Shown here in pieces: positions 1 to 64,000 of a stretch of 64,000 nt of DNA. The translations under genes and the position numbers were made by a program. The DNA is from Chrysochromulina tobinii (taxonomy: Eukaryota): positions 1 to 64,000 of the forward strand of contig JWZX01002949.1 in the NCBI GenBank assembly GCA_001275005.1. The letters are read 5' to 3'. The notes beneath the pieces were generated by a model that saw nothing but the letters and a program-made list of their open reading frames with translations, did not search any database and was not told where the DNA came from. Numbering within the stretch: the first letter of the stretch is position 1; every line of letters begins with the position of its first letter.

Positions 1-189
1 GTGCACGGTGACTTTGGTGAAGACGCTGACGACGATGGCTACAAGGACACACGCTGGGTGCTGCTCAGTGACATCCTCAACTTGAGCGAGAGGGACTTGA
101 AGGAGGTAGTTGTCACGTACGAGAAGACGCTGAACAAACGTCAGGGTAGTAAGCGGCGCGCGCTCGAGGTTGCGAGTGATGAGGAGTGA
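1..189 (+). CDS. 3' end of a hypothetical protein (truncated by the window start)
   Basis: Open frame from the window edge to TGA at 187-189; charged C-terminus; no recognisable domain. Confidence 0.35.
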   Translation: MHGDFGEDADDDGYKDTRWVLLSDILNLSERDLKEVVVTYEKTLNKRQGSKRRALEVASDEE

Positions 190-554
190 AGTGAAGGGCT
201 CCATTAGCTTGAAGGGCTCCATTAGCTTGACGTTTCTCAATATGTAAAACTCGGTGATTTCAGTTGAACCAATAGATTACTTTTCCTTCGAGTGCGACCT
301 TTTTCCTTCGAGAGAGAATATTATCCGCTCTCGAACGGTATTAGGAACCCCTAGGCTCCGGGCAAATGCATTCACTTTCAACATTTCCCTAGGAGAGCTG
401 GCTCACCCTGACCGTGGCTGGAACGGCCGCTGGTGTGTAATAATTACTGAAGATAATTACGAATTGGAAGGTAGAACCGAACCTAGCTAGGTTTCGACTG
501 CCGTGCCGACTTTCTTCCGCTGGGGAGCATCTCGTGAAGCTGTCACTTAAGGTT

Positions 555-1972
555 CTAAGCCACACACTTGAAGCCGCGGAGGTAAGCCTCGAGCAGCAGG
601 ATGTCGAACGCATCGGGCTGTGCTCCAGCATGGCTGGCTTGGCGCGAGAACGCAAAGAGGTGGCGTACGCGCAGCAGCTCCGCATGCATCGCCTCCACCG
701 TGGCCTCGGGCATCGCCTCGAGCATATGGGGTACGCTACCCGTCTCCGCCTCCGGCACCCGCACGGAGAACTTGCGCCAGTCGACGAAGCAAGTAAAAGG
801 CAGCCAGTAGGTGTCGGCGAGCACGACCGGGATGCAACCATGCAGGATCGCCTCGATGAGGCGCGGCGACCACACGGCATGGCCACGGGGCGCGAGGCAG
901 AAGATAGCATCGAGCAACGCGTCCACGTATACTCTGCGCGCAGGAGGCTGCCTCTCACCAGCCGCACGTGGCGGCGGAGCGTGCCGGTACCGGAGCGCGG
1001 AGTGGACGCTACCTCGGCATTGAAGCGCCGGCCGGCCGCCACGAGCATCTCACGAGCTCGGCCGGTGCGGACTTCGTGGGTATCAGTGCTCTGACGAACT
1101 GTGCCGACGAAGAAAGCGAGCACCGAGCGACTCGAGGGCCGTGGAACAGCGGACGCCGCAGGCATCCCACCGACGTATGGAACGCCCGAGACGTGACGGC
1201 TCGGGTCAAATGGTGGGATCGTTCCCTGTTGCTGGCGGTGCGCCGACGGCAAGAGCACGCTGCTCGGGATGGTAGCATCCAGGTCCGCCGAGTTGCTGAT
1301 CGCGATCGCATGTTCACGTAGGCGCTCGTCAGACAGCACTGCAAAGTCGCGGCCCGCATCGTGCGACGACACCCACAGGTGGTCGGAGCCGTTGCGTCGA
1401 GCGAGGTACGGCCAGCGTGTTGCGATCTTTGCCACGCCATCCCTCATATCTGACGCGCAGCTGGCCACAGAGCGTAGGTTGCCGCGGTGGCCGCCCTTTG
1501 CGAGATCGAGCTTGGTGAAGCGGCATGTGCTCGCTGAGAAAGGCACGAAGAAGAGGCTGGCGTGCTCGCCAGCATGCGTGGACAGGCCAGATGCTGCCAG
1601 TCGCTCAGCAAATGCAACGTCCACGTGATAGCCAGTATTCATGTGCTTGGCAACGGCTGGCTTGAAGATGCCGCGGTACGTGAACACGCGCAGCTGCCGC
1701 CTTGACATCACCACCAATGAGTCCAGTAATGAGAGATTGCCGATCGAATCGCCAGCGCGAGCTACTGCCGCTGCACTCGTGCCGTGGTGCGTTAGGCAGG
1801 CGCAAAAGGAGAGGCCCGAGAGTGCACCCAAAGCTGTGTGCGCGCTGCTCCCACCTGAAGCGCTGCTGCTCGTCCCTGACGAATGCATCTGATTACACAC
1901 CCGAGGGTGCCTATCGCAGCAACCGTTGGCTTTGGTGCATCTCGGTCTCTGTACGGCGGTCGTCGTGTCCAT
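555..1972 (-). CDS. Exostosin-family (GT47) glycosyltransferase; frame broken near 927-931
   Basis: ORF 389..1972 carries ASLFFVPF, WPYLARRNGSDHLWVSSHDAG and RSVLAFFVG. ORF 555..926 continues FCLAPRGHAVWSPRLIEAILHGCIPVVLAD...LPF...DW, the standard exostosin C-terminal motifs. The junction needs a 2-nt shift or an unresolved intron. Confidence 0.8.
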
Positions 1973-2195
1973 CGTGCGCTCGCCCAGTCGGCCTGCTCAT
2001 AGGACACTTTTCGGACTGCCACACGTGGGTGCCAAAATGGAGGGGGCCGCGCGCGCGGGAAACGCAACCCTTTTCGGGGTCAAGTATACCGGAAGTTTGA
2101 CCAGACGCCTTTTTAGCAGCGAAACTGTATGTTCGCCAGGCCAGCGACTGAAGTCCGCACGATCAAGTTTGGCGGCATCCTTCTACCTGTGAAGC

Positions 2196-3656
2196 ATGGC
2201 GACGACGTCGGTCAACAGGGACACGCTGGTCCTTGTCACCACCCTGGACGAAAGACTCTTGCCAGAACACGCGCCAGTCACAGCGGCCTCATGCTGGCGC
2301 TGGTATTGCTTGCTCATCGTCGCAGGCATCAGCAGTCTTCAGGGTGGATACTGGTCCAATTTTGGTCCCATCTCAACACCGGCCGAGGCCTACTTTGGAT
2401 GGAAAGATGCTGACATTGCATTGCTTGCCAACTGGGGCCCAATCATGTATTTCGTCGCAGCTGCACCTTTTGCGTGGATGCTCGACGTGACAGGACTTCG
2501 CGCGAGCGCCATCGTCGCGTCAGCACTCATCTTTGGTGGCGCAGTCTGCCGAATCGTACATGTGCAACCGGATGAGCTGGGCTCACATCTCATGCACGCG
2601 GGCCAGATACTGAACGCTCTTGCCGGTCCCGTTGCCATGTCAGCTGGTCCGGTTCTGTCCGCCATGTGGTTCCCGCCCTCGGAACGCACGTTTGCAACCG
2701 CGGTTGTCGCCACATGCAACTACGGCGGCACATGCTTCATGTTTACTCTTGGGCCGCTGCTCGTCCCCACAGGTCTCACCTCGGAGGAGACGGGCGCCGC
2801 GCTGCGCACGTACATGCTAGGTGAGGCCATCGTTGCCGGCGCACTCTTTGCGGGCGCGCTCTGCTTCCCTCCCATGCCGAAGGAGCTGCCAAGCCGCTCG
2901 GCTGGCCTTGCGCGTATGGACATCGGCAGCGGGTTGGTCCAGCTGCTGCGCCTTCCGGCCTTTTGGGCGCTGGCCATGAGCTACAGCGTCTCGTCGGGCG
3001 TGTTCCAAGCGTGGGGCTCCCAGCTCGGTCCCAACATGAAGGCGGTGCTTCCAGCGGACGAGGCGGAGTCCCAAGCTGGCTTGATGGGCTTTGGTGGGGC
3101 GGTTGCGGGTATTGTGGGCGGCGTCGCCCTCAGCGCCTTCTCCGATCGTGGTCGCGGGCGCAAAAAAATGCTGCTCATCGCCCTCATGGTTGTCGCGGCC
3201 GCATGCGCACTCGCATTTGCCCTGCTCTGTACCGAGTACATCCCTGACAGCTGGCTACTGCTGGAAAAAGAAGCTCGTACCCTAAACGCCGACCGATCCG
3301 ACAGCACCAAGAGGGCCGGCAGTGTGTCGCCTGCACGGCTGGCGGCGCTCTACGCCACGAGTATCGTCACCGCACTCTGTATCAATGCGGCCGCTCCCAT
3401 CTTCTTTGAAAGCTCGGTGGAAGCGGCCTACCCCGTCGGGGAAGGGCTTGTGACCGTGGTGGCCACCGTCCTCTCGAACCTCGGCTGCCTCTTTTTCTTG
3501 GTGGCGCCGAGCATCACACCAAACACACAGTGGATGAACTGGACGCTTGCCGCCGTTTGTGTGCTCTCGCTGCTGCTCGTGTGCCCGATAGCCGAGCCCA
3601 GGGGGCGGCTGCAGCTTGACATGTGCCCGATGGATGAGGCGCCGCGCATCTCTTGA
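2196..3656 (+). CDS. MFS transporter, SLC49 (FLVCR/DIRC2-like) family
   Basis: About 12 hydrophobic segments; GQILNALAGPVAMSAGPVLSAMWFPPSERTFATAV and FFESSVEAAYPVGEG match SLC49-type motifs; single exon. Confidence 0.85.
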   Translation: MATTSVNRDTLVLVTTLDERLLPEHAPVTAASCWRWYCLLIVAGISSLQGGYWSNFGPISTPAEAYFGWKDADIALLANWGPIMYFVAAAPFAWMLDVTGLRASAIVASALIFGGAVCRIVHVQPDELGSHLMHAGQILNALAGPVAMSAGPVLSAMWFPPSERTFATAVVATCNYGGTCFMFTLGPLLVPTGLTSEETGAALRTYMLGEAIVAGALFAGALCFPPMPKELPSRSAGLARMDIGSGLVQLLRLPAFWALAMSYSVSSGVFQAWGSQLGPNMKAVLPADEAESQAGLMGFGGAVAGIVGGVALSAFSDRGRGRKKMLLIALMVVAAACALAFALLCTEYIPDSWLLLEKEARTLNADRSDSTKRAGSVSPARLAALYATSIVTALCINAAAPIFFESSVEAAYPVGEGLVTVVATVLSNLGCLFFLVAPSITPNTQWMNWTLAAVCVLSLLLVCPIAEPRGRLQLDMCPMDEAPRIS

Positions 3657-4343
3657 CAGCGGCCGGCCTGCCGTGGGCTCGGCTCGTCGGCTCCGTAACC
3701 GCATGCCCTCATTACGTTAGATATGGCTGGAGATTGGGTCTTCGAAACGACCTTGTATCACACACCACGCCGAGCGGCACTGGGTGCTCCACAGCGGACA
3801 GACCACGCTGCACGCTGCACGCGGTAAGTTGCAAGCGCGGTAAGAAGTTATCTTTACACTTTACTCTTTAGCCGCCGGGTGCGCGTACCGTTAACACTTC
3901 GCTTAGCGGCGGGCGGGCTGGGGGCCCGCGTGCGGCGCGGGTGCGGCGTGTGCGGAGGCGGCTCCGTCGCGCCGGCTCGCGACCGACCCGGCCGCGGGTC
4001 GGCGCGGCGGGTGCGGGCCGTGGTGGGTGCGGGTACATGCTTTAAGTATGCTTTCAGTACTGGCCACCTGTAGACGCGCATCTCGTCCGGGCCAGTCCGT
4101 CCAGCCTTGGATGGCCAGCGTGTGTCGGGGTCCCTTTCGTTTCTCTTTCAGCGGTTTCAGCTCCACAGCTCGGCTCGACTGAAATCGAGGCCCATGCTCG
4201 ACTCGGGGGGGCTCCACCGGATTCGATCTACTTCCCTGCGCGCCGTTTCTCTCATCTTTGGACGGACGGACCGAGTGGCACGAAGCCGCGGCCAAGCCAC
4301 TGCGCACTCGCTAGAGCTCTACGATTCGGATGAGCAGGGTTGT

Positions 4344-6206
4344 TCAAATGTCGTCACCTTGAGCGGTGTTGCTGATAACGTTCATCTGGACCTGTGCCGT
4401 GGCTACAGGGGCGGAGTCGTAGACGTCTTTCTTGCTCTTGGTGCAAGAGAAGCGCGCGGAGCTAGAAAAGCGCGCGGAGTTCCTCAGCTGTTGGGCCTTC
4501 TCGAGCTTCGCTTGCTGCTTTTGGGCTTGCAGCCTGACCTCTGCAATTTCGCTCTGATGCTTCTTCGCCAAGCGCGTTCTCTCGCGCCGCTCGAAGCACT
4601 GCACGATGCTGCTCAACGAGATGATAAAGAAGAGGGCGATGGCGGCTGGGATCAGCACGTACGCGGCTATACGCGCGATGCCGAGGTTGAGATCTACCTG
4701 GTGACACACCGCCTCGAAGAGGCCCAAGTCTTGGTCGCAGTCGGGGTACAGCACCGCGAGCGCCTCGAGGTCGTCGCCGAACAGGCATGTGCGTGGGTTG
4801 TGCTGCGTCACCGCCTCCATCTGCGCATCGCGCGTGGGATAGCGGATGTTGAGCTTGAGCGTGTCGTACACTGCGCCCGGGGGCACGCCCGCTTGGACGG
4901 CAGCCCACGGGTTCATGCAGAACCCGGTGGGGTCGGGGCGCGTTCCGTTCATGAGCGACGCCGAGATGAGTGTGTGGTACGAGTTGTTGCCCGGCCTGGT
5001 GCCCCCCTGGCCAGGGTCGGTTGCGCCAACCCAGTTGTCGGGGATGTTGTCCGGGTGGCCAAGGCCGAGAAAGTGCCCGACCTCGTGCAGCGTCGCCGAC
5101 TCGAAGTCAAAGCAGTCAAAGCACGGTGCGAAGATTTTCGTCGTGATCAGGGCGGGCAGCACGAGCAGCAGGATGAAGATCGTGAGCAGGAAGGGGTTGT
5201 AGCTTGCGAACACGCGAGCAAAAATGTTGAGGCGCTCCTGGATCGAGAGCTTCCCATCGCCGTCCTCGTCGTCTTCTTTAGCCGCGTCCTCCTCGAGGGT
5301 CGTGCACTGCATCACGCGCAAGCAGATTCGGACGACGAGCGCAAGGTAGAAGAGGATGGCGAGCGTCATGAAGCCGAACGTGAGGCCCCAGACGAGCACG
5401 CGCGCATTGCCAGCCGAGCCGAGAGACTTCTTGAGCCTGTGGAAGGGCGCGCAGAACTCCGAATCCAGGTACCAGCACACATTCTCGGTTTCGAAGCTGA
5501 AGGTGCCCGCAAACGTCTCCACCACCTGGCGGTTGTAGGTGATGACGCCAGAGTTGTTGAGGAACGGTCTGGCGCCGTTGCTGTAGCGGAAGTCGGTGCT
5601 GTACTGGGCGTGCGGCAACGCGGTCGCAACGGATGAGCTCTCGCTGGCGGCCGCAATACTGGCTGGGGTACTGTAGGGTCCGATCTTCGATGTGACCCAG
5701 ATCTCGGCGAGGGGGCAGCCGCTGTGCGGCATGACGCAGCCACTCGGCTGATTGGCCGGCGTGCAGGCAGTACCCGTGTGCCTCCTGCCAGACGTGGGCG
5801 GGCCGAAATTGAGGCCGGCGATCGTGCACTCTTTGGTCATGTCGGTGAACTTGAAGTTGCGATTGTTGGCGGCCCACTTGTCGAAGGAGCGAGCAACGGC
5901 AGCGTGGATTTCCTTGCAGCTCACGATTCTTCCTGCGCCGAAGATATCCTCGCGGAACTTTGGCAAGATGAGGTCGCACAGCGCCGCATCCATGGCCCAC
6001 GTGATCCCGCCGCCCAGGCCACGGGTGTCGTCTCTGTTTACAGGAGAGTGCCACAGCCACCCCAGCTCACGGATCGCACCAATGGAGGGGCGGCCTCGCA
6101 TCTGATTCTGGATTTCGCCGATCTGCGCGCCATAGACGGACTGCGAGGTGGTGGTCCAGCCATCAACGTTTGCAAGCAGCGTCGCAAGCAGGGTCACTCG
6201 TGCCAT
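4344..6206 (-). CDS. Membrane-anchored matrixin-like (metzincin) zinc metalloprotease
   Basis: Signal-peptide-like N-terminus; HEVGHFLGLGH zinc motif at 5055..5087; Met-turn (AQME) and DDLEALAVLYP; three hydrophobic TM segments. Confidence 0.8.
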   Translation of the reverse strand: MARVTLLATLLANVDGWTTTSQSVYGAQIGEIQNQMRGRPSIGAIRELGWLWHSPVNRDDTRGLGGGITWAMDAALCDLILPKFREDIFGAGRIVSCKEIHAAVARSFDKWAANNRNFKFTDMTKECTIAGLNFGPPTSGRRHTGTACTPANQPSGCVMPHSGCPLAEIWVTSKIGPYSTPASIAAASESSSVATALPHAQYSTDFRYSNGARPFLNNSGVITYNRQVVETFAGTFSFETENVCWYLDSEFCAPFHRLKKSLGSAGNARVLVWGLTFGFMTLAILFYLALVVRICLRVMQCTTLEEDAAKEDDEDGDGKLSIQERLNIFARVFASYNPFLLTIFILLLVLPALITTKIFAPCFDCFDFESATLHEVGHFLGLGHPDNIPDNWVGATDPGQGGTRPGNNSYHTLISASLMNGTRPDPTGFCMNPWAAVQAGVPPGAVYDTLKLNIRYPTRDAQMEAVTQHNPRTCLFGDDLEALAVLYPDCDQDLGLFEAVCHQVDLNLGIARIAAYVLIPAAIALFFIISLSSIVQCFERRERTRLAKKHQSEIAEVRLQAQKQQAKLEKAQQLRNSARFSSSARFSCTKSKKDVYDSAPVATAQVQMNVISNTAQGDDI

Positions 6207-6474
6207 GTTTTGCGGACACAGTGATCGTCAGACTTGCGGAATTTCCAAAAATGGGGAGGTTACATGTACTTGGAACGAGAAAAGCTCTTTCGAAAGAGGG
6301 CTTTGTGCAAACTATGAGGCGTTTGGCGCCAAAACGTCTTTCGAAAGAGCATGTTTCAATGAATTCCTAGCCGTTTCGTCCGAAGCCCTTTTCTCCGTGA
6401 CGCGACAGCATCCACACCAGCTCATCCACCACATCCCAGCCACCCAAGGCAGGCCACGCCTCCGACTTAGAGCG

Positions 6475-6777
6475 ATGTACGGCCACAACGCGTGGATAGT
6501 ACATCCGGAAAAGCCGCGAGTGGATACTCGCTGGCAGCCGCAAGCAACGCGTCCTGAGGTGCTGCAACCAGCAGGTTACACACAGTCCATGCCGAAATTT
6601 GATGCTGGCGGACGCCGAGATGCTTCGCTCGACCACCTGCGTTTTATGCCCTACGCGCAATTCAGACAGCCCAACCAAATCTTCACGCCCGTGGAGGCCG
6701 AGGTGCTTCCTATGCCGGACCGCACCATGAGCATTCCACGCATGGGATACAACTCACGCTTTTATTACCGAAAGTGA
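6475..6777 (+). CDS. Hypothetical small protein (100 aa)
   Basis: ATG 6475 to TGA 6777, divergent from the metalloprotease; no known domain. Confidence 0.4.
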   Translation: MYGHNAWIVHPEKPRVDTRWQPQATRPEVLQPAGYTQSMPKFDAGGRRDASLDHLRFMPYAQFRQPNQIFTPVEAEVLPMPDRTMSIPRMGYNSRFYYRK

Positions 6778-7321
6778 GCGTGCTGGGAGCGTTGGGACTT
6801 TCCGCTTTCCGAGGAGAGGCTGTTACAGTAGATGAGTTGTCAGTGTTAGCATTATTCTCGTACGCGTTAAATTGCGCTGCATAACGCATAACTCCTCAGG
6901 TCTCGGACACGGGACCATCACCGGCATTGCATCACAGAAACGATCGACCGGGACGCATACGCGCCATAGAAGGCACAGCAAGTTCCAAGTAGCAAGAGAC
7001 ACGGTGTCCCTTCGTGGTCGTGTCGACGTCGTCGCCACATCATGTTGGTGAGTTCCAGTTCGGGCTTCTCCAGTTGCCCTGGCCGCATTGCCTGGCCGAT
7101 CATATCCGGATCACCGCCCGCGTCAACCGTCATGGCCGCACCCGGCACGCACACGCCGCGCCGCACGCGCGCTCGATGGCGCCGTCGGCCGGTCTCACAC
7201 CGCGAGTTAGCCCATGTCATGCCTTGTGTTCACAGCCAATGTTTAGAATTCGACACCCAAGACACCGGACCGGCGTACACCGCGTCCTCTCACGCCGCGT
7301 CGCTCTTTCGACTCTGCAGTC

Positions 7322-10300
7322 ATGAATGAGCTCATCGCGACCGCTCTCTCTTCCCTGGAAGAACCGAACGCAGCGAGCCATATTGCGGCCCTATCTTCGA
7401 TCCCCATCGTCGAGCTCGTCGCCGCGCTCGGGCCGCAGCTCACCGACTCCAATGAGGTCTCGCGCGAGGCAGGTACCCGCCTGCTTGCAGAGGTGCTCTG
7501 GAAGCACACATCGGGAGGCGGTGACGACGCGCTTCCCGCATCCGCCGTCGAGCACCTCGTCGGCTTCTTCACGGACCGTCTCGGCGACTACCTCACCATC
7601 GGTGCCGTCCTGCGCGGCCTCTGTGCCATCACGCAACTGCCGCTCCCCGAAGGGGCGCCGCTCCGCATCGCCTCGACTCTGCTTGAGCAGTGCGACGTGC
7701 GCTCGCTCGTGCAAGCGCAGCGGCACGCGTCCATGTCGCTCGCGCTGGAGCTCGTGCGCGGCCGCCACTGGCCGGCGCTCGCGCCGAGCGGCTGCCGGCT
7801 GCTCCTCTCGACGGTGCGTGCGCTCGACGGCGAGAAGGACCCACGCAACCTGCTCCTGTACCTGCAGCTGCTGCGTCTCATGTGCGAGCGGTGCGAGGCC
7901 TCGGGCGCGCCGGGTCTGGCCGAGGCATTGCCCGAAGTCTTCGAGAGCCTCGTCGCCTACTTCCCCATCACCTTCACCCCGCCGCCGCACGATCCCTTCC
8001 AAATCACCGCTGCACACTTGTTGCAGGCTCTGATTCGGACTCTCAAGGCGAGCGTGCTCTTCGCGCCGCTCGCGCTCGGCTTCTTCGCTCAGAAGCTGCG
8101 CGAGGCAGGCGCGCCGCCCGCGCCGCCAGGCGCCACCGCGAAGGATGAGGAGCAGGAGATGCGCGTGACGCGCATGCAAGTGCTCCAGGCTCTCGCTCTC
8201 CTAACCCCGAGTTACGGCGCCGCTGCCCTCGCGCCGCACGCCGCCGTGCTCGGCGAGGCGCTGGCCGACACGACTAGCCATGCGGTGAGCCCGGCGAACG
8301 GCGACGGCGAGGTGGCGGACGATGCGAGCTCCGTCGCCACCGCCCTCGCGCTCACCCTCAGCGCGCTCGGCGCCGTCGCGAGCGGCACAGGCGAGGCGCC
8401 CGCGACGGCGCCGCGACTAGGCGAGGCGCCCGCGACGGCGCCGTCGCCCGTTTCGCCGTACACGGCCGCGCCGGCCACGCTGCTGGAGACACTGCTAGCG
8501 CCCACCATCTCACGCTGCGTGAGCGCTCCCCCGAGCGGGCTGGGCGCCGTCGTGGGCGCGCCGCTCCTCGGTGCGCTCTCGCGGCAGCACGCAGGCATCG
8601 CGCCGCGGGTGCTTCAACAGGCCCTGCCAGCGCTGCTCCGCCGCCTCGGCGACGACGCCCAGGACGGCGCGGGCGCGGGGGCCGATGCGCTCGATGCGCT
8701 CGCGATGCTCCTGGCGCTGTTGCAGATGGCACGCACCACGTGTGCCACGGCCACGGACGATCACGCACCACGTGGCGCCCGCGACGGCGCGAGCGCCGAG
8801 GCGGGCAGTGCGGAGCCGATGGAGATGGACCCGCCATCGACGCCGTCCACGCCCGTCGCCGCCGGAGCCGCCGCCGCTCCTTCGAGGGATCAGGCGGCAG
8901 CGATCGCACACGAATTCCGCAGCCGGCGCACGGCGATCGTCCATGCGGCCCTCAGGTGCCTCGGCAGCGACGGCTCGGCGGACACAGCGGCGGCGGCGGC
9001 GCGGGTGCTGTGCGCAGCTCTAGCCCCGCCTTTCTGGCCGTCCGAAGAGGCAATGCCGCGCGCTGTCCTGAGCGCCCTCAGGGCCTTTTTGCTCGCGTCC
9101 ACCACCGACAGCGCGGCCGCCGACACGGCGCTCGTGGTTGCTTCGGACGCAGCTCGCCTCTTTGCGAGCTCCCCCAGGTGCGTGGATTGCCACGGATGCC
9201 CTGCCTTGCATGCAAGTGCTCACCACGGCGCTCTCGACCCGCCTCGTTGCGGTCTCCCCACAGGGCAGCGCAGGCCGCACTCGACGTGGAGCTGCGCACA
9301 CCCGTGCTCGGCGCCTTTTGCGCCAAGGCGGAGCGCGCGCTTGCCCCCGACAGCGCGAGCGGCAAGGCGAGCGCTGCGGTCGCACTCGCGCCCATCGTCG
9401 CGGCCTTCTGCGCGGGCGACGCGCCCGCGACAGCGCCGAGCGGCCGCGCACTCTCCACCTCCACCGCGCCGATGGCACGCGCCGTGATGAGCGCGGGGGC
9501 GCCGAGCCTCCAGGTCGCCTCTGGCGAAAAGTCCGCAGGGCCCGAGTGGGCAGAGGGCGTGCACGTGCTCATGGTGATCGCCAAGCGTAGCGTGATCGCC
9601 TCCCTCCGAACGGACGCCCCAGCCGCGCCAGGGACGCTCGCGTTGGCCAGCGCATGCCTGGCGGCGCTCGCGCAGCTCCTCGGTCCGTACACGACTGGCG
9701 GCGCGCGCAATCTGACGAATCCGACGAATCCGACGAATCCGACGAATCCGACGAATCCGAGCCATTTGGATCCCGTGACCGACGCGCCCGCCACGGCGCC
9801 CGAGTGGAGCGTCGCCGTGCTGTACGAGCTCCTCATCGACCGAATCCGTCCGGCGGCGCGGCTCGAGCCGCCGCCACCCTCGCTGCCCGCCGTGGTGGCG
9901 GCGATGGCGCCACTCTGGGCGGCGATGGCCTCTCTGCCGCGCGACGCGTCTCAGCAGCCATTGCTCTCGCTCGCGATCCCATGGCTGCTGCCGCCCCCGA
10001 CGCCCCCGCCGCCCCCGTCGCTCCCGCCGCCCCCGCCGCTCCCGCCCGCAGCCAGTGCAAGTCCGGCTGTCGTGGCGTGCCGGCTGCTGCCCCTGCTGCT
10101 GTGCTCTCTGGTGCACTCGCCTGCAAGCATCCCTCTCGATCAGAGCCTCGCAGAGCCTCTGCTCGGCCTGTGCCTCGCGGGCCTCGCCGCCGCGGACGGC
10201 GCATCCAACGCGCAGGCCGAGGACCTCGAGGTGACGAAACTCGAGGCGGAGGCGGAGGTGCGACTGCGCGCGCTCTGCGTCTTCTTCAACAAGTGGGCGA

Positions 10301-11265
10301 GCGCCGAGGCGCTCGACACGGCGCTCGCGACGACGCTCGCAGCCGCCAAGGTCGGCGACGTGCACGCGCTGCGGACGTGGCTTTGGCTCGGGCGCGCTGC
10401 CGTCTGCCGGGGTGGACGTTACGCGAGCACGGTGCCACAGGCTCTCGTGGGGTTGCTCACCGCGCCGCCGACCGCTCTCGCGACGGCGGCGCTGCACAGC
10501 TGGCTCCTCCGAGCAGCCGACGGAGTGGGCGTGCTCATGGCAGACCCGGCCCCCGACTTACGAAAGGCGTCGGGTGCGCGCACCGCCCCTCTGCTCTCGC
10601 AGCGCCTCTATGTGGCGCTCGCGCCGGCCTTGCGCACCGCGCTCGACCGGACACCCCCCGACGTGCACGCGCCCACGACGGCGCTAGGCGCGGCGGAGAT
10701 GACGGCTCGGCTCGACGCGTCGTCGTGGGCACTGCTCGACGCGCTCACGCTGTGCCTGGTGCACGCGCCACCCGCCACGCTGTTCGCCGAGCCCACCAGC
10801 GCCGTCCCGTACCTCGTCGCCTGGTTGCGCGAAGCGGGGACTGAACTCGGTATGGAAGCGCCGACGGCGTCGTCGGCGGCGGCCGGCTTTCCGACGGCCG
10901 TGCCGCCCACGGCAACGCGCTGGCAGCGGCTGCCACGCGTGTTGCGCCTCGCGTGCCAGCTGCTGGTGCTGCTGCCCCCGAGCGCCGCGGAGCCGTTGGG
11001 TGAGCTGCTCCCCGCGCTCACAGCCCTTCTCCGGGTAGGTGAGCCACTGTCCCTCGGCGCCCAAATTGAGACGCTCGAGGCAGCGCTCGAGTGCCTCTCC
11101 GCCGCCTGCGTGCTGCCTCCGCACTGCCTCGTGCCTCACAAGAAGCGCGTGCTCCGGGCGCTCATGCCTGCCCTCGATCATCACAAGCGCCGCGTGCGCC
11201 ACGCCGCGCGCCTGTGCGCCAGTCAATGGCATCTCACAGTCCTGTTCACAGTTGGGCCTCGATAG
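7322..11265 (+). CDS. MMS19: MMS19/MET18-like cytosolic Fe-S assembly targeting factor; join(7322..9177,9264..11265)
   Basis: LDGEKDPRNLL and YFPITFTPPPHDPFQIT (MMS19 N domain); C-terminal HKKRVLRALMPALDHHKRRVRHAA. GT..AG intron 9178..9263 joins the two ORFs in phase 2. Confidence 0.85.
9714..9758 (+). repeat. (ACGAATCCG)x5 coding tandem repeat (TNP)n
   Basis: Directly visible 9-nt tandem repeat, in frame within MMS19. Confidence 0.9.
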
Positions 11266-11504
11266 AGACCGCTCTTGACTCTGGCGCACTAAGCGGCTCG
11301 TCAGCGCTGCTTTACTTTTGCCTGCCCAGCAGGGCCGCTGGGCGCCCGCTTGTTGCGCTGCCGCTGGAACAATAAAGGACCCGGACCGGGGAATTATTGG
11401 TACAAAGGGACGCACACAGCACACTTGCGACTTGGTGTGAACGGTTTACAGACATTGTTGGACATCACGGTACCGGTAAGCGGGGTTCACGTTCACAGAT
11501 CACA

Positions 11505-12281
11505 ATGGAGGCTGAGGCCCTGTTTGCCTTCTTCACGGTCGGCCTCATTGTTCTCGGACTCGTGACACAACTCACGAGGCAGCACGACGGTGGAAAGACA
11601 GCGAGGGCAGCCCCATGTGTCACGGTGATCCTGTTGATTGTCATTGTCGTGTTTGGAGAGCGCTTCGGCATACTAGCGAACCGCGAAGGCATCGGCGCGC
11701 TGGCAGGAGCGGCGGGTGTGACAACATCCGACGGCAGCCTTCCCGACTTGTCGAGCACCTTGGCCGGCCAGAGGAACGTCACGGGTTTGGCCGCGCTGCA
11801 GGCGGAGCTCGCGCGGCTGCAAGCGGTGCTCAAGCAAGCGGTTGCGGATGAGGACTATGCCAAGGCGGCCGAGCTGAAGCCGAAAATCAAGCAGCTTAAG
11901 GCGACGGCTCGTGAACCTGGCGCGCTTCGCACGCCCGGCTCTGGTGGCAAGCGCAAAGGCTCGCGCCGCAATCGCAAGCCGGCACCGGGTGCCACTTCGG
12001 TGGCGGCGGATGCGGCGACGATGTCGGGCGTGAGTGCCGTGGCTACAGCGAGCGCAGCGGTGGCTAGTGCGACAACAGTTGACACGGCGACGACGGGCGT
12101 TGGTGCGGCGGGCGCGGTAGCGGCGGGCAGCGTAATCATGGGCGACTCGGAAAGTGGCAAAGGGCGCAAACGCGGCGGCGCGCCAGAGGGCGACGAGTCG
12201 AGCGGCAAAAAGCGCGGCCGACGAGGCAGAAGAAGTGGGACGGCAAGAGCCAGTACGACAAGTACGACATCTTCAAGGTGA
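11505..12281 (+). CDS. Hypothetical membrane protein with a UVR (UvrB/C) coiled-coil motif
   Basis: Two N-terminal hydrophobic segments; ELARLQAVLKQAVADEDYAKAAELKPKIKQL fits the UVR motif; basic low-complexity tail. Confidence 0.55.
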   Translation: MEAEALFAFFTVGLIVLGLVTQLTRQHDGGKTARAAPCVTVILLIVIVVFGERFGILANREGIGALAGAAGVTTSDGSLPDLSSTLAGQRNVTGLAALQAELARLQAVLKQAVADEDYAKAAELKPKIKQLKATAREPGALRTPGSGGKRKGSRRNRKPAPGATSVAADAATMSGVSAVATASAAVASATTVDTATTGVGAAGAVAAGSVIMGDSESGKGRKRGGAPEGDESSGKKRGRRGRRSGTARASTTSTTSSR

Positions 12282-13154
12282 TCCGAAGCACCTCGCAGCT
12301 GCGCGGGGGCAAACACCTTGCGCTCCGTTGAGCAGTATAGTCACACTCGCCTGTGCAGGAGCGGGTCGTCGGCCGCGCTCGTAGGTATACATATGAGTGA
12401 GCAGTGAGGGCACCCACCGTTACGGACACGCCGCTGGGGAGGGGGGGTCATCTACTGTTCGGTGTTGGACAACGTTTCCTACTGTCGTTCTCCTTTCGTT
12501 CTCCACTGGTCGTCGCCCAGGCATCTCCCGTCGGGTCTGCCATCTCCGCGGTGACCATGGCGGTGACTGCCCGGGCCGCGCGGGGGCCGGCCGCCCGGGC
12601 GCGATCGCATGCTGGGGCCGGGGCTTAAGCCGGGGCGCGCGATGGCGATCAGGGGCGGGCGCGCCGGCCGCCGTGCGATGACGCGCGGCGCTGGCTGCCC
12701 GGCCGCCCGGCCGACCAGGCGACGCCACCTGTCGCGGCGCCGGCCCGCCCTGTTACGTCAGCCGCGGCGTCGCGGCCCCGGAGCGGCTCGGGCGTCGGCC
12801 GGGCACCGGCGCTGCCACGAGCCCCCGACCAACGTCCCCGACCCACCGCCACGTGCGGCCGCGGCCTCGACCGCGGCCCGCGCGCCGACACGCCGCCTCA
12901 ATGACTCATTCGATGAGAATTAGATGAGAATGACGGACCCGGACGGTGTTTTGAAAACCATATTCCATAGGCCGTGTAGTAAGCGAATATGTCGTTTGAC
13001 GGATCGTGACGCAATCGATGTATAAGAATGAAATATGAATGGCATCCCTTTCTGGCGAGGCGCTGCCTCTGCCTCGGCTCTGCAGATTCGAGACTGGCCG
13101 CTGCTGCCCGCGTCGGCTTGTGTCACGAAATCTCCATCGACAAGTTCACAACAC

Positions 13155-16100
13155 TCATGCGCTGAGCTCCTCAGCGCTGACGTTGATGGAAGGGGCCCAT
13201 TGGAGCCTTTTGTCGCTCTTTTCGTGGTCCGAATTTGTGGGAGGCGCTCCTGAGAGCACCGAGATGATCTCGTCGTTGAGCGTGAGGATCTTGGGCAGAT
13301 GCATGTCTTTATCCTTGAGGCTCGTCACAGTCACGTCTTCCTTGGCGAGGATATCATGCGCCTCCGCGGGCGTCTTCTCCGCCCACATGGCCTGCAGGCA
13401 TGCGCAGATGGCACTGTTGGCATTGTAGATGGGCGCCACCGTGCATCGCGAGCTGTCAGCCTTAGTGTTGACGTTTGCCATACTGGGCGAGCTGCCACGC
13501 GTCCAAGCTCGGTTGCGTCGCGTGACGTCTCGTGTCTTCGATCGTCCGCTTTGTCCTGTGATGAACTCCGCCTCGGACCGCCAAAGGTCCGCTTTGGGGC
13601 CCAAGAGGCCATCCGGGGACGGAACCTGAAATGAGAGCCATGCCTCAAACTGCGTCCAGAAGCGGGAGAGGTAACTCAGGTCGAGCAGGATGAGCACGGA
13701 GCAGCCGAGGTAGAGGTAGTTGACGTTCTGTAGCATGTAGTTGAAGGCGACCTTCTGCGCGGGCGTCCGGTCGCCCTGCGGCATGCACCAGTAGTCGTAC
13801 CAGACCCACTGCACCTCCAGATGGGCCTCCAAGTAGATCCGGATCTCGGCCAACTGTAAGCCATCCTTGTCGGGCGCGTCCCTCGCAAACCAGCGGTGGC
13901 TCACCGCCAAATACCGTTGGGCGTACGCGCCGCGGAAGGATCCATCGCGCGCGATCGTATGCTTCGAGAGCCAACCGTGGCCGCGCTTACTGAGTTGCTG
14001 GAAGCTCGGTAGGCACTTGTCGGTGCTCTCGCGCAGGTGCGCGGCACTCACGAACCAAAACGTGCACTCGTGCCTTGCTGCCTCGTGCGCTCGCTGCTCG
14101 CGCTCCTCAAGCATCTCGTCCCGCTCAATCGCATTCCTAATTTGGATCGTGTGCCGGATCCGTGTCCACCAGCGGAGTAGTCGACCCTTGCTGAGCACCA
14201 GAAGAATCAGCACGGCGCAGAGGCTGGCGGTCACGATGGCCGTGATATACGATCCGGCCAACATCCAGGGCAGCCTCGGCGGCGTGGCGCACCTGATGAG
14301 GGAGGCAATCCATTGCAATCAAAAGTCATCAGCGGTCATCAGTGGCCATCAGTGGTAGCCTCGGCGGCGTGGCGCACCGGTCGCCCGTGTAACCGTCGGC
14401 GCACACACACGTGCCATCGAGCTGGCACGAGCCACGGCCGTTGCACTGGCTCTCCGTGCGTTCTCCAAGCGCATAGAAGCATTCCCGGTACTCCCACGGA
14501 GGCATCGGGAAGCGCAGATGGACTTTGCCCTCGTCGCCGCGCGCCGGATTGGGTGTGCTCGAGTTCCATGCGGAGGACTCATAGACTGCTCGCACCTGCT
14601 GCTCAACCACCTGCATGGCGGGCGGACGGACGGACGGATGGGAGGGCAGTCAGCAACGGGAAGTGACAAGCGGCACGTTCACATTCCCCCACCTGCGTGA
14701 CGATCATCTCGGAGCTCATCATGCCAAACGAATTGAACGTGATGTGCTGCGCAAACTCGGGCAGGTCCATGGTGCTCAAGGCAGCCGCCACGCGGTCCGT
14801 GTCGAGCGAGTCGGCCGTCTCGACGGCGTGGGCGAGGGCCACGCAGCTCATGAACTGCGACGCACCAACATAACTCACGCCCTCCCCAAACATGGCCAAA
14901 AACGCGTCCGTGAAGTCCTTGCTGGTCATCTGCGTAAACCGGCCGACCGTCCCATTTTTGGACGGATGCCACGTCACGGGCTCGAGGATGTAACCCCATC
15001 GCCACCACGGCTCGGCCAAGGCCATATTTGCGGCGGCCCGTGAATCGACCCACTGTGAATCGGCCCAGCGTGAATCGGAGAGTGCCACAGTGACCATCAC
15101 CGCCAGCGGCGAGTAATTCATCTGGTACAGCGCTTCTACGATCCCCTCAGCGCTCGAAAAATAGGTGCACGCGATCACGTAGGTGACACCAGCCTCTTGC
15201 AGATGCCGCAGCGCTGTCTCGAGCACGTCCAAATACACCGTGTACTCGGTGGAATTTCGGGCGACCGTCGGGCCGGCAGGGACCCCCACCATGAGTGGAG
15301 CGCCCGAGGTCGCATTCAGTGCGTAGCGCATCCCGAGGCTGTTCAGGACGCCCGGCCCCTCCTCAACACACATATTCCGTGGGAATGTCGAGTCTTCATA
15401 GATGAAGCCGGCAAGTAGAGATTGGCGGCAGCTGCCTCCAACAGTGCAGACCATGTCCCGACGCAGCGCGCCCGACGCCACACACAACGGGTTGGTACGC
15501 TTGAACGCGATGGCCTCCGCATCGACGGTGTCGTCGGGCGCGTCGCAGAGCTCCGCGGCCGCAATAACCGCGCGTGTCGTGGCGGCGACAGACTTTGAAC
15601 TTGGAGGCAGCGTGCCGAAGGTGAGGTTGTTGGAGGCAATCACTGCAGGCGTGGCGGCCGAGCTAGCCACGATGATCTTGCGGAGAGCCCCCGACTGCAG
15701 GGCGGCATATTTGGTCTGATGGAGCGAGATGGCGATGGACATGGGGGGAGGGGTGAAGATGAGAAATGAAGAGAGGACGCGCGCACACGCGGATATCGAT
15801 CAGCGGGTGAGCCGGGGGAGGTTCCACATACCAGGGTTGAGCCATAGGGACCGAGCAAGAAGTGAGCCGACTCGACCGTCTCGGAGGCGTGGTACGTCGC
15901 GTTCGTCACTTGAGTTGGGTTCGAGCCATCGCCAACGACGTGGTAACGCACCATGAGCTGTTGGCCACCCACCGTGAGGCCGCCTCTCCTGGTGTTGACC
16001 CAGGAAACAAACAATTCGGTGGCGCGGCGCACCTCGAGAGACCCAGTATAACTTATATCGCTGTAGCGGATCGAAAGCGGCTGGCCGAATACGACCGTCC

Positions 16101-16308
16101 CGTTGCAGCGGCCTGCGGCTCCTGAGATCAGTTGCTCCGTGAACGCCGGGAGATGGGGCAACTGACTCATCTCTAAGGGAGAGACGGAACACACATCGCC
16201 AGTGCAGTTGGTGACGGAGATGAAGGTGTTGTTGCTGACGGTGCATTGCTGACCGATCGCGGACCAGGAGGCCATTGCTACGCAGAGAGTCCGCAGCCGC
16301 ATGAACAT
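13155..16308 (-). CDS. Single-pass receptor-like protein: type-I periplasmic-binding (Venus flytrap) ectodomain, EGF-like repeat, TM, cytosolic HET-like domain; complement(join(13155..14292,14378..14610,14693..15715,15832..16308))
   Basis: Three GT-AG introns (14293..14377, 14611..14692, 15716..15831) join four ORFs in frame. Motifs: signal peptide; WVNTRRGGLTVGG, VGDGS and HFLLGPYGS (Leu/Ile/Val-binding-protein-like); CNGRGSCQLDGTCVCADGYTGDRC; a TM helix; LAVSHRW, WYDYWCMPQ and YLSRFWTQFE. Confidence 0.75.
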
Positions 16309-16634
16309 CCGCGTGGCAGCTACAAGTGGAGAGGCTCAAGTTGAAAGGTTCCACGACACAGGTCTTTTTGGTGCGGGGGTGCGAGAGCCAACTTTCAAGC
16401 CCAAACCGAGAGATATTCATAATCTACCGGTACGGACAAAAATAGGACGCATTGGGTGAATGCGTGTGTGAATGTGTCAAGGTGGTCTGAGTTCCTCTTT
16501 TGTTTTGGGATCCCGGTCAGGGCGCACAGGGGCGCGCGCGTGTATTCATACGTAATCAAGATTGAGTGTGAGACTGGCAGTGTGACTGTGAGCCACACAG
16601 ATGAAGCTGCAAGCTCGACTGCGTGTACACAAGA

Positions 16635-19457
16635 CTAATCGCACTCGTGCCGGAACAGGCGCTCCGGCCCGAAGAAGAGACGCTCACCACGCTCGATCGC
16701 CTCATTCTCCGCCACCTGGCAGGGCGCACGCGGCCCTTCGTACGGCTCGGCCAACTCAGTTTGCATGCGCTGCAGCTCGCCGAACCACTGCGGCCGGTGG
16801 CGGCTCAGGGCGACGCGCCCCTCTGCATGTGCCGAGAGCGCGTGGGCAGCGTGCAGCGCAGCGAGTGCAGTCCGCTCGTCCAAGTCAACGAGTAGAGCGC
16901 TCAAACTGCTCTCGAGCCCATGGGCGAGCACAAAGGCCACGCCGCTCGCGCCTTGAGGGCTTCCGAATCCGAGGAGCTCTGAGAACCCTTTGGCACCTGC
17001 CAGCCGCACCGCAGCCTCCGGATGCGCCGCGCTGCATGCCAACGCGCGCGCGAGCCGTGCCTCGACGGCTGCAGGGTCCTCTGGCGACCATTCCACAGCA
17101 GGGTCCTCTGGCGACCCTTCCACAGCAGGGTCCTCTGGCGACCCTTTTTTGCCCCGCCCCCCACCCTGCTCCTCGCCCCGCCCCTCGCCCCGCTCCTCGC
17201 CATTCTGCCCAACCAGCTCGCGCCGCTTCCACCACTCGCATGCAAGCGGGCTGAGAGCGTCGAGCACCGCCGTCCATACGTGAGCATCGAGCATCCTCTC
17301 TTCCTCGTTCGTCACGAGCGCTGCCAGAGCGCCCACGGCACGCGCGAGCCGCTGTGTCTTTTTCACATTCACGAGCCGCTGTGTCACGGCAGTGCCGCCC
17401 ATGGCGCCGTCAGCAGTTAAGCCGCAGTCGACCGTGGCGCCGCCGTCGGCGGTGGCGGCGCCGTCGGCGGTGGCGGCGCCGTCGGCGCCGCCCGCAACGG
17501 CGCCGCGCCGCGCCGTGAGCAGCCTCAGCAGCGAACGTGCGGCTGCACGCACGAGCCGTTCGTCGGGTGGTGGAGGGCGCAAGTTTCCGTCCTTGGACAG
17601 CGCCGCGTGCGGCTGTACTGCGGCGCCGGGCGGCATAGGGCGCCTGCGGCGGCCCGCCGCAATCAATCCTAGCATCAGCTCATCCCAGCGCCCTATGTCA
17701 AGGAGGACACTCGCCCATGCTGTCGTGAGCCACGGCTCTGCCGCGCGCACCGCGAGCAGCGCCGTCGTGAGCTCTCGCCCGCGGAGCGCGTCGCGCAGCT
17801 GACGCGGGGTTGCCTCCACCGCCACCTCGCTTCCTGCCATGCCTGCGCCCACTGGTACGCGCCACAGGCCTCCCATGTCGTCTCCCATGCCGCGACGCAT
17901 GTCGCCATGCGTGCCGCCAAGCGCCGCGGTGGGCATGTCGCCATGCGTGCCGCCAAGCGCCGCCAGACAGCACTGCACGATGCGCACAACGAGTGCGACT
18001 GGCGGCGGCAGAGGAGATGATAGCAGCAGCTCCGCTAGTTGAGGGTTAGCTGGTTGAGGGTGCGAGTGCGGCCTCTGCTCGTCGGCGTGGCGAGGCGGCC
18101 TGCACGCCCCGGCCAAGCGGAGCGCACCCGCCTCGGCGCCCAGCTCCTTACCATGCAGGAGCAATCCAGTGGCGAGCGCCGTGAGTGGCCCTACCAACGG
18201 CCCTACCGGTAGCACCAACGGCTGCCCGGCTCCCCATGTCTCCCCGGCTCCCCATGGCTCCCCTACCTCCAGCGACTCGCCTCTTTCACACAGGAGGCTC
18301 ACGAGCGTGAGCAGCCTCTCGCGCAGCCCGGGTGGAGCGCCGCTCGAGAGGCCGAGCGGCAGCAGGCGCATGTACATGAGCAGCACACGGCTCTCGAGCA
18401 GCCAAGGGTACCATATATGGTAGCACCCCTGCGACGACCACACCTCGCCATTGTGTTCGCAGCCGCTGCCAGTCGGTGCGTAGTCCGGCATCGCGGCCTC
18501 CAAAGATCGCTCCAGCAAGCCAGCTAGCAGCGCGGTTCGAGGCTCGACCTCGCCCAGCCATTCCTGCAACGCCTCACCCATCCCGAGGGTCGCTGCCAGC
18601 TCGCACGTACGCTCACCTGCCCGCTTGCCCGGCGAGGAGTCGCGCTCAGATGCAGCCTCGCGCAGAGGAGATTCGTGCACTGGCATGATCAGCCACCTGA
18701 GCACTACCTCCTGCAGCTGAGCACTGTATGCGTGCCTGGCTCGGTGCGGCGCAAGGGCAACGCAGACGAGGTCGCGGCATGCCTTGGCCACGTACTCGGT
18801 CGCATCGCCGAGGCACGCGAGCACACGCTTCGCTGGCAGAGCACACGTGACTGCTTTGTAGAGCGGCGCCATCTCATCACTCATCTGCTGCAACAGCGTC
18901 GTTGCTAGCTTCACAGCCGCCTCGAGTGGCGCCGCCCAGCGGGCCGCGTCGCCAGCTGCAGATGAAAAGCCACACGCAATGGCTGCTGTCACGAGGGATG
19001 TCACTCGTGCTTCGGTTGCTTGGTGAGCGTCGTCAGAAATCGCTCTCGGCGCATGGTGATCGTCGTCAGAAATCGCTCTTGGCCGCTTCCTCGTGCCCGA
19101 ACCGGCCCAGACGCCTCCGAAATTCGCGCGTCCCGTGAGCACGTCGAGGAGGCGGATACACGTGGCTGTGACGTGCGCGTCCTTGTGAGCAAAGCCACGG
19201 CGGAACAAACGCTCGCCCGCGGGGCTGATAATTGCATCAGCCATCCTCGCGTCCGTTGCCTCCTGGACGAAGGTGAGAAACTCTTCGCACGCCACATCAT
19301 CGATGCCGCAACAATCGTCTGGCCAAACCGCCCCCGCCTCATCTGAGCAAGAGGTGGCTACTGGCACCGCAGGTAGGCAGCGCATGCGGACTAGCGCGGT
19401 CAAATTCGCCAAGACCACAGCTTCGGTCGGCATTGCCCCATGAAAAGTGGAGGACAT
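16635..19457 (-). CDS. Hypothetical large Ala/Leu-rich helical (ARM/HEAT-like) protein
   Basis: Uninterrupted frame of about 940 codons from ATG 19457; helical-repeat-like composition; internal short tandem repeats (GSPEDPAVE x3). No family recognised. Confidence 0.55.
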   Translation of the reverse strand: MSSTFHGAMPTEAVVLANLTALVRMRCLPAVPVATSCSDEAGAVWPDDCCGIDDVACEEFLTFVQEATDARMADAIISPAGERLFRRGFAHKDAHVTATCIRLLDVLTGRANFGGVWAGSGTRKRPRAISDDDHHAPRAISDDAHQATEARVTSLVTAAIACGFSSAAGDAARWAAPLEAAVKLATTLLQQMSDEMAPLYKAVTCALPAKRVLACLGDATEYVAKACRDLVCVALAPHRARHAYSAQLQEVVLRWLIMPVHESPLREAASERDSSPGKRAGERTCELAATLGMGEALQEWLGEVEPRTALLAGLLERSLEAAMPDYAPTGSGCEHNGEVWSSQGCYHIWYPWLLESRVLLMYMRLLPLGLSSGAPPGLRERLLTLVSLLCERGESLEVGEPWGAGETWGAGQPLVLPVGPLVGPLTALATGLLLHGKELGAEAGALRLAGACRPPRHADEQRPHSHPQPANPQLAELLLSSPLPPPVALVVRIVQCCLAALGGTHGDMPTAALGGTHGDMRRGMGDDMGGLWRVPVGAGMAGSEVAVEATPRQLRDALRGRELTTALLAVRAAEPWLTTAWASVLLDIGRWDELMLGLIAAGRRRRPMPPGAAVQPHAALSKDGNLRPPPPDERLVRAAARSLLRLLTARRGAVAGGADGAATADGAATADGGATVDCGLTADGAMGGTAVTQRLVNVKKTQRLARAVGALAALVTNEEERMLDAHVWTAVLDALSPLACEWWKRRELVGQNGEERGEGRGEEQGGGRGKKGSPEDPAVEGSPEDPAVEWSPEDPAAVEARLARALACSAAHPEAAVRLAGAKGFSELLGFGSPQGASGVAFVLAHGLESSLSALLVDLDERTALAALHAAHALSAHAEGRVALSRHRPQWFGELQRMQTELAEPYEGPRAPCQVAENEAIERGERLFFGPERLFRHECD

Positions 19458-19781
19458 GTGCTGCCACACGAAGAACGCGCGCTCGGATTTTCGACTGTGA
19501 ACGATCGCCCCCGGTCCGCCGGGCCGGTCAAGGGGGGCTGATCGGAGTCCGCGGCTCCTACGCAGCTCCCCCGGTGTCTTCACGGGACCGAGACCAGGAC
19601 AACCAACTCGCGACGGCGACGAAGCCTCCCGGTATTTCCTATTTGAATTTCGTTCGGGTATAACCGACCGCACTCGCCGTGTTGAACTCTCAACTTTCAG
19701 CGAATTCCACACAAAAATAATCGTGGTCTCGTCTTCGGTCTTGGTCGTTTTGTATATCCTAGGTTTGTATATCCTACTATC

Positions 19782-20735
19782 TCAAGATATACAACATATC
19801 GATTCCAAAGCGTCGGGTGGCGGCGGTCCCTTCTTCTGGGCAGGCCTTGGGGCGGGTGGATCCTCCGCTGAGATGGCGACTCGCTCACCCTCGCCCTCGC
19901 CCTCAACCTTTTGCTTCGCATCCACCGGAGCGGCGTCGACTGCACCAAGGGAAGCAGTTCCTTTTGAGGCCTCCTCGCCCACGCCGTCGACGTTTACCAG
20001 GTCGGCGGGAACCGCTGACGATGCGGTGCCCTCGTCGTCCGTGGCGCCAGGCTGATGGTGCTCGCGCAAACCGATCGCAACGACCGGCGTCATCTCTGGC
20101 GCTGCAGCTCCTGGCACCTCGATGCCCACGAATCTCAGAGTGGGTTTGAGCCACACGCGTGGTGCCGGCGCCTCCTCCGCCAGCTTCGCCTCGGCCTCGG
20201 CGAGCTCAAGAGCGTGCACTTGCCTCTTCCGGCGCCACTTTGGCATAAGCACGTAGACGAGATACAACAAGCACGCGCCCCATAAGCACGCGAACACCAC
20301 CGCGCATGCGACAGAGATGAGCAACATTACTAACGTAAACTCGGTGCCCTCGGTGACGAGTGGTGCGGCTGGCGGACCCGGAGGAAGAAGCACGGCTACT
20401 GGTCGACCCGCCCACAAATTTGGAGGTGGGCTCAGAGGCGAAGGTGAGGGCGATGGTGGTGGCATATTGGGTGGTCGCAGGGGCGGCAGCCCTGGTGGAG
20501 CAGGCGAACGCGGCGGCTGGGGCGGAAGCGGCGACGGCGGAGGCCGCGAAGGGGGCGGGGGCGAGGGAGAGGGTGGCGGGGGCGAGGGCGACGGAGGTGG
20601 CGGGAATGGCGGCAACGACGGAGGTGGCGGTGATGGCGGTGGCGACGGAGGTGGCGGAAGTGGTGGCGGCGGCCGTGGAGGCAACAAAGGCGATGGCACG
20701 TCGTGACTGAGCCTACGACCTGAGAACGGCGACAT
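19782..20735 (-). CDS. Proline-rich (extensin-like) single-pass membrane protein; 5' end uncertain
   Basis: SPPP/PPPP tracts, then a TM segment (FTLVMLL...YLVYVLM) and a basic stop-transfer (KWRRKR). Confidence 0.6.
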   Translation of the reverse strand: MSPFSGRRLSHDVPSPLLPPRPPPPLPPPPSPPPSPPPPSLPPFPPPPSPSPPPPSPSPPPPSRPPPSPLPPQPPRSPAPPGLPPLRPPNMPPPSPSPSPLSPPPNLWAGRPVAVLLPPGPPAAPLVTEGTEFTLVMLLISVACAVVFACLWGACLLYLVYVLMPKWRRKRQVHALELAEAEAKLAEEAPAPRVWLKPTLRFVGIEVPGAAAPEMTPVVAIGLREHHQPGATDDEGTASSAVPADLVNVDGVGEEASKGTASLGAVDAAPVDAKQKVEGEGEGERVAISAEDPPAPRPAQKKGPPPPDALESICCIS

Positions 20736-20871
20736 GTTCCAGGCGGTTAGTTGAGTTGAGTGAACAGTGATCAATGTGTGAACAGGCAGGGGAGAGGGGC
20801 AGCTGTTAATGTTGTGCGGAGAGTCACCCAAACACTCCTCGAGGCCTCGAGGACCGGACGAAACTAAAAAC

Positions 20872-23190
20872 TCACCTGTGGACCTGGTGTGCCTCTACTA
20901 TTGTATGCTTGGCCTCCGCTTGCTGCTCCCGCAGCGCCTCCTCCTCTACCTCCTTGCGCAACGCCTCGCGCTCCGCCTGGAGGGTTCGGCGTGTCTCGTG
21001 CAAGAGGACGTTCTCAGCTTGCGTCGCCGCGCGCCGCTCAGCGAGCGCCCTCAACTCTAGCTCCAGCTGGGCAATCTCGGCCGCCAGCGGGGCCGCCTCG
21101 TGCAGCCGCGCCGCCAGCTCGAGGCTCGCGCACGCCCAGGAGTAGAGCGGCCCGCATGCAGTCGAAGCCTTATCGACCGCGGCCAAGCCCCCCGCACCTG
21201 CGGGCAGCGCCGCGCGCACCGCAGCGCACACTCCCATTGAGATGCGCGCGGCGTCGAAGCTTTGGACGCGCTTGACAAAGTTCTTTTGCAGCGTGCCCCG
21301 CACGGCCTCCCACGGCGCGGCGATCGTGCTCATCGCCACCGCGGCTCCCGCGAGATCCCGGATGCCACCGGCTCCTCCTGCCACGTTGACGGACTTGCCT
21401 GGGATCGCACCGCCGCTCGCGCCGCTGCTCGCGCCCATTGCTGTCAACGCCACGTGTCGAAGCCGAGCGGTGCCGGCGGACGCGACGGATGCAACCATCG
21501 CGGCCGGTTGCGGACTGAGCGAAGTGGAGAGCGGGAGGCCGCTGCTTGCGCTGCTGCGGTCGCTACCCAATCCGCTCCCAGCCGCGTCACAATTGGTGGC
21601 TGCTCCTGGCCCAGCCGCCACCTGGCCGGTGGCAGAAGAGGCGTCCATGTTGGCGCCACCCAAGCTCGGAGCACAATACCAGGGCCGCACGTGCCCCTGG
21701 CCCTGGCCATGCCCGCCCGAGTCGCTCGCCTCAAGAAGCGCATGGACAGCCTGCAGAGTGGTTATCACCGGTCGCGGAGGCGTGAGGAGATTTCGCAATT
21801 CTTCCAAGTGTCGACGAGGGATCGCCGCCACGTGTGCCGCCGCCTCCTGCACTTTGCGCTCATCCGCCGCCGCCTGCTCGAGCTTCGCGGCCCTCTTGGC
21901 GCCCAGAGACGCCTCCGCGACCACCATGATCGACTCGGCCTCCGCCGCCGCCGTGATGGCCGCTCGCAACTTCGCCGCATGCTCGTCACTCGTGGCCCGG
22001 AACCTCTCGTAGCAGCTGCGCAGCGCGCAGCGCTCTGCCTCGCGATGAGCAGCGGCAACGAGTTGAACCACGAGCTGAGTCACAACAGTGGCAACGAGAT
22101 CTTCGGCGAGAGGGGCGACGAGCTCGTCGTAGCGAGGCGGTGGCGGTGGCGACGGATCGCGAGGCGACGGCGGTCGCGGCGGCCCACTCGAGTGCGCGCG
22201 CAGCCAGGCGAGTATAGCGGGCAGCTTCTGCTGCATCACGGGCGGCGGCGGCCAGGCGAGCTCCGGCGTGCAGCTCACATCGAGCTCCTCGAGCTGCGTG
22301 CACTGACCAAGCTGCGGTGGCAGCGAGCGTAGCGGCGTGTGGTGGAGGGCGAGATGGCGCAGGATCGGCGCGAGTTGACCCACCTCGGCGGCAAGGGTCG
22401 TGAGCCGATTGGCGCTCAGATCGAGCGCCTCGAGCATGCGCAACCCCCACACCGCCGTACTGTGCACGGCCAGAAGGCCGTTGTCCGCGAGGGAGAGGTG
22501 CTGGAGACGCTTGGTCCCTTCAAACGGATCGGTGAGAACGCCCCCAGAGCTCATCGAGAGCCGATTGGATGACAGATCCAGCCGCGTGAGCGCACCGGCG
22601 CCACTGAGGCACCGCGGCATCTGCTGCAGCTTGTTGGCGCGCAGGTCGAGGCTCTGCAGACGAGGCAAGCCACGCGAAAACAGCTCAGCGGAGCACTCGA
22701 CAACGGTGAGCATATTGCGCGCGAGGCTGAGCGTCGTGAGCGCTGGCAAGCAGCAAAGCGCGATCGGAAAGTTCGTCAGCCAATTACGCGAGAGGTCGAG
22801 CTCCAGCAGGCCAGCCATCGGTTTTGTGAGCGATGTGGGCACGGAGCTGAGCTCGTTGCCACTTAGGTCGAGCGCTGTGATGCCTGCGGCGACGTTCGCG
22901 CCGAGTGCAGCGGGGTCTAGAAGATCACGGGTCGCTGCACGGAGCCCACGGTCGCTCAGGTCGACGATGCCGCTCGGCGCGAAGGTCTCGAGATGGCGGT
23001 GTACTCCGGTGAGCTCCTGCAGGATCAGGCTGGCGCTCACCGCCTCCTCTTCCGCGAGCAGGCGCAGTTCCGCATCGACAATGAACTCGGACTCCTCAGC
23101 GGCTGTCAAGAGCTCGGACACTTCGGAGTGTTCAAGCTCCTCGGAACACTCCTCGGTTCCCTCGCGCGTGATCGCCAAGTCGGCGGCCAT
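20872..23190 (-). CDS. Leucine-rich-repeat protein with C-terminal coiled coil and dynein stalk/microtubule-binding-domain-like region
   Basis: About 10 LxxLxLxxNxL repeats, then HLEELRNLLTPPRPVITTLQAVHALL, WEAVRGTLQKNFVKRVQSFD and KASTACGPLYSW, resembling the dynein heavy-chain MTBD. Confidence 0.75.
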   Translation of the reverse strand: MAADLAITREGTEECSEELEHSEVSELLTAAEESEFIVDAELRLLAEEEAVSASLILQELTGVHRHLETFAPSGIVDLSDRGLRAATRDLLDPAALGANVAAGITALDLSGNELSSVPTSLTKPMAGLLELDLSRNWLTNFPIALCCLPALTTLSLARNMLTVVECSAELFSRGLPRLQSLDLRANKLQQMPRCLSGAGALTRLDLSSNRLSMSSGGVLTDPFEGTKRLQHLSLADNGLLAVHSTAVWGLRMLEALDLSANRLTTLAAEVGQLAPILRHLALHHTPLRSLPPQLGQCTQLEELDVSCTPELAWPPPPVMQQKLPAILAWLRAHSSGPPRPPSPRDPSPPPPPRYDELVAPLAEDLVATVVTQLVVQLVAAAHREAERCALRSCYERFRATSDEHAAKLRAAITAAAEAESIMVVAEASLGAKRAAKLEQAAADERKVQEAAAHVAAIPRRHLEELRNLLTPPRPVITTLQAVHALLEASDSGGHGQGQGHVRPWYCAPSLGGANMDASSATGQVAAGPGAATNCDAAGSGLGSDRSSASSGLPLSTSLSPQPAAMVASVASAGTARLRHVALTAMGASSGASGGAIPGKSVNVAGGAGGIRDLAGAAVAMSTIAAPWEAVRGTLQKNFVKRVQSFDAARISMGVCAAVRAALPAGAGGLAAVDKASTACGPLYSWACASLELAARLHEAAPLAAEIAQLELELRALAERRAATQAENVLLHETRRTLQAEREALRKEVEEEALREQQAEAKHTIVEAHQVHR

Positions 23191-23341
23191 TGGGTCTCGC
23201 AAGTGACGCCTGCGAGCGCGCGGCGCGACCGGGTTTCGTGTGCACAAGGATTTTGAGATGGTCTTGCGAGAGATATTGTGTTGTTTGTGTTATGTGTGAA
23301 TCGTGTTTCACCTCATGTGTTTCCACAGCGGAGGCAACCAA

Positions 23342-24160
23342 ATGCTTGACTCGCCAACAACGAGCATGTCTCCGACCACCGCCGAAGCCGGTGACTCGCC
23401 TTCGTCATCCCCGACGCCGAGTGCTCGGCCATCGGCGGCTTCTCACGCATCGCGGCGGCTGAGCCGCTCCGCCAACCGGCTGACACCGTCCCAGCAGGCG
23501 ACCTGCGCACGGCTGCTGGCCGAAAAGGGTGACAGGCCGGGTGCGATCGCGTTGCTGCGCGAGGCCGTCGAGGCGCAGCGCTCAACCTCCGGCGAACGCC
23601 ATCCGGATGTCGCTAGAGCGATGAACAACCTTGGCTGGATGCTCAAGGCAACCGGCGGTGACCCGGTGGAGTGCCTTACGGTGCTGCGCGCGGCACTGCA
23701 GATGCAACGCGAGCTGATCGGGATCGAGCACCCGGATACACTCACTTCTATGAACAAGCTCGCCCTGATCCTGCAGGACCAGGGAAATGCGAGCGAAGCG
23801 GCAGAGCTTTGCAGCGAGGCGCTCGTGGCGCGCCGCGCAGTGCTTGGCAACCGCCACCAGGGCACGCTGCTCTCCATGTGTAGCCTCGGCTCGCTGTACC
23901 TCGAGATTGGTCACGTGATGCCGGCACTCGCCCTCTTCAAGGAGGCGGTCGATGGCGCGCACGAGACGCTCGGCGATGAGCACCCTTACACGCGCAGCTT
24001 CACGCAGCACCTCGCCATGGCTGTGCGAGCTGCGGAAAGGGCACAGGCAGAGGGCCGCGCGGCGGCGCGCAGCGCCACGGCGACGACGCTGGGCAGCCCG
24101 AACCGTGTGCCCGAGCAGAGGAGGTCAGAGAATTTCTCGCAGGCTGTGAGCGTAGAGTGA
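23342..24160 (+). CDS. TPR protein (kinesin-light-chain-like 42-aa TPRs)
   Basis: Repeats GERHPDVARAMNNL, GIEHPDTLTSMNKL, GNRHQGTLLSMCSL, GDEHPYT. Confidence 0.8.
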   Translation: MLDSPTTSMSPTTAEAGDSPSSSPTPSARPSAASHASRRLSRSANRLTPSQQATCARLLAEKGDRPGAIALLREAVEAQRSTSGERHPDVARAMNNLGWMLKATGGDPVECLTVLRAALQMQRELIGIEHPDTLTSMNKLALILQDQGNASEAAELCSEALVARRAVLGNRHQGTLLSMCSLGSLYLEIGHVMPALALFKEAVDGAHETLGDEHPYTRSFTQHLAMAVRAAERAQAEGRAAARSATATTLGSPNRVPEQRRSENFSQAVSVE

Positions 24161-24783
24161 ACGCACAACTGCCGCGCCGCCTAAAAGTCGAGATCGGAGA
24201 GAGCCCGCGAGCCCGCGCGCCATAGCCGTTTCGAGGCGACGGCCGGGCCTCAGACCTGTCGTGTATTAGTGTGTGAATAAGAGCTCCCCGTCCTGCGTCC
24301 AACGCGCATAGGCGCCGCGCGCGTGGGACCGGCAGCCCGGGCTCGCCGCGACCCGTCCGCCCGCGCGCGGGGCGAGCACGTGGGCGAGCTCACCCTCACG
24401 GACCGGGGGCGGGGCGCGCCGGGACCGCGGGAGCCGCGGACGCTCGTATCTGTGCCTTGAATAGCAGTTAGCACGCAGGATCGGCCCCACCCCGGGGCCC
24501 CTCTATTGATCACGGCCCTACACGGTCCGTCGTCAAGATCCCCGACGTATCTAGACGTGTCCGGACGCGAGGAGTTCCCCTGTTCCGCGTTCGCTCGACG
24601 CCCCCGGGCACACGCACCTACACACTCGCAGCGCGTCGCTCTAAACCGGGGTGCGTCTTCTTCGCCTGGTGCTCCGCACGCGTGCTTGGTCGCTCGGGGT
24701 CGCTGCAGCACGTGCAACCCGGCGAGTCACAGCCCTGATTCATATATTCATATTCGCGGCTCGGCCAGTGGGATTCGTGGGAG

Positions 24784-25671
24784 TCAGGGCAGCATCGGGC
24801 GCGGCGGCGCGCCGTGCGGCACTGGCATTGCGCCCTCCACCGCCGCCAGGGCGGCCGCCACCTCCTCCTCGGCGTTACCCGTGTTCCCGAGGATGCCCGC
24901 GGTCTCGAGATTCAGCTGGCACACGCCGCGCATGAAGGCTGCCTTGAGGGAGCGCCCCTGCTGCTCCTTGGCCACCCACGCTGCCTGCGTCTCCTCGCGC
25001 GCGAGCCGCACCTCCGTGCGAAGCGCCTCGAGCTGCGGCTGGTAGTGCGCCTGCAGCGCGCCGCGCAGCTCGAGCACGGAGCGCTCCCAGAACTGGTCGA
25101 TGCGCATGTGACGCAGCTTGCGCGCCGAGCTGCGCCAGCGGCCAACACACATGCGCAGCAGAGCGCGCGCGTAGTGCCGCGGCGCGAGCCGCTCGCAGTG
25201 CGCCTCGCGCTTGATCGCTGCGAGCGAGCGCTGCCACTCGGCTAGGACTGTGTGCGCAGCGAGGCGCGCGGCGCCGTCGTCGCGCGTTGTGGCGAGCGCG
25301 TCGGCGAGCCGATGCTGGACGCGCCTTGCCTTTTCAAGCCGCGCCTCCACCTCCTCGCGCGCCGCCGCCTCGTCCATCAGCATGGCCTCGAGACGTTGCT
25401 GCTCTTCGGCCGCTATCGCGTTCTGCTGAGCCTGACGCATCTGCGCGCGCTGCGCGAGCGTACTCTTGGCGGCGAGCATGCGGCTCGAGATGCGTCGAGC
25501 GAGCTCTGCTGCCATTGCCTCGACAGTGCCGACGAGCGCCTGGCAATCCGCGTCGTCCATCTCGTCAGCAAGCCCCGAGGCGCTCGCCAGCGAGGCCCAA
25601 TCGCCGTCTTCCTGGAGGAGCTCCATCGAGAGCGACTCGCTGAGCGGCGGCGGCGCCGCCATCGAGAACAT
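24784..25671 (-). CDS. POC5: POC5-like centriolar protein
   Basis: Coiled coil with Sfi1-like Trp motifs and SLKAAFMRGVCQLNLET, matching the conserved POC5 AFMRGVCALNLE motif. Confidence 0.8.
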   Translation of the reverse strand: MFSMAAPPPLSESLSMELLQEDGDWASLASASGLADEMDDADCQALVGTVEAMAAELARRISSRMLAAKSTLAQRAQMRQAQQNAIAAEEQQRLEAMLMDEAAAREEVEARLEKARRVQHRLADALATTRDDGAARLAAHTVLAEWQRSLAAIKREAHCERLAPRHYARALLRMCVGRWRSSARKLRHMRIDQFWERSVLELRGALQAHYQPQLEALRTEVRLAREETQAAWVAKEQQGRSLKAAFMRGVCQLNLETAGILGNTGNAEEEVAAALAAVEGAMPVPHGAPPRPMLP

Positions 25672-25831
25672 CGCCAGTGCGAGTTTACCCTATCGGTTTA
25701 CCGCGAAAACTTCGCGTCGACATGAACCGATGTTTTTCCGTACGCCGCCGCAGAGAAGAGAAAGGGGCAAGGGCCCCCGACCGAAAAGCGCTCTCGTGAA
25801 ACTTTATGTTTTTAGTGAAGGCGTGGCCACA

Positions 25832-26727
25832 ATGAAGCGCACGCTGCAGCTGAAGATGGTGGACGCGCGGAAGCACAGCGAGGCCAAGCTTGCCCGCATG
25901 GCCGATATCGTGCGGGAGCGCGTGCGTCGTGAGCGGCGCGAGGCGGCCGAGGCGGAGAAGAAGGCGGCGGAAGAGGAGAAGCGTGCCAAGGCCATGCCGC
26001 ACGTCAATGGGATCGCCAAGGCCGACGAGTCCGGGCCACCGTTGGTTGTGAAGACCGAGTCCGGGCTGGTCGTGAAGACCGAGTCCGCAGGCTCCTCGGG
26101 CGCGCCGGCCACGCCGGCGCCGCCCAAGGAGCCCGAGCCGAAGAAGGTCGAGCCGCCGAGCGACGAGGCCATTGCGGAGATGCAGGAGGAGCTCGAGACG
26201 CTGCAGCACAAGAAGCACCTGCTCTTCGTGAAGCTCAAAGGTATGCTCAAGGAGGAGGAGGAGCAGAAGGCCGCCGCCGCCGCCGCCGAGGCCGAGCGTC
26301 GCGAACGCGAGCAGCAGCGCGTCGAGGAGCAGGAGCGCGAACGCGAGCAGCAGCGCCTCGAGGAGGAGGAGCGAAGATACCTGGGCAGCGGCGCCGGCCC
26401 GAGGCCGGCACGTAGCAGCTCGTGCAGCAGTCTGCAGAGCAGCAGTATTGGCCGGCGCGACTCGTTCGACATGCGCGAGCTACCCCAGGATCCGCGCGAC
26501 GTCGGCCCGGGTTCCAGCGGTGGTGGCTCGTGCTCGTCGTCCATGTGGCCCCCACGGCTGGGCGGGGGCTTCGGCGGCGGCGGGCCGGGCGGCGGTGGCG
26601 GCCGCCCGCCTGAGAGGATGCCCAGCGGCAGCTGCACCAGCAGCTACCACGCCCCACCCCTAGGCCACCAGCTCAGCTCCAACGGCTATCGCGCGCCTCT
26701 GAGCGCTCCGTTTGAGCCTCGCGTCGG

Positions 26728-26762
<35 letters not shown>

Positions 26763-27325
26763 ACCCGCGCGACCTACGCGACGCGCCGCGCGACCTGCGC
26801 GGCGATCCGCGCAGCGATCCACGCGATGCAACGCGAGATCCACGTGGCGACCCGCGTGGTGGCGCAGGCTACTCATGCTGGGGCGCGCGTCCCTCATCAT
26901 GCTCCTCGTCGTGCATGGGTGGCTCCTCGTATGGATCGGCCAGCGGGTATGGCGTCGGCGGCGGCGCTATGTGGGGCGTCGACAACGGCGGCCCCGGCGG
27001 CGGTGGCGGCGACCCGCGTGGCGACGACCCGCGGCGCGGAGGGATCTTGACGAATCTTGACGACCCGCGGCGCGGAGGGCCGCCACCGCCGCTGCCACCG
27101 TACAAGAGCTGCGGCAGCCTAGGACCCCCGCCCGCTGACGGCGGGTACAAGGGCGCCGGCCCCCCCATGGCGCAACGATATCCGCCCGGCCCGCGCAGGG
27201 AAGAGGGCCCCGGCGGGCGCGGCATGCCCCCTTCTGGGCGCGGAGGGCCGCCGCCGATGGGTGGCTACGGGCAGGGCAGTGGTGGTTACGACCCGCAGGG
27301 CTTTCGCGGGAACGGCTGGCGCTAA
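25832..27325 (+). CDS. GPS2-like coiled-coil protein with Gly/Pro/Arg-rich disordered tail
   Basis: EELETLQHKKHLLFVKLKGMLKEEEEQK resembles the GPS2 coiled coil (EEKHQLFLQLKKVLHEEEK); DPR/RGG-rich C-terminus. Confidence 0.6.
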
Positions 27326-27776
27326 CCGCGCTGGCCGTGCTGTGCCGTGCAAGTTAACGCCGCGGGCCATGGCAGGGATATGACAGAGCGGTTGAGCATG
27401 AACTGTCCGATGTCATGTAGTGCTGCAACGCGGCAATCGCAATCTCGTTTCTCGATGGTCGATGTGCCAGTGGGACCCGGCGCCGCGCGGAATACAGGGT
27501 ACCCTACACTGCACCATGTGCGTAACATTCGGTCTAGAGACCCTCTCATAATGCCGATGCATTTGTTATATTGTTCGTAACGGCTACGTGCTCGTACTGT
27601 AGCATGACGTTTTATATACGACGTATTGACTTGGTATTGAGGTATCGCATCTTACATGACTCCGTGACTGACGTATTGACGTATCGCATCTCGTAACATG
27701 ACGTGATTCTTGTACTGTGGACCGACTCCGCGCCTTCCGGCGTTACTGAGCGCCCCCCCGGCGGTCCGCCTCCCGG

Positions 27777-28730
27777 TCACGATCTTGGTATTGAGCGTGC
27801 CAACAGGCCGCCCAGGTCCGAGACCAACTCTGCCACAAGCCCTGCTGTCTCGCTCGGTAGCGATACCGCCTGCGTCTCGCCCACCGACTCGGCCACCGAG
27901 AGCTTCTCATGGAGCTTCTGCTCAGCAAGCGCGGCTCGCACTTGACGATGCAAGGCCTCGAGCGCTTCGTGTAGCTGCGCCAGGTTGCTCGGGCTGCGTG
28001 CTGTGCGCGTCAAAACGGGCCTGGGACATGAGGCACTCCACTCTCGTGCCCCACGTGCAGCACTCTCGTCTGGATCCACGCCTCGAGAATCCCACGTGCA
28101 GCGTTTAGCACGACGCCCATCAGAGGGACGGTCGTTCGCCTCGGCAGCTTCTGCAGGTTGCTCAGCCAGCGGTGTCTCCATCGCGGGGCTCGCCGCTGCG
28201 GTCGTGCCGAGCAGCTCCTCAAGTAGCTCCGTCGCCGGCTCAAATGAAGGAGAAAGCTGCTGGCAGCGGCGAAGTGCGCTGATGGCCTCTGTCTCACGGT
28301 CGAGTAGCTGCAGCGCGAGCGCGCTGTTGAACTCGGCGTGCGCTTCCAAGCCAGGCGGCCACTCTTTCAATCTGAGCGCCGAGCGGTAGTGGGCCAGCGC
28401 CTCCTCTGGGTGGTCCTCGAGGGTGCTCCACACCGATGCGATGTTCATGTGAGCTTCGGCAAGATTAGGCATGAGAGCGAGCGCAGCTTCATAGTATTTG
28501 AGAGCTTCGCGTGGCCGATCCAACGAACGCGCCGTCAAACCCAGGTAGAAGAGTGGTTCGTGGCGAAATGGATGCTCTCTGGCCGCCTCACGATATTTCG
28601 AGTGTGCTTCCTCGAATGCCTCAGCCTTTCGCAATGCATCGGCCACGCTCAAACTGGCGGCGAGCGCTTCGCTCTGATCAGGACGAGCTGCCGCGCTCGA
28701 GAAGAGCAGGACGCACAAGAGGCCCGGCAT
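27777..28730 (-). CDS. Secreted or organellar TPR protein
   Basis: Signal peptide MPGLLCVLLFSSAAA; about four 34-aa TPRs (e.g. EALKYYEAALALMPNLAEAHMNIA). The 3' part may be spliced. Confidence 0.7.
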   Translation of the reverse strand: MPGLLCVLLFSSAAARPDQSEALAASLSVADALRKAEAFEEAHSKYREAAREHPFRHEPLFYLGLTARSLDRPREALKYYEAALALMPNLAEAHMNIASVWSTLEDHPEEALAHYRSALRLKEWPPGLEAHAEFNSALALQLLDRETEAISALRRCQQLSPSFEPATELLEELLGTTAAASPAMETPLAEQPAEAAEANDRPSDGRRAKRCTWDSRGVDPDESAARGAREWSASCPRPVLTRTARSPSNLAQLHEALEALHRQVRAALAEQKLHEKLSVAESVGETQAVSLPSETAGLVAELVSDLGGLLARSIPRS

Positions 28731-29008
28731 GAAATTTTGGCGGTGCGAAGCGCGGCGGGAGCGAGCGAGCGAGCGAGCGAGCGCTGCTCGGACACCCTCA
28801 CTGCTCCGCATTTTTTGAGAAAATGTCCGCAAAGGAATTCGCTCAGGTGTGAACGAATTAGATAAAAATGTATCTGCCTTTTCGAGATACGAGCAAGGTG
28901 CCACAGCAAGCCTGCAAAAACTTCACACACGATTTTTCCGTGAGGAATTTTTCCTTCGACAGACCTCGGCACGAGACGAGTATCTAGGGTTCTTGGCATC
29001 TTGGGTCA

Positions 29009-30615
29009 GGGTTTCTGTGTCAGGGTTTCTGTGTCAGGGTTATTGGGTCACTTCACACAAAACACACCGGATGACACGTACAGAAACACGCTGGAAATGA
29101 GCAATTCTGAGAGGCTGATGGTTTGGGTCTGGCGTTTTTGGTTTGCTGCTGGGTTGCTGAAGAAGCTGCCGCATTTCTGGGTCAGTAGGATTGGTGCAGC
29201 GTTTCTGGTCCAGCATCCTCCTGAGCACGCTTCGCTGATCAGTAACAACACCAGAGCGTGTTCTCAGTCGCTCCGCATTGTTTGCTGGGCGCCCCGTCTT
29301 CGTTCTTGCACGGCATCGTCATCGGGAGCACCATCGCCGCGCGTGTAGCGCCGAAGGCCCGGACCAACAATGCGTAGCATGGACCAGAAACCCGGACCAG
29401 ACACGAAATTCGGCGCACCAGAAACCGGGTAGTCGGGGAACGCGCCGTCTGGCAGCTCATCAAAGGACATTGCGCATGACGAGGGCCCAGCACCGGTTGC
29501 GGTCGCGTACGCCCGCGGAGCGCGGATGGCTGCGCACGAGGCTTACCTCACGCACAGTACCATTTTGTGTGCTCGGTCTATCCGCGCACAAAGCACGGCG
29601 CCCCATCGGCGTTCTTGCACGGCGTCAACGCCGGCGCCCCATGGCCGGCGTGCGCTGCGCTCGAAGCAGAAGATGTCGCTCGAGCAAGGCGCCCTCCTTG
29701 CAAGAGAATTTCGATAGCGAAGCGCTCGCCTTGTCGTTTCTGTCACCGTCGAGAGTTTCGTCGGTGTACAAACATGAGTTCACGCAAGATATGTTGTGAA
29801 AAGGTTTGACAGCAGAAAACCGATGTTTAGTGTGCCGCTACCGCCGCGCCCAACCGCCGGCTTCCGCCTTTCCCCACACCGCGCTATCCACCGCCCACCG
29901 CCACCGGTCCACCGCCCAGGCCCCGTTTGTCGTTTCTCGTTTCGGTGGTCTCAGGAGCTTTTACATTAGACACTTTAGTTCTCTAGACTCGGTCATGTAC
30001 AGGACAAGTAGGATTCTTATAAACACTGGACTGTGTTTCCTTACAACATGTGACGGATGGTCGGGTGCACAAGCCGTCGGCCCAGGGCCGGGCGGAACTC
30101 CGAGCCGGGGCCGGAGTCGTCGCAATCGGCGTCGGAAGCCCAGTTGCACGTCCCGGCGCAGATGGGCGGAGGAGGCGGGAAGCGCGGGCCGCAGTCGGCG
30201 CAGTCTGTGCCGTAGATGCAGTCTGCGTCTCGGCGCCAGGCCGCCGTCGTCGCAGAGGGAGTCGGAGGTGTAGAGACGCGCCCGTTGGCGCGCCCCCCGA
30301 AGGGAACGCAAAAGAAGTCACTCGGCGCCGCCGTCGCGTGTGACGACGGCGGCGTCGAGAGACGACAGTGTCGTGGCGCACGGCAGCTTGCCAGCTGCCT
30401 GGAGTGATTCAGTAGTGACGGTGGCCGCACGGTGGCCATGGTGACTGCGCGAGCGCGCGTGCCGGCTTTGGCGTGCGTCGGTGCGCCCGCGGCCGGCCGG
30501 GGCGCGCGTCCGCGGCGCGATTTGCTGCGTCTTCATCGGGCGCACCATCGGCCGCGCGCGTCGAGAGGCCTGGCCGCAAAACCCCGTGACACAGAAACCC
30601 GTGACGCAGAAACCC
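29009..30615. repeat. Inverted pair of tandem 14-mers (GGGTTTCTGTGTCA) bracketing about 1.6 kb
   Basis: GGGTTTCTGTGTCA x2 at 29009..29036; reverse-complement copies TGACACAGAAACCC at 30587..30600 and TGACGCAGAAACCC at 30602..30615. Confidence 0.6.
30080..30280 (-). pseudogene. Frameshifted fragment of a Cys-rich repeat (CDDGG..C..GTDC.DCGPR type) surface protein
   Basis: SDSLCDDGG lies in one frame and CIYGTDCADCGPRFPPPPPICAGTCNWASDADCDDSGPGSEF in another; no continuous ORF. Confidence 0.5.
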
Positions 30616-30717
30616 AAAACCCGCGGGGCTGAAAACGGGTAGTGACCTCGACGTGTGACCTCGCTTTCAGGCCGAGAAGGCCGTTGAGTGACCGTGCTGA
30701 GCTTTATTGTGGTTGCC

Positions 30718-33700
30718 ATGGAGACGAAGGTCGTATCGGAGCCCAGAGGAGCGGAGGTTGAGAGCGAGCCAGGCGCAGAGTTTCAACCACTCCTGTGGGA
30801 TGTTGATGTCGGTCGTCGCCTTTGTACGGGGACCGTGGTTGCATATCTGAGCCTTTTTGCACTCGTCACTTCCTCGCTGCACACCTGCGGCAACCCTGAC
30901 TCGACTCAGAAGTCAAGCTGCTTTGGTGCTGCTGCGATGATGCTGACGGCGTTCGCCATGACCAGGCTGCCATGGCGTCGTGAGAAGAATGCAACCTGGG
31001 CGCGCTCTTGTACGCATGTCACCATCTTTGTCTCTGCTGCTACCAATGTGGCAATCGGTCTGGGCATGTCACCAGTCTGCGTCGACATGATGACAGGGCG
31101 GCAACACTACATGCTGCGATGGGTTGAATGGAGCGTCCTATCGTTCACGATGACCTTTGCGACGGAGTCAGCCGCTGCGGCCAGCAGCAAGACTGCATTG
31201 CGCACGGCATTGACACAAAGTGGGAGCACATTGTGTGGCTTGCTATTGCCTCTTTGCCGCAGCAGGTTCATGTGGATCGCTGTCGCTATCATCTCATTTG
31301 CACTTTACATCTTCATCTTTTGGCGCGTCTACGACCATTGGCTGAACTTCCAGAACGCCAAAGCCTACGAGTCGCGAACTTCTATGCGGCGGCGGTCCAT
31401 GGAGTTGTCTTTTTACCTCATCTCAGCGTGCGCAGCCACCTGGTCAGGCTTCGTGGTGATCTGGTCCGCCGATGCCCTTTTGTACGGCGTGTTTGGCGTG
31501 CCGCGCGGCCCATTCGACTTCTCATTCTACTGGGACCTTTTCATCGATGTCTTAGCCAAGCTGGTGTATGCAGATGCCATCGAGTCGAGCGCACCCCTGC
31601 TCAAGATCCGCTTCTCTTTGGACGCCCTCGAGACCGCCGGTGAGCTGCGCCGCCTCTTCGACAAAGCCAACGCGCCGATCTTCGGCGTCGACGACCAGTG
31701 CCGCGTTGCCGAGTGGAACGAGAAGGCGACGTCGATCACTGGCTACTCGGCACGCGAGACGATCGGGCAGGACCTTGTGGAGCGATTCGTCGCGCCTGAA
31801 ATTCGCGCTTCCGTACGCCGTGTGCTGCAGAAAGCCCTGCGCGGGCATGAGACGTCCAACTTTGAGCTAGTCCTTGTCGACAAGGCTGAGAATCGTGTGA
31901 GGGTGCTGCTCAACGCGACGACACGTCGCAATGTTGATGGCGCCATTGTCGGCGTCGTGGGTATAGGGCAAGACGTCACTGAGATGCGCAAGGTAGAAGA
32001 CAAGGCGCGCCAGTATGCAGGAGCTTATTCGGAGCGGCTGTTGCGGAGCTTTGATCTCTCTCTTGATCTCGTCACGCAGATTGATTTTGCCAAGGAGAAC
32101 GCCCCGTCCATCTATTACGCCTCACCTTCGTTCAGGGCGGTGCTTGGCCACTCACCCCACGACGTGCTCGGCGACTGCGCCCAGCTGGAGATGCTCTTCT
32201 CAACTCAGTCGCTAGAGCTCCTGCGCTTGTTCATTCAGCAGATGCGCTCCGGCAAAGACGGCGTGACAGTCGAATACCCGATGCTCCACATCGACGGCCA
32301 CGAAGTGTGGTTTGAGCACAAGGCCTCACGACACCCAGAAAACCCAGACTGTGTGATCGTGGTTTCACGAGACATCACCGATAGACGAGAAAGGCATCGA
32401 TTAGAAGTGGAGAACGCACGCCTGTCTGCCGCGCGCGAGCGCGACATCGAGGCGATGCATTTCCTCTCGCATGAGCTCAAAAACCGCTTCGTGGCGGTGC
32501 GGAGCTGCCGTCTTCCTCGCACCCCCGCCTTCGCATCGTGCTTCCTCTCCTTTCATAAACCCCTTTTCCAACTCATGCCCGGCCGATATCTCTGACCCAT
32601 ACAATATCTGGCCCATTTCCTGCCCGCGCAGATTCGTGGTCTCACGGAGAGCGCACAACTTTCTGTCGCCGAGTACGCGCCCAACCTGCTCTCTGCGCCT
32701 CACAACGTTCGTGAGGTCTTCTCAGACACGCTCGCTGGTATCGATCGCGGAATCTTCCTTTGCATGAATCAGGGGATCGCTCTGCAGCTCGCGCACGAAA
32801 CTTACCGGCCGCACGCGACCCATGTCGACCTGCGCTCAGCGCTGCAAGCGGCGAGTGGCCGGCGTGCCGAAGTGTCCGTCGATCCAGAGCTGCCTGAGCT
32901 CGTACACCTCGACATGAACCTCGTGATGCATGTGCTCGAAAACTTCATCACGAACGCCGTCAGGTATGGAGCCGTGCAGTCGCGCATCACACTGCATGCC
33001 AAGCGCCAAGCTGGCAGGCTGTGCTGCGAGGTCATCAACATGCCTGGGGTGCGCCACCGGGAGGCTCGCACCCGATACGGCGACACAGAAGCCTCCGCTA
33101 AGATCGAAGCCGAACTTGCCGAAAACAGTAGTAGGCTGCAGCGTGATGCGACGAGCACCGGCAACGGCCTGCGCATCGCGCGCAAGTGCACGCTCCTGCT
33201 CGGCGGCGAGTTGACTCTGCACTTTCTGGCGGACAGAGTCGTTGCGGCGATCACGTTGCCGCTGAACTTAATTGAAACCAACGTCAGGCTGTCGATCCCA
33301 GCCGGGTTGCGAGTAGCATCACTCGACGATGACGATGTCATTCGCCGTCTCGATGTACGCTTATTTGCAAAGCTCGGGATCGACGCCCATGTGCGAGGCG
33401 CCACGCCGGAAGAGATCCTAGGATTCCCCGCCTTCGTTGCCAGCCTAGACCCACAACCTCACCTCGTGCTCCTTGACCAAATGCTCGACCATCCTCTCAC
33501 GGGCGACCCTCTTGCCAGAGGCACGGATCTTGTGGCGCCTCTGCGCGCCGCCGGCTTCACCGGAAGGATCGCCATCAAATCTGCCAATCAGTCCTCCGCA
33601 GAGCGGGCCGAGTACCTCGAGAGCGGTGCTGACGGCTCACTTGACAAGGCGCTGCAAGGAGAAGCCTTCGCCCGCGAGCTCGCCGCGATTGTGCACAGGA

Positions 33701-36700
33701 CGACGGCGCAACGCGTCGAGCCCATAGCGGTGAATGTGCTCGGCGCTCTGATGACCTCTGATGACCCTCTGATGACCTCTGATGACCCTCTGATGACCTC
33801 TGATGACCTCTGATGACCTCGCTCCATTGGATCTCGCAGGTGAATGTGCTCGGCGCGGTGGACGTGCTCGACGCCAAAGAGCAAGTGAGTCTCTTCCAAA
33901 CGCGAGCTGCATCCCTCGCCCAAGCAGCCAGTGACCGCTACGCAGATGGCAGCCTCGACCGCGCGTGGAACTGCGCGCATAAGCTCAAAGCCCTGGCGAG
34001 CCTCGTAGGCGCCGTGCCCCTTTCCGAAGCGTGTGAAGCCCTTCGGTCACTCAAGGGGGCCGCTGCGTGGAGCCAAGGACTCAAGAATCTCCATGAGGAG
34101 ACTCAGCGAGCGCTGATGGGCCTTGCCGCCCTGGGCTTTCTGGAGGACAGCCCTTTGGCGCCTCTTTGGTGTCCTCACGACTCCCAGTGGCCACTGTCGA
34201 AGGAGCAACTGACGTCTCTCTTGACAGAGGCTGCTGCGATGCTAGAGGCGCTGCGGCCGTCTCTCTCGTGTCTCTCTTCGGACTTGCCTCTCGACGCGGA
34301 CGCCCTCATCAACGTGAGGCACCGCCTGCACAAGCTAGCGGGGGCGTGCGAGACGCTTGGCGCCCAGCGCCTTGGGCAGCGTGCCCGCAAGTACGCGGCC
34401 CAAGAAGTGCTCGGTAAGTCGGAGTATGATGATTTGGAAGCGGTGCTCAGAGCCACTTTTGGAGCACTGGAAGCTTCCAGCTCACGCGCCGCAACCAGCT
34501 GCAACGAGACGACGATCGAGACGACGATCGTTCACGAAGCGCAGCCGACGCTCTCGAAACCGAGAACACTGGATGGTTTCTCCGCGCCTGAGACTTCTAG
34601 TACTGGCAAAGAAGTCGAGGACGAATCGGCTGTGAAGACCCAACGTTGCACTCGTCATGAGCCTTTTGTATGCGTGGGCATCGATGATGATCCTGTGTGC
34701 CGGGTATTGATTCAGATGGTCCTCCAGGAGCTGAGCCCCGACGTGAGTGTCACGCTGGGCGCGACGCGTAGAGAGCTGCTGTGCGTGGTCGACATGGCGC
34801 TCGGTCGCTGCAGTGTGCACATGCGGCCCATTCCATCGAGCCAGCAGCGCGCCGTCGATCTGATGATCATAGACCAGCATCTGCTCAGTGACGATGGCCA
34901 CGTGATTTTGGGGACTGAGCTGGCTGCCGATCTGCGGGCGCAGGGCTTTGAAGGGATCATATGCATCCTGAGTAGCGCCAGCCGCGCAGAGCTCGAAATT
35001 CTCGAGGCCCATCCCGCCGTGGACCTGGCACGAGGCAAAGGCCAGGTCACCAGCGAGCTGACCACGGAGCTCAAACGGCACCTCGCGGCGCGGAAGAAGG
35101 GTCAGCAGTTCAGCAGCGACGGCAGAGGGAACGGTGGCATCGCGAGAGGCAGTTGCGGTGTCGGTGCGAACAGTGCCAGTGGATGCGGAAGGGGCGATTG
35201 CAGCAGCAGTGGTGGCATCGGCGGTGGCGGCATTGGGGTTGGGGGCAGCAGTGGGGGATGCAGTGGGGATATTGTTGGTGGCAGCGGCGGCAGCGGTGGT
35301 TGTGGACATGATCTCCACGTCAGGGCCGATAAGCTGACACACGAAGACTGCTATGCAGCGCCGTTGCAGCACCTCTTGTCTGACAGCGACTACCTCGCCA
35401 GCTCAGCTAAACGAGAACTCGACGGCAAGCGCGACGACGAGATTGTCGAGGATGAGCTCTCCATCCCTGTGAATGTGAATGTGAATGTGAATGAGCTCTC
35501 CATCCCTGTGAAACTCATGCATCAGCTGCTGGACTCATTGCAAGAAAGTCTATTGGGCTTTGATGCTCACGGCCTGTCTTGGGCTCACGGCGCAGAGCAC
35601 ATTCACAGACTTTCAGGGGCAGCCGCAGTGCTGGGTCATTACGAGCTCGTGCACGCCGCACGTCAGCTGGAAGCTGTGCCGACAAGAGAGAGCTTACAGG
35701 CCGTGCACAATGCCCTTGATAGTCTTCGGCTTGCCTCTCGCGTCGACCAGGCGCTGCCATTCGTTCCCACAAGCGCCAACACGTGTGTCAGCTGCCACGA
35801 GCCTCTGCTCTGTGATGGACGCTCGTGGCGTCTACAACTCTCATGCTCTCACTGCTGCCACTTCGTGTGCATGCTGAAGAGTGTAGAGCTTGGTCACCAC
35901 GCGTGTCCTCTGTGCACCATGCCTCTCGGGTCTTTGCACCGTGTGCATTCAGACGAGGCCTTAGAGGAGCTCGTGCCCGCACAGCTGCGGTGCGTGGGTC
36001 TCTCTGCCGATCCGTTGTGGCGCAGCTTGCACGGTCACACGTTTGCGCTGCTGGATGTGGACGCGATATGCCTGGGCGAAACTGAAGAGGAAACGGAGTC
36101 GTTCGTTGAAGTCGCAGCTGGGCTTGGAAAATCAACGCCGTGGCGGCCAGCGGATGCGGTCTTGCTTGACTCACACGTGGGCACGGACAGCGCGGCCGAG
36201 CTTGCAGTGAAGCTACGAGCGGCCCACTTTCAAGGCGTTATCTGCGTGCTGACGGCGCTGCCGCGCGAGGCGTGTCATGCACTCGAAGCAAGCGTCCCCG
36301 AAATCGACCTCGTGCTTCGCAAGGGGATCCCGCCGAGACTCCTCGGAGCTCGCCTGCGGCTCTGCTTAGCGGCCAAGCGCCAAGCAAGAGCCGCCGAAAG
36401 CAAAAGAGGCCCGAGCGCTCCAAGTGAGTCATCAGACCACGTCCAGGAGGCGCGTGCCACAAGTGCTCTGGCTGAGCCTGCAGCGAAAGCAATAGATGTC
36501 GAGTACCGCAATGACGTCGAGATGACCTCTGATGTCGCTCTTGCCACACCTTTGATTCTTGGAAGGGGTGACCAATCATCTGCGACTGTTGTTGAAGCGA
36601 TTCACTTGCATCCGCGCGATGAATTGCTTCCAAAGCCCTCAGAGGCTTCAGTGCCGATGCGTCTGCAGGAGATCTTCAAGGTAACGGTGGAAGCGCTCGA

Positions 36701-38096
36701 CATCAATACTGGCAAGACCTGGGAAACGGTGCGCTCGACGCTGCTTCCAGCACTCGAAGAGGCGCTTCTAGCCGAGCACCATTCACGCTACGAGAAGGGG
36801 GTGCACAAGCTCTACACTCTCGTGCAGGTGCACGGCCAGCTGGAGCCTAAGCGCTCCTACTCTATGGCTAGGTCCTACGTGGACGAGATGGGGTTGGAAA
36901 TCCCCGAAGGTCTTCGCAACAGCGTGCGCCGGCACGTTGAGACTCGCGTACTCGCCTTTGGTGCGGTTCTGCGAGTGGTGACGGGTGGGTTCTTGCTGTC
37001 CTCTCAGAAACTACCAGAGCTTCTGGATGAGTTCCGATGGGAGCGTGGTACCGAGCGCGAGAGCATGCACACCCTTCTCGCCGAGCTCTTGAACGCCGTC
37101 ACCACCTTTCGGGTTGACGAGACACACGTGTTGGTGTCTACCGAGGACCTCCGGGGAGGGTTAGAGCGGGCCCGTGAGCACTTGTGCCGGGCTTCGCGAA
37201 GCATACTCACAGCTCACGGTCAGGCGCTGCCCACTGAGATCACGAAACGTGTGAAGGAGGGAATCGAGAGTGTCTGTGCGGCCAGCCTTGCTCGAAGCCT
37301 TGCGCCAGAAAGGACGAGTCCAGAGGCGAGTGGTGGGGCTCAACATATCAGCGCCGATGCTGCCAGGAATCCTTTGTCCAAAGCGGCAGCAAAGGTTGTC
37401 GCACGAAGACCAATTAGCCCACCAGCCAGCGACGCGCAAGGGGGGCGCTGTGCATCTGGCTCAAGCGAGATGGCGGATGCGGACGGGAGAATGCTGTGGA
37501 GCGCGTGCCAGCACGGCAAAGTCGCGTTCATCCGGCAGCTTATGAATAGTGGCGTTGAGATTAACACGCCTGTAGAGCACAGCAGGGAGTCGGCACTTCA
37601 CATTGCCGTGCAATACGGGCAGCTGAAGGTCGTGCAGTGCCTTCTCAACCATCCAGCCATCGACCCGAATGCAATCGCACCCTACGCTGGCACCCCATTG
37701 CACCTTGCCGCGCATAAGGGAGACAAGAAGATGGTTGCGCTGCTGCTCACGCATAAGGCTGTCGACCCTAACATAGTGAACGAAGAGCTGGCGCGCATGA
37801 CGCCATTGATGTTTGCTGTGCAGCAAGGTAATATGGGAGTGCTCAAGTTGCTGCTCAGGCACAAGGCCATACAAGTGAACATGCTGTCGAGCATTGGCTT
37901 CAGTGCACTGCATATGGCCGCATACAGTGCGCCTCTCGACGTTTTACAGTGCTTGCTACAGCACCCGGAAATTCTAGTGGACCTGCCAGCACACAATGGC
38001 ACTCGACCACTGCAAGTTGCAATGTCTGAGGGCAGAGAAGATGCCATCCAGCTATTACTCGAAGCTGGTGCGGCACCGTGTTGCATCGTGGACTAG
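30718..38096 (+). CDS. Rhodopsin-PAS-PAS-histidine kinase-REC-Hpt-Hpt-REC-Hpt-RING-REC-ankyrin fusion (about 2377 aa); join(30718..32496,32632..33729,33840..38096)
   Basis: Rhodopsin helices: C RWVEW (31117..31131), E RFMWIAVAIIS, F WSGFVVIW (31441..31464), G DVLAK (Lys 31558..31560). Two PAS domains end in GQDVTE and SRDITD. Phase-0 intron 32497..32631 rebuilds the H-box FLSHELKNRFVA|IRG. N-box ENFITNAVRYG and G2 STGNGL follow. Phase-0 intron 33730..33839 joins exon 3. Three REC domains, three Hpt motifs, a RING-H2 (35784..35915) and about six ankyrin repeats. Confidence 0.85.
33746..33820 (+). repeat. Intronic (CTCTGATGAC)-type 10/11-mer tandem repeat
   Basis: About seven copies of tctgatgacc(c) inside intron 33730..33839. 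Confidence 0.9.
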
Positions 38097-38441
38097 TCTT
38101 GCATGTGCAGTGCGGACACCGAATGGACTTATTAACACTACCTCACCCGTTGCTCTCATACCACGGTCCACGCATTCACGCGGGTTCTATACACTTTGTG
38201 TTTGGGGACCGTGTCGGTCCATGCGTGGGTGCATCCTAGCTATGGGCTATGGGGGTTTGCGCGGTTACAGTATACAGATTACTGTGTACTGAGTGAGTAT
38301 AATACCGTCTGTACAGGAATCAACAGGAACGACCGGTTTCGCTTAAAACCGACACACCGCGGCTACAGTTGTGGTGACTAGTGTAGTCGGGCCCGACCTA
38401 TTCACTTCGAACGGCGACCGGCACGCGTGAAGAGCTGCTGC

Positions 38442-40898
38442 TTACAAACTGGCACGGCGTGGCCGCGGGAGCGGGAGCGGCATCGACCCCGCATCGGCGG
38501 TCCACGGAGGCGGCGCTTGCAAGTCCTCGAAGTCGGGGAGCATCGGCGTACGCTCGAGCATCTCGAGGCGATTACGCCCGTGCATCTCGCGTGCAGTGTG
38601 GGCAGTGGAGCATGGTGTCTCAGCCGTCCTTAAACTGACCAGCCCGCGTGCGCTCAAGCTCCCTTCATGAGATCGGGTCGCGCGCGAGTCGCCCTGTGGA
38701 GGTCTGGGCGCAAGGCTCGCGGATTGGGGGGGCGCAGTCGGCTGCAGCACGGGGGTGATCGGAATGGGCTTGGGGGGTGGGATGGGCTTGGGGGGTGGGA
38801 TGGGCGGCGGATTGGCCGTTCGCGGCGAGACCCAGCCGCGGGGTGGCTGCTGGTCAACGCTCACAAGGCCTTTGTGCAGCCGCGGCTGCACGCCATATCC
38901 CACTGCCAGATTGATCGGCGGCATCTCGACGCGCAACACGAGCAGGTCCTGCCTCCCCTCCGATGCGAGCACCCACCGCTTGTGGAGAGGGTGCCAGGCG
39001 AGATGCTGCTGAGACGGATCCGCCGCGTCGCGCAGCCCGCTCAGCGCGCGCGTCAGGTGGGATCGCAGCTGGCTGAGCGAGTCGAGAGCCGCTAGCACCA
39101 GCACATGTCGCTCGCGCTTCGCTTCCGCCCTGACCTCCTTCACACGCACTTCGAGCCCTCCTTCAGCTTGTTCGAGCCGCTGTCGCACTTCGAGCACCGC
39201 ACTCGCGGCCCTGGCCAGCTCGTCTTGCATCTGGACGTACGATGCCTCGACGCTCATGTGCTTCCGCACGAGCGCCTCGACGTACTGGAGCAGCGGCGGC
39301 CGGCCGTCGGCGTCCAGGATCGGTTTGGGTGCGTCCTCGCCGGCTTTCGCGGGTGCGGGCGGGTGTGGTCGGATCTGTGTCTCGGCGATCCGGGCCTTGC
39401 ACCGCGCAATCTCGGCTTCGAGGCGTAGCTTCTCGTCACGCAAGAAGACCACCGCCTTGTCAGCGGACCCGCCCAGCATGTCCTGCTCCTTGCGATGCGC
39501 TTGGAGCTGGGCGGTGAGCACCGCACATTCGGCCTTGAGACGCTCACACTCAGCGACGAGCTGCTGCAGCGACTGCGCGAACGTCTGCTTCTGTGTGCGC
39601 TCGATCTTCAGATGATCCAATGCCGTCTCGAGCTTGGTCTTCGCCGTCGTCGTCTCGCGCACCAGGTGCTCCACGCGCTGCTGGACGCTCGCATTCTCAT
39701 CCTTGACGAGGTGCAACTCCACGTAAGCCTCGTCAAGCATCCGCATCGCGCTCTGCAGCTCCTCGACGGCCGCGAAGCCGCCCGCACCTGCTGGCTTCAC
39801 GGCCGCCAGCTCCGCGCGCACCTTGTCGAGCTCCGCCTCGCGTACCATGAGCTTCTCGAGGACGGATGCGAGCTCAACCTCGAGCGTTGCACTCGCATCG
39901 GTCGCGCGCGCGGCCTCGAGCTGCGCAAGCAGCGTGCCCACCTGGTGCTCCAGCGCTGCCTTCTCCTTGCCCGTCTTGGAAAGGGCCGCCTGCAGCATCT
40001 GCGCCTTTTCGTGCGCAGCCTCGGCCGATGAGTTGCGCTCGCGCATCTCGGCAATCTCCGCCTTGAGATCGCCGATCTTGGCTGACATAGCATCGTGCTG
40101 CTCCATCGCCTGTTCAAGCGTTGCGAGGTTGGCATGCAATCGCTCGCGCTCTTCGGCCGCGCCTTCGAGCTCTCTCCGCGCCGCCGCCAGCTGCCCTGCC
40201 AGCGCATCCGTCCGCTCGAGTCGCTTCTCCACCTGCTGATGCAAAGGCTCGTCGGCGTCCAAGGGAACGTCGAGGAGGGCGAGGCACTTGCGGATCTCGA
40301 GCACGTGCGCTGATGCAGCCTCGCGCTCCGTCGCAGCCTCCTCCTCAAGCGTGACCATGCGCGCCTGCTCCGTCTGCAGCATGTTCTTGAACATCAGGAG
40401 CTGACCTTGATCGCCCTGGCGCTTGAGCTTCTCCTCGTTGAGCTCCTCCTTTAGACCCTCGATCGTCTTGAGCGCTTTATAGAGCTCGGCGCCGCCTGCA
40501 CCAAGCAACTCCTGCACCCTCTCATCGAGTTTCCGATTGAATGTCGCTTCCATCTCGGCTGCCTGGTTACCCGCCTGCACGCTGTTCGCCTTGCGCATCG
40601 TGGCCATCTTCATTTCAGAGACGACCGATTGGGCCTTGAGGCTATCTTTCGCCGTCAGCTTATGCTGCTCCGAGAGCTTCTCGGCGACCTCAACGCTTGA
40701 GCGGCTCAGCACGTCGAAAACATCCTCCACGACAAACAAGACCCTTTGGCCTACACCTGGTGCGTTGGATTGCGCCTCCTCAACAAGTTTGGCCTTCGCC
40801 TGCACGAGCAGCGCTAAGAGGCTGCGACAACTCTGTGCGAGACTTTCCGCGTACTCCTTGGGCGCGTCCACTTTGCGCATCCCTGGGGGGCTTGCCAT
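38442..40898 (-). CDS. Long coiled-coil protein with Pro-rich tail
   Basis: About 820-codon ORF from ATG 40898, E/K/A/L-rich heptads; no specific family recognised. Confidence 0.7.
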   Translation of the reverse strand: MASPPGMRKVDAPKEYAESLAQSCRSLLALLVQAKAKLVEEAQSNAPGVGQRVLFVVEDVFDVLSRSSVEVAEKLSEQHKLTAKDSLKAQSVVSEMKMATMRKANSVQAGNQAAEMEATFNRKLDERVQELLGAGGAELYKALKTIEGLKEELNEEKLKRQGDQGQLLMFKNMLQTEQARMVTLEEEAATEREAASAHVLEIRKCLALLDVPLDADEPLHQQVEKRLERTDALAGQLAAARRELEGAAEERERLHANLATLEQAMEQHDAMSAKIGDLKAEIAEMRERNSSAEAAHEKAQMLQAALSKTGKEKAALEHQVGTLLAQLEAARATDASATLEVELASVLEKLMVREAELDKVRAELAAVKPAGAGGFAAVEELQSAMRMLDEAYVELHLVKDENASVQQRVEHLVRETTTAKTKLETALDHLKIERTQKQTFAQSLQQLVAECERLKAECAVLTAQLQAHRKEQDMLGGSADKAVVFLRDEKLRLEAEIARCKARIAETQIRPHPPAPAKAGEDAPKPILDADGRPPLLQYVEALVRKHMSVEASYVQMQDELARAASAVLEVRQRLEQAEGGLEVRVKEVRAEAKRERHVLVLAALDSLSQLRSHLTRALSGLRDAADPSQQHLAWHPLHKRWVLASEGRQDLLVLRVEMPPINLAVGYGVQPRLHKGLVSVDQQPPRGWVSPRTANPPPIPPPKPIPPPKPIPITPVLQPTAPPQSASLAPRPPQGDSRATRSHEGSLSARGLVSLRTAETPCSTAHTAREMHGRNRLEMLERTPMLPDFEDLQAPPPWTADAGSMPLPLPRPRRASL

Positions 40899-41711
40899 CG
40901 CCCGGATGCTTGCGTCGCGGACGCGAAGCTCCCGCCCGCCCGCCCGCCCGCGTCGCGGAACTCTGTCGAAGCAACGACAAAACACATAAAAGGAACCTGG
41001 GCCTGGTGCGGAATTCATTCTCTACGATTTTCGTGAAGGTGCCGAAAAGTGACGTGGTTCGCGCCTCGAGGGCACCGGCCACCTCCGCATTTCGCGCCGC
41101 GGCACCTCGGTGCGGGGTGCGGGGTGCGCAGCGCGGCGTCCTCGGCCTAGCTCGCGCTCGTGGCGGTGTCACGTGCCCACTGCATCGTGCTGGCCTCACA
41201 TCCGCGCCCGAGGCCCTTGGCCCGAGTGAACCATCGTCGTAGGCTCTCGTCCCAAGGGCCAAGAGCCGCCCAGACGTCTCGCTAGCCTGTTCTCGAGGCT
41301 CAGTCGCTCGCGCATGTCATTGTGGCGGAAGGGTCAAGGCCCGGATCGAGCGGCGGCGCACGCGCACAGCCTCTCGACCGGGCATGCCTCGACCGCGGCG
41401 CTCCGCCTCCGGCCGGATCGCCTCGACAGCGTCCAGCGCGCGCGCAGACCAGATCCGTCTTTCCGTGTCCGGCGCGCCGCCGTCAGCTGCGCAGGCACAC
41501 ACCGTGCGGGCCACCTTTTATAGGGGCTCGCTCGACCGATTGCTAATTGACAGTCACGGAATACCTACACAGTAACGTGTACAGCATGCCAACCACACGG
41601 TTCGTGCAGCAAACACGCGCACAGCTGCAAGCCAGGGCGTGGGTATCCATGTGGTGGGGGATCGAGCATCGAGGACTCTCGAACTCTCGTGGCTCAGTTT
41701 GACGTTGTGAC

Positions 41712-42326
41712 TTATTCGTCCTCGTCGAGGGCCAGCTCCACGTCATCGCCAAAGCGCTCCCGGAGTCCCTCCCAATACTTAATGGCGCTCTCATCCACCT
41801 CTTCTCCCTCATCGGGGTGGAGGATGGCCGACAGAAGCGGGGCGCGCTCTTCACCGAGGAGGCGAACGATGCGCAGCGTGCGGCCGTCTGGTGTGTCCTT
41901 GGTCGCAAACTGGGCGCTACGCACCTCATTGAGCCGGATGTGGCACTCGAAAGAGTTGTCGTCATTAGAGACCTGCATGAACAGACGTGCCGAGCTTTCG
42001 GTGATCGGGCGGGAGGGCATGCATTTTCAGGGTTCGATACGCCTCCCTGTATATTACGGTCGCTAAGCCCTTCTTGACTCTCGAAGGCCTTCAAACGCGC
42101 CGACCGCCTCTAGGATGGCGCCCTTGCCGCTGACGATGAAGCGGCAAGGTCCGAGAAACTCGAGATCGGAGATGAGATGCTTGACGCCGAGCGCCGCGCG
42201 GACATCTCCGCACGTACGGGTGATCATGCGGCGCGCCGGCTCATGGACAGGCACGCGCGTCAGCTGGAAGGCTGCGGCCGACGAGAGTAGCAGCAATATC
42301 ATTGGAGCCAAGGTCTGGAACCTCAT
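41712..42326 (-). CDS. Plastid-targeted ChuX/HutX-family heme-utilisation/carrier protein (2 exons, donor site unresolved)
   Basis: Leader MRFQTLAPMILLLLSSAAAF (signal peptide plus Phe), then LGPCRFIVSGKGAILEAVG. Exon 2 (41972..41712, after CAG) reads FECHIRLNEV...IVRLL...PLLSAILH...WEGLRERFG, resembling cyanobacterial ChuX/HutX. Confidence 0.65.
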
Positions 42327-42581
42327 CTTCGGTTGCCGAAGTGACGAAATCGACAGTGACGATCCGCGATACGAACGGGTGCTCAACTCCAATTTGCACG
42401 CGAGTCTGTCGGCCCAGAATTCCGGGGCAACTTTTCCGAGCTTCCTAGACTCGACAGTGACTCGACTGTGAACTCGCGCGCTCGCGCGCCGCGCTCACAA
42501 CGCCATTTTGTGCGCCGCCGCCCTCAGTGTGGTGAGGCACCACAGGTTCGTACCGCACCCAGTGTCGTCGGCGGCACAGCG

Positions 42582-44663
42582 ATGGCCTACATTGCCCCGC
42601 AAACGTACCGAATCACCGACCCGATCGAGAATCTGCGGCTCTGCGTCACGGTACGCAAGCGCGCTACTGAGGGTGTGCGGAAGCTCAAGCAGGAGGAGGC
42701 CGAAAAGCCAGAGCGTCGGCTGTCACAAAAGCGGCTGTCGCTCACGCGACGCGCGTCTGGCGCGGGGAAGAGCGATGACGATGATGAAGGGGAGAACGAT
42801 GCGGGGGACGCCGACTCGAAGCTGCTCCACGGCGAGCGCGAGGAGCCGGAGGAGTTGCTGTGTGAGCCGCGCACCTTCCGGTGGCAGGAGAAGGCGTTCA
42901 GCCGCGAGGAGGTGAAGGACATCCGCACAGATCTCGAACCGGGAGGTCGAAAGGGCCTCATCGGCGGCGCTGTCAACATCGCGACCGGGGTGACGCGGGG
43001 AGCCGTCAACGTTGCGACCGGGGTCACGAAGGCAGCGACCTTGGGCATCGTCGACCTGGGTGGGATGTCGACTGGGACGGTGACCAACTACCAGCGCGCG
43101 GAGCTCGAGCGGCTGGACCGCGCCGCGCGCGACGCGGGGAGCGGCCCATATGAGGGCGAGATCATCTACACGCGTGTACACTCGGAGCAGTTCTCAACAG
43201 AGTGGACCTCGCGATTCACCGACTCTGCGGCCGAGGTGCCCACGCCGCTCGCGCGCGCGGTGGATGAGGGCCTTCACCTGCGCGAGCACCGCGATATGAT
43301 GGGCGAGGCGGCGTGCGTGTCGATGCACGTACTCGCGACGCTGCCGATCGACAAGGCCGACGACGGAAGGCGGAGGCTCAACCGTTCGGCGACGCCGTAC
43401 TTGGGCAAGGCTGTGAAGGCCATCGGCAAGGCGACGAATGACCTTCTGCTCGGCACGCAGGCCGAGCGCAGGGAGGAGGAGGTGGTCCTGTGTGAGCTGC
43501 GGCTGTTCCCGCAAGGGCGACTCGACATACGACCTCCGCTCTCGTATGACGTCGACTCGGCACCCGAGGCCGGTAGGCTATGACGAGCTCCTCTAATGAC
43601 CTCTGATTGCATCTGAGTGGCCTCGGATGGCCCTTGATGGTCGCTGAGTGCCCCATCATCAGGTACGCTCGACGAGAGCGCCCCGCGGCTCGCGCGCTGG
43701 TACGGGGTGCCCGGCACGCGTTTCGAGTACCGTATAGAGAACCTCGCCGAGAGCGACGGCGCCGAGGAGCACGAGCAGGCCGCGATCGCAGAGCGCCTCG
43801 CCAAGCTCGGCATGACCACGAGCACGGCGGGCGGCGGCCTCGGCGGAGGCCGGCCCATGGCCGAGCTCGACTTCCCCATGCCTCCGCGAAAGGTCGCCCG
43901 CGTCCACTACTTCCTCACCCTCGACAGCGCGAGCGGCTTCGACGCGGACTCACTGTACGTGGCGTACTATGCTTTGGCGGCGCCTGGCTGGAAGCTGCTG
44001 CCGAACTGCGCCGCCTCGGCGGTCACGCAGACCTCGCACGTGCGCGCGCTCGACCAACGCGCCGTGTTGGGCTTCCCGATCGAGCTTGCGCTCGAATCGG
44101 AGGGGCCTCCCACTGCGGCGCGGCCCCCGCTCTCCCTCTTCTTCTCTGTCGTGTCGCGCGACATGCACGAGCGGATGGCGCAGCTCGGGTACGCGCACAT
44201 CAGCCCGCCGGCGGAGGCCGGCATGCGCACGGTCGAGGTGCAAGCGTGGCGGCTTGCCGAGGAGCGCACCGACGCGCTCCGTCGCTACTTCATCGGCGGC
44301 ACCGAGGAGCTCTCCGACCTGCGCGCGCTCGCGCTGCCCGACGGCTTCGACATCACGTCGCAGCCCCAGTGCCTCAACAAGCACGGGCTGCAGACCGTCA
44401 CCACGGGCATGCTCCACCTGCAGCTGCACACCGTCGTGCAGCAGTACCAGACGCCCAAGCCGGCCGCCAGGGGACGCCCCTTCTCGGCCAAGAGCATGCC
44501 ACAATTCCAGCGCGAGAAGCCCGGCTTTGGCGCGCTCAAGGGCGCCATGATGGTCGGCGCGCTCGCGCGCCAGCCCTCAGCCGTCGATCGCGTCTTAAAG
44601 CGCCTCCAGGAGCGCAAGCGCGCCGAAGGTACAGACGACGACGACGGAGCCGCAGCGCGTTAG
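42582..44663 (+). CDS. MKS1: Meckel syndrome type 1 (B9-domain) transition-zone protein; join(42582..43572,43663..44663)
   Basis: YRITDPIENLRL, WQEKAFS, B9 motifs SASGFDADSLYV, LRRYFIGGTEEL and LNKHGLQTVTTG; phase-1 GT-AG intron 43573..43662. Confidence 0.85.
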
Positions 44664-44882
44664 CAGCGCGTGGCGCGAGATGAGTCCAAAGATGGCCCGG
44701 TCCAATGAACGCTCTCTCGACACTGTCCTGCCCTCCGTTCAGAGAGTGCAGTGTGTTGTACGCTGAAAAAAGATTGTGTGCATGCATTTCGATTGAGGAC
44801 GAAACTGACTTTCTTCCTGGATGCGCTGGCGAACTGGAGTGCGTTTTGAGCAGGTTTGAGTCGGGACCTCATTTACCGGGCG

Positions 44883-45965
44883 ATGTCGGCCATGGACGTC
44901 GAGCCTGTGCTCGAGAAGCTGCGCGCGCATATGAGGTCGCGGGGAGTGGAGGGCATCCGCGGGCTCGGCCGGCACTTCAAGATGGTCGATCGTGGAGGCA
45001 GCGGTAGCGTCAACGCCGATGAATTTGTGTACGCGTGCCGAATCAACAATCTGGGTCTTTCGCCCGCGGAGGTACGCTTGCTGATGCAAGCCTTCGACCT
45101 GCATGACAACGGGCAGGTCAACTACCAGGAATTTTTGCGCGGCGTCCGCGGGCGGCTCACGCAGCAGCGCAAGAAGCTCGTCCGCATGGTCTTCGACGCG
45201 CTCGATGCCATCGGGGGCCACAACGGCTACCTGATGATGGACGATCTCAAGCCCGTCTACAGCGTCACCAACCACCCGCTGGTCAAGGCGGGCAAGATGA
45301 CCAAGGACGGGGCGTTGCAAGAGATGATCAACGGCTTCGAGGGCTTGAAGGAGGCACCACATGACGGCAAGGTGTCCCTCGAGGAGTGGGTCAGATATTA
45401 TGAAGAAGTTTCTGCCTCGATCGACCACGACGACTACTTTGGCAATATGCTCGCCGGCACGTGGGCGCACCTCAAGAAGAAGAGGGCAGACGGCACGACC
45501 GCGCCCGTCCTCAAGTTCACGTCCTCGGCCGAGGTCGAAGCCTTCGAGAAGATCCTGATCAACGCGATGTATGCGAAGGTGACCTCCGACGTGCAGCTCA
45601 AGATCCAGGTAGAGAAGCAGTTTGCGAACATCGACAAGAACAAGAGCGGGACCGTCTCGATGGACGAGTTCATGCTCGGCCTCGAGAAGTTTGGCATGCA
45701 CGTGGAGGGTCGGCGCCCGGGCCCCGGTGGCAGTCGGTTGAGCTTGGTCCAGGGGCTCTTCGACAAGTATGACGTGGACGCGAGCGGCGCCCTCAACTAC
45801 CACGACTTTGTCGAGGCGATGCTGAGCAAGTATGAGCCACCCTTAAAGCCGCATGTCGATCCCGGCATGCCCTCGGGCGGCAGGTCACGCAAGGGCGCCA
45901 TGTACCCGGGCACCGAGTACCTGGCGAGGTCGAACGGAGTCTTCCGCGAACTCGGCCAATCGTAG
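44883..45965 (+). CDS. Calcyphosin-like EF-hand protein with an extra C-terminal EF-hand pair
   Basis: RGVEGIRGLGRHFKMVD, EFLRGVRG, HPLVKAGKMT and YYEEVSASIDHDDYF are calcyphosin motifs; further loops DKNKSGTVSMDE and DVDASGALNYHD. Confidence 0.85.
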   Translation: MSAMDVEPVLEKLRAHMRSRGVEGIRGLGRHFKMVDRGGSGSVNADEFVYACRINNLGLSPAEVRLLMQAFDLHDNGQVNYQEFLRGVRGRLTQQRKKLVRMVFDALDAIGGHNGYLMMDDLKPVYSVTNHPLVKAGKMTKDGALQEMINGFEGLKEAPHDGKVSLEEWVRYYEEVSASIDHDDYFGNMLAGTWAHLKKKRADGTTAPVLKFTSSAEVEAFEKILINAMYAKVTSDVQLKIQVEKQFANIDKNKSGTVSMDEFMLGLEKFGMHVEGRRPGPGGSRLSLVQGLFDKYDVDASGALNYHDFVEAMLSKYEPPLKPHVDPGMPSGGRSRKGAMYPGTEYLARSNGVFRELGQS

Positions 45966-46350
45966 GCCGTGAGGCGCAGTGAGAGGGTTGAGCCGTCGAG
46001 GCGATGTGCATGGCCATGCAAAGACCATGCAAAGACCATGCCAGGCCCTGGGTTTTGCCGGCTGGCCGCCGAGCATAGCAGCATCGGATCTGAGTCCCGG
46101 TCAGTGTAAATGCGGCTTCGGTGTGTATCCATTCGCGTGTTGGACAGTAACGACCACGGTAAGTGTTCACATACCGAACGCGTGGGTCGCGCGTGTTGTC
46201 AATGTCGTTTGTAACGGGGGCGTGAGAACAGAGATCTATGAGGATTAACTAAAGTCAGCGATATATCCACTTACGCAAGATCACTTAATCTTAAATAGTC
46301 ACTTATGTCTTATCTCTGGTCTTATGCGGTTACGTGCCAGGATCACACGT

Positions 46351-47732
46351 TCACAGAGGCTCACACGGCTCACACGCCTCGGCAGCACCGGCGGCAGCCG
46401 CGTGTTCGCCGCCCGCGGTGCCTTGATGGCCAGCTGCGGCTCCGCTGCTACTTGGAGCCGCATCCGCATCCAGACCGAACGCCGCAACCCACAGCGGTAC
46501 GACGCCACTGTCGAGCCAGAGCACCAAGTCCGGTGGGCGCACTCCTTCCAGATCCGTGCTCTCGAGCACGATACCGCTGCGCAAGGGGTCGCGAAAGAAG
46601 CCACAGATATCCTCATCCGAGTAGCGCAGGCTGAAGTGGATCAGCACCCACGTGGTCGGCCTGTCGGCGGCGCGCTGCGCGAGGGCGTGCGGCCGCAGCC
46701 CGTGCCACGTGATGTGCCCGCGGCGCTCGGCTTCGGCCGATAGGGACTGCTCGAGATAGGTGCACTCGATCATGATGGTTGAACAGCGTAGGATAGGCCC
46801 ATCGATGGCGCGGTCATGCGCGAGCGCCTGGATCGCGTCGTGTCGGTAACAGATATCATCAGAGGTCATCAGAGGTCATCATAGGTCGTCGGTGGCGATC
46901 AGGCGCACTCATCTGGATCGTCGAAACGGTTACAAAGGCGAGCACAGGTTATCAGAGGCCATCCGTGGCCATCAGTGTGGCCAGCAGGCGCAAACACCTG
47001 GATCGTCGTATCGGTTACAAAGGCGAGCAAGAGCCTCGCCTCCTGCTGAACCTCCTCGTACACCGGCTCGCCGCGCGCCTGTGCCGCCTTGACGTTGGCG
47101 GCGGTGACGCGCTTGTCGGTACCGATGAGCTCGCGACGAAATTTGTGTGTCGACCGCGCCGGCTCGCCGAGTACATATCCAATCGCCGTCGAGCGGTGCC
47201 AAAGTTGGGTCGTGTGCACTTCGAGAGTGGTGGCCGCCTTCTTGCCGACCGCGACTTGCAGCTTCATCCCGCCCTCGACGGGCCGCCAGGTTTGAAGTCC
47301 CTGCTGGAGCATCGATCCTGGACTCGCGTGCGCGTCCTCATCTGGCGGCGGCGCGTACTCCGCTGGAAGCTCCTCATCAGCGTCAACTTTACATGCCCAA
47401 GAGAGTTGGCAGAATTCGCGAAGGCGGTGCACAATCGGTGCAGGCGCCATGATGTGGATGGGCGGTGCGCCATCGCCATAGTGCCTCAGCAGAGCTGGCA
47501 ACGCGTTCATGTGATCTATGTGGCCATGACTGACCAGGATGGCTCGAACTCCGTTTCCAACAAGACTCGATTGCAGAGGGAGGTCGACGCCCGCGTCCAG
47601 CACCACCCCTATTTCGGGGAGGAAGAATCCGGTGCGTTCCATCGCACGACTATGGCCCGCAAGGGTCCATTCGGTGTGTGGCACTCGCCAACGGTGCTTG
47701 AAGTACTCGTGCTGCGGAAGCGTGCGCGACAT
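46351..47732 (-). CDS. Short-form (TM-type-like) RNase Z / metallo-beta-lactamase; complement(join(46351..46827,46998..47732))
   Basis: GHSRAMERT, LDAG, SHGHIDH, AFVTDTT, IECTY, GHITW and LIHFSLRY; phase-0 intron 46828..46997. Confidence 0.8.
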
Positions 47733-48283
47733 TTAGACTGAGTGTAGAGAGGTCGAGCGCAATTCGCGAAGTGAAGAGCTTGCCTTTTGCAATCAGCAAA
47801 AAAGCGCCGTCTATTTGAGGCAACTTCTGGCACCCCTTTTCAGGTTGGATACAGCAAAAACCCCAAACGCAAACGAGCCTTGCGGCAAATCGAGTAAGAG
47901 TCGTTCGACTCCCTCGGAAAAAACCAACCTGTTTTGATTCATTACACGTTTTTAGTTCCCGTCCGGTATCGATCAAGTACCGGTACCGGTCGAGTATTGT
48001 ACGCCGCCGTAATACTCGGACCGCACTGAGAAGTTGAACTCACAGAGGGTATACAGAGGGCCGGGCTCGGACGTCCGCGGTTTGAATGTCGGTGGAGATG
48101 TTTGCGACGTGGTGGGTCAGGAAACTTTGGGTGTCGGTGTGATTTTTCGGAGTTTTTATCGAAGACTTTGTACTGTACAGTACTGTGTTAGAAGTCAAGA
48201 CACACATTCACATTCACACACACACACATTCACACCACTGTGGAGCTTCTTTCCTGAGCGTGCTTGCTTGCTGCAAGAGGGAC

Positions 48284-50583
48284 ATGCTCGCGTCCGTCCT
48301 CCTTCGCTTCATTCTCCTCCTCCCCACATGCGCTCTTGTGGGCGCGATGGTCGCGCGCAAATTCGTGGAGCTTCCGCCAGCGAAGGGCATGATGCTCGCC
48401 AAGACGTGGCAGGCCTTATTGAAGGACGCTGATGCGTTCACAATCGTGCCCGATGGTAAGTCGGGCAAGAAGCTGAAGGCCGTGCCCATCCAAGGCGACG
48501 AAGTCGCCCGACGAAAGCTCTGCCGGCAACAGCTGCAACTGCTCCAGGAAGCGACGCAGGAGATGGTGGCCGCTGACCTCTCCGACTACCCGCGGGCTAA
48601 GCGGCAACTCATCGAGACGCTCAGACTCGGCGGCGCTCCGCGAGGCGCGAACACCAAGTGTTTCGTCTCGCTCCCAGTAAATGGGAGTGGAGCGACCACC
48701 CTCTCGCTGGTGGAGACGCTCGACGCGCACTGGTCAGTCCTCGCCTTGTGCGTGCGGCCCGACGAGAAGCAGCTGCCTGGCATCGTCGAGGCAGAGGCTG
48801 CGACGCTGGATGCACTTCGCGGGCTCTGCACGAGCGAGGGCGCTGCACTAAGCGTGCTCTCCGACGCCGCTGCCTCGTTTGCGGCGAGCTGGGAGCGCCT
48901 TGCCCTCACCGCGTCCGCACCGGATGGCATTCAAAGCATGTGGCTGCGCTGCGCGTCTCCCTCGGAAGCTGGTGGAGCTTCACAGCTGGTCGAAGACGAC
49001 CCCGCGGCGGCACTGTTTGAGTGGGCATCACGAGGTGGCGCGTACGTCAGCGAGGCACTTCGCCTCTCCGTAGAGAGCGCCAAGCGGCCGCGTGGCCTCG
49101 TGATTTCGGCGACTGACGTACCTGCAGGTACCTTTTCTCTGAGTGCACTGAGGGACATGAATGGAATCCCTGAACTGACTCGAGTGACTGCATGAACTGG
49201 ACTGACTGGACTGTCGTGCCTGCAGGCACCGTGCTTCTGACGCTGCCTGGTGCACTGCAGCTCGGTGTGGGCTCGGCATCTAAGGGCAGCGAAAGCGACG
49301 GCACCGCGAGCGGCGAAGCTGGACGAAGTATTCTAAGCGTGCTACTCGATGCCACGCCTGTCGCCATGAGAAGCCTGCGGCTCGGCATTTCCCTCTGGTC
49401 CGAGATCAAGCGTGGCGCAGCATCACCCTTCGCTCCGTACCTCGACCTTCTGCCTGAGACCCTCAGCTGTTGCCTTGCGCCCGGTTACACTGCCGAGGCC
49501 TCCGAGGCGCTCAGAGCCTGGCCACCGACGGCGGCGCGTGTAACGGCCATGCGTGCGGCACTGCGTGCGCAGCATGCTACACTCCGGCGTGCCGCCGCCG
49601 TGGCGTCGGTCGAGGCACCGACACTCGACGAGCTCGGCTGGGCCTCGGCGATCGCCGGCTCGAGAGCATACCGCGTGCGCGGCTCTCGAGGACAGGCGGG
49701 CGACTCGGCGTGTTTGCTCCCGATCATCGATTTGGCCAACTACGCTCCATCGGTGCAGGCAAACGCCGAGCTGCGCAATGCTCCTACCGGAGAGGCGTTG
49801 GGCGCGAGCGCCGACCCTCTTGCTGTGTCGCTCTACGCAAGCCGCGATCTGCAAGCGGGCACCGAAGTGCTCATCGACTACGGGAGCGGCACTCCGCTGA
49901 CCAATGAGCGTCTGCTGCTTGAGTATGGCTTTGTGCTGCCGCCAGATCGTGGCAGTTTGGATTCTCTCGAGCTACCATTTGGGGCCATCGCCATCGGCAT
50001 GCAGGCCATTGCAGGCGCGGAGGGCGAAGCATCTGCGGTGGGCGCAGCCGACGGCGGCGCTGGTGTCGCCGAGGCGACCACTTCAGAGGGAGATCAGGGA
50101 GATCAGGGAGATCATGGAGATCATGGAGATCAGGGAGATCAGGGAGATCAGGGAGATCAGGGAGATCATCGCATACTCCTCCTGCGTCAGCAACAGCTGC
50201 TGGCCGATTTGGGCGACATTGAGCGTGCGGGTCTCGTCTTCGCAGCTGATGGCGCCCCCAACGAGGCCACTCATGCTCTCGCGCTCATCCTCGCAGCTCG
50301 GCGCTCCGGCGAACTCCCCCCCGGTCTCTCCGCGAGCGATCTCGTCGCCAGCGCTAGGGCAGGGACGGCGCCGAACGCGGCTGCGGCTGGTGAGCTCGCG
50401 CTGCGGGCGCGGCGCGCTTTGCATGCGGTCGTGCGCGTGGCGCTCGAAGAGCTCCTGGCAGGCACAGCGGGCGATCCTCAAGCCGAGGTGGGGGCGGTGG
50501 GCTTTGAAGCGGCCGCCCGCGACTTTTGCGAGACGCGACGGATAATCCTCGAGCGGGCATGCGAGAGGCTCTCCTCAGCTTAG
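48284..50583 (+). CDS. SET-domain (Rubisco LSMT/SETD3-like) methyltransferase with N-terminal leader and extra domain; join(48284..49127,49226..50583)
   Basis: RPRGLV..TDVPAG|TVLL, SPFAPYLDLLP, WASAIAGSRAY, LLPIIDLANY, GTEVLIDYG and NERLLLEYGF; phase-1 intron 49128..49225; hydrophobic N-terminal leader. Confidence 0.75.
50089..50169 (+). repeat. (GGAGATCAG/T)x9 coding tandem repeat (GDQ/GDH)n
   Basis: Directly visible 9-nt tandem repeat, in frame. Confidence 0.9.
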
Positions 50584-51123
50584 GAGAGCCGAAAGTCGAA
50601 TGTGACCGCGCCGAGCGCCACGTTAGCATTACGATGAGGTTCTCGAACGCCTAACGACGTTACGAAGTTATAACAGTATAAAACAGAACGCACCGTTCAG
50701 CTCGCTCAAAAGCGCCACCCGGTCAATACGCGGTCGAAAATTGTACCCCGCGGCACCAAACCGGGCGACACAACACGACCTGCACACCACAAGAAAGATA
50801 GTGCGCCACATGCACACCCCCAGCCCCACGACAACCACACTCATTAGTTGCATCCTCAGACCCGGAACCGCGCGGTGGCAGTGCAGCATCGGCTTGTTCA
50901 GATCTCATCTCGCCACAGAACGGTTTCCTCACCGCAACCACGCTCATTTGCATCCTCAGACGACGGTGGCAGTGCAGCATTGGCCTGGAATCGGCCTATT
51001 CAGGGCACCTCGCCAGAACATGTACGTTGCCCCAGGAGCTCAAGAACCTCTCACGGTTTCCCTTTGTGAACCTTCCTCTGCACCACCTTCCTCTGTGCAC
51101 CTTCCTCTTCTCCTCTGCTCGTA

Positions 51124-51197
51124 ACGATGGCGATGAGACGAACCCACATAACGATGGCGATGAGACGAACCCACATAGCGATGGCGGTGAGACGAAT
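51124..51197 (+). repeat. 27-nt tandem repeat (about 2.7 copies) downstream of the DUF1538 gene
   Basis: AACGATGGCGATGAGACGAACCCACAT twice, plus a diverged partial third copy. Confidence 0.8.
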
Positions 51198-51268
51198 GCG
51201 ACTCGCATTCGGAGCTCGCATGCTTCGTCGCGCGGCCACAATTGAAGCCCCTTTCCGTTCAAGAGTCT

Positions 51269-53681
51269 TCAATGCATCTCCAGCTCGCGCGCGTGTTTCT
51301 CTTTCTCGCGCGCCTGTCTGCCGCGCAAAACCGCCTGCACCTTGATCGCCGCGGTCTGTTCACGTGTTCTGTTCAAGAGGTCCATCGCGAGGACGGAGCA
51401 GATCGGGAAGACGGATGCGCACGCCAGGATGCCGAAGCCTTCTGAGGCGGAGGAGGCCAGGGAGCAGCCGACGCCGATGTAGAGGACGAACGGCACGGTA
51501 ACGGGGCCCGTGGTGACACCGGCAGAGTCCCATGCGATGCATCGCAAATCTTCCGTGGAGGCCGCTGAGAGGGAGAGGGCGATGAAGTACATAATCAGGA
51601 GGATGATGATGAGGGGCACGCCGAAGAGGATCTTGGAGACCCCCACGCCCATGCCGATCGCCACGCCGAACGAGACTGCATAGACGAGCATATTCTTCGA
51701 GAAGCTGCCCTTGGACAGGTGCTGTACAATCCCACCGAGTACGTTGAGGCCCGGCTCGGCGCGTGTCGCAAGGAAACCCAGGAGGAAGAGGACGAGGAAG
51801 GCGATGAAAATGCCCGACGTGCGCGGGAAGTACGGGCTCTCTGAGCAATAGTCCGGCTTCTTGCATGTGGGGTCGTCGGCGTGGTGGTGCGGGGATCGTG
51901 TGCAGTACTCCGGCAGCAGTGCCGTATCGCACAGCTCGGGGTTCTCGGAAAGGTCCATGTAGGACGCAGGGATCAGGCTGCCCACATTGCCGCCGAGAGA
52001 GGAGAACCCAAGCGTCAGGCCCACATTGAACAAGAACATGCCCACGATGCCCTCGAACATGCCGGCAATCATCACGACATTGGAGCCGAAGCCGGTTTCG
52101 TCACCAACATGGGCAGGAGCCGACTGCCCGACTGTAGAGCCGGCCAGTCCATGATGCCTCATCATCATGACAGTGATGGGGATGTAGGTCTTCAGCGAGG
52201 TCTTTTGTCTCTTCAGTTTCCTACTGTCCTCCGAGGGCTGGGGGGATGGGGGGGAGATGCAAGGGAGATGTAAGGGAGATGCAAGGGAGATGCAAAGGAG
52301 ATGTAAGGGAGATGCAAGGGAGATGCAAGGGAGATGCGTCAGAGTGGTGAGAGAGATGCAAAGGAGATGCGGGAGGAGATGGGCGCGAGCGTGTACCTTG
52401 GTACTCTTCACAAAGAACGTGAAATAGGGGAGCGGCTTGCCCAGCACGACCTTGACGAGGAACAGGAGGATGAGGAAGAGGGGAGCGACGGCACGCGTGG
52501 CGCCGTAGATCTGCGAGGGAGATGCAGGGAGATGCCAGGGGGTATGAGGAGGAGAGGAAGGAGGAGAGCGAGGCGCGCGTGCCCTGGTAGAGAGTTGCGC
52601 GCCCGGGATCGTGCTCCAACATGTGCGCTCAGGCTCGAGATGTAGCGGAGATTCGCACCTGTGCCCCCGGAGTCACATCAAAGAACCCGAGCTCCGGCTC
52701 AATGTACTCGACTCCACAACCGCGGGCCGCGATAGGGCTCATCTGGCAACGGGCGGCCTTGCCTCGGGTGATGATGTCGTCCTCGTCTTGCGTGAAGGAG
52801 AGGTAGGTGCCGTAGCACTGCACCATCATGATAGGGAAGATCGAGGCGAGGGTGACAATGCCAAAGCCCTCGAGCGCATTCTCCTTCTTCTCAGCGGGTG
52901 CATCCGAAGAGAGCGCGGCCTCGGCCGCCTTCTGAGCGTTGACAGTCTTCATGACGCCGATGCCGAGGGCAAGGAGCACTGGGACGGTCACGGGGCCCGT
53001 CGTGACGCCGCCACAGTCCCACGCGAACCCGAGCACCGGCCGCAGCCGAGGGTCTCCCCACCACATGTAGCACGAAAGGCCCATGGTCGGCAGCAACGTC
53101 GAAAAGATGAGCGGGAGCAGCGGCCAGTCCTTGACGAAACGCAGAGTGCCCAGAATGGCGGCCAACCCGACGCCGATGCCCACCATCAGCACGGTCGTCT
53201 GCGTGTTCTCCTTGAGCGCGCAGTAGAGGTAAGCTGCCCTCTCCGGGTCGACTTTGTTCGCGAGCGGCGCGAGGGACGCGATCGCTGGCTCAGCGTACGT
53301 GACCGTGACGCCCAGAATGAACGCCACGAGGAGGATCGCCGGCAACGGCAGCACCTGGGGCAGCTCGACGCCCAGCTGGTCACTCAGTGGCATGATGGTG
53401 ACACGCAGGGCGTCGACGAAGAAGACGAGGCCGACGACCGCGCAGCTCAAGCCGAAGATCATTTCGGTGCTGGGAGGCATACCCTCCTGGAAAAAAACGT
53501 ACATCCACGCCATGAGCAGGATGGTGATCGGTAGGATGGCCATGAGTTGCTCCTTGGCCAGTTCGTAGTAGTGGCAACTCAGATCCACATCCTGGTCCTT
53601 CCATTCGCACGTAGAGGAGAGGAAGGATCGGAGACTCTCGGAGCTGCCCATCGCAGCCAGCCCCTCCAAGAAGATCGACAT
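51269..53681 (-). CDS. Tandem DUF1538 membrane protein with C-terminal IQ motif; complement(join(51269..52237,52397..52510,52659..53681))
   Basis: Two copies of AEP...AWD(C/S)(G/A)GVTTGPVTVP...EGFGI...AS(I/V)FPI; phase-0 introns 52238..52396 and 52511..52658; AAIKVQAVLRGRQARE at the C-terminus. Confidence 0.8.
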
Positions 53682-53901
53682 CCCGATCCCTCAACGGATG
53701 CTGCAGCCGTCAACTGATGCTGCAGGCCAGCTCGACGAGCGCGCAGATGTGAGAGCGCTTGCGACGCCGTCCAAAATGCGTCGGCCAAAAAATCTGTAAA
53801 ATGTTCTGCTAATTGGCCAAATGTTCATTCTTTTGACGAGCCCCATGACACGCCCCCCGCGCCTCTCACGTGTCCAGTCGTCGCGTGCTACCGTCAGCCC
53901 G

Positions 53902-56900
53902 TCACAGCTCCTTCGAGGCCTTTCGTGCTGCCGGCTGCCGGAGCTGGATCTCGACCATCACCCAGCCTGTGATCGCGTCTTTGGACGCGTCCTTATCGTA
54001 CTGGTCGAGCCACAACTTGAGCTGATGCGGCTTGCCATCAGCATAGTGCGACAAGTCGAGCAGGCACTCGCCGAGGTAGTCATCCTTGCCCTGCCGGTCC
54101 CAATCGAAGCACACGAGGTGGAGCAGGGCACGCTCGCTCACGAGCGGCGCACGTCCCCAGTCAACTTTGTCCCACTTGGGCTGGAGCGTCTCATGGCAGG
54201 TCTTCGAGCGCCACATGTGCTCGCAAGTGAGCTGCGCCTCGGGGCACCACACGTGGATGTCGCAGTACGGGTCCGAGGCGCCGTTGTCATCGGCCGCGAG
54301 CAAGTCAGCCCCGTGGAGGAGCTTGAGCGTCAGATAATGCGACGTATGCTCGGGCGGCACGCTGCCAATGCTCTCGCCCACACCCTGCGCGCCGCGTCCG
54401 AAGAATTGGAAGATCTTACCCTCGCGCACGCGGTGGCTGCCCATGCGCTCGCGTACGTCCTCGGCGTACCTCGCGGCCGACAGGTCGTACACGGACGGCG
54501 CACTCGGCGCGCGAGCGAGCACGCTTCGCCAAAAGGTACCGATTTGGACCTCGTCGCCGAGCGCTGGCGCTGGCGCTGGTGGCCCGACGCCCTTGAGCAC
54601 GTTCTTGGTAGTTGGCACGGCCCCTTTGCCTGTGTTGGCGAGCCCCTTGGACATGACGCGTCCCGGGGTCGGTGGATCCTCCGAAGGCCCCGCTGCGCTT
54701 GCCTTGCTGGGATTGGGGGGGGCTCCGCCTCCGCCTCCGCCTCCTCCTCTGCCTCCGCCTCCGCCTCCGCCTCCATCTCCGCCTCCACCTCCGCCTCCGC
54801 CTCCGCCTCCGCCTCCTCCTGCGTCGTCATCGTCGATGAGCTTAAGCACCATGCGCACCTGCCCGCTGACCGGCTCGCCTTGGCGATCGAGCGGCGCCTG
54901 CACTTTGAACCACGCGTCGAGCTCGCCGGCGCCGTCGTGCGCCTGCAGCGCGCTCAGCGGCAGTAGCACCTCGCCCAGGTAGTCGTCTTTTTTGCCGAAA
55001 TCGTAGTCAAAGATCACCACGTGCAACAGAGAGTCGATGGACGCGTACGGGATCTCCCTCGGTCCGTCCTGGGTCCACTGCGGGCTGCACGTCTTTTCCA
55101 CCGTCGTGGTCGACCAGGCAGAGTGCTCCAGATGCACCGAGCAGTACGGATCCGAGGTGCCCTGCGTCAGCTTGGCGCCAAACAAGCCGTTTCGGCTCGG
55201 CTCGTCCGCGGCGATGAGATCTCGTGCCTCCTTGATGACCATGCGCAGCTTGCCCAGTGGTCGGGCAAGAGCTACGATCTTATCCTCGGGCCTGCCTCCA
55301 CCCATCGTCCGCTTCTTGCTGAGGGCATCGGTGATGCGGTGCCCACTTAGCTCGGTGAGCAACGTCCCCTTGAGCTCCTCGAGGACGTCCGTTGCGCGGT
55401 CCGGCTTCCAGCGCTCGCCATGGGCCTCAAGAGCCACCGTCAGGTGCACCTCGCCCGTCACAGCTCCTTCGATGCTCGCTGGCTGCTCGAGGCGAAACCA
55501 GTCCTCGATGGGCGCTCCACCGGGCACGAGCCCGCTCAGATCCAGCTTGACGTCGCCCATGAATGTGTGCGCGTTCATATTGTTCTTGTCGAACATGACC
55601 AGGTGAAGCAGCTCGTTCGTCGCCTCGACATCGAAGATGGCGCTCTCATTCCAAGTCGGGCTGAGCGTTGCGGGCTTGCATGTGGTGCGGTAGTAGCGTC
55701 CGTTGGTCTCACGCCCGTGACCCACCCACAGCTCGCAGAACGGGTCGGACGTGCCGCCCAAGTCTTTAGCCGCCAGTTCCCGCCCACGCCCGATGGTCAC
55801 GCGGATCGTGGCGATGGCAGAATGGGCCGCAAGTCGCGCTGGCGGCGACGACGAGGCGCTGTAGTCCGTCTTGGGGCCAAATAGACCTCTTGGGTGGTGC
55901 TTGCCGTGTCGGCGCGCCTCGAGCGCGGCTGTGCGCTCCTCACGTAGGAGCGTCAGGTGCACTATGCGGTCGAATGGGCCAACAGCGGCGGCGCTCTTGG
56001 CGCGAGAAGCGTCTTTTGCGCCCTTGTCGCTGGTCGTTGGCGGCCACTGGCTGGTGGGACCCGGAATGACGAGCTCGGGATGGCGCTCCCGCAGCGCGCG
56101 ATCGAGCCGGTCCATGTCGGTGTGCACCTCACGTAGAGCGGCCGGGCTGAGTGGACCGCGCGCCGCCTCGAGCACGTTCCACGGGCTGTATGAGTGCCCG
56201 CCATGGCGCCCAAAGTCGGGCCCAGGTGAGTAGCCATGCCGCATCCATCCCGGACGAGGGTCGGGCAAATGCGCGGGCCAGTGGCTGGCATGCTGCGGAT
56301 CGTACGAAGACGGCGGCGGCCTGTCGTAGCCGGCGGACGGCGGCGGCATGTAGGCCTGCCAGGCGGGCGGCTGCATCGGCCTGCCTGCTAGCCGATGTGG
56401 CGAGCCGACGCGCGGCGGCACGCCTAAGCGCAGCGGCGATGGCTGGCTGCCGGTCGGCTGCCAGCGCGCGGACATCGAGTGGGGTCTCCAGTGGGCCGAA
56501 GGGCTCCAATGCACCTGAAGAGGGAGGTCATCAGAGGTCATCAGTGGCAATCATTCATCATCTCGAGTGGGGTCTACAGTGTGCCGAGGGGCCAATATGC
56601 ACTCAGTGTCCATCAGTGTCCATCAGTGTCCATCAGTGTCAATCAGTGTCAATCAGGGGCCAATATGCACCTCCATGTGCAGTAAGACATCAGTGAGGAC
56701 GCCACGATACTCGAGCTGGAAGGGCCCATGAAGCGAGCCAAACTCGCGCACGTCGACGAGCGCGACCACACACCGTCCGAGCGACTGCGGCATGGCGCCG
56801 CCGCCGCCCTCCCGAACCGATGGGAGCCATGGGCGCAGCTCGATCTCGAGATTGCCCTGCAGCGCCACGTGGGCCTCGACTGGCAAATTGTACGCCTGCC

Positions 56901-59900
56901 ACTGCTGCGTGGGGTGGATCGTGCCGCTGGGCAGCAAATCAGTCTCGATCGTCTTGCCGTCGCACGTGAGGCGCGCGGTCGCTCCTTGATAGTAGACGCC
57001 GGATGGTGTGCCAACCGAGGGCAGTCCGCTCGTGCCGCCCATGAGCACTCGGAGCTCGCCCGCAAAGTCGGCCGAGCTCGCGAACGTGCCGGCGCCCGCG
57101 CTCGAGGCAGCGCTGCCCAACGACCATCCTAGAGATCGCGCCGAGCTCATGGCGGGGGGAGCGGGCGCAGGGGGCGCGACGGGCGGCGAGGGGGCGGGCG
57201 GCGAGGGTTCGGGAGGCGCGACGGCGGGTGGCGCGACGGCGGGCGGTGGCACCGCCGCAGGCGGCGGCTCGGGCGCGGGCGCCCGCGGTGGAGTGGGAGG
57301 TCGGCGCCTCTCGAGCTTGCAGATCTCGTTCGAGGCGTCCGACCGGTAGGTGGGAGCAGGCGTCGAGGCCATGCGCCACGTGGCAGGGGCGCCGTACTGA
57401 GCACTCGCCTGCACGGGGGAGGGCTGGCGAGGCTGGCGCTTCGGCGCGACGGGTTGAGACGAAGGCGCAGCCATCCAAAATCCACCGCGCTCCTCAATGT
57501 CGCACACGAGCTGTGCGAACTCGTCTAGATCGAGCTCGCCATCGGGATGGGCGTCGTAGGCACTCAGAATGTCCATGGCCGCTCGCACGTTCGTGTCGAT
57601 CCCGTAGTGCTGCAACGCCGCGCGCAGCTCGCGATAGTCGAGGTACCCCGACCGGTTGGTGTCAAAGTGACTGAAGGTGGCGGCGACGCGCGGTGGAATG
57701 TCGCTGGGCCCTTCAGGCCCTGTGTCGGGCGCGGCGGGGTAGTAGGTCTCCCCGAGGTCCACCCCATCCCATGCACCGCCGTCCCACAGCGCACGGCGCT
57801 CGTCACGGGGCGTGTCGGCATAGGTGTCGGCATAGGTGTCGGCATAGTAGCCGCCCGGCCCCTCGGCGCCTTCGCCTTCCCACACCTGCCCGCCCGTCGG
57901 CATGCCTCGTGAAAAAGGGTGGCCGGCGCCGGCGCTGCCGCCGAGGCGCGATGGCGGCGGCGGCGTGCGGCTGCGCGCTGATGCGGCGGCGTTTCCACGA
58001 CGGCGCGCGCTGGGCTGCGCCGCGGCGGCGCCGACGTCTGCTGCGGCCTGAGAGAGTGTGTTGATGGCGTATAGCGAGACACAGAGCTGCCCAAGGAGCC
58101 GTTGGTGCTGTGGAGCGCCGACCGCCTGCACGGGCAGCTCGGCGTGCTTCACGTCGGCCCCCGATCGAAGCAGATCCGCGAGGTTGAGCACAGCCGTTCC
58201 GACGTGCAGGCCTCGGCTCGTCTCGACCAGCTGCAGCCCCAGCTCGGCCTCATGAGGTATGCCGCTCGCGAGGACGGCACCGAGCTCATTCCACCCCTCC
58301 GAACCGGGCGTGATCGTGATCAGCTGCTGGGTCGCCCAGAGCACCGGCTTGCCCGGCTCCTTGCGCGCCGAGGGCGTCGAGATGGGCGGGTAGCACAGGC
58401 GCAGGAAGTCGGTCTGCACCTGAAGCCACTCGACGGCGCCATCGCGCTGCAGTTTCTGGCACGGCAGGAAGTGATGCACTTCGAGCGTGAGCTGACCCGG
58501 CGGCGGCGAGTTGGGCACGAGGGCCTCGCGGGAGGGCACCAGGGCCGAGGGTTCAGCCTCCCTCAGAGGTCTTGCCGCCAGCCCTCCCGTGCCCCATCGA
58601 CGCGCCGACGAGCCGAAAGCGGCGGCGGAGGCGGGGGTGGTGCACGCGCTGCCTTGCCCATAGACGTGTGCGCCGAGTTGTGAGGAACTGCCGGCCACCT
58701 TCTTGCGGTACGACGAGTGCGGGTCGAGCCACGCAGCGAAGGCGGCAAAGTCGATCGACGGGCCAGCGCGCGCTCCCGACTCATCCGCCGCGCGCTCGCC
58801 AAAGCGCTCGCGCAGCGCGCGATGGACGAGCGGCTCGTCGTGTGGGTGGACGGGCATACCTGATGAGGGAGGCCATCAAGAGGCCATCAGAGGCGATCGA
58901 GGACTCGTCGTGCACGTGGACGCGTGGCCGGGCATACCGATCTGCGCGGCGCCTGCGAGCAGCTCGTCGGCCGAAAGCCGACCGTCTTCATCACGGTCCC
59001 ACGCGCGGAACAGGTCGTGCGTTCGGATCAAGTCCTCGTGCAGCTTGGCACGGATGCCTGCCGCGAGTGCGCCAAGTAGACGCTCCGGACGAATGTCGTC
59101 GGCCGCGTGGCTGCCAACGGATCCTTCCGAGCGTGCACCTGTGGGGAAAGGGGCGACGGCGCGCCGTGGTGAGCACTTGCATGCTGCACGGCTGCATCCT
59201 GATCGTGGCTGCTTCGTAGCGCGCACCTTGCGAGAACGGCGCGGGCAAACGCTGCTGCCGGAGTGGCGAGTTCACCCGCGCGGCCGCAACCCGCGCGGCC
59301 GCCGAGCGCTGCAACGACGCGCTCGGCGAAGCCGAACGTGCGGAGGAGGCGCGCGACGAGGGCGAGGGCGCGCGCAGCGGCGGCGGCGGCGGTGCATAGT
59401 GCGGCGGCGGTGCATAGTGCGGCGGCGGTGCATAGTGCGGCGGCGGGCCCTCGAGCGCAAAGGGCGGCGGCTCCTCGACGGCACGCCACGTGTATCCGGG
59501 CCCACTCTCTGGCATGTACGGCTGCGGCGCTGCGTCGACCACAAGCGGCTCGTCCCGAGGACCGTCAGGAGGGGGCATCCACCCCGCGGGCACGTGGTTC
59601 TGCACGAAGGTGGGCACCTCGTGCAACCACTGGCGTAGCTGTGCCGAGAAGACGAAGGAGCGACTGCACCGGCCGTGCGCGCGCTCGCCCGTGCCGCAGA
59701 TCTCCTCCGAGGGCGAGCCAAAGTCACCCGTCAGCTTTCGGTACAGGTCGACCACATACTCTTGGCTCACCCCGGGTTGAGCGGAAACGGCCCATCCCGG
59801 CTTGAGCGCCGCAAGGGCGCACTGCTTGCCGTGCACCGCCTCCCAAGCAGCCTTCATCACCCAGCGCGTCGGCACCCAACGCTGGAGTTGACCCTCGGCG

Positions 59901-60049
59901 TCCACCTCGGGCAGTGGGTACGGCGACTCGAGGAGCCGGCGCACGAGGCCTTCGCCGAGCTTGTCGTAATTTGCGTCCATCACGCGCGATCCCGGGCGCC
60001 ACGAGGCTTCGGCCTTCTTGGCGCGCACCATGCGGAGAGGCTCCGACAT
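53902..60049 (-). CDS. Large EF-hand plus multi-C2-domain Ca2+/phospholipid-binding protein; complement(join(53902..56514,56671..58859,58938..59138,59227..60049))
   Basis: EF loops DRDEDGRLSADE, DTNRSGYLDYRE and DAHPDGELDLDE. Three C-terminal C2 domains (AKDLGGTSDPF, AADE..GTSDPY, AADDNGASDPY; FDxD..DDYLG). Three in-phase GT-AG introns (56515..56670, 58860..58937, 59139..59226). Confidence 0.75.
54724..54818 (-). repeat. (GGCGGA)n poly-Gly coding microsatellite
   Basis: Visible tccgcc hexamer array between C2 domains. Confidence 0.9.
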
Positions 60050-60268
60050 CGCAAAGAGGAATGGCGAGGTAAAAGACGCCGCCCGGAATTTTTGGTGGTC
60101 TGTAGGTTGACAGTCCAATTGACTCCGTCATCAACACCTGAGGAAGCCTACTGTTGTATCCGCATGCATGGATGGTGTGCGAGGCAGAAGCATGCATGCA
60201 TGACAGAACCATCCTGCTGCCCGTTCAGCAACGTCAAGTCGCGGGAAATCGAAGCGAAGACTGAAATC

Positions 60269-60916
60269 ATGAAGCAAGATGCTCTTTACGGCGTGCGCAG
60301 CGATCGCCACCAGGCGATCATGATGATGGATGCGGATGAGTTGCATGCCGCCCACACGTTCACCGCCGAGTTGACCTTCAACGAGGCAATGCTCAAGAGT
60401 CAGTTCGACGAGGCGAAGGTGCCCGACGCGTCGTGCATTTTTGGTGTGAGCATCAAGGATGGCAAGCCGCACCGCTTCTGCGTGGGTAATGAGGACGCTG
60501 AGATTCTGCCGAAGTTTCTCATGGGTAAGAGCGCGCCCGATCGAACGCATGCATCCAAGCCAGAGTGTGTGCACTCATGCAAGATGACATGAAGACAGCA
60601 AGATCTCATGTTTGCAAGAAGCAAGATGTTATGACATGATCGGACGTGTGTGCTCGCAGCGAAGCTGATCGCCATCGAGAGCGGCAAGGTCTTCGGCGCC
60701 CAGATGTCGATCACGATCGATGATGAAGAGCGCGACCGGTTGTATGCGATGGTACGTGAGGCACAGCTCCGCGGCATCAGTCCACTCGCCATCACCAAGC
60801 AGCAGAAGAAGATCAAGCTCTCGGCGGCCGCAACGCACAAGGGCGGCGGCGCAGCGAAGAAGCAGAAGGTGAACGAAATGGCTCCAGAGTCGTCCGATGG
60901 CGAGGCCGTCGAGTGA
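60269..60916 (+). CDS. Hypothetical protein; join(60269..60524,60660..60916)
   Basis: Strong donor GTAAGA at 60525 and acceptor CGCAG ending at 60659 join two ORFs in phase 1; no domain recognised; 5' end uncertain. Confidence 0.5.
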
Positions 60917-61945
60917 AGGTTCGCCGATGCGAGGCCGCTCGAGTGACATCTTGCACATCTTAGTTCGCATGACGAACGGGCGCGGAACGGGGAACAGAGT
61001 GAGCAGTGAGTGTGACTGTCGCGGGCGCGGGGTGTCGGCCTCAGTCGAGTGGCTCTGACGTCGTGACGTGCTCAAGCTCTGACCGGCAGGGCCGGAGCCG
61101 TCCCGAGACGCAAAGCGAGACGGTCGGGACGCTCGCGGGTCGGTCGGGTCCGAGCAGGGGTCCACCAGTGTCCAGTGGAGTCGTCGCGTCACACGGACAC
61201 GCGGTCTCGCTCGGGGCACGGGGGGTCGGGGGCTCGCGAGCCGAGCCCGAGGCCCGAGCGGGGTCGCGCCGGGTACGGTACCGGAGGGCAACGCGACGCG
61301 GGCCCACCGCGCCGGGGAGCGGGTCGGGTGCACAATACACCGGGGCAGGGCGGGCCAGGGACGGGAAAAGATTCGTACAACTCGTAGGTACCCCGCGGTA
61401 CCCGCGTTGGATACAGTTCGGTTCGCGCACGCGCACACACTATCTTAATGAGATCGCACGACATGTCGCACGACGAGCAGCCCTGGAGTTCGACCCTGGA
61501 GTTCAGCCCGGGGGAGTACCCGACCGTCCTGCTGGGTCCTCGACCTGGGTCCGGTCATCGTCGGACCCGCGCTCAAGATAGCTACGCTCAGGATTCCACG
61601 GCGCACGCGGTCGATCTCCTTGTCGGTTCTTGCTCCACGCAGCTGCCACAGCATGCTCCACTGTGGCACAGCCGCATCTCCATTCCACAGCCCGCTCACC
61701 ATGCGTACTACGTGCACGTCACCCGAGCGCGCGAGGCATACCCCTCCCCCTGCTGCCCCCCCTCCCCCTGGTCCGCCAGCTCTGCCTGTCTGCGCCTTAG
61801 TCTGCGCCTCCCTTGCACCCTGTCGAGCCCCTCTGCGTGCGTCTGCCCACACCCATGCACGCCGTCGCAGCGACGCCGCCATGCGAGTTGCGCGATGGTC
61901 TGCCTGCAGAGCGCTGCCTGCGGAGCGACTCGCGGCACGCTCCGA

Positions 61946-63291
61946 TCAGTCGACTTCCTCGATGCCACTCGGCGTATCATCATCTACTTTGGTGGCACCG
62001 CCCCTCGGGGCGCCGCCGGGCATGCCGCCCGGCATGCCGCCCATGCCCGGCATGCCGCCGCCCGCCGCGCCCCCCATCATGCCCGCCATCGCCGGGTTGC
62101 CCATCATCTTGCCCATCAGCTTGCCCAGCACAGGGCCGACTTCGGGGTCGTTCATGTACTGCATGGCAGCCATTGGGTTCCCCATGCAGCCCTGCAGCGC
62201 CGCCATGACCTTGGGGTTGCTCATGGCCGCCATCATCTCGGGATCCTGCATGAGCTCGCCCATCATGTCCGCAGCGCCTGGGGGCATGCCCATGCCCCCC
62301 ATCCCCGGCATGCCCCCCCATCCCCGGCATGCCCCCCATCCCCGGCATGCCGCCCATCCCCGGCATGCCGCCCCATCCCCGGCATGCCGCCCATGCCGCC
62401 CATGCTCGGCATGCTGCTCTCTGCCTTCGACCTCTCGTACTCGGCCCGCGCCTTCTCGCGCCGCGCCTTGGCCTCGGCCTCGGCCTTCTCGGCCTTCTTG
62501 GCGGCCTTCTTGGCCAGCCGCGCTTGGCGCTCAACACACCGCTTGTTGACGAACTTCTGGATGCCGTCCACCGCGTCGTCGTAGTCGATGCGCTGCGCGG
62601 TCGCCAGGTCCTTCTGCGCCTTCTCGTACTCGCCCAGGTACCGGTACGCCGAGCCGCGCACCTTGAGCGCCTTGGCCGAGTCGGGGTTGGACTCGAGCGC
62701 CTTGTTGCAGTCGCGCACCGCCGCGTTCGGCCTCTTCATCTTTAGGAAACTGTCGGCCCGCTTGGCGTACAGCAGCGGCGACGGCGTGAGCTGCAGCACC
62801 GCGGTGAGCGTCTCGATGGCCTTGGCGTGATCGCCATTCGAGGCCGCCTCCGCCGCCGCGGACTTGAGCTCGGCCACCTTCTCGTAGTCGGCGTCGCTGA
62901 GCTCGGGCGCCTCCTCGGGCCCCATGGCCGCAGGCGCGTCCGTGTCGACCGTCATCAGGTCGGGGTCGGCCGGCTCGGGCTCGTCATCGTCGTCGTCGTC
63001 ATGGCCGTGGGCGTGCTCATGGGCGTGCTCATGGGCGTGCTCATGGGCGTGGTCGTGATGCCCGTGGTCGTGACCGCAGCAGCCCCCCGGCGCGTGCTGA
63101 TGCGACGACTCGTGATGCGAGGACTCGTGATGGCCATGGCTGTGCTCCTTCTTCTTCTCCTCCTTTGCGGGGATTTTCGCCCCCAGCCTCGTGAGGTATG
63201 CCTTGAAGAAGCCCAGCTCCGGCGCGTGCAGCTTCTGCGGGTTGGCCTCCAGCTCGCCGACGAGCTTCTCGAGAGCGGAGAGGCTGGACAT
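61946..63291 (-). CDS. ST13: Hsc70-interacting protein (Hip/ST13); frameshifted within the GGMP repeats
   Basis: N-terminal LHAPELGFFKAYL..LGAKIP dimerisation motif, His-rich linker, three TPRs (KRPNAAVRDC..NPDSAK), GGMPGM repeats and STI1 domain (MQDPEMMAAMSNPKVMAALQ). Two extra C residues lie in C-runs near 62313-62319 and 62371-62374. Confidence 0.9.
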
Positions 63292-63435
63292 CTGTCGATG
63301 ACGTGGTAATCAGCAAATGAGTTTCGTCGATTGATACATGCACAGACGTCGGCAAGGCGTCCTGATACACGGCACTCCTTCCACACATGTTAGTTGTTTT
63401 TGATGTTCCCGCATCTTTGCGCCGCTCGGTTTTAC

Positions 63436-64000
63436 ATGTCGGACTCGGAGCGGTGCGAGGCGGACCAGCTAACGAGCGATGGCCCGGCGCCCGAAAAGCC
63501 AGACGTGCGCGCCAAACGCCTTGGCGCACTCGATAAGCGGCAGGCCGCCGGCTGGGCAGCCCCAGAGCCTGCTGCTGCGGCCTCCAAGGACGTCACTGCC
63601 TCGCAGGATGCGGTCTCGGGGACCGGCTGCCCGGCCTCGTCAGAGGCCGACGTTGACAGGCTCGTCGAGACTGGCGCGATCACCCCCGAGATGGCCAAGC
63701 TTATGAAGTCGTCGATCCGCAAGGCCAAGGATCCTCCAACCCCGGCCTCGTCAGAGGCCGACGTTGACAGGCTCGTCGCGACTGGCGTGATCACCCGCGA
63801 GATCGCCAGCCTTATGAGGTCGTCGATCCGCAAGGCCAAGGCTCCTCCATCCCCGGCCTCGTCAGAGGCCGACGTTGATAGGCTCGTCGAGACTGGCGTG
63901 ATCACGGGTAAGCTTTCAAAAGACGACGATCAGCTTGCTGCAAATATCGTTGCGAGCCTCAACGTCTGCGGCGGCGGCGGCGACGACGACTGGTTGAATA
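63436..64000 (+). CDS. Hypothetical protein with 37-aa tandem repeats (truncated by the window end)
   Basis: ATG 63436, open to the window end; 111-nt repeats start at 63631, 63742 and 63853 (PASSEADVDRLVxTGxIT...); divergent from Hip. Confidence 0.55.
   Translation, partial: MSDSERCEADQLTSDGPAPEKPDVRAKRLGALDKRQAAGWAAPEPAAAASKDVTASQDAVSGTGCPASSEADVDRLVETGAITPEMAKLMKSSIRKAKDPPTPASSEADVDRLVATGVITREIASLMRSSIRKAKAPPSPASSEADVDRLVETGVITGKLSKDDDQLAANIVASLNVCGGGGDDDWLN

What the first reader, a model, noticed from the sequence alone, without database searches (positions are those of the whole stretch)
30718..31590. Divergent rhodopsin domain: Schiff-base Lys kept, non-pump helix-C motif, probable extra TM0
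Seen, aligned by eye to bacteriorhodopsin: R82=R, D85=E, W86=W, T89=L, P91=F, D96=A, D115=Q, G122=G, W182=W, Y185=F, P186=V, W189=W, D212=D, K216=K. An additional hydrophobic helix (LCTGTVVAYLSLFALVTSSL) precedes helix A. Established: the helix-G DxxxK binds retinal, pumps use DTD/DTE-type motifs, and enzyme rhodopsins have 8 TM helices. Inference: a retinal-binding, non-pumping 8-TM sensory rhodopsin; loss of both conserved prolines suggests unusual photochemistry and a distinct clade, possibly of optogenetic interest.
Basis: partly seen in the sequence, partly recalled or inferred. Interest (0 to 1): 0.8.

Follow-up and report, generated by a model that had tools for sequence, protein, structure and literature searches.

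The report
Hidden algal rhodopsin–kinase light sensor
A spliced algal gene joins a very diverged membrane domain, predicted to fold like a light-sensing rhodopsin, to a signalling kinase, so it is likely a light-controlled switch from a large family in haptophytes and diatoms that standard domain databases do not recognise.

Summary
Observation confirmed. 30718-31590 encodes a microbial-rhodopsin-fold domain with an extra N-terminal helix. Pfam misses it. Its AlphaFold model (pLDDT 90.5) matches rhodopsin phosphodiesterase best (Z 24.4), and only the two 8-TM rhodopsins align over the extra helix. The Schiff-base-position Lys is kept in 119 of 124 homologues and Arg82 in 144 of 144.

It is the N-terminus of a 2377-aa gene whose two introns are spliced in RNA contigs: rhodopsin-PAS-PAS-histidine kinase-receiver-Hpt, then two more Hpt, two receiver-like domains, a RING-H2 pattern and ankyrins. 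It belongs to a family of 230 or more clusters in haptophytes and diatoms; none of 128 scanned passes Pfam's rhodopsin cut-off. Both proline losses and the E-L-x motif are family-wide; Glu85 is ordinary for enzyme rhodopsins.

Best reading: a light-regulated hybrid histidine kinase, like green-algal HKRs but with a PAS linker and no cyclase. Retinal binding and kinase activity are untested, and the ATP-binding G1 box is atypical. Nine literature searches found no description. This scan noted the same family twice before on other DNA. The extra PAS and the long tail were seen only in this gene's lineage.

The parts
30718..32496 (+). Exon 1 (aa 1-593): rhodopsin domain, two PAS domains, start of the kinase dimerisation helix with H-box His585
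   Evidence: first in-frame ATG after upstream stops; RNA contigs start at 30701-30723
30802..30876 (+). TM0, extra N-terminal helix (aa 29-53); Tyr43 at a family-conserved aromatic position
30901..31587 (+). Seven-helix rhodopsin core TM1-TM7 (aa 62-290) with beta-hairpin 119-131; R134, E137, W138, W242, D273, D277, K281 (K281 codon 31558-31560)
31642..31989 (+). PAS domain 1 (aa 309-424), canonical; among long homologues seen only in this gene and two Prymnesium sp. proteins
32050..32397 (+). PAS domain 2 (about aa 445-560) ending in the RDIT motif; homologous to the family's divergent linker domain
32497..32631 (+). Intron 1, 135 nt, GT..AG
   Evidence: spliced in contigs of 2 of 3 RNA runs and 0 of 1 DNA run
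32632..33729 (+). Exon 2 (aa 594-959): HATPase_c domain (N-box; atypical N-x-P-G in place of the G1 box; G2) and receiver 1 with Asp875
33730..33839 (+). Intron 2, 110 nt, GT..AG, holding a CTCTGATGAC tandem array; its first bases repeat the start of exon 3 (18 letters fit either side)
33840..38096 (+). Exon 3 (aa 960-2377): Hpt (H1006), Hpt (H1123), receiver-like (D1304, motif only), Gly-rich stretch, Hpt (H1548), RING-H2 pattern (C1608-C1651), receiver-like (D1736), about 300 aa unassigned, ankyrin repeats, stop
   Evidence: RNA contigs cover it except 35215-35273

Best explanation
This is the 8-helix rhodopsin-fold sensor end of a spliced 2377-aa hybrid histidine kinase gene, and it likely binds retinal at Lys281 so that light would switch the kinase and its built-in phosphorelay. 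Shown: the spliced reading frame, the domain order, and family-wide conservation of the Schiff-base pocket and of the phosphorelay His and Asp. Predicted: the fold and TM0. Inferred steps: (1) retinal forms a Schiff base at K281, with D277 as counterion and E137 beside it as in Rh-PDE, plus a family-specific acid D273 one turn away; (2) isomerisation shifts TM6/TM7, and TM7 runs on as a helix (aa 292-300) into PAS1, PAS2 and the RDIT-led helix into the dimerisation domain; (3) this changes autophosphorylation of H585 and transfer to D875 and then to Hpt histidines; (4) output leaves through Hpt to separate regulators and, in this gene, perhaps through the RING-H2 and ankyrin tail. Light-inhibition is the weak default by analogy with 2c-Cyclop. 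It is not a pump: T89 is Leu and D96 is apolar.
For: Fold: model pLDDT 90.5, pTM 0.88. 7D7Q Z 24.4, rmsd 3.6, 261 aligned; bestrhodopsin 7PL9 Z 21.2, rmsd 3.0, 258 aligned. Only these two align from model residue 27-28; the other 34 rhodopsins start at 49-63; the first non-rhodopsin has Z 13.6. Sequence profile: best PDB hits are Rh-PDE, E 4e-7 and 6.5e-6, aligned from TM0 to TM7 (same order). Conservation in 147 homologue rows: K 119 of 124, R82 144 of 144, E85 137 of 144, W86 132 of 144, W182 128 of 132, acid at 212 115 of 123. D273, D277, K281 and Y284 are the low-entropy face of helix G. The Rh-PDE TM0-TM2 contact W63-S136 is matched by an aromatic at 43 (120 of 125; register off by one in a low-confidence stretch) and T/S at 109 (124 of 142). 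Three of Rh-PDE's four polyene aromatics are matched (W138, W242, F245). Kinase: 43 of 44 hits with 450 aa or more after the rhodopsin carry the kinase (the profile was built from family rows, so this count is partly circular; Pfam HATPase_c hits are independent). Receiver Asp is kept in 34 of 37 aligned homologues. Both introns are spliced in RNA contigs and not in DNA.
Against: No experiment shows retinal binding. No Pfam rhodopsin match and only 13% identity to the best structure. The ring-side aromatic (Rh-PDE F216) is Ala190 here, and the BR M118 position is Ser, so the pocket is unusually open. The position I read as the G1-box Asp is Asn in 35 of 37 homologues and Asp in none, so ATP binding is not guaranteed. 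Receiver 1 scores below Pfam's cut-off, receiver-like 2 matches no family, and the RING matches Pfam only at E 0.23. RNA continuity over 35215-35273 is not shown. The ESM Atlas leads were rhodopsin clusters but scored under 0.9.
Confidence: 0.74

Rival explanations
1. A retinal-binding photoreceptor whose kinase does not autophosphorylate. Light would instead control phosphatase activity, phosphate received from another kinase, or the scaffold/RING output.
For: G1-position Asp replaced by Asn in 35 of 37 homologues, and G2 is G-D-G-A-W in most of them. HATPase_c scores are mostly below Pfam's cut-off. The HKR Cop5 showed no functional output in Tian 2018.
Against: The H-box His (the selection criterion for these rows), the N-box and the receiver Asp (34 of 37) are conserved across haptophytes and diatoms. 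The window's G2 is canonical G-N-G-L, and its HATPase_c passes the Pfam cut-off.
Confidence: 0.12
2. An opsin-derived sensor that no longer uses retinal or light and senses a lipid, pH, voltage or another ligand through the rhodopsin fold.
For: Many retinal-pocket positions differ from all solved rhodopsins: T89L, P91F/G, P186V, Y57N/D, ring aromatic lost. Identity to known structures is 16% or less.
Against: Lys at the Schiff-base position in 119 of 124 rows at roughly 25-40% identity, together with R82, E85, W86, W182 and D/E212, is hard to explain without a Schiff base.
Confidence: 0.1
3. A light-driven pump or channel that merely carries a kinase tail.
For: Acids at 85 and 212 and Arg82 are kept; pumps fill many of the top fold ranks.
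Against: D96 position apolar (L 77, M 28, V 17, I 13 of 146) and T89 Leu in 125 of 144. Rh-PDE, with the same Glu/Asp pair and an apolar 96, does not transport.
Confidence: 0.03
4. Architecture rival, compatible with the main reading: the tail after the first Hpt domains is a separate transcript or an alternative form, so the RING and ankyrins are not part of the photoreceptor.
For: The two closest named homologues end after one Hpt at 1031-1079 aa. Listed RNA pieces leave 35215-35273 uncovered.
Against: One open frame runs from 33840 to 38096. One RNA contig runs from 32432 to 35185 across both introns, so Hpt2 and receiver-like 2 are joined. The gap is a Gly-rich low-complexity stretch.
Confidence: 0.12

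Closest known systems
Histidine kinase rhodopsins of green algae (HKR1/Cop5, Cr2c-Cyclop1, Ot-HKR)
   Same: 8-TM microbial rhodopsin fused N-terminally to a histidine kinase and receiver; Lys, His and Asp of the relay present (Tian 2018 passages).
   Different: In 2c-Cyclop the kinase follows the opsin directly (K298 to H352, 54 aa) and ends in a guanylyl cyclase. Here K281 to H585 spans 304 aa with two PAS domains, no cyclase was found, and the output is Hpt, RING-H2 and ankyrin. Hosts are haptophytes and diatoms.
Rhodopsin phosphodiesterase of Salpingoeca rosetta (PDB 7D7Q, 7CJ3)
   Same: Best match by profile (E 4e-7) and fold (Z 24.4), including TM0; Glu85/Asp212/Lys216 equivalents; Phe at the Y185 position; TM7 running on as a helix.
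   Different: 13% identity. Rh-PDE keeps T89, C90, P91 and P186, whereas this protein has L, S, F and V. The position one turn before the counterion is Asn there and Asp/Glu here. The effector is a phosphodiesterase, not a kinase.
Bestrhodopsin (PDB 7PL9)
   Same: 8-TM rhodopsin module; aligns over TM0 (Z 21.2, 258 residues).
   Different: Fused to a bestrophin channel; 12% identity; not listed in the profile searches.

Membership tests
Microbial (type 1) rhodopsin | Seven-helix rhodopsin fold | tested here: met
   (predicted model; top 36 matches are rhodopsin entries); by profile
Microbial (type 1) rhodopsin | Lys in TM7 at the Schiff-base position | tested here: met
   K281 aligns with Rh-PDE K296; 119 of 124 homologues
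Microbial (type 1) rhodopsin | Covalent retinal pigment and photoreaction | not testable with these tools
   needs expression and spectroscopy
Pfam PF01036 Bac_rhodopsin | Score above the gathering cut-off | tested here: not met
   no hit for the window protein; 0 of 128 homologues pass, 2 have sub-threshold hits
8-TM enzyme rhodopsins (type Ib) | Extra N-terminal helix TM0 placed as in Rh-PDE | tested here: met
   predicted model, not a solved structure
8-TM enzyme rhodopsins (type Ib) | Cytosolic enzyme fused after TM7 | tested here: met
8-TM enzyme rhodopsins (type Ib) | Both termini cytosolic; homodimer; light-regulated enzyme activity | not testable with these tools
   topology follows from 8 helices but was not measured; dimer not tested
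Green-algal HKR / 2c-Cyclop | Rhodopsin + histidine kinase + receiver in one chain | tested here: met
Green-algal HKR / 2c-Cyclop | Kinase directly behind the opsin; C-terminal guanylyl cyclase (2c-Cyclop) | tested here: not met
   two PAS domains intervene; no cyclase family in any scanned segment
Green-algal HKR / 2c-Cyclop | Opsin domain falls in the HKR clade | not tested
   no HKR sequence was returned by any search; the tree has no outgroup
Canonical hybrid histidine kinase | H-box His, N-box, receiver Asp, Hpt His | tested here: met
   H585, N-box, D875, H1006/H1123/H1548
Canonical hybrid histidine kinase | G1 box D-x-G-x-G (motif recalled) | tested here: not met
   N-x-P-G here; Asn in 35 of 37 homologues, Asp in none; assignment by position
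Outward proton pumps (DTD/DTE) | D85, T89 and D/E96 | tested here: not met
   E-L-A here; E-L-L in 61 of 121 rows

The most novel reading that the evidence does not exclude
This family is a second, independently assembled class of rhodopsin histidine kinase and a major overlooked light sensor of diatoms and haptophytes. Its three-acid Schiff-base region (E137, D273, D277) and proline-free pocket give a new photochemistry (bistable or strongly shifted), and in this member light is wired through an internal multi-step phosphorelay to a RING ubiquitin ligase.
Probability: 0.22. Interest if true: 0.88.

Novelty: new variant of a known kind. Interest (0 to 1): 0.7.

Why it matters
Reviews place enzyme rhodopsins in fungi, green algae and choanoflagellates (PMC12558739), and an ocean metatranscriptome survey did not detect rhodopsin-histidine-kinase transcripts (PMC8017926). 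A family of at least 230 clusters in haptophytes and diatoms that escapes Pfam would add a photoreceptor class to two dominant phytoplankton groups. It makes testable how they sense light beyond LOV, cryptochrome and phytochrome. The modular rhodopsin-PAS-kinase layout and a retinal pocket unlike solved ones are also raw material for optogenetic two-component switches.

Tried and rejected
Single-sequence searches gave no rhodopsin: Pfam (only E 0.1-0.4 noise) and PDB. Word-based homologue searches found only 2, 1 and 3 proteins. Cannabinoid receptor 2 in the profile search (E 0.013) was rejected: partial, and GPCRs rank at Z 11 or less by fold. ESM Atlas on the domain gave rhodopsin clusters at 0.87-0.89, a lead only; on full-length P0076 it gave only bacterial hybrid kinases. 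No close relative in viral contigs (exact peptide patterns, weak); prokaryotic genomes were not scanned. A conserved TM0-TM1 disulfide (C57/C68) was rejected as a family trait: Cys in 10 of 135 at 68. LOV identity for PAS2 was rejected: its G-D-C Cys is absent in the P0004 homologue. PAS1 and PAS2 are not a recent duplication (no BLAST match). No second family member lies in the window, and no photoreceptor or retinal-synthesis family appeared among 24 neighbouring long ORFs. No whole genome was available. Foldseek PDB and viral fold searches could not be run because the queue was full. One search timed out and was redone.

Full report
Observation. Neither Pfam nor phmmer against PDB sequences recognises a rhodopsin, so the claim had to be tested through relatives and structure. 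BR numbering below is recalled; the register was checked through Rh-PDE.

Gene. The window is eukaryotic DNA. Contigs of three RNA runs and one DNA run (4 of the 21 runs listed) were laid on 29800-38600. Two GT..AG introns, 32497-32631 and 33730-33839, are skipped in contigs of 2 of the 3 RNA runs and not in the DNA run; the third RNA run's contigs break near the same places. Splicing gives one 2377-aa frame ending at 38096. The listed RNA pieces tile 30701-35214 and 35274-38324. The 59 nt between them encode a Gly-rich stretch and are not shown to be transcribed through. Domain order: membrane domain 29-290; PAS 309-424; PAS about 445-560; H-box H585; HATPase_c; receiver D875 (Pfam E 3e-4, below cut-off); Hpt H1006 and H1123; receiver-like D1304 (motif only, no family hit); Hpt H1548; a C3H2C3 RING-H2 spacing at 1608-1651 (read by eye; Pfam E 0.23); receiver-like D1736 (NCBIfam E 6e-7, first acidic pair degenerate); about 300 unassigned residues; ankyrin repeats. 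Databases hold this gene only as intron-truncated proteins, of which those with a descriptive name are called 'PAS domain S-box-containing protein'.

Family. phmmer with the membrane domain over 1.84 billion cluster representatives gave 230 hits at E 0.001 or better, 91 at 1e-10 and 6 at 1e-30; 150 were listed. Of 30 clusters looked up, those naming an organism are haptophytes (Prymnesium sp., Chrysotila, Diacronema, Rebecca) or diatoms (Entomoneis, Cylindrotheca twice, Corethron, Fistulifera); the rest name none. P0004 is also Prymnesium sp. I scanned 128 of the 149 non-self listed hits against Pfam (21 shorter ones left out): none passes Bac_rhodopsin, and two give sub-threshold hits (E 0.0029, 0.0024). 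In a tree of 126 of 153 rows (those covering at least 160 columns; midpoint root, no outgroup), the window protein groups with the two Prymnesium proteins (support 0.999) inside a 26-leaf clade with Chrysotila (0.973). The host is therefore likely a prymnesiophyte haptophyte (inference).

Is it a rhodopsin? A 47-sequence profile finds Rh-PDE first in the PDB (7D7Q E 4e-7, 7CJ3 6.5e-6), then GtCCR2 (0.006), cannabinoid receptor 2 (0.013, rejected), cyanorhodopsin-II and ChRmine; the 127-sequence profile again ranks Rh-PDE first. AlphaFold2 with that alignment gives pLDDT 90.5, eight long helices and the TM2-TM3 hairpin. Against 48,161 chains, ranks 1-36 are microbial-rhodopsin entries (Z 24.4 to 15.5); the first other protein is TMEM87A at 13.6. 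Only Rh-PDE (model 27-301) and bestrhodopsin (28-301) align over the first helix, so it is TM0. In 147 homologue rows (6 near-identical rows removed) the pocket is held: R82 144 of 144, E85 137 of 144, W86 132 of 144, G122 136 of 144, W182 128 of 132, D/E212 115 of 123, K216 119 of 124. A leave-out profile recovers the ORF at E 1.2e-64. TM0 is hydrophobic in 98% of 128 rows. Rh-PDE's TM0-TM2 contact W63-S136 has a counterpart in aromatic 43 and T/S109, with a one-residue register doubt at 43.

What is odd. Family-wide: T89 to Leu (125 of 144), T90 to Ala/Ser, P91 to Phe/Gly (133 of 144), P186 to Val (Pro in 4 of 131), Y57 to Asn/Asp (120 of 142), D115 to Gln (109 of 145), M118 to Ser (131 of 145), and an acid one turn before the counterion (D/E in 109 of 125; D273 here; Asn in Rh-PDE). 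The triad is E-L-A here and E-L-L in 61 of 121 rows. Glu85 itself matches Rh-PDE E164, which is protonated and not a counterion. These changes define a clade. They do not predict a colour: HKR2 lacks both counterions yet responds to green light, and NeoR with three carboxylates absorbs far red (PMC8815786). D273 may simply partner R134.

Effector. Of listed hits with at least 450 residues after the rhodopsin, 43 of 44 carry the kinase, and 82 of 90 with at least 100 residues carry a shared linker (profiles built from family rows, so partly circular). That linker matches the end of the window's PAS2 (E 7e-11) and, weakly, PAS proteins in the PDB (E 0.007-0.06). The family core is thus rhodopsin-PAS-kinase-receiver-Hpt. 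The window gene and two Prymnesium proteins add a canonical PAS; the long tail was seen only here. In 37 aligned homologues (chosen for having an H-box) the receiver Asp is kept in 34, but the position of the G1 Asp is Asn in 35 and Asp in none. This is the main caveat for autokinase activity.

Mechanism. Most likely (0.74) a dimeric, light-switched hybrid kinase: retinal at K281, signal through TM7 and the PAS pair to H585, relay to D875 and the Hpt domains. The relay chemistry and its light control are shown for Cr2c-Cyclop1 (K298A, H352F, D1092T) and only inferred here. Rivals: a photoreceptor with a non-autophosphorylating kinase (0.12), a retinal-free sensor (0.10), an ion transporter (0.03). 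Separately, the tail may not be in the same transcript (0.12).

Literature. Nine full-text searches returned no description of haptophyte or diatom rhodopsin-kinases. I saw passages only, never whole texts, of PMC12558739, PMC8815786, PMC8818676, PMC8017926, PMC6324907, PMC13436692, PMC12557545, PMC6284317, PMC6798134, PMC4580454, bioRxiv 10.1101/2020.04.14.040642 and 10.64898/2026.09.29.755320; no supplements were opened. The eukaryotic kinase survey PMC6324907 counts 34 Fistulifera kinases and mentions rhodopsin only in a reference title. The library lacks most subscription papers, so the family may sit unnamed in a review tree or supplement. Two earlier notes of this scan describe what reads as the same family on other DNA; I reached this reading before seeing them, and they are not independent evidence.

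Verdict. A real, transcribed 8-TM rhodopsin-fold sensor kinase; a new variant of the enzyme-rhodopsin kind, apparently undescribed in print; function untested. Interest 0.70.

Noticed in passing
window 33730-33839: Intron 2 begins with a copy of the first bases of exon 3 (18 letters fit either side of the joint) and holds a 7.3-copy CTCTGATGAC array whose words are very deeply covered by other contigs. It looks like a recent intron gain by duplication or a repeated intron element.
   Followed up: partly
window 30041-30439 (minus strand): Upstream of the gene lies a high-copy element (summed DNA contig depth about 24,000 versus 83) whose minus-strand frame reads a Cys-rich CADCGP...DCDDSGPG motif.
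   Followed up: no
window 35778-35918: Exact RING-H2 (C3H2C3) spacing between an Hpt and a receiver-like domain; a ubiquitin-ligase finger inside a phosphorelay protein would be unusual.
   Followed up: partly
window 36510-37412: About 300 aa with no Pfam or NCBIfam match, between the last receiver-like domain and the ankyrins; not folded.
   Followed up: partly
proteins P0109, P0118, P0120, P0147: A subclade of the family has 340-650-aa low-complexity N-terminal tails with a repeated S-S/T-V-G-S-x-A-P-T motif ahead of TM0, resembling repeated phosphorylation or docking sites.
   Followed up: no
literature, PMC8818676 and PMC4580454: A non-electrogenic Diacronema (Pavlova) lutheri rhodopsin is mentioned, and Chrysochromulina tobin has two PAS-containing, diel-regulated genes annotated as bacterio-opsin activators. 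Either might belong to this family; not checked.
   Followed up: no
window 7322-11265: MMS19 N- and C-terminal domains lie in two overlapping frames, implying an intron or frameshift.
   Followed up: no
window 14603-15742 (minus strand): A periplasmic-binding-protein domain (PF13458) in this eukaryotic window, possibly the ligand-binding part of a receptor.
   Followed up: no
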